Source: a virus
Taxonomy: Duplodnaviria > Heunggongvirae > Uroviricota > Caudoviricetes
Length of the DNA: 55,123 nt
Direction: 5' to 3' (one strand)
Virus record (IMG/VR): IMGVR_UViG_3300029305_003293
Coordinates: 118,161-173,283 of that record
Part shown: positions 1 to 55,123 of the stretch, piece by piece
Layout: every line of letters begins with the position of its first letter
Position numbering within the stretch: position 1 is the stretch's first letter
Program-made: the position numbers and the translations under genes
The notes under the pieces: generated by a model
Databases searched by the model: none
Told to the model about the DNA's origin: nothing
The model's input: only the letters and a program-made list of their open reading frames with translations

Positions 1-47
1 TCGCCACAAACACTGTCAAATGAGGCTTCGGGTCACTCATTTGAAAA

Positions 48-123
<76 letters not shown>

Positions 124-240
124 ATATGATGCGTGAGTTAGTCTTATCCTCACGACTAGAATTTCGTAGCAACTTAGGCTACCCGTCCTTCGGCGGTAAT
201 TGGTGCGCCATCGGGGACTCGAACCCCGGACACCGTGATT

Positions 241-711
241 TTTTAGTCATTCGGTGAAAATATCTTCCAACTTATAGTCATTTGCGAACATAATATTTTT
301 TACCTGTCCATTTCGGGTAGGCTTAATTCGCAAACGCTGATTACGAGAACCACACTTTTCAACAGGAATAACATAACATTGCCCTGCATAATAAGTTGCG
401 AAATAATCAATTTCTTCTTTTGAATAAGAATGATTTATTGTTCGCTGTGTATTCGTGTGGCTACTACTCGTAGCAAATTCAATGTATTCATCATCTCCAC
501 CAAGATGGCAAGTCTTTACTTGAATCTTATAAAGATGCCCCTTAATATCAACAATAAAATCATATCGAGAATCTGCAACTAATGGTTGGCTAACTTGATA
601 GCCCTTTGAAAGAAAACTTTCAGCGACTTGAAGTTCTGTTATCTTACCTTGAAAATGCGTGTTTAACAACACTATCACATCCTTAGGGAAGATATTTTCT
701 CCTTCTGTCTA
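241..711 (-). mobile_element. 471-nt tRNA intron/insertion carrying an endonuclease ORF, with complementary ends
   Basis: Lies between the two tRNA halves. 13-bp inverted repeat at 256-268/687-699, plus TTTTTAG/CTAAAAA pairing at the junctions. Confidence 0.8.
247..678 (-). CDS. PD-(D/E)XK homing-type endonuclease (I-Ssp6803I-like)
   Basis: Motifs GKITE...GYQVSQP..DSRYDFIVD..G.LYKIQVK and DYFATYY...YVIP match this family as I recall it. Confidence 0.8.
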   Translation of the reverse strand: MIVLLNTHFQGKITELQVAESFLSKGYQVSQPLVADSRYDFIVDIKGHLYKIQVKTCHLGGDDEYIEFATSSSHTNTQRTINHSYSKEEIDYFATYYAGQCYVIPVEKCGSRNQRLRIKPTRNGQVKNIMFANDYKLEDIFTE

Positions 712-755
712 AAAAGTCACGTGCTCTACCACCTGAGCTAATGGCGCATAAGAAG

Positions 756-832
756 TGGTACACCGTCTGGGGTTCGAACCCAGGACCCACTGATTAAGAA
801 TCAGTTGCTCTACCAACTAAGCCAACGGTGCA
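756..832 (-). tRNA. tRNA-Lys(CTT)
   Basis: Cloverleaf; ACTGA-TT CTT AA-TCAGT; CCA. Confidence 0.93.
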
Positions 833-958
833 TAATTGACTTCTCGGTTTCCACCAATTGGTGAGGCTTGCCCGTAGCCGGTTTGGCATCCGTTCAGTCA
901 TTCGGATGTTTGAGGAGAGCCAGCGCTCTCGATGCGAGAGGTCCCGCAATAAAGTTAG

Positions 959-1044
959 TGGTGCCCCCGGCCGGACTCGAACCGGCACGCCCATAGGGCA
1001 ACAGATTTTAAGTCTGTGGCGTCTGCCTATTCCGCCACGAGGGC
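959..1044 (-). tRNA. tRNA-Leu(TAA)
   Basis: ACAGA-CT TAA AA-TCTGT; long variable arm; CCA. Confidence 0.95.
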
Positions 1045-1049
1045 ATATA

Positions 1050-1143
1050 CAAGACTCTGGTTCTTTCCACGGATTCGAACCGTGCTTAAGGAGTTGCACA
1101 AAAAACTTCTATTTAACCAATAATTGATTGCTGTTACAGAGTC
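1050..1143 (-). ncRNA. Atypical tRNA-like element (CAGCAAT type, copy A)
   Basis: GACTCTG/CAGAGTC closing stem followed by TTG; CAGCAAT after the 5' strand; perfect T-arm CACGG-TTCGAAT-CCGTG; no CCA. Confidence 0.5.
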
Positions 1144-1151
1144 CTTATCAA

Positions 1152-1192
1152 CCTTACATATATATTATATCAAATTTTTTTTAATTTTTCAA
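1152..1192 (-). promoter_or_regulatory. Repeated sigma-A-type promoter cassette (representative of about 14 copies)
   Basis: TTGAAA-N17-TATAAT followed by ATATATGTAAGG. Near-identical copies near 2706, 3214, 3588, 4245, 5502, 10079, 11833 and 13914; variants near 8023, 12443, 14297, 17782 and 30958. Confidence 0.85.
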
Positions 1193-1193
1193 A

Positions 1194-1436
1194 TTACCAT
1201 ACTTCTTTGCTGGAAAAACCAACATACTTTTCAATTTCGTCGTATACTTTCTCCATAAAGATAGTATATTCTTCATTAGCACGATCGGAAGCCTCGGGAG
1301 TCGCCAGATCTTCTCCTTCATAGCCATACGGCAGTGGAATGTCGAAAGCTTCCGCGAGATCGAAGACATCAAAATCTCCATTTTCAATCGAAGCATAAAC
1401 CGCACGCGCGATCATTCGCTTAACCTTTTCGTTCAT
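1194..1436 (-). CDS. Small acidic hypothetical protein
   Basis: 80-aa ORF with AAGGAG RBS; D/E-rich. Confidence 0.7.
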   Translation of the reverse strand: MNEKVKRMIARAVYASIENGDFDVFDLAEAFDIPLPYGYEGEDLATPEASDRANEEYTIFMEKVYDEIEKYVGFSSKEVW

Positions 1437-1458
1437 ATTTGTCTCCTTTTGATTTAAA

Positions 1459-1549
1459 TGGCGGGGTAGGTAGGATTTGAACCCACGGAGGGCTATTAAC
1501 CCTCAATAGTTTTCAAGACTATCGTCATAAGCCACTCGACCACTACCCC
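1459..1549 (-). tRNA. tRNA-Ser(TGA)
   Basis: ATAGT-CT TGA AA-ACTAT; long variable arm; G73; CCA. Confidence 0.95.
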
Positions 1550-1587
1550 ATATAATCTGTGGGCCCGTAGGTTACCACAGTAAGAAC

Positions 1588-1675
1588 TGGCGGAGCCGGT
1601 GAGGTTCGAACTCACGCACCATTACTGGCCTAGCGGTTTAGCAAACCGCCCCCTTTACCACTTGGGTACAGCTCC
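1588..1675 (-). tRNA. tRNA-Ser(GCT)
   Basis: GCGGT-TT GCT AA-ACCGC; long variable arm; G73; CCA. Confidence 0.95.
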
Positions 1676-1677
1676 AC

Positions 1678-2126
1678 ATGTTGGCGCTCTTTTAAGGCGA
1701 GCTACCAATACTCCCCCACAGCATCACCGCAGTTGTTACTTTTTGTCGACACTACCGCAACCAGGTAGTAGGCTTTCGCGCCCATCTCCACTTTTTTCTC
1801 TTGACGAAAGTTAAAGTGTAACGCACGGATAAGAGATATCTTTAAGCATTGACCCAGCTAAGTGAGGATCTATCAGGCAATATCTTGCGGGCCATACCCC
1901 TTTTATTCAGCCGATATGGTAGCCTAGTCACTTTATCGCCGACAAGCGGATATTCCATTTTGCCGCGCCAAATATCAAGCGCCTGCTAAGCTCTCGTGCT
2001 TAGACCCAACGCATATTCTATCTTTTTTCACGCCGAATATATAGCGCTAAGCGGGAATTAATTGCCCTCACGCCAGAGGCGACCGTTTATAAGACCCCGG
2101 TTCATTGGTCTCTCTTACTGGGTCTA
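1678..2126 (-). ncRNA. Large structured ncRNA, ROOL-like
   Basis: About 450 nt with no ORF inside the tRNA array. The 3' part (GATGGGCGCGAAAG..CCTGGTTG..GGTAG..GACAAAAAG..AGCTCG..AAAAGAGCG) resembles ROOL RNA as I recall it. Boundaries are approximate. Confidence 0.6.
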
Positions 2127-2202
2127 CTACAAGCCAAGAAGGATTCGAACCCTCATTTTCCCATTACAGGTGGGACGATCTCACCTATTGAACTACTGGC
2201 CA
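2127..2202 (-). tRNA. Degenerate tRNA-Thr(TGT)
   Basis: TCCCA-CC TGT AA-TGGGA arm and a good T-arm; weak acceptor stem, C33, no CCA. Confidence 0.6.
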
Positions 2203-2214
2203 TTTTCAACCCTA

Positions 2215-2290
2215 TGGTGCCTCCGGTAGGAATCGAACCTACGACTTACGGGATATGAGTCCGTTGCTCTACCGACTGAGCTACAGAGGC
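2215..2290 (-). tRNA. tRNA-Met(CAT), probably elongator
   Basis: Cloverleaf; loop CT CAT AT; CCA. Confidence 0.85.
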
Positions 2291-2297
2291 ATAAAAA

Positions 2298-2372
2298 CAA
2301 GGCGGCTTAGAAAAAACTACTTTTAATCCCACATTAAATGTTTTTAATAAATAGAATTGCTGAGTCCGCCTT
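2298..2372 (-). ncRNA. CAGCAAT-type element, copy B
   Basis: AAGGCGG/CCGCCTT closing stem ending TTG; CAGCAAT 3 nt after the 5' strand; AT-rich internal hairpins. Confidence 0.4.
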
Positions 2373-2405
2373 TAAGTAAGAGGTGTTGCGTTTTGAAAAA
2401 GCTTT

Positions 2406-2480
2406 TGGTAGCCCTACCGGGAGTCGAACCCGGGACTTCAGCTTGAAGGGCTGACGGCTTGACCGCTTGCCTATAGGGCC
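2406..2480 (-). tRNA. tRNA-Glu(TTC)
   Basis: TCAGC-CC TTC AA-GCTGA (C33 instead of U33); CCA. Confidence 0.88.
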
Positions 2481-2621
2481 ATGGGAGCATTTACTTTGCT
2501 TTCTTATATACCGCTTTCCACTAAGCCACATATCGCCGTGCTTCGCACGCCGCCGGTGATAGTTTAACACTCCTAAAATCCATGTTAGCGGTTTTCACCT
2601 TTAAGGGCGGTGAAGCGCCCT

Positions 2622-2696
2622 TGGCGCCCTGTGTAGGACTCGAACCTACAACCTAACGGTTAACAGCCGTTTGCTCCACCATTGAGCTAACAGGGC
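2622..2696 (-). tRNA. tRNA-Asn(GTT)
   Basis: AACGG-CT GTT AA-CCGTT; CCA. Confidence 0.95.
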
Positions 2697-2991
2697 ATTT
2701 CTTAACCTTACATTATTATTATATCAAAATTTTTGATATTTTTCAAATGGAAGGTTAATGAATCAACATCTTTTTATAGGCTTAGTCTCGCCACCCGAGC
2801 AGCTTGTGCTAACATCTACCGTGCTTAGAGCAACCGATGCCACTTCTACTTCAGGGTATACGCCCATTATTTTTTGCTACGCTAAATCCCGGGCCAGGCA
2901 AAGTAGACTTTCTTTTAGGTCGCGGCCAACGACCCCGGTCTTACATCAATTATTTAGCCTCGCTGTTGGATGGCGGCAAACCTACGAGGAT

Positions 2992-3066
2992 TGGTGGCGC
3001 CAGTAGGACTCGAACCTAACATTCTCTGCTTGAGAGGCAGACCTCCTACCTTTAGAGGATGGCGTC
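2992..3066 (-). tRNA. tRNA-Glu(CTC)
   Basis: TCTGC-CT CTC AA-GCAGA; CCA. Confidence 0.92.
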
Positions 3067-3268
3067 ATATAGTGCCGAGACCGTTGCTCGGCGCGGTAGT
3101 TAATAAGTAATTTGTGGGGCGCGCTTATTACTACACATCGCGCAGACGGCTCATTCACAACTGCCGACCCATCGGGGCTTTTAGGAAATTTTCATTTCCT
3201 AAGGTCTTTCCTTACCTTCTATATATATTATATCAAATTTTTTTGAATTTTTCAAATTGCCGATTTGT

Positions 3269-3424
3269 TTACCAGTTACCCCATGCTCCCAAATCGACAG
3301 AATTTTGAACGAAGTTATTGAACTCTTCGGTCTGGAGGGCTTCACATTCATCAGGATCTACACCGTGTTCGTAACAATCCTCATACCAAGGACAATTAGT
3401 GCAGCGCTCATCGCAACGAACCAT
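3269..3424 (-). CDS. 51-aa Cys/acidic mini-protein (not in the ORF track)
   Basis: AAGGAGG RBS then MVRCDERCTNCPWYEDCYEHGVDPDECEALQTEEF... Confidence 0.65.
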   Translation of the reverse strand: MVRCDERCTNCPWYEDCYEHGVDPDECEALQTEEFNNFVQNSVDLGAWGNW

Positions 3425-3445
3425 AATGCTTCCTCCTTTTGTCAA

Positions 3446-3565
3446 TTAGTCTTCCAGGTCACAAAGGGCTTCGCCTTCCCAGAGCATCATATGCCCATCG
3501 GGAATATCATAGAACTCCTCACAAGTAATATCACACACAAAGTCATCGAGAAACAATACATCCAT
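3446..3565 (-). CDS. 39-aa acidic mini-protein (not in the ORF track)
   Basis: Promoter cassette and GGGAGG RBS; MDVLFLDDFVCDITCEEFYDIPDG... Confidence 0.6.
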   Translation of the reverse strand: MDVLFLDDFVCDITCEEFYDIPDGHMMLWEGEALCDLED

Positions 3566-3696
3566 CAGGAATTCCTCCCTTTCTCAACCTTACATATATA
3601 TTATATCATAAAATTTTGAATTTTTCAATTTGCCGTTCGGTGGTATTAGTTCTTCAAATTACCTCTACATCGGCAAATAGGGAGGGCCCAAAAATT

Positions 3697-3918
3697 TTAC
3701 TCTTCGTAAGTGATAGGATCATGAAAAAATTCGCGCAACTTATCTTGCTGTTCCTTGGAAAGACAATACCAATCGGATAGGATGTCATCCAGCAACATAC
3801 AGACATCATCCATACATACTTCGACATCTGCTTCAGGGCTACCAAGTCTATCAATAGATAGATGTAATTCCGAAGAAGGACTATGATATAATGGCGAGAA
3901 ACGAATATACTTTTTCAT
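3697..3918 (-). CDS. Hypothetical protein
   Basis: 73-aa ORF abutting the upstream gene. Confidence 0.6.
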   Translation of the reverse strand: MKKYIRFSPLYHSPSSELHLSIDRLGSPEADVEVCMDDVCMLLDDILSDWYCLSKEQQDKLREFFHDPITYEE

Positions 3919-3919
3919 A

Positions 3920-4213
3920 TTAAATTACCTCGCCAAAATCCCTAACTTCACCAGTCAGTTTATCAAAGTGAAGATCACTACGACATTCCTCAGAAAGAGA
4001 AATCCACTCAAGAGAAATGATAGGACACTTAACAGTATCGCCGCAAGCCTCAGCAACTTCTTCGAGATAATCTTCGATCTCGATTACGCTGCCGCACTCA
4101 AGGCAAATAATCTCTTCGCCATAGGCAATACCGCAGATATAATCTTCATTTTCGATATCATAGAAGGCAACCTGAGCGGGACGCTCGAAATAACGCTGAG
4201 TCATATCTAACAC
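3920..4213 (-). CDS. Acidic hypothetical protein with a CxxC motif
   Basis: 97 aa; ICLECG; downstream of a promoter cassette. Confidence 0.7.
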   Translation of the reverse strand: MLDMTQRYFERPAQVAFYDIENEDYICGIAYGEEIICLECGSVIEIEDYLEEVAEACGDTVKCPIISLEWISLSEECRSDLHFDKLTGEVRDFGEVI

Positions 4214-4295
4214 CTCTTGATATAATCTTTAAGGTCTTTCTCAACCTTACATATATATTATATCAAATTTTTTTTAATTTTTCAAATAAGAGGTC

Positions 4296-4535
4296 TTAGA
4301 ACTTGACAAAGGAATCTTGAAGAGACTTAATACCTTCTTTGTATTCTACCAGACAACAATTGTCAATAAAACTATAAATACTCAAAGAAATAATATTATT
4401 CTCTCCATAGTGATCAGTAAGAATAGCTACTGCTTCCTTATAACTTTCCGCTCCACCAAGCAAACCATGAGCTACCTTAGTTTTTGTGGGGTCGAAAGCA
4501 AAATCAATATAAACCTTCACCTTATATTTAAACAT
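4296..4535 (-). CDS. Hypothetical protein
   Basis: 79 aa; AAGGAG RBS. Confidence 0.65.
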   Translation of the reverse strand: MFKYKVKVYIDFAFDPTKTKVAHGLLGGAESYKEAVAILTDHYGENNIISLSIYSFIDNCCLVEYKEGIKSLQDSFVKF

Positions 4536-4563
4536 ACATTAGTCTCCTTTTGCTTAAATAAGT

Positions 4564-4640
4564 TGGTGGGCCCTCTGGGACTCGAACCCAGGATCAACCG
4601 GTTATGAGCCGGGTGCTGTAACCAACTCAGCTAAAGGCCC
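4564..4640 (-). tRNA. tRNA-Ile2/Met(CAT)
   Basis: CCGG-CT CAT AA-CCGG; body resembles lysidine-type Ile2 tRNA; CCA. Confidence 0.85.
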
Positions 4641-4643
4641 AAA

Positions 4644-4782
4644 TGGTGACGAGGGTAGGATTCGAACCTACACTTTAGGGCTTTTCCAGAGCGTTTCAAA
4701 TTTGAGTAGCATTGCTGATTAGTTTATTTCTAAACTACCTTAATTTTACTTTTTCCTGCTTCTGCCGTTGAGCGACCTCGTC
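4644..4782 (-). tRNA. tRNA with a 62-nt insertion in the anticodon stem (anticodon GGA after removal)
   Basis: Perfect acceptor stem GACGAGG/CCTCGTC plus ACCA and T-arm GTAGG/CCTAC. Deleting 4693-4754 restores a 5-bp stem GGGCT/AGCCC around CT GGA AA. Confidence 0.65.
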
Positions 4783-4794
4783 ATAAAAGGAGCA

Positions 4795-5172
4795 TTATAG
4801 CTCCATAAAATATTCCCAAGCAGTATTAATAAACCACTTAATAATGGCATTTAAGACACCAATGCCAGTAAAAACCTGAAGAAGAAACACAAGCCAATTA
4901 GGGAAAAATATCCCAAAAAAGCCTCCAACAAATGCGATTGGAACTGCCATACAAATGGCAAAAAGGACTAACAAGAAACAAGCCGAAGCAACAAGGTCTA
5001 AACGACGAGAAAATTTTCTCAATCGAGTATCTGTTTGTTTAATCTTATCATCTTTGACATCCTCTTCAATCATAATATGCTGAGGAGGAAGCATATGTTT
5101 TGGCGTTTTGGTCTTGAAATGCCTACCATTTGAATCAATTGTGTAGTAAATTTCTTTGCGCTTTTTACCCAT
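4795..5172 (-). CDS. Membrane protein
   Basis: Two hydrophobic segments in the C-terminal half. Confidence 0.7.
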   Translation of the reverse strand: MGKKRKEIYYTIDSNGRHFKTKTPKHMLPPQHIMIEEDVKDDKIKQTDTRLRKFSRRLDLVASACFLLVLFAICMAVPIAFVGGFFGIFFPNWLVFLLQVFTGIGVLNAIIKWFINTAWEYFMEL

Positions 5173-5480
5173 TACAGTCCAAGCTCCTCCATTAAACGAG
5201 CAAGAGTTGCAGCTTCATTCTCTTCCATAGGCTTAACTTTCTGCGGAGCAACAACATAACCATCAACCGGTGACTCATCTTCAAAATTTAGATCGCCACC
5301 ACTATCCGGCAGAGGATTCTTAACCGCAGTCATTGTAACTGCAATCTGCATACGCTCGCCATTCTCAGTAGACCAAAAATGGAACTTCTTACCAGTGTCA
5401 TCTACACCGACATAGTCTTTACCAGCCGCGGCGATAAACCGCTTCATAAGATTATCCTTCGCAATAGCACCCTTCGCCAT
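5172..5480 (-). CDS. Hypothetical protein
   Basis: 102 aa after a promoter cassette. Confidence 0.75.
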   Translation of the reverse strand: MAKGAIAKDNLMKRFIAAAGKDYVGVDDTGKKFHFWSTENGERMQIAVTMTAVKNPLPDSGGDLNFEDESPVDGYVVAPQKVKPMEENEAATLARLMEELGL

Positions 5481-5543
5481 AGGACAACCACCTTTCCTTT
5501 ACCTTATGTATATATTATATAATATTTTTTTTAATTTTTCAAA

Positions 5544-6998
5544 TTACCAATTATCATTTGGCGTTTCTCTGCAATAAGGACACAACACAGGTTTTTCTTC
5601 GTTTAACAGATGATCCTTATCATATACATAAAATTCTTCATCACAAGAAGAGCATACAAGAATATGTTCTTGATAGCAATCAGGGCAAATAGTTAATCCT
5701 TCTCGATCAATAGTGCAAGTCTGATCCTCCCAAACTCTTGTTCCACAAATATCACACTCAAGAATTTCATCAGAATCAATATCTGTATCAAGTAAACACT
5801 AATCGCACAGCATAAATTCTGAATGGTGAACCGCACTATTGCTACAAATCAAGCAAGGAACTTTTCCGCCAACAATGATTGGAACATCCTGATTGCTCAT
5901 ATATGGAAATTGACTTGCAAAATGTAGCATAACAGGAGTATAAAAAGAAGAATCAAGCAGATCGTTAAAAGCCATGGATTCACTATGACTCTTAATATAA
6001 TTTGTAATAGGAGAAATACTGCCCATTGCTGCAACATAAGATTCAATCAAAGGCACTTCTCGACCATTAATAACAGGATTATCTTTAATTACCGCACTCT
6101 CCCATTTCAACTCCCAGGGATAAATCGGTGCACTATCATCAGTCAAGAAAAAATTCAAAGGCTTAAAAAGTTTTTCTACGACTGCGCTCAAAGCATAATC
6201 TGAACTAAAAGGATACTGCCGACCCGCCCAGACAATATTGCGTCTAAAGTCAAAGAAAAACCAGCAACGCCACTTCTTATCATTCCATTTAGTTTCACCA
6301 AAACGAGGAAGATATACATCTTCTTTGTCACTTTTAAGATAAGCGATTACAGTGCATTTATCCATCATATAAGATAAATTACCAGCTCTGTATTCTCCAT
6401 CCAGAGCATGACAACTGCGCCAACCATGATTATTCTCACTTGCGCTGAGAAAATCCAATGGATGGACTGAAAGACAAAGTTTGCCTGTTACACTATTCTC
6501 TTGAATAAGACGCGATAGTTCACAGCGAATGGTTTCAATAGCCTCTTCGCCGCAAATAGGTGTATAATATTTTACAAGTGCCTTACTAAGTTTCATACCT
6601 TCAGGCACAAATTCATCTGTTTGCGAAATATATACGCCGTGATAGACTTTATTATCCATAATACCATCACCATTAATAGAAAATAAATCTACAATGGCAG
6701 TACTTCTGGTAACATTAAAAGCCCATTCGATAAAATTGTCAATTTTTCTTTCTCTTGCTTCTTTATCAAGCTTAAAAGTAATAAGCTCCTCTGTCTCGTA
6801 GATCAGCGACGGTAGAGCGTTCAAGAACTTTTCCTTCGAAACCCGCCACTGGTTCAATAGTGGTTCCAGATCCATCCGATACTTCGGTATGCCCTGAGAT
6901 GCTGAGATTACTTCCTTCAGAGGCTCCATTAGCGTTTCCATCATCATTGTTCTTATTCTCTCCTCGACAATTTCTACATTTCCAAGTTGTGCGATCAA
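5544..6998 (-). CDS. Conserved hypothetical (HPLD/WxSC/RQYP) with C-terminal Zn ribbons; reads through TAG at 5799-5801
   Basis: Reading TAG as Gln adds 85 aa and gives CDQC, CDIC, CPDC, CSSC and CPYC. Paralog of 10121-11809. True start may be about 50 nt downstream. Confidence 0.8.
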
Positions 6999-8001
6999 GA
7001 CCAGTTGTCATGCTAGCCATTTCTTCTTTTGTTAGGAACCAGCCCTGTTTACATTCGCAGCACCATTCAACTTCTTCATACATATCTGAATAACAATTAT
7101 TACAGATATAATATTCATCATTTACATTATCATAATGAAGATTAATCAGATCTTCTTTCTTTATTACTGTGCCGCAAAAACAACAAATATCAGCCTCGCC
7201 TGGCGCGTATTTAGAAAGACCTGCTGTGCCATAGTCATACCAGATTTGACCATGATATTTGTAGCCGTAATAATCATCTTCAATATACTCATATACCGGA
7301 ACTTCTGGATTTTCCGCTACATGCTGAAGGATATTTTGTGTTTTTTGAATTGTATGAAACAAAACATCTACATAAAGACGCTCTTGTTTTGAATGTTCAT
7401 CAAAATAACCCACAGAAAAGTTTACTGCACTAACGCCCCAAATAGGAGCAATAGTTGAAATATCAGTAAAACTACCCCAAGCGGTTTTAAATCCGAAATT
7501 ATTGATAAATTTTTCAAACTCTTCATTCGCGCAGTCATAATAAACACTATCTTCTACACCACGACGATCAAGCTGAATCATGAATTTCAAAGAATCAAAA
7601 GGATGTTCTTTATATTTGTGAATCAACTTTGTTGCGCCTACACAACCAGATTCTTCGTCAGTTGTAATAATTACATGAGGGCGAAGACCTGACGATACAA
7701 TTTTTGTGACTGCGAAGATACCTGCTCTATCATCTGCACCGAGTCCATCAGGACTCCACATTACATTCTTCTCTTTGTCGTAGAAAAATTCAACTGGAGG
7801 AGTCTTAAATACTGTATCAGCATGTGCAATAATAGCAACAGGAATTTCACCTTTTGCAATTAGATATGCTGGTGTTGAAATAACATTTTCTCTACCATAC
7901 TTTCGAGCCAAAAACTGTCTCATCATACTGAGAACACCACTTTGCCGCAATTTACAAATTCGCTCGAAAGCATCTTTTTCTCTTGGAGTAAATAATCTCA
8001 C
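6772..8001 (-). CDS. M28-family zinc peptidase-like protein with C-terminal Zn ribbons
   Basis: AHADT, GLGADDRAG, DEESG, QLDRRG, FTDIS and DEHS motifs. Confidence 0.8.
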   Translation of the reverse strand: MRLFTPREKDAFERICKLRQSGVLSMMRQFLARKYGRENVISTPAYLIAKGEIPVAIIAHADTVFKTPPVEFFYDKEKNVMWSPDGLGADDRAGIFAVTKIVSSGLRPHVIITTDEESGCVGATKLIHKYKEHPFDSLKFMIQLDRRGVEDSVYYDCANEEFEKFINNFGFKTAWGSFTDISTIAPIWGVSAVNFSVGYFDEHSKQERLYVDVLFHTIQKTQNILQHVAENPEVPVYEYIEDDYYGYKYHGQIWYDYGTAGLSKYAPGEADICCFCGTVIKKEDLINLHYDNVNDEYYICNNCYSDMYEEVEWCCECKQGWFLTKEEMASMTTGLDRTTWKCRNCRGENKNNDDGNANGASEGSNLSISGHTEVSDGSGTTIEPVAGFEGKVLERSTVADLRDRGAYYF

Positions 8002-8060
8002 AGCATTACCATCCTTTCCATCTTTATATAAATATTATAACAAAAATAATAAAAAAAATC

Positions 8061-8092
8061 AACTCGGAGTCCTGAATGTCAGGACTCCGAGT
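8061..8092. terminator. Intrinsic terminator hairpin
   Basis: CTCGGAGTCCTGA/TCAGGACTCCGAG stem with an adjacent A/T run. Confidence 0.7.
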
Positions 8093-8879
8093 GATTTTTA
8101 AGTGTGTTCAATGCACGAATATACATATCACAACTATGACAAATGCGGTCAGGCCGCAAACAATTTTGCTTACAATTCATTCGCTTCTTAGCCAAGTCTT
8201 TTGTAATATAAGATCCTGGCGCATCACTTTTAATATTTTCTACAAGAAGATTTAAAGGAAGAGTATATTCTTTTTCTTTTGAATAAAGATCAATAAGAGT
8301 TGCTTCACGCAATACATTACGATCTCTAATATCAATTATATCAACAATATCTTTATATAGTTTCATATGATGCGGCAAAATAAAAAAATGATTAAGTTCA
8401 TTTGTAATACCAAGACCATATGTTGGTGATCCGATATGAGGACATACTCTAATATTGATATTATATTTATCTTTTAATGCTTTTGCGGCATTCATTTCAA
8501 ATACAAGCGGTTCGCCCAGGAAGATATCACTAACACCCATACAGCAAAGTACTTCTGCAAATGCCCATGTGTTTACCGGATAAGCATACATATAGCGATG
8601 ATCTTCTACTTTTTCACTAAAAGATTTAAGATCAGAAAGATTACAGAAACTTAATTTAATTTGCGGATTTTCATTATATAATTTAATAAGCATATTTAAA
8701 GTAATCTTTTCAAGTTGTTCCATACCTTCAATACTTTTAATTTCAATAAGAATTGTTTGGGTATGATTAGGATTATTTAAATAATTCAAGATCTGATTAA
8801 GCATATTAGAAGGATATCTTACTTCTTGAATTTTATTTTTATAAGACTCATACTGATGATGAGAAGCACTGATAATCAT
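8079..8879 (-). CDS. Peptidase U32-like / Fe-S protein (tentative)
   Basis: Barrel-like body (DIFLGEPL, NIRVCPH, FFILP) and C-terminal CKQNC..CHSC cluster. Confidence 0.45.
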   Translation of the reverse strand: MIISASHHQYESYKNKIQEVRYPSNMLNQILNYLNNPNHTQTILIEIKSIEGMEQLEKITLNMLIKLYNENPQIKLSFCNLSDLKSFSEKVEDHRYMYAYPVNTWAFAEVLCCMGVSDIFLGEPLVFEMNAAKALKDKYNINIRVCPHIGSPTYGLGITNELNHFFILPHHMKLYKDIVDIIDIRDRNVLREATLIDLYSKEKEYTLPLNLLVENIKSDAPGSYITKDLAKKRMNCKQNCLRPDRICHSCDMYIRALNTLKNHSES

Positions 8880-8935
8880 CTATCTTCATCTCCTTTTGTT
8901 TATTATATCATATTTTTTTTATGTTGTCAAAAAAG

Positions 8936-8964
8936 TTGACAAGTTCTAAAATTTTTGTTATAAT
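8936..8964 (+). promoter_or_regulatory. Consensus promoter, divergent from a minus-strand promoter
   Basis: TTGACA-N17-TATAAT. Confidence 0.85.
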
Positions 8965-8992
8965 TTATTTAGTAATAAAAGTAGGTGAGATT

Positions 8993-9583
8993 ATGGATTT
9001 GTTTCTTAAAGCAACACTTGCCGGTTTTTGTATCGGTATTGCGTGTATTATTTATTTGATGTGTCCGAATCCTATAATTGGAGCGGCACTTTTTGGTCTG
9101 GGACTTATGAATTTACGGTTAATGGGATATCCTCTTTATACTGGTAAGGTTCAAACATTAACTGAATGTGAAGGTGCGTCTGAAACACTCGGAGGCATCG
9201 GTATGCTTATGCTTATATTTATGGCAAACTTTGCTGGCATTGCTCTTGCTTTCTGTTTAGGAACTTGGGCCATACCTGGACTTGCAGGATTAGCAAGCAC
9301 TCTTGCTTTAAACAAACTCGCCCTGGGGCTATTAGAAACTTTTGGACGCGGAATACTTTGCGGCTATTTAATGACAATAGCAACAAGGTCATCCACTCCA
9401 TTGTGGATGACCCCGTTATGTGTATTCGCTTTTGTATATTGCGGATTTAACCATTCAGTTGCGGACTCATTTTATTATATGACACAGCCATATTATAATA
9501 TATTGCCGCACTTAGGAATTACTTGGGCTGGCAATCTCTTTGGAGGAGTAGCGGCTGCGCTACTCACTCCTCGTCAGGAATAG
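8993..9583 (+). CDS. Formate/nitrite transporter (FNT) family channel
   Basis: LAGFCIGIA, LYTGK, MANFAG, GILCGYLM, FVYCGFNHSVADSFY and GNLFGG motifs. Ends at TAG, so about 13 codons longer under code 15. Confidence 0.85.
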   Translation: MDLFLKATLAGFCIGIACIIYLMCPNPIIGAALFGLGLMNLRLMGYPLYTGKVQTLTECEGASETLGGIGMLMLIFMANFAGIALAFCLGTWAIPGLAGLASTLALNKLALGLLETFGRGILCGYLMTIATRSSTPLWMTPLCVFAFVYCGFNHSVADSFYYMTQPYYNILPHLGITWAGNLFGGVAAALLTPRQE

Positions 9584-10022
9584 GCTCCTCAACAGAACCA
9601 ATCCACTGATAAGTGTTAACCTTGCGAGTAGCCTTGCCCTCTTCCTTGATAGATACACTGTCCTTCACCGCCTGACCGGCTTCAACCAGCTTGTTCAGGC
9701 GGTAAGCCATCTTCTGAGAAGTAGCACCCAGAGCACTCTCATGAGCATTGGCAATCTCGACCACCTCAGAGATAGTCAGAGCACGCTCTTCATTCTGCAG
9801 AATGGTCAAGGCCATATCGCACAGAGCATCGGTCTCAGCCTTCTTCTTAGAAGCATACTCCTTGGCCTTGCCAGCACGCTTGTCCAGCTGCTCGATCTCC
9901 TTGTTCAGGAAATCAGCCAGACGAGCATCCATCTCTTCATCGATCAGTTCAGCACCAAGCATATCGGGCAGCAGGGCGAGCAGGGCTTCGTAATTTTCAC
10001 GCTTAGTAATCTTCTTAGTCAT
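9564..10022 (-). CDS. Coiled-coil plus winged-helix protein
   Basis: C-terminal LTISEV...TSQKMAYRLNKLVEAG; distant paralog of 19865 and 23459. Confidence 0.7.
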   Translation of the reverse strand: MTKKITKRENYEALLALLPDMLGAELIDEEMDARLADFLNKEIEQLDKRAGKAKEYASKKKAETDALCDMALTILQNEERALTISEVVEIANAHESALGATSQKMAYRLNKLVEAGQAVKDSVSIKEEGKATRKVNTYQWIGSVEEPIPDEE

Positions 10023-10120
10023 AATACATCTTCCTTTCTTAATTCACAGGGGGTATTTTTGTTGTCCCCTTTCCTTTACCTTACATATATATTATATAAT
10101 ATTTTTTTTAATTTTTCAAA

Positions 10121-11809
10121 TTAGAATTCCAATCTTCCAATAGAAGTGAGATGCTTAATGTAGTCTTCCCACAACTTCATCCAAACTTCACGGATGGAAC
10201 CATCATCATGTCTCCACCGCGGGTAGGGGCGGAAGATTTCCAAAAACTGGTCAAAAGAAACTTTGGTAGGATCAATGCAACAACCCATAGAAGTAAAAAA
10301 CAAACTATGATTGCGCGGATAGTCAATATTGTGAAGAACAATATCGTGAACATGCTTACCAGTCAGATTGCGCAAACAATCTTTACAGATGTTCGTAGTC
10401 AAACTATTCGGCACATAGTTGAAAGTATATTTACTACGGGCAGAAGAGCCGACAGGAGTTTCCTGGATATACTTTGTCATAGTATGCTGCACGATAGGAA
10501 ATTCCAGTGAAATGGCTTCTTCCTGAGGAACAATGTCATCACAGTGCTCACAATTAGTGAAATTATCGCTATAGCAATCTGAGCAATAAGGCTGATCGTC
10601 AGGACCCCAATATGCGTAATCGCCATAAACAACTTCACCGCAGCAAACACAACGAGTAGCACCATGACACTCAGGGCAGGTCAAAGTGCCGCTATCATTA
10701 CCTTCGTCCCATTTGATTTCACGACCGCACCACATACATTCTGCGGGGCCAGAAAACCAAACAGAATGATTGTGATGATGAAATACAGTATTCTTCTGAA
10801 TGTGCGAAGCCACACAACCAGCATGACAACCAGAAATATCATTATACATATAGCCGCAGTCAAAACTGAAGCCATAAGCACTATAATCCAGTCGGGCTTC
10901 GGTTTCACCGTAAGACCAACCTAGATTCTTCTGCGCAAGTTCCTTAATCCAATCAACAACAGCAATACCAATATTGTCGTTGTGATAAGGATACTGGCGA
11001 TTTACAAGGATAACATCCTTGTTTACGATAGCCCAGGCACGCCACTTCTTAGAGTTCCAATCTTCGCCACCGATGCCATCCATAGTATTCTTACCAGAAA
11101 GATAGGCGCAAATAACCATGGGGCTATTCATCATTTCGACGGTGCCCATACGACAGCAACCTTCATTGAGCCAGCTCATACAACTATCCCAGTCATTTAC
11201 ATTGTCAGAGGCAGTTGCATAATCCAGCGGATGAATAGACAGATGCAAAGTGCCCTTAATCAGTTTCTGATTAAGAACCTGAGAGTGTGCGATACGGAAA
11301 TCTTCAAACTGCTGTTGCATATTAAGCAGTTCGGCAACTCGACCGATTGCACGCATAGACTTCTGTCCGGTAGACAGACGCACTTCACGACCCATGATAA
11401 TGGCGCTGGAGTTATTCTGAAAAGCCTGCACTCGGCCATCTACCAAACGACCGCAGTCGAAAAGATTCATAAAGTTATCAATGAACTTAGCATCGCTATT
11501 AACTGCTTCATAGTCAGTCCAGATAGGATGCAAAACATTTTCAAGATTATTGCGAATGTCGCGGAAAAACTGCCAATGACAGTTCTTTACCTCTTCCATT
11601 TCGCGATACATCTCATCCTGATCTCGCTCATAGGATACAGGTTTGGAAACAATCAGTTCCTGACCCAGCAGATCATACAGATACTCTTCTTTATTCTGGC
11701 GCCAGAACCGCAGAAGATGGGCCACATCTTCGCAATTATTGCCGTCAGTTCCATCACACATATTCTTGGCGTGCGCATAGAACTGACCCATATTATACAT
11801 TTCCAACAT
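10121..11809 (-). CDS. Conserved hypothetical (HPLD/WxSC/RQYP) with Zn ribbons
   Basis: 562 aa; LSIHPLDY, WDSC, SKKWRAW and RQYP shared with the 5544 gene; several CxxC pairs. Confidence 0.8.
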   Translation of the reverse strand: MLEMYNMGQFYAHAKNMCDGTDGNNCEDVAHLLRFWRQNKEEYLYDLLGQELIVSKPVSYERDQDEMYREMEEVKNCHWQFFRDIRNNLENVLHPIWTDYEAVNSDAKFIDNFMNLFDCGRLVDGRVQAFQNNSSAIIMGREVRLSTGQKSMRAIGRVAELLNMQQQFEDFRIAHSQVLNQKLIKGTLHLSIHPLDYATASDNVNDWDSCMSWLNEGCCRMGTVEMMNSPMVICAYLSGKNTMDGIGGEDWNSKKWRAWAIVNKDVILVNRQYPYHNDNIGIAVVDWIKELAQKNLGWSYGETEARLDYSAYGFSFDCGYMYNDISGCHAGCVASHIQKNTVFHHHNHSVWFSGPAECMWCGREIKWDEGNDSGTLTCPECHGATRCVCCGEVVYGDYAYWGPDDQPYCSDCYSDNFTNCEHCDDIVPQEEAISLEFPIVQHTMTKYIQETPVGSSARSKYTFNYVPNSLTTNICKDCLRNLTGKHVHDIVLHNIDYPRNHSLFFTSMGCCIDPTKVSFDQFLEIFRPYPRWRHDDGSIREVWMKLWEDYIKHLTSIGRLEF

Positions 11810-11867
11810 TCTCTTGCACCCCTTCCTTCATCTTACATATATATTATATCAAAATTTTTTAATTTTT

Positions 11868-12101
11868 TCAAATAACGCCCAAGTCGCTAGCAATCTCGAT
11901 CAGACGGTCGGGAGCGGCTGTCTCAATTTCACCTAGATAACCCATGGCAATAACGCCAGCGCCTTGCATGTGAGAATTTGGGTGCCAGGGAGAAATATGA
12001 CCCACTTCTCTCTCGCAATGAGAGAGATGAATCATACCAGAACCAACATAATCAATAAGGTATTGCCGCAGTTCTTCAATGTCAATTTCAATTTCAAACA
12101 T
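11868..12101 (-). CDS. Hypothetical protein
   Basis: 77 aa; RBS; stop codon lies inside the next -35 box. Confidence 0.65.
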   Translation of the reverse strand: MFEIEIDIEELRQYLIDYVGSGMIHLSHCEREVGHISPWHPNSHMQGAGVIAMGYLGEIETAAPDRLIEIASDLGVI

Positions 12102-12110
12102 CTTTTTACC

Positions 12111-12440
12111 TCACCAAGCGCAATGCCACAGAACCATATCATCTTCCGGAAAGATGTCGTGCAGATAGGTCAACACAAGCAGACGCTGAAGAAGCCTTTC
12201 GTCGTCAGGATATTCTTCAACATCAGACTTTTCATCATTGATGCTATCTTCATCGAAATAAATAGGCTGATAAGAACCATTTTCGCAGTATTCATAAAAG
12301 AGTTCCAAAACATTGATCTCTCCATTTTCAAGACCATACTGCTGTTCGACTTCACGAGACAGTTCCTCATGATCAATAAATTTCATAAGTTCTACCTTCA
12401 TAAAAGCACTCCTTTTTTTCTCTTGCTCTCTTTCATTCAT
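12111..12440 (-). CDS. Acidic hypothetical protein
   Basis: 109 aa after a promoter. Confidence 0.65.
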   Translation of the reverse strand: MNEREQEKKRSAFMKVELMKFIDHEELSREVEQQYGLENGEINVLELFYEYCENGSYQPIYFDEDSINDEKSDVEEYPDDERLLQRLLVLTYLHDIFPEDDMVLWHCAW

Positions 12441-12478
12441 TTTACATATATATTATATAATAAATTTTAATAAAAATC

Positions 12479-12511
12479 AAAGTCCCTTCCTTATGACAAG
12501 GAAGGGACTTT
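12479..12511. terminator. Intrinsic terminator
   Basis: AAAGTCCCTTCC/GGAAGGGACTTT stem. Confidence 0.75.
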
Positions 12512-12624
12512 GTAATTCTTTCTATGATAAAAGTTTGAACTGGTACTCTATACATTATAGGTATCTACATGAACCCAATTACTAGAGTTCTCTCTTACAT
12601 ATAGATTACCATCTTCATCGATTT

Positions 12625-13761
12625 TTACTTCGATGCGGGGGCAAGGGAGCCCGAATTCATTCCCATCAGCATAAAAGGGAGCACATCATTCTTGTTGCCG
12701 TCCTTCATCAGGAAATACAGCATCATAGGATTGCTCATATCCATCTTGCCACCAGAGGCCAGCATAATCATCATAGGGTCGACACTCTTGCCGTCGCCCA
12801 GCATAAGGAAAGGGAGCATATTGCCAAAGGGATTGCTCTCATCAGCCTTGGCGCCACTCATATCCATCAGAGAAACGACCTTAGTAGCGAAGTTGAAACC
12901 GAAGGGGCTCTTGGTCAGGTAGATCTCCTTCTCAGTACCCTCACGGATATCGACTACCTTCAGGGTAGAATCGTGCACCTCGGCTACGAACATGGCAGTC
13001 TTGTTGTGGATTACCACATCGCCAGCCTTGACATCCTTGATAGCCACAGGCATCTTATACAGGAAGTCGCCAGCGGGCATGTTCACGATATCAACATCCA
13101 TCACAGAATGGCTTTTGACATCGTAAGATACATAGCGGCCATCCACACTCTTGACGGCAATACCATACATAGAAACACGAACAGCGTCAGAAGTAACCTT
13201 GCCAAAATCAAAATTAAACATAGTATTCATATCCTTTTTCTCCTTTTTCTTTGTCATATCATTTACAGTCTTTTCGAGTGAGGTAATGCGACTATCAAGA
13301 TCATTGGTAGTTCCGCATAGCCAATCAGTGGTATTAACAGTAGTAATGTAATCAAATGGTTTGATTACACTGGAAACAGCTACATCAGCGTAGTCATTTT
13401 TAACGCCAAGGGGCGGCAAATTGCTAATCGAAGTAGCAAGTGTGTTTAGTGCTGAAGCAGTATCACTAACACAATTACAGAAGTTGTGAGTTGCCATATT
13501 ATCAGTGCTGCGAAGGTAATAAATGAACTTGTCAAGATTTGTGCAAACTATGTCTGAAAAAGAAAGATGAGTGCGAAAGCCGCGAAGTCTAATACTATTA
13601 GATTCCACTGTAACTTCCCAAATATCTTCATTTTCGACAAGCATTCGCTTCATTTCGCGCCAAGTGTTTGATTGAACAGGATATTCTTTACCCTGTTTTG
13701 ACTTTGAGTATTCCCGCATTTTAGCAAGGAATTCATTTCTACTAAAAGTTAAAGTTTCCAT
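12625..13761 (-). CDS. Hypothetical protein with a Met-rich repetitive C-terminus
   Basis: 378 aa; possible internal start at 13230. Confidence 0.75.
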   Translation of the reverse strand: METLTFSRNEFLAKMREYSKSKQGKEYPVQSNTWREMKRMLVENEDIWEVTVESNSIRLRGFRTHLSFSDIVCTNLDKFIYYLRSTDNMATHNFCNCVSDTASALNTLATSISNLPPLGVKNDYADVAVSSVIKPFDYITTVNTTDWLCGTTNDLDSRITSLEKTVNDMTKKKEKKDMNTMFNFDFGKVTSDAVRVSMYGIAVKSVDGRYVSYDVKSHSVMDVDIVNMPAGDFLYKMPVAIKDVKAGDVVIHNKTAMFVAEVHDSTLKVVDIREGTEKEIYLTKSPFGFNFATKVVSLMDMSGAKADESNPFGNMLPFLMLGDGKSVDPMMIMLASGGKMDMSNPMMLYFLMKDGNKNDVLPFMLMGMNSGSLAPASK

Positions 13762-13963
13762 TTGAACTCTTTACTAACCTCTCCACACATCTCATACTCT
13801 TCGCGCATACGCGCTAATCGTATTAAAGATTTAGGAGTGGGGCGAGACTCAAGTTCTCGCTCATAACGAGCAAGAAGTTCAAGTTCCATTCTCGCAAACT
13901 CCTTTCCTCATTTCTTACATATATATTATATCAAATTTTTTTTAATTTTTCAAATAGTGTTTC

Positions 13964-14281
13964 TTATTTCCAGGAAATAACGATGTGAGACAACTCATGG
14001 CATCCATCATACCAATGGAATACTACTTTATATCCCTCTGTTTCCAGATCATTGGCGAGTTTCTTGAATGCCATGATACGAGTATTAGAGGTAGTATCTG
14101 CGGCGATAGAGGCATTATCTCCACCAGCTTCCGCAGTTTCAAGAATTGCGCAAACTGCGCGGTTAGTCAGTTCGACATAAAACTTTTGAGTTTCTTTTGC
14201 TTTGGCTTGTCCCATCAATTTTCGAACTTCTGCGATAGAGGGAATATTATGCGCCAAAGTGGGAGTTTCCTTCATACCCAT
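13964..14281 (-). CDS. Hypothetical protein
   Basis: 105 aa after a promoter cassette. Confidence 0.7.
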   Translation of the reverse strand: MGMKETPTLAHNIPSIAEVRKLMGQAKAKETQKFYVELTNRAVCAILETAEAGGDNASIAADTTSNTRIMAFKKLANDLETEGYKVVFHWYDGCHELSHIVISWK

Positions 14282-14349
14282 TACCTCTTTCTTTATCTTA
14301 CATATATATTATATAATAATTTTTAATAAAAATCAAAAAGCCGATGTTT

Positions 14350-14628
14350 TTAACACACCGGCTGATTATTTAAGTAACGAAGTGATTCTGGGAGTTCATT
14401 ATCGTCATGCATCCAAGAGTAAAGAGATTTATTCATTTCATCAGGATCTATGTATTTTTCTTGGAATACAATAACAAAACGCCAAGTTGCTTCACTAAAA
14501 TGAATATAAACAATATCTTCTTTTCTAATATGATATTTTTTCATACATTCGTCAAATTGGTCAAAAGAAACATCAATTGTTTTCAGCATTTTCTTTACCT
14601 TCTTGAATATCTTTGGCGAGAATAACAT
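14350..14628 (-). CDS. Hypothetical protein
   Basis: Overlaps the end of folD; real start probably MLKTID. Confidence 0.55.
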   Translation of the reverse strand: MLFSPKIFKKVKKMLKTIDVSFDQFDECMKKYHIRKEDIVYIHFSEATWRFVIVFQEKYIDPDEMNKSLYSWMHDDNELPESLRYLNNQPVC

Positions 14629-15409
14629 GCCGCAAAAGGACTGCGACGGTCATGGGTCCAATTCCGCCAGGAACGGGGGTATATGCGGAACTGCGCGAAT
14701 AGGCATCTGGATTAATATCGCCGCACATTTTTCCATTTTCATCTCTATTGATGCCAACATCAATGAGAACGGCGCCCCGCTTAACATCGAATTCATTAAC
14801 GATGTCGCGCTGCCCGACACAAGAGAAGATGTAATCGGCTTCCATAAGAAGTGCGACACGAGTTGCATATGGAGTATAGCTATGGCAAATTGATACTGTT
14901 GCATTATAATCGAGTAGAAGTTTGGCGAGGGGTTTGCCGACGATGTCCGACCGGCCAAGGATTACGCAATGTTTTTCTGCAACATCCAGGCTATATTCTT
15001 CGAGAAGTTCCATGATCCCTTCGGGAGTGCAAGGAGTAAAAAATGAATCTTTGCCGAAGCCGTCAACATCTTTGACGGGAGGGATTGCGGCTTGTAAGCG
15101 ACTAGCATCCAAATGCTTGGGAAGTGGGAGTTGGAGGATGATGCCGTGAACAGTTTTGTCCAACGCCAGGTGGTTTAGTATACTGTTTACTTCATATTTA
15201 CTTGATTCTCTAGGCAGTTTAATATGTTGTGAGGTAATGCCAATTTCTTCACAGGCTTTAAGTTTATTGCGGACATAGATTTGAGAGGCGGGATCGTCAC
15301 CTACGGTTACTATGGCAAGACACGGCTTAACATCCATTTCATCTACATAATCTTTAAGACGAGTTCGAATATATGTGGCTAGTTCTTTGCCATTTAAGAG
15401 AGTGGGCAT
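14573..15409 (-). CDS. folD: Methylenetetrahydrofolate dehydrogenase/cyclohydrolase
   Basis: YIRTRLK, VGDDPASQIYVRNK, HGIILQLPLP, KDVDG, PCTPEG, GRSDIVGKP, IDVGIN and TPVPGGIGPMT motifs. Confidence 0.96.
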   Translation of the reverse strand: MPTLLNGKELATYIRTRLKDYVDEMDVKPCLAIVTVGDDPASQIYVRNKLKACEEIGITSQHIKLPRESSKYEVNSILNHLALDKTVHGIILQLPLPKHLDASRLQAAIPPVKDVDGFGKDSFFTPCTPEGIMELLEEYSLDVAEKHCVILGRSDIVGKPLAKLLLDYNATVSICHSYTPYATRVALLMEADYIFSCVGQRDIVNEFDVKRGAVLIDVGINRDENGKMCGDINPDAYSRSSAYTPVPGGIGPMTVAVLLRHVILAKDIQEGKENAENN

Positions 15410-15583
15410 ATTATCGACTTCTTTCTTTTTTGTTTTTATTATATCATAATATTTTAGAAATTTCAAGTTAAAGATGCAATGAGTTGAAAAAGTAAAAAAT
15501 TTTTGTTATAATATTTATAGAAAGTTGAGGGAGACTATAGTTTCCCGCAATGTATATATATTTTTTAAGGAGCGAATGTTATT

Positions 15584-15772
15584 ATGTCTAATGATGTGAA
15601 GAACAAGATTATCTATACTCGCCGTATTGCGATGAAACTTATTGAGATGGGCCATGTCCCTGCTGGCACGATGCCGAATCCCAGTAAGCCTGAATTTCAG
15701 TGCTGGATTTTTGCGATGACTCCCAAGTTTGAGCGTGATCTGACCGCCGTTTTGACTAAGGCTAGTGAGTAA
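15584..15772 (+). CDS. Small hypothetical protein
   Basis: 62 aa; AAGGAG RBS; own promoter; hairpin terminator at about 15762-15787. Confidence 0.7.
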   Translation: MSNDVKNKIIYTRRIAMKLIEMGHVPAGTMPNPSKPEFQCWIFAMTPKFERDLTAVLTKASE

Positions 15773-15921
15773 ACACTAGCCTTTTTTCATAGGGTATGGG
15801 TAAAATTTTTGAGAAAAAAATCTACTATGGTAGGTAATGTTTTAGAATTTTACCTATAAATGGGTAATATAAGATTATTTTGCTTATTCGTTATTTATAT
15901 ATAGCGAGGAGGTGAAATAAG

Positions 15922-16521
15922 TTGATATAGAAAAGATTTCCGGCTGATATTACTATGAAGGAGACTACTTTTTTGAACGATAAGAAGATTGATGCTGAAC
16001 TATATGCTTTTCTTTAGTCCATTTCGGAATGCGAAGATAATGTAACATTTATTGGTAAATGGATGATGCCAAAGTAGAGTGAGATTTGTGATACGATTGG
16101 CATAAAAAGTACAAAAACATATCGAGCGCATTTGAACTATCTCATTGAAGCGGGGTATGTCATAGAAGAAGAAAGTCGGTATGTTTTACCCAGAGTGGAA
16201 GATTTTTATTTGTTACTCCCGCTAGATACAATTTGCTTTTTAAAAGATGTATTTAGGGACCAGGTGGTCAAAGCGTATATTTATCTTGGACAAAGGTGGA
16301 GGAACAATTCAAATTCCAATTTCGAATTTACATATGAAGATTTGGCTTCGCATATCGGCATTAAGCTTGCGGGCAATGCTAGAGGATATGAGTAGATTAA
16401 GAATATGTTATTCGTGCTTGAGCGATGCGGTTTAATTGAAGTATCTGGAGAATATTTCGTAAATAAGGGACAAAGCCGTCATCGTTTGTTAAAGTGGATT
16501 GATAAGCTTGAGCATAAATAA
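15922..16521 (+). CDS. Winged-helix/Rep-like DNA-binding protein with 4 in-frame TAG (code 15)
   Basis: GGAGG RBS and TTG start; TAG at 15928, 16015, 16075 and 16393; 199 aa with two HTH-like segments (QSEICDTIGIKSTKTYRAHLNYLIEAGYV; FTYEDLASHIG). Confidence 0.75.
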
Positions 16522-16539
16522 AGTATATGCGGCCGAGCG

Positions 16540-16715
16540 GAGAGCGTAGCTCGAACGGTCGGACGATGGGTAAAAAGTCTAAAGCAAATGGGTAAAAAAT
16601 CTATACAGTTAAAAATAAAAAATAGGGAGACCTCGCTTCGCTCGGGCTCCTGCGGTTTAAGGTATCTCTCGCTTCGCTCGAGATACCTTAAACCTTAACG
16701 GGCGACGAAGTCGAC
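16540..16715. other. Candidate replication origin
   Basis: ATGGGTAAAAA at 16566 and 16588 (22-bp spacing), AT-rich tract, two CTCGCTTCGCTCG hairpins at 16632 and 16668. Confidence 0.45.
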
Positions 16716-16732
16716 CGGAAGGAGAATGTGTT

Positions 16733-17158
16733 ATGATGTTTTTGGGTAACTGGGCTGGCCGCAAGTTATATGGAGTTAACTGCAGTGAATATAGAGATAT
16801 GTATCAGACCAGAAAGCTTGAAGAAAATATTGGCTATGTTTTGGCAGATAATAATAACTATATTGTAGTTAATCGAGAAGTAGTTGGTCAGCTTAATCAG
16901 AATACGGTTAGACCAAATAAGGGTAAAATGCCTGCTTGGGCAGATGCAGTTGGATTTGCTGTAGCGTCTACGCCTGTTGTGATTACTGAGAGACCTACAG
17001 TTGAAGCTTTAGCTAGTAAGAATAAGGTTGTAGTTAAACCTACTCCTATTGATGAACTTGCAGCTGAAGGAGAAGCAAAGTTAAAGGCAGTAGTTGCTGA
17101 AGGTAAAGTAAAAACTACTAGAAGGCGTTCTACTACTGCTAAAAAGGTAAGAGAATGA
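16733..17158 (+). CDS. Hypothetical protein with a basic tail
   Basis: 141 aa; AAGGAG RBS. Confidence 0.75.
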   Translation: MMFLGNWAGRKLYGVNCSEYRDMYQTRKLEENIGYVLADNNNYIVVNREVVGQLNQNTVRPNKGKMPAWADAVGFAVASTPVVITERPTVEALASKNKVVVKPTPIDELAAEGEAKLKAVVAEGKVKTTRRRSTTAKKVRE

Positions 17159-17258
17159 GGAGAATAGTGAGAGAGGGGTGCCCGATCGGCCTACCTAGTC
17201 TCTCCTTCTCTTTTATCCGTTATCGTTATCGTAAGTAACATACTTGTGTAGGGTTAAT

Positions 17259-17291
17259 AAAAAAGCCTGTCTGAATGTCAGACAGGCTTTT
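17259..17291. terminator. Bidirectional terminator between convergent genes
   Basis: AAAAAAGCCTGTCTGA/TCAGACAGGCTTTT. Confidence 0.8.
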
Positions 17292-17303
17292 ATTTTTTTT
17301 TAC

Positions 17304-17738
17304 TTACATAATTCGGGCTACAAAACTCCGAATGACATCTTCGTCAGACTTGCACTCACAATCGCAGCTACGCTTGTGCGCCTGCGCATGGAAGGCATTT
17401 CCAATCTCATCGAAGATCTTATCGACCATATTCTTCATATAGATATCGAAATCGCAATTTTCCTGCTCCAGATAACTCTGGACCACCCACTCGACATCCT
17501 TGCCGGTCAGCTCGCCATTCAGCATGCGGTTGGCCAGCTCGGCGATCGCAGTGCCAGTCTTCTCCAGCTCAGCACGAGCCTTGGCCTTAGCCTCTTCCTC
17601 CGCCTTGGCCTTCTTCTCTTCGAGAGCCTTATGCTCAGCCTCAGCCGCATCCAGATGCTTAGCGAATTCGGCAGTAATCTGTTCCATAGTCTTACCATTC
17701 TGCAGATCCTGCAGCAGCTTCATCTCAAATTCAGTCAT
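17304..17738 (-). CDS. Coiled-coil hypothetical protein
   Basis: 144 aa; A/E/K-rich helix. Confidence 0.75.
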   Translation of the reverse strand: MTEFEMKLLQDLQNGKTMEQITAEFAKHLDAAEAEHKALEEKKAKAEEEAKAKARAELEKTGTAIAELANRMLNGELTGKDVEWVVQSYLEQENCDFDIYMKNMVDKIFDEIGNAFHAQAHKRSCDCECKSDEDVIRSFVARIM

Positions 17739-18268
17739 ACGCGTATCTCCTTTTATCTGTTAGTCTCTTGTTCTTTCCTTACCTTACATATATATTATAA
17801 CAAAAATTTTTAAGAAAATCAATGGGCCGATCGGCGAGTCCAAGGGTTTGTGGTGAAAAGAAACGGCCCCTATTATATTTTACCAAAAATTAAAAAGAAA
17901 GTCAAATTGGCGGCTTTTCAAGCCGCCTGAAGAAGTTGTCGAGCTCTCGTTTTTCCTCCGCCTTTTGCTTGCCACAGCTTAGGAAATGAAGAGCAAATTC
18001 AAGGGCGCGGTGCGCATATGGGTGGCCTTCGGTCACCCGATCGGCGTGATAGAGTTGTTTGATCGGCATTTTGATTCAACAGAAAAATTCGCATATGCTA
18101 GGGTTGTCCGATCGGCGGGGCCAGGATACCCCGGTTTCGGGATTCAAGGGTAAATGTGCCATATACTTGCATTCAAGGGAAAATTTTGCATATATGGAAA
18201 AATTTGGGAAATTCGGGCCGAAGCGCCCGCGCCCGGCCCGCCATTATACCACAAGGGCCTTGGATTTG

Positions 18269-18523
18269 TCAATACCCAAAATGAAAAAAAAATTTGGCGG
18301 ATGCATAATCCGCCATAATGGAAGCGCACACGGCGCAGTTTGTAGCACCTTCGGGGCATTCTCCACCCCATTGGCAAGGGGCGTCCAGTTGGACGGCCTG
18401 GCTTAACTGTTCGGGATGAAGCCGAAAATATCGACTGATTGCGCTTTTCTTTGCGTCGCTGGAACACTCGCCCAGCACCACAATATTTTCACCGCACACA
18501 TTTACCATCCAATGCTTTGCCAT
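18269..18523 (-). CDS. Hypothetical protein
   Basis: 84 aa; coupled to the upstream HAD gene. Confidence 0.6.
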   Translation of the reverse strand: MAKHWMVNVCGENIVVLGECSSDAKKSAISRYFRLHPEQLSQAVQLDAPCQWGGECPEGATNCAVCASIMADYASAKFFFHFGY

Positions 18524-18524
18524 T

Positions 18525-19016
18525 TTACATCACCAGCCCTTCCAATTCCTTGCAGTAATCGTTGGTCGCGTCAATCGTGAACCAACCAGAAACAGCATCC
18601 CATTCGTCCCGAATCATGCGGTTATCATCAACAAGCACCTGCGTGCCACCAATCAAGGAAGTCCGGCAGAAGTTTTCATAAACAAACTTGAGCTTGCTTT
18701 CACCATACGGCAGGCAGTGGAAGTTGTGCGCCAGTTCAGGATAAAATCGTTTAATCCAGAACCGCTTGACCTGTTCGACCTTCGCAAAGAAAGTGCTGTC
18801 CTTATCTACGCCCATCGGTGCCCATGTTACAACACCCACATCCCAACCGTGCGCAATCAGTGCTTCAATGGCCTGATTGATACGATAAGGATTATACATC
18901 GGCTCGCCATCGTAGAACACATTGGGGTTTTCATCCTGCAGTTCTTCAAGCCAGTTCGGGATGTTGTAGAGGTCGTAGAGAGTGCCGTCCATATCAAACC
19001 ATACAGTCTTTGCCAT
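18525..19016 (-). CDS. HAD-family phosphatase (5'(3')-deoxyribonucleotidase-like)
   Basis: WFDMDGTLYDLY, VVTW, K and LVDDN motifs. Confidence 0.8.
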   Translation of the reverse strand: MAKTVWFDMDGTLYDLYNIPNWLEELQDENPNVFYDGEPMYNPYRINQAIEALIAHGWDVGVVTWAPMGVDKDSTFFAKVEQVKRFWIKRFYPELAHNFHCLPYGESKLKFVYENFCRTSLIGGTQVLVDDNRMIRDEWDAVSGWFTIDATNDYCKELEGLVM

Positions 19017-19085
19017 TTGGGTTTCCGCCTTTCTTTATCTTACATACAGATTATAGCATATTTTTTTAAGGATGTCAAGGGAAAA

Positions 19086-19259
19086 TTATAAACTTTCCCA
19101 ATCTTCCCAACTGTCGAAACAACTTGCGAAGTCATCGCACTCTTCCATGGGGTCATTGATGTAGCAGACACCATCCTCAAAGTAAGGACAATCCCAACCA
19201 TTAACCGGGCAATAGATCGTTTCGCCCTTGTGCTTGCCGTTGCTCTCCTTGATCGCCAT
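19086..19259 (-). CDS. 57-aa Cys/acidic mini-protein
   Basis: GGGAGG RBS; CPVNGWDCPYFEDGVCYINDPMEECDDF. Confidence 0.65.
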   Translation of the reverse strand: MAIKESNGKHKGETIYCPVNGWDCPYFEDGVCYINDPMEECDDFASCFDSWEDWESL

Positions 19260-19420
19260 CCAGGATCCCTCCCTCATTTGATGGTATAAGTATACCACTT
19301 TTGGGATCAGAAGTCAAGCGTTTTTGCGCGAAAAAGTGAAAAAAAATACTTGAAAACCCCAAAAAATCGGAAAAACTGGGCGTCTGCGCTCGCAAACGCC
19401 CAGCCAAAGAGAAAAACCGC

Positions 19421-19825
19421 TCACTTTTTGGGTGAGCGGTGGCGTGTGAGGGTCAAACTGTATAAATTTTCACCGATTTTGAATGAAATTTCACGCTCAG
19501 GGTTTACAGTTTCGGCATTTTCTGCGCCGATCTGCGCATTAGTTACAAGAAAATGCCACAATTCTGTAACAATCAAGCGTTTTTCGTTGTCGGGCTTGCG
19601 TTCCCTCTTGGGCTTGCCTTCAAGAGAAAAATCGGTGGGCTTGCGCTTGCCCTTGGTCATTTCTTTGACCACGGCTTGCTTGCTCGGGTCAAGGTCAAAG
19701 GGCTTGACCTTGCCTGCGTCAATGTCGTGATCGTCCATCCACATTTCCAGTGCTTCCTCTCGTGTGATCTCAAGGCTTGCCATAGTCTTGACGATCCACG
19801 ATTCTGTGGGCCTGGGGTAAGCCAT
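19421..19825 (-). CDS. Hypothetical protein (paralog of 22988)
   Basis: ITREEALEMWMDD..RERKPDNEKR..NPEREISF..YSLTLTRHR. Confidence 0.75.
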   Translation of the reverse strand: MAYPRPTESWIVKTMASLEITREEALEMWMDDHDIDAGKVKPFDLDPSKQAVVKEMTKGKRKPTDFSLEGKPKRERKPDNEKRLIVTELWHFLVTNAQIGAENAETVNPEREISFKIGENLYSLTLTRHRSPKK

Positions 19826-19864
19826 ACGCTACACTCCCTTCATCTGTGGCCGGTAGGCCGGGGC

Positions 19865-20227
19865 TTATGCCCCGGCTACCTTGAAGTAGGCGACGTGCTT
19901 GACCACATCACGTTCCACATCGCCGGACTTGACAAGCTGAGTCATCAGCGCAGACACCTTCTGAGAAGAAGTCTGCATCGGGTCAAGTCCCATGAACACC
20001 ATCAGCTCCTTGATGGTGGTCGGTTCACCCTTGCGAGCCATCGCATCGAGCATAGCCACCTTCAGGTGCTCATTCTCCTGCTGAGTCTTGGTCGGCTTCT
20101 TCTCAGCGGAGTTGCGCTTGATCTGCTGTTCGCGCAGAGCGTTCAGCTTTTCACGGACTTCCTCAGACAGAGCGGTGCAAGCGATAGCCATTTCCAGAGC
20201 CTTGACGTAGGTGATCTTGTTTTCCAT
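19865..20227 (-). CDS. Coiled-coil plus winged-helix protein (paralog of 23459)
   Basis: KKPTKTQQENE..TIKELM..SSQKVSALMTQLVKSG. Confidence 0.8.
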   Translation of the reverse strand: MENKITYVKALEMAIACTALSEEVREKLNALREQQIKRNSAEKKPTKTQQENEHLKVAMLDAMARKGEPTTIKELMVFMGLDPMQTSSQKVSALMTQLVKSGDVERDVVKHVAYFKVAGA

Positions 20228-20794
20228 TTACCATTACCTCTTTCTTGATTTTGTTTCGCTCTCTTGGAGCTTCTTTAGTTTACCACACTTTGGGGCTTTT
20301 GTCAAGAGGTTTTTCAAATTTCTTTGAAAGTTTTTCTGCGGTTAACCCTCTCATTCGCACCATCGAAGAGTTAGGGTACTGTTTCAGAATGGTAGTGTTG
20401 GTGAAGGTGCTTGCCACTCCCTCGCCCTCTTGACACTCTTATTCTACCACACTTTGTGTGATCTGTCAACCCTTTTTCAAAACTTTTTTTAAAGTTTTTT
20501 AGGTGCGGTTGGTGGGGACTTCTCCCCACCCGGCCAAGAGCTCCCCTACGGCGTTCAGAGCCATCCCTGTTGGATGGTTGGCTTTCAGTTTCCCTTGACA
20601 CTATCTATTATACTCATTTAGGCCCTGGATGTCAACGGCAAAATGCACAAAGTTTTGGGAAATTTTTTGGTAGATCTGCCAATTGACAATTCGCCAGGAG
20701 ATCTGCCAGGGCCTTCCAAAAACGCAAATACCGGCCGCGTGGATCGCGCGCGGCCGGCCAAAAAGGAAAGGCTGATCCGCAGATCAGCCCCTGT

Positions 20795-20971
20795 TTATGG
20801 GGTGTAAACTTGTTCATGTCCGCTTGCTACCAAAAGGCAGTTTGCGCAATTACCTTTGCAGGTTTCTTTGTTGTCGGGGAACCATAAACCGCGGAACTCT
20901 GGAAGTTCGCAAGGGTTAAGATCTTCCCAGTTTTGATTGATACAAATTTCAATCAATTCGTGTAAATACAT
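20795..20971 (-). CDS. 58-aa Cys-containing mini-protein
   Basis: GGAGG RBS; MYLHELIEIC..CKGNCANC. Confidence 0.6.
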   Translation of the reverse strand: MYLHELIEICINQNWEDLNPCELPEFRGLWFPDNKETCKGNCANCLLVASGHEQVYTP

Positions 20972-21024
20972 CCGCCTGGCCTCCTTTTGTTTATACCTTA
21001 TTATATCACGTTTCGGGGAGGGTG

Positions 21025-21687
21025 TCAACCCTCTCCGAAACAATTTCGGCGCATCTTCTTGTGTTGCTTCAAGCAGTACCAAAAAATCTGGCATTCGATG
21101 TCCACATCTTCCATGGCCTTGTGCTCTTCCTCAAAATCCTCATCCTGCATGATGTAGCGGTACAGGATTTCGGCAGTCTTGCGGAGTTGACCATTCTTGC
21201 AGATGTAGCCGTTTTCCTCGCAGAATCGGCGGTAGCTTGCCTTGGTCAAGATCACGTCCTGCGCCATCTTCATGGTGTCCCACAGTTCCACGCCCTTGGG
21301 GAAGAAGTAGCGGTACTTGCTCGCGGTTTCGTACCGCTGGGTAGTGGTGCAGGAGCGATAGTCAAACCGCATATTGTGGGCGATGATTGCCTTGACGTTG
21401 AAAAGCTCGCACATTGCGCGGAACGCTTCGCGGATTTCGTACCAACTTGCCACGATGATTTCACCGGAAGCAATCTGTGCTTCATATTCGGGAATCTTGT
21501 GGGCGTAGTAGGCAGAGGCCATCAGGTCGGACATGCCGTAGAACACATCCCTGTTGATGTAGTTGCCGTGGCTGTATACATTGCCGTGTCCGTCAATGAT
21601 AGCCCACGCAACATTGTAGCAGATGGGGCAGTTGATAGTGTTAGCAGTTTCGGTGTCGAGAAGCAGGTACAGGTGGTTCTTGTTCAT
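21025..21687 (-). CDS. DEDDh 3'-5' exonuclease
   Basis: LLLDTETAN, IIAHNMRFD and EEEHKAMEDV motifs. Confidence 0.88.
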   Translation of the reverse strand: MNKNHLYLLLDTETANTINCPICYNVAWAIIDGHGNVYSHGNYINRDVFYGMSDLMASAYYAHKIPEYEAQIASGEIIVASWYEIREAFRAMCELFNVKAIIAHNMRFDYRSCTTTQRYETASKYRYFFPKGVELWDTMKMAQDVILTKASYRRFCEENGYICKNGQLRKTAEILYRYIMQDEDFEEEHKAMEDVDIECQIFWYCLKQHKKMRRNCFGEG

Positions 21688-21758
21688 GGGGCATTCTCCT
21701 TTGTCATTTTGTCTTGTCCCTTAGGACTTTCTTATTGTACCACAGGTTGGGGTGAATG

Positions 21759-21986
21759 TCAAGCGTTTTCTTGAAGTTTTTTTAATTCTTCAAGAGTTTC
21801 CGTGTAATTGAAGGTCTTGCAGGTTCCGAAGCGAGAGGAATCAAAGATCATGATATCTACATCCCTACGCCCACGGGTATTGATAAATGCGACCTCAAGA
21901 TGATCAGCCTGATCCCACAGGCAGTGATAGTGATTCACGCGGATGTGATTGAGAACACTTTCCAGATCGGCCAACTTCATACTCAT
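21759..21986 (-). CDS. Hypothetical protein
   Basis: 75 aa; own promoter and RBS. Confidence 0.65.
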   Translation of the reverse strand: MSMKLADLESVLNHIRVNHYHCLWDQADHLEVAFINTRGRRDVDIMIFDSSRFGTCKTFNYTETLEELKKLQENA

Positions 21987-22139
21987 TACCTCCTCTTGAT
22001 TACGATATTATTATAGCACTTTCGGGATGATCTGTCAACACTTTTTCCGCAACTTTTTCAAGAAATTTTTACCCAGGACCAGGAACTCAGGCAAATTCGG
22101 CGCGTGGCCACCGACCACGCGCCGTCAAAAAGAAAAAGA

Positions 22140-22307
22140 TCAGCCTTTGCTGATCTTCTCCTGGAACAACTTCCAGATCGAGTCGTCGGAACACTTGTCG
22201 CAGGGCATCCCGTTATCACAAGGATAGTTACCATTTTCATCGGGTCGGCATCCGTAGGTCTCCCGCAGGTGCTTGCCCCATTCGGCAAACAGTTCTTTGT
22301 TGGTCAT
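22140..22307 (-). CDS. 55-aa Cys-rich mini-protein (not in the ORF track)
   Basis: AAGGAGG RBS; MTNKELFAEW..GCRPDENGNYPCDNGMPCDKCSDD. Confidence 0.65.
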   Translation of the reverse strand: MTNKELFAEWGKHLRETYGCRPDENGNYPCDNGMPCDKCSDDSIWKLFQEKISKG

Positions 22308-22358
22308 ACCGATCAACCTCCTTTGATGGTACTATTGTACCACAGGGAAAGGGGCGTG

Positions 22359-22949
22359 TCAAGCCCCAATCCCAATTTTGGCGAGAATTTCATCGGCCTC
22401 TTCAAGGTCAAATTCTACACCAGCAAAGCGGTCATTGTCCACGAAACAGGCCGAGCCAAACTTGCCGATGTAATGCGCGCGCATTGCGCTTTCTGCGCGG
22501 ATGGTCTGCGCGTGGTCTATGGCTACATAACAGCGATTGACCACCAGCCGAACCTGTTCGCCCAGATTCTTTGAATAGTCGCGGACTTCATCACGCATTC
22601 GCTGGACGATATCGCCGGATGTGCCAATCTTCGCCCACAGTCGGGACTTGTCCGCATCCCTGAGAATTTCCAACAGATAGAAGGTTTCGCCATTCCACGG
22701 CGTGCAATTCCAGTCGATGAAAGCATCATACTTGCTGTTTCTGCGAGTGGCAAGAGCGTCAAGAATGCGCTTGACAAACTTCTTTGTATACAGTCGCGCA
22801 GTCTCTACCAATTCGTACAACTTGCGGATGGTCGAATACTTGTTATAAAGTTCAACCATCTTATTATAGATAGCCTTGCGCAGGTTGGTTGTGTTGGCAT
22901 TCATCAGTTCCGTATGAAGGGCTTCAAAATTCTTTACCGCGTTGACCAT
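22359..22949 (-). CDS. GIY-YIG/T5orf172-like nuclease-domain protein (tentative)
   Basis: FYLLEI..WAKIGTSGDIVQRM..RAE pattern. Confidence 0.5.
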   Translation of the reverse strand: MVNAVKNFEALHTELMNANTTNLRKAIYNKMVELYNKYSTIRKLYELVETARLYTKKFVKRILDALATRRNSKYDAFIDWNCTPWNGETFYLLEILRDADKSRLWAKIGTSGDIVQRMRDEVRDYSKNLGEQVRLVVNRCYVAIDHAQTIRAESAMRAHYIGKFGSACFVDNDRFAGVEFDLEEADEILAKIGIGA

Positions 22950-22987
22950 TTTTTCATTCTCCTTTTGTCATTTTGTCGGGGAAGGCT

Positions 22988-23389
22988 TTACGCCTTCCCC
23001 TTGTCCTTTGGGGGTCGGTGGGCGGTCAAGGTCACGCTGTAATGCGTGCCGTTCAGGTGGAAGTCTACCTGCCGTTCGGGGTTGATGACTTCGGCGTTGT
23101 CGAAGTCCTTCAGCGCGTCCATCAGACAGTCAATCAGCAGTCGCTTGTCCTCGTTGGGCTTGCGCTCGCGCACGCGCTTTTTGCCGTTCGGGTCAACGGT
23201 GGCCTTCGCGCCAACCTTCAGCAAACCGTTCTTCTTTGCCTTGTCGGCCATCTCGCGCATTTCATCGGATTCATAGTCGCTGTTGTCATCTTCCCACAGC
23301 TGTTCAGCTTCCTCGCGCGAGATTTCCAACTTCTCCATGTAGGCTCGAATTTCCTTTTCCTTTTGGGTCATACCTTTCACCTCCTCCAT
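22988..23389 (-). CDS. Hypothetical protein (paralog of 19421)
   Basis: ISREEAEQLWEDD..RERKPNEDKR..NPERQVDF..YSVTLTAHR. Confidence 0.75.
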   Translation of the reverse strand: MEEVKGMTQKEKEIRAYMEKLEISREEAEQLWEDDNSDYESDEMREMADKAKKNGLLKVGAKATVDPNGKKRVRERKPNEDKRLLIDCLMDALKDFDNAEVINPERQVDFHLNGTHYSVTLTAHRPPKDKGKA

Positions 23390-23458
23390 TATATTACCAC
23401 AGTTCTATCACATTGTCAAGGGGTCGGGGGAAAGTTTTTCAACTTTCCCCCTTTGGGG

Positions 23459-23824
23459 TCAGCACACCGCCTTGAAATAGGCGGTGTGCTTGATGACCTC
23501 GCGCTCAACCGTGCCAGCCTTCACCAGCTGGGTCATCAGGGCGCTAACCTTCTGCGAGCTGACCTCAAGGGGATTCAGGCCCATCAGGGTCATCAGCTCC
23601 TTGATGGTCAGGGCTTCGCCGTGGGCGGTCATCGCGTCCACCATCTGACCCTTGAGAACCTCGTTCTCCTGCTGGGTCTTCGTGGGCTTCTTGTCCGCGG
23701 TGTTCCGCTTCATCTGCTGGGCGCGGAGGGCATCGAGCTTCTCGCGCACATCCTCGGGCAGGGCAGTGCAGTCGATAGCAACGGTCAGGGCGTCTACGTA
23801 GGTGAGCTTTTCGGTGTTCTTCAT
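23459..23824 (-). CDS. Coiled-coil plus winged-helix protein (paralog of 19865)
   Basis: KKPTKTQQENE..TIKELM..SSQKVSALMTQLVKAG. Confidence 0.8.
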   Translation of the reverse strand: MKNTEKLTYVDALTVAIDCTALPEDVREKLDALRAQQMKRNTADKKPTKTQQENEVLKGQMVDAMTAHGEALTIKELMTLMGLNPLEVSSQKVSALMTQLVKAGTVEREVIKHTAYFKAVC

Positions 23825-24161
23825 CAGGCATTACCTCTTTCTTTTTTTTTGTGTTCCCTCTTGGAACATCTTTATTCTACCACATCTTGTGGGGCTTGTC
23901 AAGGGGTTTTTGAAACTTTTTTTTCAGTTTTTCAGGTTCGTTGTCCTGCTGGGTGGTTTCCCTAACCCCTCCTGACATGATATAGTATAGCACAGGTGGC
24001 CCTGGATGTCAACACTTTTATACACTTTTTTAGGTGTAATTTCGGGAAAAAGATCGGGCAGATCTGATCTGCCCGATTCGCCAGGAAATAGCCCAGGCCC
24101 TCCCGAAATCGTAAAAACTGCGCGCAAACGTTCGTCCGCGCGCAGTCGAAAAAAGGGAGGC

Positions 24162-24338
24162 TTACGCCTCCCCGATGTCATCGAGCACCTGTGTGATACC
24201 CTCAGCCTTACACCATTCCTCGAACAGTTCCCGCACCTTTTCTTCAATCACCTCGGGCACGGACCAGCCATACTGATGGACGAGCACAAAGGCCATGCCG
24301 TCCATGATCTTGAACGCTTCGCTCAGCTTGATCTCCAT
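24162..24338 (-). CDS. 58-aa acidic mini-protein (not in the ORF track)
   Basis: GGAGG RBS; MEIKLSEAFKIMDG... Confidence 0.65.
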   Translation of the reverse strand: MEIKLSEAFKIMDGMAFVLVHQYGWSVPEVIEEKVRELFEEWCKAEGITQVLDDIGEA

Positions 24339-24470
24339 CTTACATTACCTCCTGATGATTAAAATAGGTTTCCGCATCGAATGCCTCATCGAACCAGTTC
24401 CGCAGAGCCTTGAGTACCTTTGCCATTTTGTCTACCTCCTTTTGACATTGTTATTGTATCACAGAAGGGG

Positions 24471-24758
24471 TTAATTGTCAACCCCTTTTTTCTTTTCTTC
24501 GACAATTCTTTTTGCTCGGATAATGCCAAGGCGACCAAACGAACCATCTTTTTCAAGCTGTGCGCTGTAGAAACTAACGATCCATTGATTCGGAGAGTCC
24601 AGGTTGCTGACATAATAACAGTTATTTGCGTATACGCCCTTTGTGCCATCCTCATACCATACTCGGCAATAATCGCGATATCTCGCGAAATGCTTTTCGG
24701 CGATCTCTCGCAGTTCTTTAGGCTTGGGCTCATGAGTCAAAGTGTAATAGCGTGCCAT
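24471..24758 (-). CDS. Hypothetical protein
   Basis: MARYYTLTHEPK...; GGAAAGGG RBS. Confidence 0.65.
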   Translation of the reverse strand: MARYYTLTHEPKPKELREIAEKHFARYRDYCRVWYEDGTKGVYANNCYYVSNLDSPNQWIVSFYSAQLEKDGSFGRLGIIRAKRIVEEKKKGVDN

Positions 24759-24763
24759 ACCAA

Positions 24764-24988
24764 TCACCATCCCTTTCCAGTCCACACATACTTGATGTAT
24801 CCGAAATCACCATTGGCGCGATCTCCCGGCATGTTGATGTGCGCCACATAGCCGAACAGTTCCAGATTGTAGAGAATCCGCAGGAGATCGGCGCGAGACA
24901 TAAACAGATCGAGAACCATCACGCGCAGACGTTCGCCGTGTTCCTTGCTCTTGAGATATCCCAGCACCTTATTTTCAGTAGCGGTCAT
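24764..24988 (-). CDS. Small winged-helix-like protein
   Basis: MSRADLLRILYNLELFGYV helix-wing pattern. Confidence 0.55.
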   Translation of the reverse strand: MTATENKVLGYLKSKEHGERLRVMVLDLFMSRADLLRILYNLELFGYVAHINMPGDRANGDFGYIKYVWTGKGW

Positions 24989-25156
24989 TGTGATTACCTC
25001 CCTCATTTGATGTATTAAGTATATCACTTTCAGGATGATCTGTCAATAGGTTTTTTGTAAGTTTTTCAAATTATTTTAGTTCCAGGGCCTATTGTATCGC
25101 AAATTCCGAGCGCGCCGGTCGTGCGCGCTCGGCTCAGAAAAAAGGGAAAAGGCTTG

Positions 25157-25513
25157 TCAAGCCTTCTCCCAAATTTCTTTCGCCTTTTGATAGCATTCGC
25201 AGTTATCACCGTACTTGGTAATGTAATCATGCCCGAGATGGCGACCTTCAATTCGGAACTCCTTCAAACCGCCATCCCACAAGCACACCAGCAACTGAAG
25301 CAGGTGTACCGGCACGAACAAGAGCAAATACACAGGCCAACCAATTTTACAGTCCCGGCGATAATCGGGATTGCCCTCGGGAGAATAAGCGCCAGTTTCA
25401 GTCAGAGAGTAAGAGCAAAAGTGCTGAATCCATTTGACAGCAGGAATGTAGTCGCGGATGTAAGTCCAGTCGTTCAGAGAAATCTTCTTAGTCATTGTAA
25501 TGACCTCCTTCAT
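25157..25513 (-). CDS. Hypothetical protein with one hydrophobic segment
   Basis: PVYLLLFVPVHLLQLLVCLW; start probably MTKKIS. Confidence 0.65.
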   Translation of the reverse strand: MKEVITMTKKISLNDWTYIRDYIPAVKWIQHFCSYSLTETGAYSPEGNPDYRRDCKIGWPVYLLLFVPVHLLQLLVCLWDGGLKEFRIEGRHLGHDYITKYGDNCECYQKAKEIWEKA

Positions 25514-25557
25514 TTGATGTCTTATTATACCACAGGAAGAGGGGTTTTGTCAACCCC

Positions 25558-25770
25558 TCAAATGAAACTTTCTTCGGTGGTCAGGTTAACATAGTTCCAA
25601 GATACCTTGTCTCGCTTTTGCAGATCCAGCAGGCTATTGATGTAAGCTCGAGCTTCCTGTTCATCTTCCGTAACAAGATGACCGCGTTCACAATTAGCGA
25701 GAACTCTCTCGCCACGATAATTGGTAATTACCATCCAACCGAAAGCAGAAACCGTGAACTTCTTAGTCAT
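25558..25770 (-). CDS. Hypothetical protein
   Basis: 70 aa; GGAGG RBS; promoter. Confidence 0.65.
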   Translation of the reverse strand: MTKKFTVSAFGWMVITNYRGERVLANCERGHLVTEDEQEARAYINSLLDLQKRDKVSWNYVNLTTEESFI

Positions 25771-25959
25771 TGTAGCATCCTCCTTGATCGAGGGCTCTTG
25801 TCCCTCCTGACATTATGTATTATACAGTATTGGGATCAGAATGTCAACCCCTAAAACGCACTTTTTGCGAAAAAATTTTCTGAACCCAGGCCCTACGCGA
25901 AAACACCGCGCGCTCGCAGGCAAGACGCCCGAGAGCGCGCGGCTGACAAAAAAGGGCGC

Positions 25960-26223
25960 TCAGCGAGTGAGCACCCATTCGGGGAGGAATCCCCACACCT
26001 GCGAGAGGTGGCAGGTGGTCGCGGTGGCGGTGTCATAGACACAATCGCCGTCGCAGTTGTAGAACCACTTGCGGTGGTTGATGTGGGCGAGATCGCCGTC
26101 GAAGGTGATCTCGATGGTCTGTCCCGCAGAACCCCAGGAGCCGCGACCCGCGAACAGGATGGAGTTGCGGATGACTTCGAAACCGTAGTTGTTGATCAGA
26201 GCAGTAGCGACGAAGTTCTTCAT
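25960..26223 (-). CDS. Hypothetical protein
   Basis: MKNFVATALINNYGF...; RBS; promoter. Confidence 0.65.
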   Translation of the reverse strand: MKNFVATALINNYGFEVIRNSILFAGRGSWGSAGQTIEITFDGDLAHINHRKWFYNCDGDCVYDTATATTCHLSQVWGFLPEWVLTR

Positions 26224-26318
26224 AGTGGGGATCCCCTTTCTTGCGGAGGGCTCTTGTCCCTCTCTCGATGGTCTTATTATAGCAGAAAAGGCTTGATCTG
26301 TCAAGCCTTTTCTAAAAA

Positions 26319-26774
26319 TTATTCACACGGATTTTTTGGAATACATACTTCCAAAAAGTATGCATTTTGCGCTCCACTGTTGTATCGCATGTAGTAACTT
26401 CTACGATAGCTTGCAGCATAGCAATGCTGAGTAAGATACTCAATCACCGTCGGAAGGTGGAATGTATAGCCAGTAGGAGTAAAACTCGAACGGCCATCCG
26501 CATAGGCTCGCTTGTGTTCTTCCAGCAATGAAGCACAGCCCGGATACTCATTCCAATAATTATTGCCATCATCAAGTGTCAGAGAAATATACCGACCGCA
26601 ATTTTTGGCTTTCTCTTCCAGCATTGGGGCGAGAACTTCTTCACAGAATCGCACAGCATTCATCTTTGCCTGCTTGTTAAACTGAGCAATTCGTTCTTTC
26701 TTTGCAAGCTCTTTCAGTCGAGCTTCTTCCTTAGCATCCAGCACAACCGCATTCATTTCCAGAGCACACTTCAT
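26319..26774 (-). CDS. Hypothetical protein
   Basis: 151 aa; promoter and RBS. Confidence 0.7.
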   Translation of the reverse strand: MKCALEMNAVVLDAKEEARLKELAKKERIAQFNKQAKMNAVRFCEEVLAPMLEEKAKNCGRYISLTLDDGNNYWNEYPGCASLLEEHKRAYADGRSSFTPTGYTFHLPTVIEYLTQHCYAASYRRSYYMRYNSGAQNAYFLEVCIPKNPCE

Positions 26775-26843
26775 GATCTATTACCTCTTTCTTTTGTTTA
26801 GTGTCTTTCGACTCTTGTATTGTATCATAGTTGGGGCTTGTTG

Positions 26844-27296
26844 TCAAGCCCCAATTTTCGAAAATAGCACCCAATCTTCATCATACCATGCGGGGGCAGG
26901 TTCGTGCGGGTTGATCTTCTTTTCATAGCCTTCGATCTCGTAGGTGTCAAAGATGTATTGCTTCATCTGATAACCATAGCGAGAGAGCCACGCACGATCC
27001 CACCAGTGGGCACGACGAGCGAAGCAATAATCGCTCCACTCCATACAGAGCCACAAGCCCTCTTCGTCGATGTCGCAGACCTTGCCGAAATAGCGGTCGG
27101 CCATCTTTTTGGCTTTTGCTTCGCTCCACTTCATGCTATCGTAGTGGTGATTCTGTAGCATGTCAATGAGAGCGAAGATTACGCCGATGGGATAAGCCCA
27201 CCAATAAATGTTGTAACCGCAGAAGGGGATTGTCCTCTTCCAGATGGGGTTGGTAGGGGTCGTGCGCTTCTTAATCTGCTTTGCCAGTTTTGCCAT
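26844..27296 (-). CDS. Trp-rich hypothetical protein with a hydrophobic segment
   Basis: 150 aa; AAGGAGG RBS. Confidence 0.7.
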   Translation of the reverse strand: MAKLAKQIKKRTTPTNPIWKRTIPFCGYNIYWWAYPIGVIFALIDMLQNHHYDSMKWSEAKAKKMADRYFGKVCDIDEEGLWLCMEWSDYCFARRAHWWDRAWLSRYGYQMKQYIFDTYEIEGYEKKINPHEPAPAWYDEDWVLFSKIGA

Positions 27297-27417
27297 TGAG
27301 GTGTCCTCCTTAGCTTTGGGCTTAAGCCCCTTTCGATGGTCTTATTATAGCACAGGTCGCCAGGAATTGCAATACCTTTTTAGAAAAAAAATAAAAAAAG
27401 TTTTTTTCAGAAAACTG

Positions 27418-27449
27418 TTGACATCCAAGCTGATCTGTGGTATTATAAT
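27418..27449 (+). promoter_or_regulatory. Promoter driving a non-coding transcript
   Basis: TTGACA-N17-TATTAT (TATAAT overlapping); divergent from a minus-strand promoter. Confidence 0.75.
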
Positions 27450-27451
27450 AT

Positions 27452-27730
27452 CACAGCAAGGGGATGTGGCCTTGCTACTGGGCACGAAGGGTCGACACTT
27501 CGCGATGACTCAGATACCAAAAACGCATAGCCTCTGCCGTAGGGCGTCGGTGAGATTCCGACCGCGCAAGCGAAGACGAGAGCCTGAGGCAGAGGAACCC
27601 CATCCCTCCGCAAGCCGTGGGTTCAAGTCCCACCCTCCTCTGGTTAGATCAGGTAGGCGAGTTGGTTAAGCCGTGCGGGTTTAGGGATGGGGCTTTTCTG
27701 TGTCTGGTGGAGCGATCCGCCAGGCTTTTT
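27452..27730 (+). ncRNA. Unclassified structured RNA with two T-loop-like hairpins
   Basis: Own promoter and terminator; no RBS-led ORF; stems CCTCTGCC/GGCAGAGG and CCCCATCCCT/AGGGATGGGG; hairpins GTCGG-TGAGATT-CCGAC and GTGGG-TTCAAGT-CCCAC. Confidence 0.65.
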
Positions 27731-27731
27731 T
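27702..27731 (+). terminator. Intrinsic terminator of the ncRNA
   Basis: GTCTGGTGGA-GCGA-TCCGCCAGGC-TTTTTT. Confidence 0.75.
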
Positions 27732-27810
27732 CTGTGGCTCTACTGTTGCGCGAATACGGCTCGCAGGCTGGCAACACGCCCGCCCGCGAGCCGGGCAAAA
27801 TAAAAAGCCC

Positions 27811-27960
27811 TTAGCCTACAGCCAAGGGCTTAACAGTCCATCCCTGTTTCGGGATGAGCGCATTCCGCAGATCAGCAGCGACCTGTGCATCCCACTCGGT
27901 AGGATAGCGATCAATACCAATGATACCTCTTGCGCTTACGATGACCCATACGATTTCCAT
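27811..27960 (-). CDS. 49-aa mini-protein (not in the ORF track)
   Basis: GGGGAGG RBS; MEIVWVIVSARGIIG... Confidence 0.6.
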   Translation of the reverse strand: MEIVWVIVSARGIIGIDRYPTEWDAQVAADLRNALIPKQGWTVKPLAVG

Positions 27961-28044
27961 AGTGATAACCTCCCTCATTTGATGGTCTTATTATATCATA
28001 CTTGTGCCTGGATGTCAACACTTTTGTAGAAAGTTTTTCCCTGC

Positions 28045-28491
28045 TTAGTGATTAAGCAGGGAAAGAACTTCGCTGATGTGGCAAGGCTCGAAGGCCGTTC
28101 CGGCGAACTTGTTCCAGTCATCGCGGTTGCGCTCTTCATCATCGAAGAGGATGCCGTTACCGCACACGCGATACTTGGGCGTTCCGTAAGGTACGATCTT
28201 GATGTCATCCCACTCAACAGAGGGAAGATGCTGAGCGAGCCATGCACGCTTGGCGCGTTCCACCTGCATGTCATACAGATCATTGCTTTCCTTGGACATC
28301 CAAGAGATGATGCAGATCTGAATGCCCTTGCGCTGAATGGCGTTCAGCTGTCGAGCGAGTGCGCTCATGTTCAGCATCGGCTGTGCCTTTTCGTAGGGCT
28401 TCGCATTGTGTGCGCGAAGCATCTCGAGCCATCCATCCACCGCATACAGGTCAGCGATCGTGCCATCCATGTCGAACCAGATCTTAGTCAT
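28045..28491 (-). CDS. HAD-family phosphatase (5'(3')-deoxyribonucleotidase-like), second copy
   Basis: WFDMDGTIADLY, IISW, PK and LFDDE motifs. Confidence 0.8.
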   Translation of the reverse strand: MTKIWFDMDGTIADLYAVDGWLEMLRAHNAKPYEKAQPMLNMSALARQLNAIQRKGIQICIISWMSKESNDLYDMQVERAKRAWLAQHLPSVEWDDIKIVPYGTPKYRVCGNGILFDDEERNRDDWNKFAGTAFEPCHISEVLSLLNH

Positions 28492-28629
28492 TTGAGTGTC
28501 CTCCTTTGTTTCTTTCGATGATTTATTCTACCATGTTTTGGGATGTTTGTCAAGCGTTTTCCGCAAGTTTTTGTAGAAAATTTTTTGTTGGGCTACTCTT
28601 GTTCCTGGCAGCTAGGGCCGTCGAGGGGA

Positions 28630-28809
28630 TCATTCCATCCCCTCGAAGTATTCACGCACTTCGTTGATGTCAACATCATACTTCTTTGCGAACTCTTCCA
28701 TGATGTCTTCTGCCGTGTAGTAGAGAGGAAGATCGTTGCAGAGATTATCCCACAGATCGTAGAGGTCAATGTAGTAGTACTTATTGGCGAGTTCCTTCAT
28801 GGTCTTCAT
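28630..28809 (-). CDS. 59-aa acidic mini-protein (not in the ORF track)
   Basis: AAGGAGG RBS; MKTMKELANKYYYIDLYDLWDNL... Confidence 0.65.
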   Translation of the reverse strand: MKTMKELANKYYYIDLYDLWDNLCNDLPLYYTAEDIMEEFAKKYDVDINEVREYFEGME

Positions 28810-28914
28810 TTGGTAGTCCTCCTTTGGCTCTTGGCCTCTCTTGATGGTATTAGTATATCACACTTAGTATCTATTGTCAATAGTTTTTTATATTTTTTTT
28901 TAATTTATTTTGCT

Positions 28915-29226
28915 CTAATCAACACGATCAAACAGTCCTCCATCCTTCACAGCCCATTGACCGAAGCAGTCCAAGCCATCGCTGAAGGTGTACAGATAGC
29001 CTTCATCATCGAAGGCTGCACCGAACAAGAACACATCGCCATAGTTACAGAAGGGAGAAAGCACCCACATAGAGTCGTCTTCTACACCTACACAAAGAAG
29101 GCCGTTGCGGTTGCTTGCGATGTCCCAGGCATAGGTATCGCTTACATTGTACCAGATAGACCACACACAAGACAGAGCAAGATAGATACAGACCAGGGTC
29201 TTAATAATAGTTTTCACAGAGATCAA
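28915..29226 (-). CDS. Membrane-anchored or secreted hypothetical protein
   Basis: N-terminal hydrophobic helix; ends at TAG (5 extra codons under code 15). Confidence 0.6.
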   Translation of the reverse strand: MISVKTIIKTLVCIYLALSCVWSIWYNVSDTYAWDIASNRNGLLCVGVEDDSMWVLSPFCNYGDVFLFGAAFDDEGYLYTFSDGLDCFGQWAVKDGGLFDRVD

Positions 29227-29616
29227 TCCTTTCCTTTAGGTTAGATCTATTGTACCATAGATCCAGGTTATTGTCAATAACAAAATTATTAAATAATTGT
29301 AACAATTATAAAGTGTTGAGTTTTAGGATGTTTATGCATAGATGCATAAGTATGCATTCATGAATAAATATTCACAGATGCATAAATTCGCGTAAATACG
29401 GGGCGTGCTGGCCGCGCACGCCCCGACGAGTTTTTCTATAGGCGGCAGTACTCTTGTATATTTTTCTCACCTTAAAACAAAAACCAAATGGGGGGGGGTG
29501 GGTTTCGGGAAAAAATTTTTTTTAAAATGAAAATTGTGTATAGCCTGCTCTCAATTCACACTAAATCAATTTTTGTTTTCAGAATACGAGAAAAACAACT
29601 CACACTAAATCATTTT

Positions 29617-29958
29617 TCAATTTCGAATCACGACAAAATAATCTACTTCATCAGCCGTTTTATTATATTCTTGGAGAATATCTTCTACGAATCCTCTACC
29701 CCTTTGTCGGACCAGTTCATTAAAACTATAAGCAAATTCTACGCCCTCTGGAACTGGTATTTCACGAATAACTTTCCAGTATTTATTAAATTGCTCCCAA
29801 TCGCTATAATGTATTACCATATCTAAAATAATCATACTGTCTTTGATTAATCTAAATACTTTTACAGTAATTAAATCATCATATTTAATAAAAAGACAAT
29901 AATGATATTTTGAATAAGTATCTTGCGCGTATAGCCACATTTTATTATTAAAAATCAA
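29617..29958 (-). CDS. Hypothetical protein
   Basis: 113 aa; overlapping-gene chain. Confidence 0.6.
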   Translation of the reverse strand: MIFNNKMWLYAQDTYSKYHYCLFIKYDDLITVKVFRLIKDSMIILDMVIHYSDWEQFNKYWKVIREIPVPEGVEFAYSFNELVRQRGRGFVEDILQEYNKTADEVDYFVVIRN

Positions 29959-30172
29959 AATAATATCTCACCCAATCTAAATCACACACATAAGCAGAAA
30001 GAGTATATTTATCAACCAAATCTACGACCCAACAATCTACCCCTTGCGGCGATAATCCTCTGCGAATTTTCACGCAATAAAATTTACCAACTTCCGCAGA
30101 ATGATATGGTCTCTTTAATCGTGCAATAAGAATCTTATTGTCCATCATAAAAACATTCCGGCCCTTCTTCAA
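29948..30172 (-). CDS. Hypothetical protein
   Basis: About 70 aa; overlaps its neighbours. Confidence 0.55.
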   Translation of the reverse strand: MKKGRNVFMMDNKILIARLKRPYHSAEVGKFYCVKIRRGLSPQGVDCWVVDLVDKYTLSAYVCDLDWVRYYFDF

Positions 30173-30494
30173 TTTCTTTTATCCAATGACTTGCTGGAAA
30201 ATCTACATCATAGACAGTAATCTCTCGTGGCAAGAGCCAATCATTCATAACTGTATCCCAATCAGCATACCACATATATGGCTTGCCGTCTACTTCTAAT
30301 TTAATCTCACCATTCCATCTATCTTGTTTAAAAGTTAAACGATGGGGCTGACCAGTAGGCCAATTGTCCACAATGCTATCCCTGCGACGCAAACATACAA
30401 AATGTTCATATACTCCTCCTTGCGGTTTTGAATTATGTCGTCTGCTGAATTCATTTTCTAAGGCTGCCATAAAATCCTTCATGCCTTTGGGCAC
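30135..30494 (-). CDS. Hypothetical protein
   Basis: 119 aa. Confidence 0.65.
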   Translation of the reverse strand: MPKGMKDFMAALENEFSRRHNSKPQGGVYEHFVCLRRRDSIVDNWPTGQPHRLTFKQDRWNGEIKLEVDGKPYMWYADWDTVMNDWLLPREITVYDVDFPASHWIKEIEEGPECFYDGQ

Positions 30495-30937
30495 CTTCCT
30501 TTAATTAAAAACTCACAATCCATTTGACACTGTTTATTCGCACCATCACAAGGATAATGTCCCGAAACAAAATCCTCAATATTATTTTGCTTACAATAAT
30601 TAACAAAATGTGCCCAATCCCAGTCCCGCAAAACTTCTTCCGCAATCCATTCGTTTTGCGCTCTATTATAAATATCCCATTCTTCTTTAGTAGGTTTCCG
30701 CAACCCCTCAGGAGGGTCAACATATTCTACTCTTGTTGTAGGGATTTCTTTTCCATATAATTTAATTTTTTCTTTAGTAAATCTTATAGTGGCATCACTA
30801 TATTCTCGTTCCATTTTATGAAGTGGTAAAAATCCTTTTTCTTCCGCAATTTTCATACGCCATTCATCGTGTTTTTCCATTACATAAAACCCATAAGGAC
30901 TAATAGTAATTGGCCCATGTTGTTTCCGCCATTCCAT
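30479..30937 (-). CDS. Hypothetical protein with a C-terminal Cys cluster
   Basis: YPCDGANKQCQMDCEF..RCP; downstream of a promoter cassette. Confidence 0.65.
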   Translation of the reverse strand: MEWRKQHGPITISPYGFYVMEKHDEWRMKIAEEKGFLPLHKMEREYSDATIRFTKEKIKLYGKEIPTTRVEYVDPPEGLRKPTKEEWDIYNRAQNEWIAEEVLRDWDWAHFVNYCKQNNIEDFVSGHYPCDGANKQCQMDCEFLIKGRCPKA

Positions 30938-31015
30938 TCCACGCAACCCCTTTTTATTTCTATAATTATTATAACAAAAATTTTTAAATTTTTCAATTAA
31001 AAATCTTATTTTCTC

Positions 31016-31044
31016 TTGACTTTTCAAAAATTTTTTAGTATAAT
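31016..31044 (+). promoter_or_regulatory. Promoter of the late operon
   Basis: TTGACT-N17-TATAAT; divergent from a minus-strand cassette. Confidence 0.75.
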
Positions 31045-31067
31045 GATGCTAAAGAAGGAGGTTGATT

Positions 31068-32150
31068 ATTATAATCAAACTAGATTATACGATCAGTTCT
31101 CCTGCGGAACGCTAGAAATTAGTGGAACAGATTTTATTAGAAACTCCTGAACCGAGCGACTAGTATCTTGAAATTCTCGCCGACTATTTAGTTCTCTGCA
31201 TGGAGAAACAAGAAAAACGAGAACGAAAGTTGCTTACAGAAAATCGTTTAGCAACTATAAACAAGAGAGAAACTTCGTTTGAAGGTCTTATCGGGCAGTT
31301 GGAGAATGGCGAAGATGGTATTTACAATTTATTAACGAACGATAAGAATATAATTTTTCAACCTAAGATTAGTATTACAAAACAAGATTTAGAAGATATA
31401 GAGCCATTAAGAGAACTGCGCAAACACATTGAAAAGTGGGAAGGCTTGTAGAAAAAAGTATCTGGCAAAGATGCTTTTGTTGTAAAACGCAGTTTAATCG
31501 AAATGCGCAAGGACCAATATCTAATTAAGAATGTATATAAACCACCAATTATTTTTAACAAATTAACTCGTAATATTCATCATTGTATTGAACTTCCATT
31601 TGAAGAATGGGTTGACGATGATGATAAAGTGCGTTATAAGGGTGTATCATTCTTAGATCCAAAAGTTGTTTCGGCAATTTTATGTAATTTTAAAAAATTA
31701 AAAGAACATAGTAGAGAATCTTTACAAAGTGATACTTGGTATATGATTCGTGATTTTGAAGAATTAATGACCAGAGTATTAAATAGATATCCACTATATA
31801 AAAGAATAGTGGAATATAAAATGGAATATATTCCAAATACTGAAATTTAGGAATTACTTACTAAAGAATTTGGATTTTCTCATTCTTTGGAATATTTATC
31901 ATCTTTGTGGCGAAATAAAATTCCTAAATTAATCGCTTCTCAAGCAATGGATGATTGGGTAGTATGGTATTATTCTAATGTGGAACATGGTGAATGGAAA
32001 ACTTGTAATCGCTGCGGTCAAACTAAATTAGCGCATTCACGCTTTTATTCAATAAATAAAACATCTAAGGATGGATGGTATAGCATTTGTAAAGAATGCC
32101 GAAACAAGAAGAAGCGTAAGAAGGAGCGAGATTGGTTCGATGAGTGCTGA
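31068..32150 (+). CDS. Putative transcription regulator (HTH plus C-terminal Zn ribbon); 4 in-frame TAG
   Basis: Joins track ORFs 31200, 31503 and 31887 in one frame. Probable ATT/ATA start after AAGGAGG. CNRCGQTK..SICKEC ribbon. Confidence 0.7.
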
Positions 32151-33321
32151 ACAAGGATATTGTAAAACATGTAATAGAACCATGGATGAGAATCAGTTTT
32201 ATCTCTCCAAAAGAGTAGATAAATATCCTCCAAATGGTAAAATGCCGGAATGTAAAAAATGCTTAACTCGGCATGTAGATAATTGGAATCCAGAAACTTT
32301 TCTTTGGATTTTAGAAGAAATTGATGTTCCATATATTGAAGATGAATGGACTACATTAGTAGAGCGTTATTGCCAAGATCGTAGCAAAGTTACAGGAATG
32401 ACAGTTCTTGGTCGATATCTCTCTAAAATGAAATTAAAGTAGTATAGAGATAATACTTGGGCCGATACGGAAAAGTTGAAAGCAGAGGCAGAGGCTCGGA
32501 AAGTCAAAGCAATGACTGAACGAGGATTTACCGGTGAGTAGATTGAAGAGGCATTGGCTGCGGGCACTATGCCAGAAAAACCTGAAGGTTGGGATGATCT
32601 TGCCGATGAAGGAGCAGGAGTATCTCCAATTGACATGCTGGAACCCTTAGATTTTAATGATGACCTAACTGAAGAAGATAGAAAAATGCTTTCTTTAAAA
32701 TGGGGCAAAACTTATAGGCCATATGAATGGGTCCAATTAGAATAGTATTATCAAGAGATGATGTAGTCATTTGATATTTAGACTCCATCGCATGAAGATT
32801 ATTTAAAACTTATTTGTAAAACATCACTTAAGGCCCATCAACTTATTGACCTGGGTGACATTGAAGGTTTCCAAAAGATGTCTAAGGTATATGACTCTTT
32901 GATGAAATCTGCGAAATTTACTGCGGTTCAGAATAAAGCAGAATCTGGTGAATATGTTAATTCGATTTCTGAATTGGTGCTTTTGTGCGAAAAAGAAGGC
33001 GGTTTTATTCCTCGCTTTTATACCGAAGAACCAAAAGATAAAGCCGATTAGACATTGCGCGATTTGCGTGGTTATACTCATAAATTGGTTACTGAAGAAA
33101 TGAATTTGGGCACACTTATTGAAGGTGCGGTTAAAGCCCTTCAGCGCCAGGCTGAACAAGCAGAAGATGAAGATATTGATGACGAAGATTTAGACTTCCT
33201 TGAAGAAACTGAAAAAGCACTTCAAGATGATGATTTTGAGGAACATTTTAATTTCTTAGAACATCAAGCCGAGGAAGATGAAGCATTATTGCGAGAACTA
33301 CTCGGAGAGGATGTTGAATAA
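32140..33321 (+). CDS. Zn-ribbon packaging-associated protein (possible small terminase); at least 6 TAG
   Basis: CKTC..ECKKC N-terminus; joins ORFs 32071, 32554 and 33055 in frame; directly upstream of terL. Confidence 0.65.
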
Positions 33322-35063
33322 TGGCTTTATAGGATTTATTAAATTTAACTCAAGATAGATAGAAAATTGGATTATCTGAAGAACGCGTAACAGCAATCAT
33401 TCCGGAGGCTCGCAAAGCCATTTCCTATTGGCGCGAGTATCCGGATATGTTTGTTGATTTTATGGCCGGTAACTGGTTACCAGAGCCGCCGAAAGAAACA
33501 TTAAAGTTATTCTTTTATCAGCGTGTATTTTTACGCGCGGCAATGCGTTATAAATATGTATATGCAGTTTTCCCTCGTGCTTATTCTAAATCTTTTTTAT
33601 CAGTTCTTATTTTAATGACTCGTGCGATTCTTTATTCTGGTTCTAAATTATTTGTTACTTCTGGTGGTAAGGAACAGGCATCTGGCATTTTGAAAGAAAA
33701 GGTGCAAGAGATTTGCACTCTTGTTCCAGGTTTTGCAAAAGAAATTGATTGGGGTAGAGGGCAGACTCTTGAAGGAAAAGATTATTGTAAATATATTTTC
33801 CGCAATGGTTCTTTTATTGACAACTTGGCGGCAAGCGAGAAATCAAGAGGTAAGCGTCGTCATGGAGGTCTTGTGGAAGAATGTGTTGGTGTTGATGGAA
33901 CTATTCTTAACGAAGTTATTATTCCTGTTATGAATGTTTCTCGACGCCTCCCCGATGGAACAAAAGATGATGATGAAGTTCTTAATAAAAGTCAAATCTT
34001 CGTTACAACTGCCGGTTGGAAAAATACCTTCGCTTATGATAAATTAATACAGATGTTAGTTGGCGAAATTACTCAGCCAGAAAAATTCTGTATTATGGGT
34101 GGCACTTGGCGTATTCCAGTTGCGATGCATCTCTTGGATAAAAACTTTATTCGAGATCTTAAACTGGACGGCACTTTTAATGAAATGTCTTTTGCGCGAG
34201 AATATGAATCTCAATGGTCTGGAACTATTGAAGATGCTTTCTTCCGCACTGAACAATTTGATCGTAATAGAATTTTAAAACAACCTGAATATGAATATTC
34301 TGGTCGCAGCACCAAATCGGCATATTATGTATTATCTGTCGATGTTGGTAGAAAGGGTTGCGATACTGTTTGCTGTGTGTTTAAAGTTACGCCGCAAACT
34401 GCAGGATCTTCTTTTAAAACTTTGGTCAATATTTATACAATTCATAACGAGCATTTTGAAGAATAGGCGATCGCACTTAAAAAATTATTTTATAAATATA
34501 AGGCGCGTCGATTAGTTATTGACGGTAATGGTCTTGGTATCGGTTTAGTTGACTATATGGTAAAATCATAGATCGATCCAGATACTGGAGATACTTATCC
34601 TGATTTCGGTGTTGAAAATGATGTTGATGGTGAATATAAGCGTTTCCGCACTTAGCAATGTGAATTTGACGCTATGTATATCATTAAAGCAAATGCACCT
34701 ATTAACACTGAAGCTCATGCTAATGCACAGTCTCAATTGTCTTCTGGTAAAGTGAAACTTCTTGTTGATGAAAGAGTCGCTAAAGTAAAATTAATGGGGA
34801 CTAAACGCGGACAAGAAATGAAACCAGAAGAAAGGGCAGAATATTTGAAACCTTTTACCCTAACTTCCATATTAAAAGAAGAGATGATGAACCTTCGTGA
34901 AGAAAATGAAGGTGTTAATATCATTTTAAAGCAGGCTAATAAAGGTATTGCGAAAGATAAGTTTTCTGCTTTTGAATATGGCTTATATTATATTAAATAG
35001 GCCGAAGACAGCAAGAGAAAGAAACGCAAGGGTCGCATATCAGATATGATGTTTATTAATTGA
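33321..35063 (+). CDS. terL: Terminase large subunit (SPbeta YonF-like); at least 6 TAG
   Basis: FPRAYSKSF Walker A region, GLVEEC Walker B, IFVTTAG, LSVDVGR and IDGNGLG nuclease motifs, DKFSAFEYG. Confidence 0.88.
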
Positions 35064-35073
35064 GGAGGATTGT

Positions 35074-35430
35074 ATGAGAGCATCTCGAGGAGAAATTAAA
35101 ATACAAGAAATCCTACAAGAAGCTGGCTTGCATTTTACTATGGAACAATCCTTCGAAGGATTAAACAGCACAAACGGAAGAGCACTCCGTTTTGACTTTT
35201 GTGTATTTGATGATGATGGCAATATTGATTTTTTAATTGAATATCAAGGAAAATAGCATTATGAGCCATCAAGCAAATTTGGCGGTAAAAAAGGTTTTTA
35301 TTAGCAGTAGTATAATGATAATAAAAAGCGTCGATTTTGTTAGCAGAATGATTTCACTTTAATTGAAATTCCATACACAGAAGAGAATCTTATTGATTAT
35401 GATTATATTATGACTAAAGCTGGGTATTGA
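35074..35430 (+). CDS. Vsr/DUF2726-like endonuclease; 4 TAG
   Basis: SRGE..LRFDF..LIEYQGK(TAG)HY..ND.KKR..LIEIPY; TAG sits at the conserved Q of EYxGxQHY. Confidence 0.8.
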
Positions 35431-35444
35431 GGAGGTGTAATATT

Positions 35445-37076
35445 TTGCGTAATCGAAAGCAAGAGTTGATTAAAGAAAAAGGTTTCGCGATGGCGCCTCG
35501 TCCCAGAGTGATTGAGTCATATACTGCTGATACGGATCTCGAAGAATTGAATGCAATTGATTTTGCCAGACTTCGTGTTGGACTTTAGACTTTGGATGAT
35601 GCTATTTTAGACCTTGGATCTTTAAAAAAGAATAATCGTCAGTTTGGCGATAAGAATACTATTTTAAAGGCGCTTGGTCAAAAAGACTATCGCACATTGA
35701 GAGAAATCTCTAATTATTATTATGAGATGAGCGGTATTTATGAAAGACTTTGTAAATATTTTGCTTTCTTGTATAGATATGATTGGTATGTTGTTCCTTA
35801 TATCAATGAAGAGACTGGAACTGCAAAAACCAAGAATAATAAAGTTCTTGCGGATTTTGCTAAAGTTTTATATTATTTAGATAACTCTGATATAAAAATG
35901 ATGTTTGGCAATATTGCGCTTGAAATTATTAAAAATGGTTGTTACTATGGTTATATTGTAGATACTGCAAAGGGTATGACCATGTAGCAATTGCCGATTG
36001 AGTTTTGCCGCAGTCGTTTTATGCATGGTAATTCTCCTGCCGTTGAGTTTAATATGAAGTTTTTCGATGAAAAATTTGCAAATATTGAACAGCGCATGAG
36101 AATTTTGAAAATGTTCCCAGAAGAGTTTACAAAAGGTTATGTTATGTATAAGAAAGGTAAACTCAAAGATGAGAATGGAGATTTGGGCTGGTATTTGCTC
36201 GATCCTGCATGTGCGGTTAAACTTAATTTAAATGGCAGCGATTATCCAATTTTGGCCAATGCCATTCCAGCGATTTTGGATTTGGATGCGGCGCAGGATT
36301 TAGATCGTCGTAAGACCATGCAAAAATTATTAAAAATTATTATCCAGAAATTGCCTCTTGATAAAAATGGCGATTTAATTTTCGATGTTGATGAAGCAAA
36401 AGATATCCACAATAATGCGGTTTAGATGTTAAAGCGCGCGGTTGGTGTAGATGTTATGACTACTTTTGCCGATGTCGATGTTGCAGATTTAGCGGATAAA
36501 AATACTACAACAACTTCTGACGATCTACAAAAAGTAGAACGCCAGTTGTATAATGCCATGGGTGTTTCTCAGAATTTGTTTAATACTGATGGTAATATTG
36601 CTCTTGAGAAGTCTATTTTAAATGACGAGGCTTCTATGAGAAATCTTATTCTGCAATTCCAAGTTCTTTTAAATAGAATAGTTGGTCGTAAGTTTGGTTC
36701 TAATAAGAAATATCATTTTAGAGTAGTGTTGTTGGAGACGACAGTCTACAACTACATCGAGCTTGCGAAGATGTACAAGGAACAAGTACAACTTGGATAT
36801 TCCAAGATGTTACCTCAAATTGCTATGGGTCATTCACAAAGCGCGGTGATTGCTAACGCCCATTTTGAGAATGAAGTGTTGCATTTATATGAAATTATGA
36901 TCCCACCAATTATGAGTTCTACTATGAATCCCGAGGCCATTTTAGGACAAAAGAATTAGCCTAAAGGTCAAGGAACATAGACTGGTTCCGAATCTGGTTC
37001 TAAAGGTGGACGCCCAGAGAAGTCCAATGATTAGAAGTCAGAAAAGACTATTAAAAATAAAGAATCTGCGAATTAA
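35445..37076 (+). CDS. Portal protein (SPbeta YonE-like); at least 6 TAG
   Basis: Position after the terminase; 543 aa joining ORFs 35592, 35991 and 36426; C-terminal GGRP. Confidence 0.8.
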
Positions 37077-37096
37077 TAAAGGGAGGAAGGGTTAAA

Positions 37097-38470
37097 ATGC
37101 ATATTAGTATTCCTGTTGATAATACAATTGAATTACTTAACTTTACTCCCTTTAACCCTTTAATCTCAAAGTGTTAGATTAAAGTGTGTTATGTGGGAGA
37201 AGATCCTAATAGAAACCATAGCGTCATTACAAAAGATGTCGCCAAGGAGATGGCAAAAACTTTGCCGGGTTCTCCTATTGTAGGTTTCTTTAATAAGGAG
37301 CAAGGCGATTTTGAAGAGCATAATCGCGTAATCGATGTATCAAATGGTAGATTTGATGTTATTGATACAACCCGTCCATATGGTTTTGTTGATTTTTCTG
37401 CAAAAGTTTGGTTTTAGAAGTTTTTAGATGATGGCGTTGAACATGAGTATTTAATGACTGAAGGCTACATCTGGACTGATATTTATCCTGAATCAAAGCG
37501 TGTTATTGATAAAGGAAATAATCAATCTATGGAACTTCATAATAAATTAACTAAAGGAAAATGGACAAAAGATGAAAACGGAAGGGTAAAATTTTTCATT
37601 ATTAATGAAGCAGTAATCCAGAAATTATGTATTCTTGGAGAAAATGTTGAACCCTGTTTTGAGGGTGCCGGTATTGCGGCGCAATTTTCATTCGACGATG
37701 AATTTAAGAATAACTTATATTCAATGATGAATGAGTTAAAACAAGCCTTGCAAGAAGGAGGAGAAACTCAAATGACTGAGGAAATCAAGAATCCAGAAGT
37801 TGAACAGGAGGAAGTACCTGCGACTGAGGATACTGAATTTAAAAAGAAGCCGGAAGAGGAAGAGGAAGAAGAGAAAAAGAATCCTTCTTCTGAGGGCGAA
37901 AAGGATTCAGAGGATAAAGAAGAATCTGATGAATCTAAGAAAGATGAAGAAGAAGACGATGAGGATGAAAAGAAAAAGAAGAAGATGAATCATGCTGCTT
38001 CTGACGAAGAGGAAGAAGAAGTATGTGAAAAGTGCGGAAAGAAAAAGTCTGAATGCACTTGCAAGAATTATTCTTTGGAAGAGATTCCTGAGTATGTCGA
38101 ACTTCAGAATAACTATTCTGCGCTCGAGGAGAGATTTAATGCTCTTACCGCAGAAATTGAGCCACTTCGCCAGTTTAAGGCAGAAGCGGACAAGAAAGAA
38201 AAGCAGGCTATGATTGATAGTTTCTATATGCTTTCTGAAGCTGATAAGGCCGAAGTCGTTGCTAATATTGATAACTATTCTGTAAATGATATTGAAGCTA
38301 AGCTTGCTATTATTTGTGTTCGTAACAAGGTTAATTTCAACCTTGATGAAGATAAAAAAGAGGAAGCCAAAGAAGAACCAATGGTATATTCTTTGACAGA
38401 TAATGATGATGGTGATGACGCACCTGCTTGGATTAAAGCAGTTCGCGAGACCGCCAAAACTATGATTTAA
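37097..38470 (+). CDS. Prohead protease/scaffold (YonD-like); 2 TAG
   Basis: PIVG, RPYGFV, TEGYIWT, NQSMEL and LCILG..VEPCFEGA motifs, then a long E/K-rich scaffold region. Confidence 0.75.
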
Positions 38471-38488
38471 TTAAGGAGGAAGCTAAAA

Positions 38489-39199
38489 ATGGCTTTTAAG
38501 AGTTTTTCACAGGCCGCTATGGTTAACCGTGGTTTTGGCCAGGTCGAGCCTAACCATTTGAGCGCTCGCTTCACTGGTGAGATCTATGCTCAGATGCCAG
38601 CTGCTAAAGACATTAATGTTCTCGAGCAGGGCCAGTTTGTAAAGTATGATTATGCTAATCGTGCTGTTAATTTCACCGGCGTTGGTGAATGGATGTTGGT
38701 ATTCAATGAGATCAAGCTTTATCGTGATTGGGAGACCGATGAGGACTTCGCAATGATCAAGCGTGATTATAATGCTTATGTTTATAGCCTTATGGGTCAG
38801 AACTCCGATGGTTCTATGACTGAGGAGCAGTTGATTAAGACTTACACTTCTCTTGGTCAGCAGGCCACTGGTGAGAAGATTGAAGAGCTCCCAGAACTCG
38901 GACGCCTTCCTGTTGGTTATACTTATGAGCGTGAAGTAATGGAAGATCCTGCTGCAATGCCAGAAGGCACTGTAATGGTTCCTCGTGTATTCAAGACTCA
39001 TGAGGGTGATATTTTCACTACTAATACTGTTAATGCTAAGTTTGACGATGTTAAGGTTGGCGACCTCTTGAAGGTTGGCGACAATGGTATCCTTACCCCT
39101 GGCGGCAATATGGAAACCGATGCTATGGTATGGCAGATCGTTAAGAAGTACACTATGCCTGACTTACAGCCTGCTGTTAAAGTTATGCGTGTGAAGTAA
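38489..39199 (+). CDS. Capsid decoration/structural protein
   Basis: Directly before the capsid gene; high-expression codon bias; no TAG. Confidence 0.65.
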   Translation: MAFKSFSQAAMVNRGFGQVEPNHLSARFTGEIYAQMPAAKDINVLEQGQFVKYDYANRAVNFTGVGEWMLVFNEIKLYRDWETDEDFAMIKRDYNAYVYSLMGQNSDGSMTEEQLIKTYTSLGQQATGEKIEELPELGRLPVGYTYEREVMEDPAAMPEGTVMVPRVFKTHEGDIFTTNTVNAKFDDVKVGDLLKVGDNGILTPGGNMETDAMVWQIVKKYTMPDLQPAVKVMRVK

Positions 39200-39223
39200 T
39201 TTAGGAAAGGAGATTAATTAGCT

Positions 39224-40276
39224 ATGTTAGAAAGAAATGAATTGCTTAAATTAATGAAGGCTACTGCTCAAGCTGATCGCTCCAATCCTGTTGCTTACAG
39301 CTTCAATGGTGAAAGCCTCAATTATGATGCTCTCAACGAGACTCTTCGTCGTGAGCTTAATGAATATGCTGGAACTTATTCTTTGTTCCGTGAAAACAAG
39401 AACTTGATTTTCTCTTTGATTGAGGAGACTATTGATCTTCTCCTTCCAAAGAAGGTTAATGAAAACTATGGTGAATTTGCTGAGACTAAGGTTTATGCTC
39501 AGGGTGATAAGCCAATCTTCACTGTAAAGGGCAACTATCACAATCGTGCAAAGCAGTTCATCACCAAGGTTGGACTTGCTGGTATTTACGAAGTATTCAA
39601 GCTTGGTAAAGAGCGTTCTTTCGAACTCCAGACCAGCGCTTGGGGCGGAGCTGCTTACATTGGCTTCGAAGAGTTCCTTGATGGACATGTTGATTTTGCT
39701 GAAGTAACCAAGATCATCATGGATGGCATGGATGAGTTTGTTTACAAAGAAATCGCTAAGGCTCTTCAGAGCACTATTTCTCAGCTTCCTGAGGCCAATC
39801 GTGTTACTGCTACTGGTTTTGAAGAGGCTTCTTTCGATCGTCTCTTGAGTGTTGCTGCTGCTTATGGTACTCCTTCTATTTATTGTACTTATGAGTTCGC
39901 TGTTAAGATGATTCCTGCTGAGGGCTGGATTTCCGATGCTATGCGTGACGAGAAGTGGGCTAAGGGCTACTTCGCTAATTACAAGGGCTATCGCGTAATC
40001 ATTCTTCCACAGAGCTTTGAGGATGAAACCAATAGCCGCAAGGTTATCGATCCTGGTTTCGTTTGGATCATCCCAGCTGGCCATGAGAAGCCTGTTAAGG
40101 TTGCTTTTGAAGGCAATACCATTGTTGACGAGTGGGTTAACAAAGATCGTAGCCGTGAGATTCAGGTATACAAGAAGGGTGGCGTTGGCGTTATCGCGAC
40201 TCCTGATATCTGTGTATATGTTGATACTGAGCTCAAGGGTCATATGGATGTAATGGATGGTTTTATTAACCTCTAA
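39224..40276 (+). CDS. Major capsid protein
   Basis: 350 aa; synteny; strong codon bias; terminator after; no TAG. Confidence 0.8.
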   Translation: MLERNELLKLMKATAQADRSNPVAYSFNGESLNYDALNETLRRELNEYAGTYSLFRENKNLIFSLIEETIDLLLPKKVNENYGEFAETKVYAQGDKPIFTVKGNYHNRAKQFITKVGLAGIYEVFKLGKERSFELQTSAWGGAAYIGFEEFLDGHVDFAEVTKIIMDGMDEFVYKEIAKALQSTISQLPEANRVTATGFEEASFDRLLSVAAAYGTPSIYCTYEFAVKMIPAEGWISDAMRDEKWAKGYFANYKGYRVIILPQSFEDETNSRKVIDPGFVWIIPAGHEKPVKVAFEGNTIVDEWVNKDRSREIQVYKKGGVGVIATPDICVYVDTELKGHMDVMDGFINL

Positions 40277-40287
40277 TTTATAAAATA

Positions 40288-40322
40288 AGCGGGGCGGGCT
40301 TATACGCCCACCCCGATTTTAT
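40288..40322 (+). terminator. Terminator after the capsid gene
   Basis: GGGGCGGGC-TTATAC-GCCCACCCC followed by a T-run. Confidence 0.7.
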
Positions 40323-40350
40323 TTATTTGTGAGAAAAAGGAGTTTTTATT

Positions 40351-40920
40351 ATGGATATGAATCAGAAAGTGGAAGTGAAGAATCGCAGTCATTCTACTGT
40401 TGTTTATACTCTTCCAGAAATGTCAATTCGTCGTCAATTTACCCCAGGAGAAAGTAAGCAAATTACGATTGCCGAGCTTGAAGCATTGACTTATAGACCC
40501 GGTGGTTTAAATATTATTCTTGATTGTCTTTTGATTAAAGATCAGGGTATTGCTAATCAAATTATTAATCATAAGATTGAACCTGAATATTGGCTTGATA
40601 ATGATGGTATTATTAAGTTGTTAAAAGAAGGAAGTCTTGATGAATTCCTCGATTGTCTTGATTTTGCTCCTGATGGTGTTATTGAGTTAATTAAAGTTGC
40701 TGCTACTAAGTTGCCTTTGAACGATGTCGATAAGCGTCAAGCTTTGAAACAAAAGACTAATTATGATTTGGACCGTGCTTTACTGAATATGCGCTTAGTT
40801 AAAGAGGAAGAAGAAAGTGCTGGAAAGACAGAGGAAGTAAAGGTTGAACGCCGCGTTCAGAAGGCTCCTGCGCGTAGAACAGAGACTCCAAATTATAAAG
40901 TAGTAAAGCAAGGAGAATAA
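40351..40920 (+). CDS. Head-associated hypothetical protein
   Basis: 189 aa; no TAG. Confidence 0.7.
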   Translation: MDMNQKVEVKNRSHSTVVYTLPEMSIRRQFTPGESKQITIAELEALTYRPGGLNIILDCLLIKDQGIANQIINHKIEPEYWLDNDGIIKLLKEGSLDEFLDCLDFAPDGVIELIKVAATKLPLNDVDKRQALKQKTNYDLDRALLNMRLVKEEEESAGKTEEVKVERRVQKAPARRTETPNYKVVKQGE

Positions 40921-40922
40921 TA

Positions 40923-41396
40923 ATGGCGACCACTTTTGAAACTATTATTGATAAGTTTTTAGGGAAAGTCACTGATGATTTATATCTTGAAATGACTCCT
41001 GAAGAAACCATATAGGATGCAAAATAGTTTCTACTTGATGCCATACCTTATTTTGAATTTCCGCGTTTTGCGCTATATGATTATGACGCAGATTTGGAGC
41101 AATATAATATTGAATTAACTGCGGAAGAAATTAATATTTTAGCAATTTTAATGAAGATTACATGGCTTGAAAGATAGATTTATTCTGTTGAAGTAACAAG
41201 AATGAAATATTCTGGCAGTGATTTTAAATTTACTTCTCAAGCAAATCATTTATCAAAATTGCTTAGTGCAAAATCGGAAGCTGTGCGTGAATCAACTCAT
41301 GCACAGCGTTTGTATAAGCGCAGAAAATTTAATGCGGATGGCACAGTGTCCTCTAATTGGAGTTGTCTAATAGAGGAGAGTGCGTTAGATGATTAA
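40923..41396 (+). CDS. Putative head-tail adaptor; TAG read-through
   Basis: MATTFETIIDKFLGKVTDD..YFEFPR..ILAILMK..FTSQANH; in frame with ORF 41202. Confidence 0.65.
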
Positions 41397-41682
41397 AGGA
41401 TTTTCTGAAAAAATTATAAATGCTGATATTAAGCGTTTAATTAATCAAGTTTGGAAACTATTACCTATGAGAGAGAATAATGAAAGTTGGGAGAATCAAC
41501 TTTCATCTGTTCTTGTAGAATTATATGGCTTACATCATATTTTTTGCGGTCAATTAGATTTTCTTATTTTAATTAGTAAATTAGAAGGTCTTAAAGATGT
41601 AAGTGATTTTTATATATATAGAACAACAGTTTTTAGCGCCATATCGCTATTAACTGAATTAGCAAATAGTTTAGATGAATAA
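41389..41682 (+). CDS. Hypothetical neck-region protein
   Basis: 97 aa; overlaps its neighbours. Confidence 0.65.
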   Translation: MIKGFSEKIINADIKRLINQVWKLLPMRENNESWENQLSSVLVELYGLHHIFCGQLDFLILISKLEGLKDVSDFYIYRTTVFSAISLLTELANSLDE

Positions 41683-42607
41683 TCTTGAACTATTAAAAAG
41701 ACGCGCAAGATTAGCTGATAATGACCGCCAGCATTTGCGCATGGTTGAAGGAAAACGAAAGAGTTTTCATAGAGCCTTATTATATTCTTATTAGACTGCT
41801 TGGATTAAAAAAGATGGCGCAGAAGAATATGTTCGCGCATTAATTAATCCAGATAAAGTTAAATTTGATTATGATGAAAAAATCTTGTCTGTTGGATTTG
41901 AACATGGTTTTGAACCCGGAGATAGTTTTGAATGGAAAAATACTGGGACTCATTGGCTAATATTGCGGCAGGAATTAAGTGAATTAGCTTATTTTAGAAG
42001 TAATATTCGTCGTTGCCAATAGTTAGAAGTAACTGATCCAGAAACTGGCGAAAAAGATTAGATCTGGATGGCAATTAGAGGACCGGTTGAAACTAAAATT
42101 AATTCTATTCAAAAAGCAGGAATAGTCGCGGATGTGCCTAATCTTTCTCTTGTATTTTATATAAAAAATACTGAGAGAAATATAAAATTATTTGACAGGT
42201 ATTGCAGATTTGCGTTTGCAGGTAAATATTGGGAAGTTTAGGCTCCTGATATAATTAGCACTCCAGGAATTATTGAAATCACTGCCGAAGAAGATTTTGA
42301 ATGTCATCATGATGAATTAATTATTGAACCAGTTGATCCTAATAAAGAACCCGAAAAATATGAGGCTTTTATTGAAGGAGCAACTTTTGTCAAACCTTTA
42401 GAAACGACAGTTTTTAAAATTAATGGAACTGCTGAAGGAGACTGGTCATTAGAGTTACCTAATGAAAGTAAAGACATAGAAGATATGTTAGAGTGGTCTC
42501 TTGAAAATAATGAATTACATGTTACTTGGATCAGCATGGTTAGTGGTTCATATATAGTTAGTTTTGGTGATTTAAGTAGAACTGTAATTGTATAGTCATT
42601 ATTTTAA
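41675..42607 (+). CDS. Putative head-closure/neck protein; several TAG
   Basis: 310 aa open under code 15; FEPGDSFEW..THWLI..ELAYFRSNIRRC..AIRGPVET. Confidence 0.6.
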
Positions 42608-42625
42608 TAATGATAGGAGAAAAAG

Positions 42626-43372
42626 GTGAAATTAAAGTTAATGACAGGAGTAGATATTCCTATTCCGGATATATAGACTGTCGTTCATTAGCCGAAAATA
42701 ATTGAAATTTCTTATATGGGAGAATTTGAATTTTTTAATTCGGCACAAACTTTTTGTTTTAATAAAGATTTACTTTTAGCAAATAATCCACAGGGCAATA
42801 CTGGTTTGGAAGCTATGAGTAATTTTTAGATATTTATGACATTGATAACAGACGAAAAAGTTAAAGATGTCGAAAAAAGAAGAAATGATATGATGTCATT
42901 TTTTACTTTATTATTTCCCGGATATAATCCACAATTTATGCCAAGAGGAATTTATTTTAATAATCCTGAGAATAAACATAATTTCACTTTAAATGATAGT
43001 AATTTTGATGAAATTCAAAATATTGTTAATTAGATTTGTTGTGTTTAGAGAGATGGTTCAAATAGTGGATTTAATCCAAAAGGTAAGAAGGCTGCGGAGA
43101 TTGCTCAGAAATTGATGCTTGGTCGTGTAAAAACGGCAGAGTCAAAAGGTGAAAAATCTGATAGTGGCATCTTATCTCGTTATGTGTCTATTCTCACGAT
43201 AGGTTTAGAGTCGATGAGCTTAAAAGATTGTTTAAATCTAACGCTTTATCAAATATATGACTTAATCGAAAGATATGGTTTATATACTTCGTGGGATTTG
43301 GATATAAAGTCTCGTCTGGCGGGCGGAAAGCCTGACTCTAAACCAGATGATTGGATGAAAAATATTCACTAA
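42626..43372 (+). CDS. Tail-region protein; several TAG
   Basis: 248 aa under code 15; joins ORFs 42836 and 43112. Confidence 0.6.
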
Positions 43373-43392
43373 AATTAAGGAGGAAACGACCT

Positions 43393-44352
43393 ATGAAATT
43401 TGGCGTTCGCGAAATTTGTGATGTTGTTCTCAAGAAAAAGGCTCCAGGCTGGTTTGGTAAGCTTTATCTCGAAGCTGGCATGCCAGTTATCTATTTTGAT
43501 ACTTTGAAGACTTCTACCCTCGAGGGTGCTGCTACTACTGTTTACGCACAGGGTGGTAAAGGTAACCCACGCTTGGTAGCTTGGGAAGGCGACCGTACTG
43601 TTACTTTCACCATGGAAGATGCTTTGATCTCTCCTGAAAGTTTCTCTGTTCTTTCTGGTGCTGGTTTGATGGATGCTTCTACTGAGCAGCCTATCTTCGT
43701 TCATGCTACTCAGCAAGTTGCTGTTGATGCAGAAGGTGCTATTACTCTTGAGAATAAGCCTGCTGTAGCAGCAGACAGTAAGTATGTTGAAACTTATGTT
43801 ATGATTATGACTTCAGATGGTGCTATTGATACCAGTTTCCCACCTGTTCAGATGGATTTGGTAGCTACTGGTGATACTAACACTGTTACTAATCTTTATA
43901 CTGATTTCAAGAAAGCTTTGGATGCTTATGATGCAAAGTATAAGGATACTGTTCATGGTTATACTGAGCATATTATCCCAGCTAGTCTTTTAAATGATGC
44001 TCAAGATGGTTTTGCTAAAGATACCATTCTTTATGTAGACTATTATGTAAAGGCTAACAAGGGTGTTAAGCAGATTGATATTGAAGCTGGTAAGTTCGGT
44101 GGTTCTTACTATCTTGAGGCTTCTACCTTGTTCCGTGATCAGGCAACTGGTGAGGATTATGCTGCTGAGTTCATCATTCCTAACTGCAAGGTACAGTCTA
44201 ACTTCACTTTCACCATGGCTCCTTCCGGCGATCCTTCCACTTTCACTTTCACTATGGACGCTTTCCCGGACTACACCAAGTTCGATAAGACCAAGAAAGT
44301 TATTGCGGCTCTCCAGATCGTTGAGGATCATGAGGTTGTTAAGAACGGTTAA
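43393..44352 (+). CDS. Major tail (tube) protein
   Basis: MKFGVREICDV..YFDTLKTS..AQGGKGNPRL.AWEGD..FTFTMDAFP; strong codon bias; no TAG; terminator after. Confidence 0.7.
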   Translation: MKFGVREICDVVLKKKAPGWFGKLYLEAGMPVIYFDTLKTSTLEGAATTVYAQGGKGNPRLVAWEGDRTVTFTMEDALISPESFSVLSGAGLMDASTEQPIFVHATQQVAVDAEGAITLENKPAVAADSKYVETYVMIMTSDGAIDTSFPPVQMDLVATGDTNTVTNLYTDFKKALDAYDAKYKDTVHGYTEHIIPASLLNDAQDGFAKDTILYVDYYVKANKGVKQIDIEAGKFGGSYYLEASTLFRDQATGEDYAAEFIIPNCKVQSNFTFTMAPSGDPSTFTFTMDAFPDYTKFDKTKKVIAALQIVEDHEVVKNG

Positions 44353-44366
44353 TTTAAATTTCCATA

Positions 44367-44402
44367 AGGGGAAGCATTTTTATGCTTCCCCTGATTTTTT
44401 TT
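44367..44402 (+). terminator. Terminator after the tail tube gene
   Basis: AGGGGAAGCA/TGCTTCCCCT plus a T-run. Confidence 0.75.
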
Positions 44403-44424
44403 TAGATAAAAAGGAGTGCGATTT

Positions 44425-44955
44425 ATGCGAGTTGGAAAGAATTATTTTGAAGAAAAGAAATCAAGTTTTCTTTCTATCGAAAAAGATTTAGCATTAATTA
44501 TAAAACAAATTATGGAAAATTAGAATTTAATGAAAATGTTATATTATACTTAGCAGGATTGCTTAAAGGCAAAAGATTTATCTAAATAGCAGATTTATGG
44601 AATGCTTAATAAATAGATTAAAATTGTGCCACAAATTAAAATTGATACAGAATGTCCGACCTATGTCTTAATAACATTTACTAATTTTACACCAAATGCA
44701 ACAAATCCAGAATTTAGAGATTTTTATATGAATTTTGATATTCTATGCCATCCTGATCATTGGAATTTAGGAGATTTTTAGCTTAGACCTCATAAAATTG
44801 CTGGCGAATTGGATGCTATGTTTAGAGATAAGAAATTAACGGGAATAGGAACTACACAATTCATCTCCGGTGATAATCTTTTACTTTATGATGATTTGAT
44901 TGGATTTACATTAACATATAAAGTAATTCATGGTATTGAAGATGAGATTCCATAA
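44425..44955 (+). CDS. Putative tail completion protein; several TAG
   Basis: 176 aa under code 15; FDILCHPDHWNL..RP.KIAGELD. Confidence 0.6.
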
Positions 44956-44968
44956 GGAGGTGCTGTAA

Positions 44969-46168
44969 ATGGCTGGTGGATTTTTTGGTGTATCAGTTGA
45001 AGAAGCATTAACCAGATCTGGTATCTTAGATGGAATTATTAAACATTTTTAGAATATGTCACAGGAAGAATGGCGTAAAATTTAGATAATGGGGAATAAT
45101 TTAGATAAAGAATTATTGATTTTACACGATTTAAAGGAGCAATTTAATGCTGCGAATAATTTATTAAAAAAATTTAGTGCAACTTCTTCTGGAAATAATA
45201 CTGATGGGACAAGATAGAAGGGTTCTCTTGAAGCTACATAGAAATTTAATTTAATAAAAAAACAGTTGCAACCATAGTTAATTAAAGTTTTTACGATGGA
45301 ACATGAATTATTAGATACGTTAACTGATGGAGCTACCACTACTGCTGATTATGCAATTTATTATTATGGAGAAGCTTCGGGTGGAAAGCATATAATGAGT
45401 AGTCGTATTGTGGCATCAGATTTATATGCAAGTGATTATTTACAAGTAAATAATTAGGGCAATTTAATGTTATCATAGTAGGTTACTTAGGCTAAAGAAT
45501 TATTAAAAGATACAGAAGATTTGTCTCAAAATGAGCAGGCTTTAAAAGATTTAGATGAGTTAGTAAAAACTATGATGGCGTTTTTTAGAGAATTGTCTTC
45601 TGAATATAATAAAATTAAAACTGAAGCAACTAAAAAACATTTAGGTTATGAGAAAGATCGTATCCATGATGTGCTTTTAGAAATGTAGAAAAATAATGAA
45701 ATTAAAGAGACATTTAATGAACGCGTAAATAGAATGCGAGAATTCTTATTCGCGGGAGGGAAAATAGGTCCTGGCGGTAGAATTAATAGAGGTCATATTG
45801 TAGAAGCATATCGTCATTTACAATAGGCTAGACAAAATGGCGATTCAATTTCTTATTACAAAGCATTACAGCTGGCTTTAAATGATGATCCTTGGTATAT
45901 TGGTGGCGACGTTGGACATACTCAGGTAAAAGCGTTTTTTGATAAAAATGATCGCCAAATTGCAACATATGGTAGTATTGTTAGTTTAGGACATAAATTG
46001 GTAAATATGATTAAAAATGTCGCAAAAACTACATTTGATAAAATCCGCCAGCTTGGTGAATAGAGAATTAAGGGAAAAGACGCGATGGCTTGGAGATAGT
46101 CTGATAAAGAATTACAAGCTTTATTAGAAAAAGAAATTGACGAATTAATGAAAATACTTGACAAATAA
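44969..46168 (+). CDS. 399-aa hypothetical protein with a nuclease-like motif; includes tandem TAG TAG
   Basis: Fully open only under code 15; NRGHIVEAY..GGDVGHTQVK. Confidence 0.65.
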
Positions 46169-46186
46169 AAAATTTTCTGTTATAAT
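46158..46186 (+). promoter_or_regulatory. Internal consensus promoter
   Basis: TTGACA-N17-TATAAT overlapping the end of the previous gene. Confidence 0.8.
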
Positions 46187-46220
46187 ACAATAAAGAATTG
46201 AGAAAAAGGAGATTATTATT

Positions 46221-46745
46221 ATGGCTAAAATTTCTTTAAATAAGATTGCTCCAATTAAAACAGTTGAAGCAAAAATTATTACTATTGCTGATTAGGAAAT
46301 TACTGTTGAACAGTATCTTCCTGTAAATGATAAGCTTGCTATTGTTGAGCGAGTTCTTGATGCAGTAATTGATGATACGGGTTATATGAATCCAGTTCGT
46401 TTATCTATTTTTACAAATTTAGAAATTATTAAGACTTATACCAATATTTCTATTACTGATAAAATGATGGAGAATGCAGCAAAGACTTATGATACTCTTA
46501 TTATGAATGGTGTTCTTGATGCAGTTATTACTGCAATTCCTGATGAAGAGTATAATGAATTATTTGATGCTATTGTTGATTCTGGAGAGCATGTAATTAA
46601 GTATTTGAATTCTTTTGCTGGAATGATGAAAACTATTACTGCTGATTATAAAAATACAGAAATGAACGTAGAACAACTTATGGCAGATCTTGGAGATCCA
46701 GAAAAAATTGGTCTTGTAAAAGATATTCTTGATAAAATTGGATAA
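46221..46745 (+). CDS. Putative tail assembly chaperone; 1 TAG
   Basis: 174 aa; directly before the tape measure gene. Confidence 0.6.
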
Positions 46746-46836
46746 TATATTTTAAATAAAAATGATATAATATAGGAAATTTCGGGTGGCAAAAGCCGCC
46801 TTTTTTGTTATATAAGAGAGAAAGGAGTAATTTAAT

Positions 46837-49800
46837 ATGGCTGGCGGTAATGTAAAATATACTTTTCAAGTTGATGCTAATACTTCTTAGGCTAAAAAAG
46901 CTATGGATGAATTGCGTCGAAGTATGGATAAATTATCTGAAGCGCAAGAGGGCAAAAGTTTTTTTAATGAAAACTTAAACTAGGCAGTAGCTAGCGCGAA
47001 AGAATTAAAATATCATTTAAATCAAGCTATGGACGCGAAAACCGGTTAGCTAAATTTAAATGTTTTTAATAAATCATTAAAAGATGCCGGGTAGTCTGCA
47101 ACGCAATTGATGTAGAGTCTACTATAGGGTGGAGCACAAGGACAATAGACTTTTATTGCTTTAGCTAGTGCCATTGCTCAATCAGAAGCGCCTTTAAGAA
47201 GAATGAATCAAAATCTTAAAGATTTTGGTACTACATTAAAGAATACAGTTAAATGGGAATTATCTTCTAGTATAGTTCATGGATTAGAGTCCGCTTTTTC
47301 TGGAGCAGTTTCTTATGCTAAGAATTTAAATTCTTCATTAACTGATATTAGAATTGTTACGGGTAAAAGTGTTGAAGATATGACTCGATTCGCTGAGTAG
47401 GCAAATAAAGCGGCTAAATCATTGTCAACAACAACTAAAGCATATACAGATGCTTCTTTAATTTACTTCCAACAAGGTGATAGTGAAGAAGACGTAGCTA
47501 AAAAAGCTGCAATTACTATTAAAGCTGCGAATGCTTCAGCGAAAACTTCTACCGCGGAAATGTCTGAATATTTAACTGCGGTATGGAATTCTTACCAAGT
47601 TGGGGTAGATGAATTAGAGCGTTATGTTGACATCATGGCTGCTCTTGGTGCTAAAACTGCGACTAGTTTAGAAGAAATTGCAACTTCTATGCAAAAGGTC
47701 GCTGCTACCGGTAATACAGTAGGCGTATCAATGGAGTAGGTTTCTTCTATTATTGCCACTGTATCTTCTGTTACCCGTGAATCTGCAGAATCCATTGGTA
47801 CTTCTTATAAAACTATTTTTGCTCGTATGGGAGACTTAAAGCTTGGCGCAAAAGACGAAGATGGAATAGGATTAGGTCAAGTATCTAAATCTCTTGAATC
47901 TATTGGTGTTGAAGTATTAGATGCATCTGGCGATTTAAGAGATATGGGCGATATTATTACTGATCTTGGTAATAAATGGTAGACTATGTCTAATGCTGAA
48001 AAAACTGCGATTGCATAGGTCGTCGCGGGTAAAAGACAATATACTCAATTAATGGCATTGTTTGAAAATTGGGAAATGTATCAAGATAATATGGCTATTG
48101 CTGGTGATTCAGAAGGAGCTTTACAAGATATGGCAGATATTTATGCAGAGTCTTGGGAAGCAGCTTCTGCAAGAGCTGCTGCATCCATGGAAGCTATTTA
48201 CTCCTAGCTTTTAAATGATTAGGCTATTATTAAATTTACAGATTCTTTAGCTGGTATTACTGATGCTATTTCTGGTATTATTGATTCTTTTGGCGGTTTG
48301 ACTGGCGTTTTAACTAGAGTTGGAGCAATAGCGACAGCAGTATTCTAGAAATCAATGGCTAAAGGTATTGGAAATGCTGCTAGCTCGTTGGGTGTATTTT
48401 TATCTTAGTTTCAAGGAAAAAATATTAAGCAAATTTTTGGTATGTTTAGTGGAAATCAAATTAAAAGCAAAGAGCAAATTGAATATAATAAAAATAATTA
48501 GATGTTTCGCAGTAGTTTAGATAAAATGATCCCTTAGAATCAATCTGAGGCTTTAGCTATTAATAGCGCAAAAACTTTATTAAATTTAAAAGAATAGCTT
48601 ATTGGTGCAGAATCTAGATTATCTGATACTTAGAAAGCTCGAGCTCAAAGTATGATTGGAGATTTATCTAAAGAACAAAATAAATTAATTGAAATGCAAC
48701 AAGAATATGACAAATACGAAGAGGAACAAAAAAATAAAAAACGTGATTTATCTTCTAACCTTGTCGCGGCAGCGCAATCTGATTTATCTGATATTGGCTA
48801 GGACTTAAATAGTAAAAAGATGAAAGAAGAATTAGATTTCTTCTTTTCTGATGCCGATACGGGCTTCGGGGGTTCAACAAATGTATACGCCGCACAAATT
48901 ACGGATACAAAAAGCGCCATAGAAGTATTATAGACATCAATGTCAGATATGGCGGCTTTTGATGTTTTTGAATAGAATTTAGCTACTATAAAAAATAGTG
49001 CTTCTAGTACGAGTGATAGTACTGAATAGGTTCGAGCGGCAGTAGAAGCTCTTAAAGATTCTTTAAGTGAAAATATTGATGCTAAAGCTTTAGATGGTGC
49101 TGGTACCGACATCGAAAAATTAGAATCTCGAGTAAAGAAACTAAAATAGACCACTGAAGAATTTGCAGGTGAAGATGGCCTTTGGGATGAAGCAGCGGCT
49201 AATATTCATAGTGCTTATGGAATTAAAACTGAATAGGCTTTAAATAATATTAAAAATAATGCATATGAAGAAGCTACCAAAAAAGCAAATATGAAATTTG
49301 GGTTAGCAGGACAGCAATCTATTGTTGCAAATAGTGAAAGCGCGATAAAAAAATTATTTGCAGGAAATCAAGAAACAGTAGATGCTTTTGGTAAATCTTT
49401 ATCTCAAGTAGTTGGTACGGCAATGTCAGTTGCAGATGCTTTTCAGAGCGGAGCTATGGCGGTAGAAACTTTAACAGATGAAACTGCCTCTTTAGGTAAT
49501 AAAATGATGTCTGTTGCGAGTGCTGCTTCTACTCTTGTTTCTGGCTTTATGTCTGGTGGTCCTTGGGGATTAGTATTATCTGCAGTTGGATTAATTGCTT
49601 CTGTAGTAATTCAAGGATTTGAAGAAGCTGAAGAAAAACGTAAAGAACTTTTTGATGAAACATTATCTGATGCAGAACAAAAAACAGCAGATAACTCTGC
49701 AGAGTTATCTAATGCTTAGGATTTATTAAATACTTATAATGAATTATATGCTCGTTATAAAGCGGGAGAAGATGTCTAGTCTGAATTAACAGCAAGTGCA

Positions 49801-52800
49801 ATGGCATTAGCTGAAGCATATGGTATTGCAGATGCTGCAATAGCAGCAATGTCAGGTGATTTTGCAGAATTTAATAAATAGTTAGAAGATAATTTAAAAT
49901 TTACAAAGCAATTAACAGACGCCGAAAATGCAAAAAATTTAGCAGAAGGTGCAGTTGGCCAGGCAAAAGTAGGAAAAATAAAAAATGTTAGTGATACAGA
50001 TTTAGGATTCACTCATTTTATGGATAGTCCTAATGTAGAGACTCAAGAAGCAGTAGTATCTGCGGAAGGCGCGATTTTATCTTACGCAGAGAATTTAATG
50101 TTATCTAGAAACACCGACACGTGGAAATTTTTAGATTAGGCTTTTGCTCAAGGTGCAGATGTTAATGATGAGTCTACTGGTGATTATACTTTTGGAGCAA
50201 CGACAGTTTTAAGAGATTTTATAAATTTTGCAAAAGAAGAAGGAAACAATGCTCAATTAGCTTTTGATAATTTAATGGCATCCCATGGTATCGAAGGTAT
50301 AAATATGGGAGATGAAGAAGCCATTCTTACCGCATTAGAGGAGAATGGTATATCTGTTGGAGCATTTTTAGAACACTTTTATTCTTTAGTAATTAAAAAA
50401 GGAACTGAAAATTTATCATTACTTGACAGCGGTTTTAGTATGAAAGAGATAGGTTCTTGGGGTGAAACAACTGTTGTTGATTAGTTACCAGATTTAATTA
50501 CTGATGTAAATGCTATAATTATGGAGCCTTTCCAAGAATAGGTTGAATAGGCTGCTTTTAGTTTAGAATCTATTAAAGGTGAATATAGTGATTTATGGGA
50601 TTCTGAAAGCGGTAAATTTACTTGGGATGATAATGCTTCTGCAGTCAGAAAATTAGAACTTTATGAGAGATATGTGGCTTGGGAAGAATAGTTGCGATAG
50701 AGATTAACTGAAGTTAGTGCAGATAGTCCTGAAGCAGCAATGATTCAATCTTTATTAACGGAAATTGAAAAAATTACAGGTAATGAAGAATTAACAACAT
50801 CTATTGGAGTATACAAAGATGCTACAGAAAATCTATAGAGATGGACAATTGTTTAGAATTCTTTAAAAGAATTTATTGGAAAAAATCCATTAAATACAAC
50901 ATTTTCAGATTATATTAAATTTCACGAAGACATTATAAGAACTATTGATAGTCAACCTGCTGCATATGAAGAATTAGGAGGATTAACTCCGGCAGATGGA
51001 GAAGAATATATACAAAAACGTAATTTGTTAGCTCAAAAAATGATTGCTGATTCTTCTGCTTTTGATGATTATGCTACAATGTATACTAGTATCATTAATT
51101 CTTTTGATGGAAAATCATTAGAATTAGTAACTGGATTAATTGACGCAGAACAAATGAGTTTGGATGAAATTACATCTGATTTTATTAATGTTTTAAAAAT
51201 CTTTTTTGCGAATGCGGGTTAGTTAATTGATGGATTAACAGTTCAAAATTTACAAGAAAGTGAATTAATTAATTCTGTAATGGCAAATCGTCGAGCGGTT
51301 TTAGATTTTAATGAACATTAGACTGGATATGAAAAAGCAAAAACTGCGGCTTCAACCTTATCTCAAGATATGTCTATGGAAGAAGCTCAAAATTTATATA
51401 ATAGTTTTTGGGGAAATAAAGACTTAATTGCTTTTATGCAAGAGTAGAATGATCCTTTAATTGATTTTGAATAGTTTATAGGAAAATCATATGAAGAAAG
51501 AACGGCTTATTTAGATGATGTCACTGAAAAATATTTAAACTAGGTTGAAAAAGATGCAGAAAATATTATTAGGACTCATGAGGAATCATTAACATAGTTA
51601 ACAGAATAGGCTAAATAGATTTCTTCAGTTTTTGGCTCTGAAGAGAATACGTAGAAGGGTAAATCTCTATATGAGGGTTTTATTGGAAACTTTACAGAAA
51701 CTGAAGATGGGTGGATTAGTAATTTAGATCCGTCTTAGGTGTATGCAGATAAAAACGCAGCTTTTGAAGCATATAAAATTACATAGGCAGAAGATTTTAA
51801 ACTTTTTGGAGATCTTTCTTTAGAAGATTGGGAAAACTTTTATACAATTTAGCAAAATATAGCAAAGCAAAATTCTGATTTTGAAAATGCTCAAGGCTTC
51901 CTACAATGGATGCAATTAATTGGAGATGAGTCTCTTACAACAACAGAAAAAATTCAAACTTATTCAGATGCTGTTTCTAGTCTTGCGAGCGAATATTCTA
52001 ATTTTGCAAAAACTGGAAAGTTAAGCACTAAAGCGATGTAGGATTTTGCTAAATTAGGTATTAATCCTAACAACATTAAAAATGCTACTGATTATATTGA
52101 TGCTTTAAGAATAGCGAGAGATAATGCTTAGGGATTACTTGAAGATTTAATGTATGAAGGATACAATGCTGAAGGCCCTGGTGAAGGTGTTGAAGTTGGA
52201 TCTGAAGAATACAATCAATGGTTGGAAGTTCGTAATCTTCAATTAGAAGTTATAGGATTAAATGATACTATTTTTAATGCTACAATTTCTAATGGCGAAG
52301 CACAAATTTCTGCAATGGAAGCAAGAGTGAATAAATTAAAAGAAGACGCTGAAAAGACAAAAGAAATGGCGGAAATTTTAGAATCTTCTATTGAATCTGG
52401 ATAGTTAAGTTATCAACAGCAGGCTTAGTTAAAAGCTGAAGGTTTTGATCTAACAAGCTGGAATAAAGCAACAACTGCTATGGAAAGAGCAAATATCGTC
52501 GCAAAACAATATTCACAATATGCGATTGATATTGCAAAGGCTTCTGAAGAAACTTCGACTTTTTATGAAGATGCTGCAGATAATTTGCATGGTTTTGATG
52601 ATAAAAATTTGACTTCAATAGTGGGAGATTTATCGGTTCAAGGAAATTTTGATAAAATACTTTCTGATATGGTTTAGTATGGCGATATGGCGGATGATAC
52701 TGCTGCCGCTTGGAAAAAAGCATATGAAACGATGTCGTAGCAAACAGATGGATTCGCAGGAATGTCAAATATGGAAATTATTAGTAGCGTTCGTGAAGAA

Positions 52801-55123
52801 CTTGAACGACTTGGTAAAGATGCTGGAGATGCAGGTAAAATTGCCGCAGCAAATGCTAAAGACATAATGAGCAACATGTTTAGAGATCTTGCGGATGAAA
52901 ATGCGGCTGCGGCAGATGCTGCGGTGCAAGCTTGGGAAAATGCCTTTAATAGAATCGCAGAATTAAGAAAAAAAATACTTTCTGGGGAAAATATTCAAGA
53001 TGATATTTTTGGTTAGGGTATTGATAATTTATTATAGGCATTTTTAGATTCTGGAAAATCTGATTACAGCACTTTTAGTACAGCAGTAAAAACTGGTCAG
53101 TATAAACCAGATTTACCAACTTTTGATAATATTGATTAGTTTTGGAGTAGTATTGGTCTTGGAGGTTTTATTAGTTCCGAAAGTAAAAATATAATGGATC
53201 TAGGTAAATATTATCATAATAAAGGCATAGAACAAGGTCTTAATGATGATGAATTATATGCTTATCAAGATGCTATGCTTCGTTCTGATTTATCTGCTTT
53301 ATTAGATCAATATTTAGGTTCTAATGGAACTGATGCTTCTCAAAAAGATGCTATTATTCAAAGCTTTATGAAAAATGATACAGCTTCTATGTATGCGCTT
53401 AATGGTGAAATGGTTAGTGCATCAGCTCTTATTAGTTAGGCTGCACAGTTATTAAGTTCTACTGGCGAGCAAATGTTTACTGATATGCGAGAATATGCTT
53501 AGTTAGAAGAAACTGCGGCGGAAATTGGTGCAAGATCATTATCTCGTTATATGCTTACTGGTTCAGAAGGAGAAGCTATGACTAGTGTCTCTGGAGAAAT
53601 TATGTCTTATGATTATATTTCTCAAGTTTTTGATGCGATTATGAGAAATCATGATGTAGAAACGCAATCAGATATATCTAGTACTGATACCGAATTATTA
53701 ACTGGTGCAGGTATTTCTCTTGAAAACTTAAGTAATTTAACTTAGGCAGCTTCATCTTGGGGAGCTATGATGGAGGAAATGGCTTCTAAGTCTTATGATG
53801 ATGCTTTAGCTATGGCTGGCGGCAAAGAAAAGTATGGTGTCGATGCACTTACTAATAAACATTATAATCTTGAAACGGGAACAAGTGATCCAATTGCAGA
53901 GCAGTTAGATGTCAAACTCGAAGAATTAGAGTCTGTAAGAGAAAAAATTGCTGATTCAATTGATGAAGTTGAACGTAGCGATTTTGAAGATTATAATATC
54001 GATACAGAAGCTTGGGAAGAACTTTCAGATACTATTCAAGAGACCGCTAAAGAATCTGAAGAATTGGCAGATAGTCTTGCCAATGATGCAGAAGCTGCGG
54101 ATGAAGTGGCCAAAGATATATTGAGATATGAAAAAGCTGTGGATGCCATAAAAGATAAATATAAAGAATGGAATAAAGTATTAGAAAAGGGAGATTTAGC
54201 AGATTAGGCTGATATCGTTAAAGAATTAGATGATGCTTATTCTGATATGCTTGATTTGGATTACGGCATTTTATCTGATGAATTTTTAAAGAGTACAAAA
54301 AATCTGAACGACATGAAAGAAGCTGCTGAAGGTAACGAAAAAGCTTATGATCGTTTACAATAGGCTGCGAAAGAAGATATTGCTATGCAGGCAGGCTTAG
54401 ATTTAGCTGGCTTTGAAAGTGATTTCCAAAGTTTAATGGATATGTATTATCAAGGTCAAAATTTAGCTGATATGGAAGTTGGTGCTTCTCTTAATAACGA
54501 AGGATTTTTACAAGGTTTGAGTGATATGGTTAATGCAGCTGGCTTGACTGCAGCGCAAGCAACAAGCCTATTATCTTCTATGGGTGTAGATGCTGAAGTA
54601 ATTGAGACTCCTGTTGAAGCTGAAGATATAGCAGCAACAAGTTTAACTGCTACCCCTGGAACTGTATCACAAAACTATACTGTTCCTGCCGCGGCAGGCG
54701 GAACTGCGCAACAAACTTTAACCGCAACCTTTCCGACTGTTACATATTCAGCAGAACCAATTCCTTCTCCTATAAAAAAGACTGCTATGGCTTTGAAAGT
54801 AACTTCTGCCAATAAATCTTCTGGTGGTGGCTTTAAGCATTCTAAAGGTGGCGGCGGAGGTGGCTCCGGTGGCGGTGGCGGCGGAGGTGGCAAAAAGAAA
54901 CAAAAAAAAGATAAAATCCGCCCACAAGATGAAATTCAGCGTTATCATAAGAATGAATCAACTTTAACTTAGTTGGGAAAAGAATTAGATAAATTAGAAA
55001 AAGCTAAAAATAGGGCTTATGGTGCTAAATATACTGATTTAATAGATCAAGAAACTGCGGCGCTGAAAAAAGAAATTGAAGCTTAGCGTGAATTGCAAAA
55101 GGAAGCAAAAGGATATATTAATT
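46837..55123 (+). CDS. Tail tape measure protein (partial, >2,760 aa); many TAG
   Basis: All long track ORFs from 47203 to 54385 share one frame. TP901-type core (LTDIRIVTGKS..YFQQG..ESIGTSYKTIFARM); poly-Gly linker at about 54830-54890; open at the window end. Confidence 0.9.

Follow-up and report, generated by a model that had tools for sequence, protein, structure and literature searches.

Self-splicing introns and inteins are thought to be needed for homing endonuclease genes to survive inside other genes. The locus described here raises the question of how a large, widespread, old, and diverse family of such genes can occupy a critical spot in tRNA genes with no ribozyme to remove it, and what becomes of the interrupted tRNA. 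The locus lies in the genome of a gut phage, in a window of 55,123 nt at the very end of an IMG/VR virus record of 173 kb (IMGVR_UViG_3300029305_003293) that is 97% complete; the phage origin proposed in the initial annotation, which had been made from the letters alone, is supported. Here, a tRNA-Lys(UUU) gene is divided in its anticodon loop by a 471-nt insert, most of which is an endonuclease gene (Table 1).

Table 1. Features of the split tRNA-Lys(UUU) locus, given in positions of the window
Feature	Positions	Strand	Length	Description
5' exon, tRNA-Lys(UUU)	712..747	-	36 nt	tRNA positions 1-36; ARAGORN intron mode; identical to the uninterrupted L011 gene
Insert, ribozyme-less homing-endonuclease cassette	241..711	-	471 nt	At tRNA position 36/37; boundaries from the identical empty allele
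3' exon, tRNA-Lys(UUU)	201..240	-	40 nt	A37 to CCA
Endonuclease ORF	247..678	-	143 aa	GTG start, no in-frame stop (code 11); PF11645 (PDDEXK_5, I-Ssp6803I-like)
Rod, 5' strand	687..721	-		Anticodon-stem bases 27-31, loop bases 32-36, insert bases 1-25; MFE and cofold
Rod, 3' strand	234..268	-		Last 28 insert bases, A37 A38, stem bases 39-43; MFE and cofold

Structure and Boundaries of the Split tRNA Gene

The 5' half of the gene comprises the acceptor strand, the D arm, the 5' strand of the anticodon stem (CGUGA), and the loop bases C32, U33, U34, U35, and U36, and the 3' half continues with A37, A38, the 3' strand of the anticodon stem (UCACG), the variable loop, the T arm, the acceptor strand, A73, and an encoded CCA. 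The insert between them consists of a 432-nt ORF (143 codons and a stop), 33 nt upstream, and 6 nt downstream, which together leave 39 nt of non-coding sequence. This arrangement, already described in the initial annotation, was confirmed by ARAGORN in its intron mode and by an uninterrupted tRNA-Lys(UUU) gene on the viral contig L011: in-silico excision of positions 711-241 yields a tRNA that is identical to the L011 gene at 76 of 76 bases. Of the span of 201-748 first assigned to the gene, the halves and the insert stand, and only window position 748 falls away, lying one base outside the tRNA. The default run of ARAGORN missed the split tRNA-Lys, while the intron mode detected it in the wrong register and called it Phe(AAA).

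The insert is real DNA and no assembly artefact, because error-free contigs (236-405 and 401-741) from two independent faecal metagenome runs bridge both of its junctions. The splice register had at first been regarded as ambiguous, with UUU, UUA, or UAA as possible anticodons. It is in fact fixed, because the insert begins with U, unlike A37, and ends with A, unlike U36, and also because of the identical empty allele and of a class-wide rule that places such inserts at position 36/37.

An Endonuclease Gene of the I-Ssp6803I Family without a Ribozyme

The ORF of the insert matches Pfam PF11645 (E 2.1e-30, 106 bits against a cut-off of 26.1) as well as phrog_5018, and a profile built from 12 homologues matches I-Ssp6803I (PDB 2OST, E 1e-15). 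The D of an RYD motif and a Q-x-K motif, the marks of PD-(D/E)XK enzymes, are invariant across these 12 homologues, along with further residues of the motif. The PF11645 and 2OST matches bear out the earlier assignment of the product to the I-Ssp6803I family of PD-(D/E)XK endonucleases. Ahead of the start codon, a GGAG motif resembling a Shine-Dalgarno sequence is located at 699-702.

That the insert contains no ribozyme is well supported. A scan of window positions 1-5000 against Rfam (E<=10) found the neighbouring tRNAs and neither a group I or group II intron nor a small ribozyme, the outcome that the initial annotation had expected of an Infernal search with group I models; matches were likewise not found in a second split tRNA of the same genome (E<=0.1) or in 16 related inserts (E<=1). 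This negative result is meaningful because the same group I model does find cores in the tRNA introns of related phages, with Intron_gpI scores of 54 bits in L013, 27 bits in L096, and, in L099, 73 bits in an ORF-less intron and 33 bits inside a PF11645-bearing intron. These group I introns of related phage tRNAs are 600-700 nt long, are located at position 35/36, and end in G. The insert described here ends in ...CUAAAA, and none of the registers that the empty allele permits would give a terminal G; together with the small non-coding remainder, this agrees with the original observation that a group I core and a terminal G are both missing. Hammerhead core motifs were not seen by eye at the insert ends. 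A bulge-helix-bulge, with its two 3-nt bulges set 4 bp apart, was not found at the junctions, as had also been remarked upon, both of which lie inside a continuous helix, 3 bp apart.

A Class of Inserts at tRNA Position 36/37

Scanning IMG/VR with a profile yielded 160 relatives, and the best 80 of these 160 loci were examined. The ORF lies inside a tRNA in 31 of the 80 loci; four group I cases were set aside, and 29 distinct ribozyme-less inserts were kept. All 29 are located at tRNA position 36/37, and their last three bases pair with the anticodon in 28 cases. The interrupted tRNAs cover 11 different anticodons (UUU, CUU, UGG, GUU, UGU, GAU, CAU, GCU, UUG, UGC, and UUC), which makes the link to PrrC that had been drawn from its target, tRNA-Lys(UUU), unspecific. 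The ORF takes up nearly the whole of each insert, with no more than 37 nt before it and 2-23 nt after it; three inserts conform only when TAG counts as a sense codon. The ORFs of the related inserts are 27-69% identical to that of the window and encode 136-213 aa, or about 250-267 aa with TAG readthrough. They are intact in all inserts of the class, as found with a search method that favours intact ORFs.

The window's insert bears every mark of the class, namely position 36/37, a body filled by the ORF, three last nucleotides complementary to the anticodon, and ends that form a rod, and it falls in a Lys(UUU) subfamily with L030, L033, L034, L031, and L029. The protein tree is unresolved at its base and does not point clearly to one origin of life inside tRNA genes. 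Among the short 'introns' that ARAGORN reported in the examined loci, most of which are two adjacent tRNAs bridged by the program, no cassette derivative lacking the ORF was found.

After in-silico excision, all 29 split genes, which were selected by being detectable with ARAGORN, become ordinary tRNAs with natural anticodons and match 371 uninterrupted neighbours in the quality of their stems. No intact twin of the same anticodon accompanies the split gene in this genome or in 40-kb stretches of seven other phage genomes, and the split gene is sometimes the sole one for its amino acid.

In GTDB genomes, split cases were encountered solely on small tRNA-array contigs of gut MAGs, and chromosomal homologues, in Eremiobacterota and Actinomycetes, are free-standing beside tRNA-Thr; the pattern-based scan recovered only 13 homologues, which makes the absence of chromosomal split tRNAs weak evidence. 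Many PF11645 relatives are also free-standing next to tRNAs. A description of a ribozyme-less PF11645 cassette at tRNA position 36/37 was not found in the literature.

The Insert Ends and the Anticodon Form an RNA Rod

The two ends of the insert are predicted to fold together with the anticodon arm into a single long rod. Proceeding from the tRNA, it consists of U33-A37, six base pairs (UUU and UAG with CUA and AAA), an A.A mismatch, CA/UG, a GAA/GAA loop, GG/CC, a second A.A mismatch, and 13 perfect base pairs, so that the terminal AAA of the insert pairs with the anticodon UUU. The last seven sense codons of the ORF and its stop codon lie inside the rod, as does the GGAG motif. The cofold energy is -33.6 kcal/mol, compared with -15.3 +/- 2.0 in 500 shuffles of the 3' arm, none of which was as low (z = -9.0), and the initial description of a long helix that extends the anticodon stem and takes in the last codons of the ORF is thereby upheld.

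The rod is a property of the class. Among the 29 inserts, pairing frequencies are 1.0, 1.0, and 0.97 at tRNA positions 34-36 and 0.97, 0.86, 0.86, 0.72, 0.86, 0.86, and 0.66 at insert bases 1-7, after which two conserved mismatches are followed by pairing again. When partners are swapped in from other inserts, pairing reaches only 0.4-0.6. Conservation is strictest in the pairs adjoining the two exon junctions. Most subfamilies share CAAAC in the 5' arm and, in the 3' arm, GCAUUG, which is non-coding and directly follows the stop codon, both at a fixed distance from the junctions and enclosing A.A and C.C mismatches. The Lys(UUU) subfamily, which includes the window's insert, has its own variant of this motif and keeps the helix through changes such as A-U to C-G in L034. 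The difference between self and non-self pairing, together with these helix-preserving changes, indicates that selection acts on a helix at the RNA level that includes exon bases.

Origins of the pairing at the DNA level were considered as well. A target-site duplication would not give the sequence that is observed, nor would a hairpin-capped end. The notion that the rod mimics the whole DNA target of the endonuclease was rejected, as the match is limited to the exon-side half and arises there by construction.

Mobility of the Cassette and Its Empty Alleles

It is well supported that the cassette is mobile and that DNA homing brought a copy of it to position 36/37 of the single tRNA-Lys(UUU) gene of the phage. 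The uninterrupted target genes presumed by the initial annotation do exist. L011, the bearer of the identical empty allele, is otherwise unrelated to this phage at the DNA level, and the same 30-nt empty junction is present in five more large phage contigs. In Enterococcus phage EFP01, the junction of U36 and A37 in tRNA-Asn(GUU) is occupied, to the base, by an insert of 463 nt, and in iF6, compared base by base, the same position is empty, with no duplication or loss. In 28 other Schiekvirus records only the flanks are covered, in two pieces, mostly 95-99% identical and in three records 90-95%, the junction itself having been checked by base in iF6 only. Additionally, related inserts are more alike than the exons that flank them (82-84% versus 76-78% identity for Gln and 78% versus 64% for Ile), which indicates that the elements move between diverged tRNA alleles.

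At a DNA coverage of about 3x, no contig was found in which the phage's own flanks skip the insert. The loose contig ends at position 240 come from the tRNA-Lys genes of other organisms. One RNA run gave only short pieces of 90-95% likeness, which derive from other organisms and hold no informative joint.

Cassettes in Decayed or Missing tRNAs

The cassette is also found where the tRNA around it has decayed. In L029, the closest relative among the best 80 of 160 (69% aa identity), the ORF and the rod are intact, and the tRNA has a shortened T loop and mismatches in its stems. The ORF and the rod are equally intact in four further loci: L057, whose tRNA has A33 and stem mismatches; L037, where the 5' part of the tRNA is lost; L047, where only the anticodon arm of a tRNA-Asp is left between two other tRNAs; and L055, where the tRNA body is absent and the pairs 32:38 and 33:37 are now G-C and C-G. 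Truly free-standing homologues have no such rods. Because the rod and the ORF persist where no tRNA can form and the rod is missing from free-standing homologues, the rod appears to serve the cassette itself. Decaying halves in relatives had been named in the initial annotation as an argument for simple insertional inactivation, and they were found in part: some relatives have kept the endonuclease gene intact in a tRNA whose halves are decayed or truncated.

A Second Split tRNA and an RNA Ligase in the Same Genome

The phage genome encodes 36 tRNA genes in one array. A second split tRNA, at genome positions 112351-112877, 6 kb upstream of the window, is interrupted by an insert of 450 nt that encodes a paralogue (38% identity) and whose ends also form a rod (z = -4.2). 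ARAGORN calls this tRNA Gln(UUG), while C1-G72, A73, G37, and the loop UUUGG+GA make it a tRNA-Pro(UGG). An exact match to its empty allele was not found among viral contigs. The genome contains no other tRNA-Lys(UUU) and no other tRNA-Pro, and all 20 amino acids are covered if both split genes are counted.

The search for RtcB, Rnl-type, and EndA-like enzymes suggested by the initial annotation succeeded for the ligase alone. The phage encodes a 488-aa DraRnl-like RNA ligase (phrog_968, E 7e-70; Pfam RNA_ligase and a PHA02142 OB domain), of a family that also matches Deinococcus radiodurans among the control genomes. Searches of the phage genome for RtcB, RNase III, and EndA gave no match, and the host may encode RtcB. 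The ligase family is present in 7 of the 10 other carrier records searched, including six of the seven that are at least 90% complete, and it is missing in one complete carrier. It is also present in all five phages examined that have no Lys insert, a comparison confined to that one site, and its co-occurrence with the cassette is therefore uninformative. The T4 Rnl1 model has no match in the phage, and since it has none in any control genome either, this blank is uninformative too.

Fate of the Interrupted RNA

We lean slightly towards a reading in which the tRNA is not restored, and the rod and the tRNA body act as a scaffold for the processing, stability, or translation control of the endonuclease mRNA; this preference is tentative and ranks only a little above protein-dependent splicing. 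The cassette has no visible room for a promoter or terminator and is thus presumably transcribed with the tRNA array. The endonuclease mRNA would then be kept inside a tRNA-shaped scaffold, which RNase P and RNase Z would cut from the array transcript, and the rod might close this mRNA, stabilise it, regulate it, or mark it for processing. In the window, it would also bury the GGAG motif. The insertion would cost the phage a tRNA that it can dispense with, and as the inserts move horizontally, exons that are still intact may simply be young. Several points count against the scaffold. To our knowledge, homing endonuclease genes within the core of a functional gene normally persist only inside splicing elements; pairing between intron and anticodon is a hallmark of the protein-spliced tRNA introns of archaea and eukaryotes; and the concentration of the strictest pairs at the exon junctions fits a cutting site better than a helix that merely stabilises.

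Protein-dependent splicing of the tRNA, a possible reading though on the unlikely side, would make the rod a splicing signal. Cuts after U36 and before A37, flanking the three anticodon pairs with a 3-nt 3' stagger, would release the insert, and a ligase would seal the anticodon loop to give a working tRNA-Lys. The nuclease might be a host enzyme for double-stranded RNA, a phage enzyme that has escaped recognition, or the insert's own PD-(D/E)XK product; DNA cleavage by I-Ssp6803I reportedly leaves 3-nt 3' overhangs, which are not used as evidence here. Sealing could be performed by the DraRnl-like ligase of the phage if the ends are 3'-OH and 5'-phosphate, while cyclic phosphate and 5'-OH ends would call for a host RtcB. 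Splicing would account for the anticodon pairing in 28 of 29 inserts across 11 anticodons, for the peak of conservation at the junctions, for the fixed distance of the CAAAC/GCAUUG motif from them in most subfamilies, and for exons that are intact, natural, and unique in their genomes. The intact ORFs would be expected if the protein were needed, though the search favours them, and the phage encodes a ligase for 3'-OH and 5'-phosphate ends whose family recurs in 7 of 10 other carrier records. That ligase, however, is unspecific to carriers, and neither RtcB, RNase III, nor EndA was found in the phage. RNase III would cut with a stagger of 2 nt and leave an 8-nt loop, and we know of no bacterial or phage nuclease that cuts a continuous RNA helix with a 3-nt stagger. 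The persistence of rod and ORF where no tRNA can be made also speaks against splicing, as does, weakly in view of the 13 homologues, the fact that the class was unseen in chromosomal tRNA genes.

Removal of the insert could be imagined by three other routes, all of them far less probable. A cryptic ribozyme, made of the rod and its internal loops or of a group I-like core hidden in the ORF, and acting with or without a ligase, is improbable: the conserved unpaired A.A and C.C bases do suggest a specific RNA motif, and Rfam is limited to ribozymes already described, but neither the insert (E<=10) nor the second split tRNA (E<=0.1) nor 16 related inserts (E<=1) gave a match, the terminal G is missing and hammerhead core motifs were not seen by eye, ORFs of such varied length and of 27-69% identity could not accommodate a common core of some 200 nt, and junctions in a perfectly paired helix are unfavourable for in-line attack. 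Excision by RNase P and RNase Z through mimicry of an acceptor stem by the insert ends, followed by ligation, is more improbable still. There is a loose likeness to an acceptor stem with positions 8-9, in that two unpaired bases come after a 7-bp helix made by insert bases 1-7, and the products would carry the 3'-OH and 5'-phosphate ends that the phage ligase needs; the window's insert, however, has no mimic of a T arm or T loop, the mismatch is symmetric (2x2), unlike in a tRNA, the 3' junction lies 3 nt past the helix instead of 1 nt, and pairing between the 5' 'leader' and the 3' 'trailer' is complete, an arrangement that inhibits RNase P. The least credible route is excision of the cassette from the DNA during infection, with transcription of the intact tRNA gene thereafter, for which one could cite the inverted repeats at the insert ends and the resemblance of the I-Ssp6803I fold to Holliday-junction resolvases (PMC3384342). 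The DNA contigs of the phage carry the insert, and none with its own flanks skips it at the coverage of about 3x. We also know of no recombinase-type chemistry in the I-Ssp6803I family.

Relation to Known Systems

The tRNA-fMet group I intron of Synechocystis PCC 6803, 655 nt long with an ORF of 150 aa, encodes I-Ssp6803I (PMC1995217). The phage insert shares with this intron the endonuclease family (PF11645), the anticodon-loop region of a tRNA, and a presumed spread by homing, and the phage relatives L096 and L099 likewise combine a true group I core with a PF11645 ORF. Unlike the Synechocystis intron, the insert has only 39 nt of non-coding sequence, no catalytic core, no terminal G, and a rod that pairs with the anticodon, and its position, 36/37, differs from the 35/36 of the phage group I examples. 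Self-splicing of the insert is not plausible.

With the protein-spliced introns of archaea and eukaryotes (EndA/Sen with RtcB or Trl1), the insert has in common its place in the anticodon loop, its pairing with the anticodon, the lack of a ribozyme, and a 3' junction nearer to the tRNA body than the 5' junction. It differs from them in its continuous helix with no bulges and with junctions 3 bp apart, in its location at 36/37 instead of 37/38, and in the homing endonuclease gene that it carries, and EndA and RtcB were not found in the phage. We know of no tRNA intron pathway of the EndA/RtcB type in bacteria.

A third comparison is offered by T4 SegB, described as a free-standing homing endonuclease gene in a phage tRNA cluster (PMC2330249 as cited in PMC8421152). 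Both are selfish endonuclease genes that reside among phage tRNA genes and target tRNA DNA; unlike SegB, the cassette lies inside the tRNA, at a fixed base and with a conserved rod that includes exon bases. In the genes-in-pieces case, a homing endonuclease gene reportedly splits a phage gene, and the fixed tRNA base and the conserved rod with its exon bases again set the cassette apart.

The intervening sequences of bacterial 23S rRNA are removed by RNase III with no religation, and engineered 'tRNA scaffolds' shelter foreign RNA that is grafted onto the anticodon stem. The insert resembles both in that additional RNA prolongs a helix of a stable RNA, would be processed by host RNases, and itself needs no ligation. 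Unlike fragmented 23S rRNA, a tRNA that is cut in its anticodon loop cannot decode, so its function would be lost.

Implications

If the tRNA is not restored, a selfish gene would have turned a tRNA body into a scaffold on which its own mRNA is processed and stabilised, with the tRNA as the price. If splicing proves true, phages would possess a protein-based removal of tRNA introns that is not known in the bacterial world, and the cassettes would represent a third, mobile kind of tRNA intron beside the group I and bulge-helix-bulge types. As cultured phages, EFP01 and iF6 form a pair in which the fate of the RNA is directly testable. Standard tRNA finders miss such split genes, and the tRNA sets of phages are consequently under-counted or mis-called, as with the Phe(AAA) and Gln(UUG) reported here for tRNA-Lys(UUU) and tRNA-Pro(UGG).

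Endonuclease cassettes in the tRNA genes of this and other phages

The ribozyme-less PF11645 cassette occurs a second time in the same phage genome, where a 450-nt insert interrupts tRNA-Pro(UGG) at 36/37 and carries an ORF paralogous to the one in tRNA-Lys(UUU) (Table). This split gene, mislabelled Gln(UUG) by ARAGORN, is the sole tRNA-Pro(UGG) of the genome. A different phage, complete at 190 kb, harbors four tRNA genes with inserts of 453-472 nt within a span of 11 kb (L124-L125, G001:C1:111500-151500), two of which are split tRNA-Lys(UUU) genes, and an intact Lys(UUU) is absent. In three further phage loci with inserts in tRNA-Pro and tRNA-Ala (L045, L059, and L066), the endonuclease ORFs stay open only with TAG taken as a sense codon, and TAG-recoded phages are therefore hosts of such cassettes too. 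Neither cassette ORF of the phage under study contains an in-frame TAG.

Free-standing PF11645 homologs in bacteria

Outside phages, a free-standing PF11645 homolog lies immediately 5' of tRNA-Thr(GGU) on chromosomal contigs of Eremiobacterota, at the same location in five genomes (L116-L118, L120, and L122). On L117 it is placed between tRNA-Gly and tRNA-Thr(GGU), with tRNA-Tyr farther upstream.

RNA ligase

The phage encodes a DraRnl-like RNA ligase of the phrog_968 family, which is present in most of the sampled large tRNA-rich phages, whether or not they possess split tRNAs.

Other tRNA inserts and RNA signals

The ORF-less insert shared by two tRNA-Thr(UGU) genes (L092 and L093) contains a perfect T-arm look-alike, comprising a stem and a UUCGAAU loop, and represents a class distinct from the PF11645 cassette at 36/37. 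Inserts of 72-117 nt at three other loci (L008, L010, and L048) likewise lack an ORF and have a conserved AGUUUAA(A/G)AGUAAAA stretch in common; they are too short for a group I intron.

Two large phages, related to each other, have ROOL RNA within their tRNA regions. The tRNA-Ala(AGC) called by ARAGORN in intron mode overlaps a putative structured RNA noticed in the initial annotation and is probably no true tRNA. Inside the phage's own tRNA array, two Rfam matches fell below threshold, drum RNA at 36 bits against a cut-off of 43 and the Y-RNA-like YrlA at 32 bits against 69.

Coordinates of the tRNA, RNA, and ligase features (G000:C1, whole phage record; L002 and L026, loci of the same genome; other L-numbers, other loci)
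Feature	Coordinates	Strand	Details
Split tRNA-Pro(UGG)	G000:C1:112351-112877	minus	about 5.3 kb before window start
RNA ligase	G000:C1:90700-92170 (= L026:1366-2832)	minus	488 aa; phrog_968; Pfam RNA_ligase + PHA02142 OB domain
tRNA-Thr(UGU)	L092:433-586; L093, same coordinates		78-nt ORF-less insert after anticodon
tRNA-Thr(UGU)-like and Lys-like genes	L008:9989-10179; L010:1817-2006; L048:251-399	minus (L010)	short inserts
ROOL RNA	L008:3148-3722; L013:4991-5605		Rfam RF03087; 323 bits; 297 bits
ARAGORN tRNA-Ala(AGC)	window 27242-27642 (genome 145402-145802)	plus	308-nt intron
Weak Rfam matches	L002:115-211 and 451-553	minus	drum RNA; Y-RNA-like YrlA

Follow-up and report, generated by a model that had tools for sequence, protein, structure and literature searches.

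The closest described relatives of the RNA reported here are bacterial Y RNAs and their kin. YrlA (RF02553; Chen et al. 2014, PMC4201824; structure, 10.1101/312249) presents a T arm, a closed acceptor loop and a D arm in circularly permuted order, has a long helix instead of an anticodon arm, conserves the bases that make tertiary contacts and lacks a CCA end. Binding to the tRNA elbow is expected of its effector (10.1101/312249). Deinococcus Yrn1 has been modelled in the order D, short anticodon-like stem, T (PMC4201824), and the Thermus phage phiLo encodes a Ro60 together with the Y-like RNAs Yrl1 and Yrl2 (PMC12135203); Yrn1 and the phiLo RNAs are encoded beside a canonical TROVE Ro60 gene and contain the motif for binding its product, whereas the RNA studied here does neither. 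The elbow itself is recognized by many proteins and RNAs, and two interdigitated T-loops, as found in T-box stem I, RNase P and the L1 stalk, constitute a known elbow-binding motif (PMC4810234). Defences that cut tRNA, and phage tRNAs that counter them, are documented (PMC13096335). A decoy role has been raised for a phage tRNA-Tyr in the case of Septu (PMC13096335), and a phage tRNA facing the nuclease OLD replaced the cleaved host tRNA without inhibiting OLD (10.64898/2026.07.10.737580). The phage tRNAs studied so far appear mainly to replace cleaved host tRNAs.

We have analysed a stretch of 55,123 nucleotides (the window) from a virus genome record of 173,283 bases. The sequence evidence points to a real and conserved RNA gene whose product is, on that evidence, a folded non-coding RNA of about 250–280 bases; the gene is undescribed as far as the searchable literature shows, no description of the RNA having been found there (subscription papers were outside its scope). 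A conserved 350-aa late-region protein (39224–40276), probably the major capsid protein, has its nearest annotated relatives in Phass-1 (52 %) and in Enterococcus phages (39 %). Since Phass-1 is predicted to infect Clostridia (PMC10607447), the host of the window phage probably also belongs to the Bacillota, among the Clostridia. Coding density rises from 0.46 to 0.75 once TAG is read as a sense codon, and a CUA suppressor is among the 34 tRNA genes, by both of which signs the phage is TAG-recoded. The RNA gene is embedded in an array of small minus-strand genes, mostly each with its own near-consensus promoter (about 20 such promoters stand in front of small genes in the early region), which we take to be the typical layout of a host-takeover region.

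The first-pass annotation had described the gene as a lone plus-strand unit with its own promoter and terminator, and so we found it (Table 1): TTGACA-17-TATTAT with an extended −10 lies at 27418–27446 (+), a terminator-like hairpin of 10 pairs with a U tract occupies 27702–27731, and between 15484 and 31016 the promoter at 27418 is the only strong one on the plus strand, against about 20 on the minus strand. An A/T-tract upstream element is common to this promoter and the divergent promoter at 27372, and in relatives the locus is likewise headed by the same lone opposite-strand promoter. We infer transcription from the promoter sequence only, with a start at about 27452–27454; the transcript could end either at the U tract after the terminal helix or at the hairpin 27702–25 with its U6, and in alleles C and D a U-rich tail directly follows the terminal helix. 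Gene callers placed no gene in this interval in identical strains, and none of the overlapping ORFs is conserved between alleles. With its own promoter and with homologues that covary, as set out below, the locus bears out the original view of a structured non-coding RNA gene.

Table 1. Coordinates and composition of the RNA gene, its alleles and the handle RNAs
Feature	Position or source	Strand	Description
Upstream element and promoter	27380..27446	+	A/T tract, sigma-A/70-type, extended −10; 11/12 match
5' hairpin	27455..27476	+	7 bp, purine-rich Shine-Dalgarno-like loop
Second hairpin of 5' domain and loop partner	27478..27528	+	Hairpin 27478–27513; 4-bp partner 27525–28, degenerate
Module 1	27531..27595	+	8-bp carrier helix around three-way junction 27542–27585
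Module 1 T-loop hairpin	27546–62	+	5 bp, YGARA T-loop
Module 1 GNRA hairpin	27563–72	+	3 bp
Module 1 purine strand	27573–81	+	Invariant; second YGARA pentamer
Module 2	27598..27692	+	10-bp terminal helix with circularly permuted tRNA core
Module 2 anticodon-stem equivalent	27608–12/27674–78	+	Followed by variable loop
Module 2 T arm	27617–33	+	
Module 2 sealed acceptor	27634–53	+	3 bp
Module 2 D arm	27656–72	+	Preceded by U8A9
3' end region	27693..27731	+	Short U tract, then terminator-like hairpin 27702–25 and U6
Allele A	Window, identical in 7 strain copies		5' domain, module 1, permuted core
Allele B	L161, L205		Permuted core, without module 1
Allele C	L134/142/151/156		Normal-order core, GNRA-capped anticodon stem, then module 1 within terminal helix
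Allele D	L123/124		Normal-order core, GNRA-capped anticodon stem, then module 1 within terminal helix
Allele D'	L223		Core of D with another module
Allele E	L206, second unit		Different T-loop domain, permuted core sealed after 2 bp with tetraloop
Handle RNAs	Window ~1040–1145, 2300–2372	−	
Handle RNAs	G000 109400–120540		

Both long helices and both small hairpins that had been picked out by eye are present in the predicted fold. Pair probabilities are 0.97–1.0 for all eight pairs of the 8-bp helix (27531–38/27588–95) and for the outer nine of the ten pairs of the 10-bp helix (27598–607/27683–92), and the two 5-bp hairpins with 7-nt T-loop-like loops lie at 27546–62 and 27617–33. When 5000 dinucleotide shuffles were inspected, one such T-loop hairpin occurred in 0.16 % and two in none, while two helices of at least 8 bp occurred in 7.5 %; the folding z-score of the whole region was −2.3. 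The 5' GGGGATG, in contrast, does not behave as had been proposed: its alternative pairing with 27601–07 or 27634–40 has a probability of 0.00 at a cost of +6 and +16 kcal/mol, and the heptamer is not conserved among homologues. An acceptor/T domain built from the 5' end accordingly has to be given up, and the 3' module reads instead as a tRNA core complete in itself.

Module 2 runs from the T arm through the sealed acceptor and U8-A9 to the D arm, and the bases of the tRNA core are all present (U8/A14, G15:C48, G18, G19, A21, G26/A44, U54–C56 and A58); by the order and identity of these elements the module makes up a full tRNA core, circularly permuted and of YrlA topology, which agrees with the tRNA/Y-RNA-like character suspected at the outset. 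The first reading had missed the D arm (27654–27673) and had matched the RNA to no known family. With that arm there is a full-length, if weak, match to YrlA (27586–27709 aligned to model positions 1–114; 24.3 bits against a cut-off of 69, local E 0.005), and the other permuted alleles score 23–29 bits; in other respects the earlier statement stands, since a search of Rfam 15, including tmRNA, T-box, 6S, SRP, riboswitches and ribozymes, returned nothing at E≤10 beyond YrlA and noise, and ARAGORN found no tmRNA. The weak score alone is not to be trusted, because many of the weak YrlA matches in relatives are adjoining ordinary tRNAs in tandem and control genomes also score below threshold. The predicted minimum is 0.9 kcal/mol lower in energy than the YrlA-like fold, and energy-based folding by itself does not yield the D arm. 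Across three alleles, every cell of the core pairs, and 5 of its 19 pairs are changed on both sides (four of the five pairs of the anticodon-stem equivalent and one acceptor pair), as are 2 of the 10 pairs of the outer helix. Compensatory changes of this kind occur in the modules generally, and with 3–4 distinct sequences per module we regard the covariation as supportive but short of statistical proof.

The RNA would nevertheless fail membership of the YrlA family while having the fold of its effector domain. Besides scoring far below the gathering threshold, it carries no Ro-binding motif, is twice as long, has an extra 5' domain and a T-loop junction, lies far from the Ro60-like gene and has D and T stem sequences that are off the YrlA consensus; unlike YrlA, moreover, it has sibling alleles with the opposite topology at the same gene. 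Neither ARAGORN nor Rfam calls it a tRNA, from which it differs in having a sealed acceptor of 3 bp rather than one of 7 bp with a free 3' end, and in lacking an anticodon loop. The proposal that it represents a new class of non-coding RNA can be upheld in part: the tRNA-like half is a variant of the known YrlA effector domain, whereas our searches matched the T-loop junction and the module-swapping locus to nothing. We would place the RNA among the YrlA-type tRNA mimics, as a variant and not as an outright new class, with one module lacking an Rfam match and an unusual locus of swapping modules.

The junction of module 1 is closed by a 4-bp P1, and its loops and junction strand are nearly invariant while its stems covary: between the window and its relatives both sides are altered in 4 of 12 pairs, and 98 % of cells are paired. 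The two YGARA pentamers are conserved across four sequences, and a G-to-A change in several contigs leaves the loop consensus intact. No Rfam family matched the module, and a search with a model of it found nothing beyond the close clade. No model supports a relationship to the T-loops of the FMN, cobalamin and TPP riboswitches, of RNase P or of the L1 stalk, with which the module was compared by eye. Module 1 is a possible interdigitated double T-loop, as it has two T-loop-like pentamers flanking a 5-bp helix; it differs from the RNAs known to carry that motif in that the T-box and RNase P models of Rfam do not match it, its second pentamer lies on the 3' side and its hairpin loop has just 7 nt. 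It would seem to be dispensable in some alleles, being absent from B and replaced by other modules in D' and E.

In the 5' domain, the hairpin at 27455..27476 has a probability of just 0.3 in the full-length fold and is present with differing sequences in alleles B, C and D. In these three alleles its loop pairs downstream over 6 bp, with two compensatory changes (B/C versus D), and the chance of such a complement is 0.006–0.04 per allele; in allele A the pairing is degenerate (4 bp, 27525–28). Loop and downstream partner may thus form a pseudoknot. Twelve bases of this hairpin in the window (27461–27472) recur unchanged in allele E, on the 3' side of its terminal helix, and the complementarity of GGGGATG may be left over from recombination of one unit with another.

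At least six alleles were found behind the same lone promoter, and additional contigs indicate further combinations of modules. All six, together with a second RNA of the closest IMG/VR relative (G001), contain a tRNA core with 2–3 acceptor pairs beside the T stem and no anticodon loop. The core occurs in permuted or in normal order, four pairs of the latter covarying between C and D, and both topologies stand behind the same promoter; it is therefore the shape that has been kept, rather than one sequence. Also constant across alleles are a purine-rich 5' hairpin loop able to pair downstream and a GC-rich 3' helix. In one contig (L206:800–1360) alleles B and E form a tandem pair of units, each with its own promoter. 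The locus is confined to a narrow clade. BLAST against cultured phages and plasmids gave promoter or chance matches only; scans of genome and metagenome collections with sequence patterns each returned either nothing or a single chance match inside a gene. Such a natural allele series should be useful in finding the partner of the RNA, and it places a YrlA-type domain without its Ro60-binding part in the early region of a phage, where it is interchangeable with a normal-order core.

The second RNA of G001 (L226:10052–10196, minus strand) is also an early one, with a promoter-like sequence of its own. It consists of two tandem tRNA cores; a 9-bp pairing joins their ends, and the two former anticodon segments are able to pair with one another, giving a tRNA body in which an inverted second core replaces the anticodon loop, with two elbows and no anticodon; this fold lies 6.7 kcal/mol above the predicted minimum, in a prediction that is blind to tertiary contacts. 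The inner half is homologous to module 2 (76.6 bits over the full model, from which this sequence had been left out). From this we suggest that a tandem duplication gave rise, at its junction, to the permuted core, with the double-core RNA as a possible intermediate towards the permuted mimics; the duplicated RNA would offer a concrete route from a tRNA to a permuted mimic.

Our current working hypothesis, which we hold tentatively, is that the RNA acts as an early decoy or ligand that presents a tRNA core to a host tRNA-binding defence or stress factor. Host RNA polymerase would transcribe the gene immediately on infection, giving an abundant early RNA whose ends would be closed, and the molecule thereby stabilized, by the 5' hairpin or pseudoknot and the GC-rich 3' helix. 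By sequence comparison, the core can neither decode nor be charged and has only 2–3 acceptor base pairs; it would act in trans through its elbow by occupying a factor that recognizes the tRNA body. The target would most plausibly be an anti-phage or stress protein that cuts or senses tRNA, to which no anticodon loop is offered for cutting, and the swapping of modules between phages might retune the RNA to other hosts or defences. We favour this reading because the core is the sole constant element, its two topologies can replace one another and the locus has a fast turnover in a probable host-takeover region; if a tRNA-targeting defence is indeed blocked, the RNA would be a non-decoding anti-defence factor. 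The literature backs it indirectly: the decoy role raised for a phage tRNA against Septu speaks for it, and the direct test in which a phage tRNA left OLD uninhibited speaks against it. An unlikely alternative would see the RNA as a partner of Y-RNA type, acting as tether or gate in the repair or decay of RNA, either for host Rsr or for a phage protein with a Ro60-like fold. We found no TROVE gene in the genome; it does encode a 516-aa DUF2828+DUF7788 protein (L001:12520–14070, minus strand; G000 96519–98069) with no sequence match in the PDB, for which the link to Ro60 comes from fold search only, the top 12 Foldseek matches of the predicted model (pLDDT 73.5) all being Ro60/Rsr. Its neighbours (RlaP, metallophosphoesterases, an RNA ligase and a Band-7/flotillin gene) form a candidate RNA-repair cluster, it is present in 14/14 related genomes, and among its alleles the RNA shows the YrlA-like order (T then D) as well as the Yrn1-like one (D then T), the two topologies known for Y RNAs (PMC4201824). 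The protein is, however, universal in the wider clade whereas the RNA is not, and the two genes lie 48 kb apart on opposite strands; YrlAs, by comparison, are encoded no more than about 4 kb from a Ro60 gene and on its strand. The Ro-binding motif GNCGAAN(0–1)G, which in YrlA belongs to the 5' strand of the terminal stem, is absent from the window allele, B and E and occurs once each in C, D and D', a frequency not far from chance; in C the GNCGAA-G does fall on the 5' strand of the stem that carries the tRNA core, but the window RNA has neither the vertebrate Ro-binding motif nor a CAGCAA handle stem. Better candidates for such a partner are seven short stem-plus-CAGCAA handle RNAs among the tRNA genes, which are encoded on the strand of the DUF2828 gene.

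The decoy hypothesis has also to be set against readings in which the tRNA shape is not itself the active part. The core and the ends could be stabilizing scaffolds, with the activity, such as binding of a tRNA elbow or a protein, residing in the variable modules; the near-invariant loops and junction of module 1 among covarying stems, its two YGARA pentamers and the known affinity of interdigitated T-loop pairs for the elbow (PMC4810234) would suit this, yet B lacks module 1, D' and E have other modules and the tRNA core alone is constant, so that we consider it improbable. A role in stability has been proposed for the tRNA fold of Y RNAs (PMC4201824), and here too the fold could serve stability only. 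That the core is a processing signal, cut at the sealed acceptor by host RNase P or RNase Z to release smaller RNAs, has a precedent in YrlA of M. smegmatis (PMC4201824) and an analogue in mascRNA, to which there is a weak score (15 bits), and in alleles A and B the sealed acceptor could form a stack of 3+2+3 positions; we nevertheless think it very unlikely, as cleavage of YrlA by RNase P required a 7-bp acceptor (PMC4201824) where there are 2–3 contiguous pairs here, in allele E a tetraloop closes the acceptor after 2 bp, and no downstream gene awaits release. Least probable of all is that duplicated tRNA genes are decaying here behind a spare promoter and have left a relic without function: fast allele turnover, a narrow distribution and an evident tRNA origin fit such a relic, whereas compensatory changes in every module, intact tertiary-contact bases, a conserved promoter and position and the absence of any difference among seven near-identical strain copies do not. 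A broader version of the decoy hypothesis, which we offer as doubtful, is that a hypervariable early locus builds non-coding RNAs from interchangeable tRNA-elbow mimics and T-loop modules against tRNA-targeting immunity, module 1 being a new elbow-binding or docking motif and the sister RNA of G001 a tandem-duplication intermediate towards YrlA-type cores.

The handle RNAs share the genome of the window RNA, and one of them (G000 111456–111558) likewise contains a permuted tRNA core, at 32 bits; one is called tRNA-SeC(UCA) by ARAGORN. They are short, AU-rich, closed by the handle stem and located in a tRNA operon, whereas the window RNA is GC-rich and has its own promoter. The resemblance once drawn between its 5' ACAGCAA and the CAGCAAT elements of the genome cannot be maintained: the motif forms part of a local hairpin at the extreme 5' end, is flanked by no handle stem and is not conserved, being absent from all homologues (6/6 other RNAs).

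Several further features of the early region were noted. The search found no relatives of the gene upstream of the RNA. GC-rich hairpin elements, preceded by a GCGAATACGG-like motif, occur in the window at 27745–27800 and 29388–29430; similar elements are present 3' of the RNA in every allele seen and, in relatives, at the border of the early region, and the count of GCGAATACGG-like motifs alone shows no excess over chance. One related genome (G039, L224:15138–15260, plus strand) has a second plus-strand promoter in the early region, followed by GC-rich hairpins. Two early genes of 120 aa in the window, at 19865–20227 and 23459–23824, are paralogous, with 72 % identity across 233 nt.
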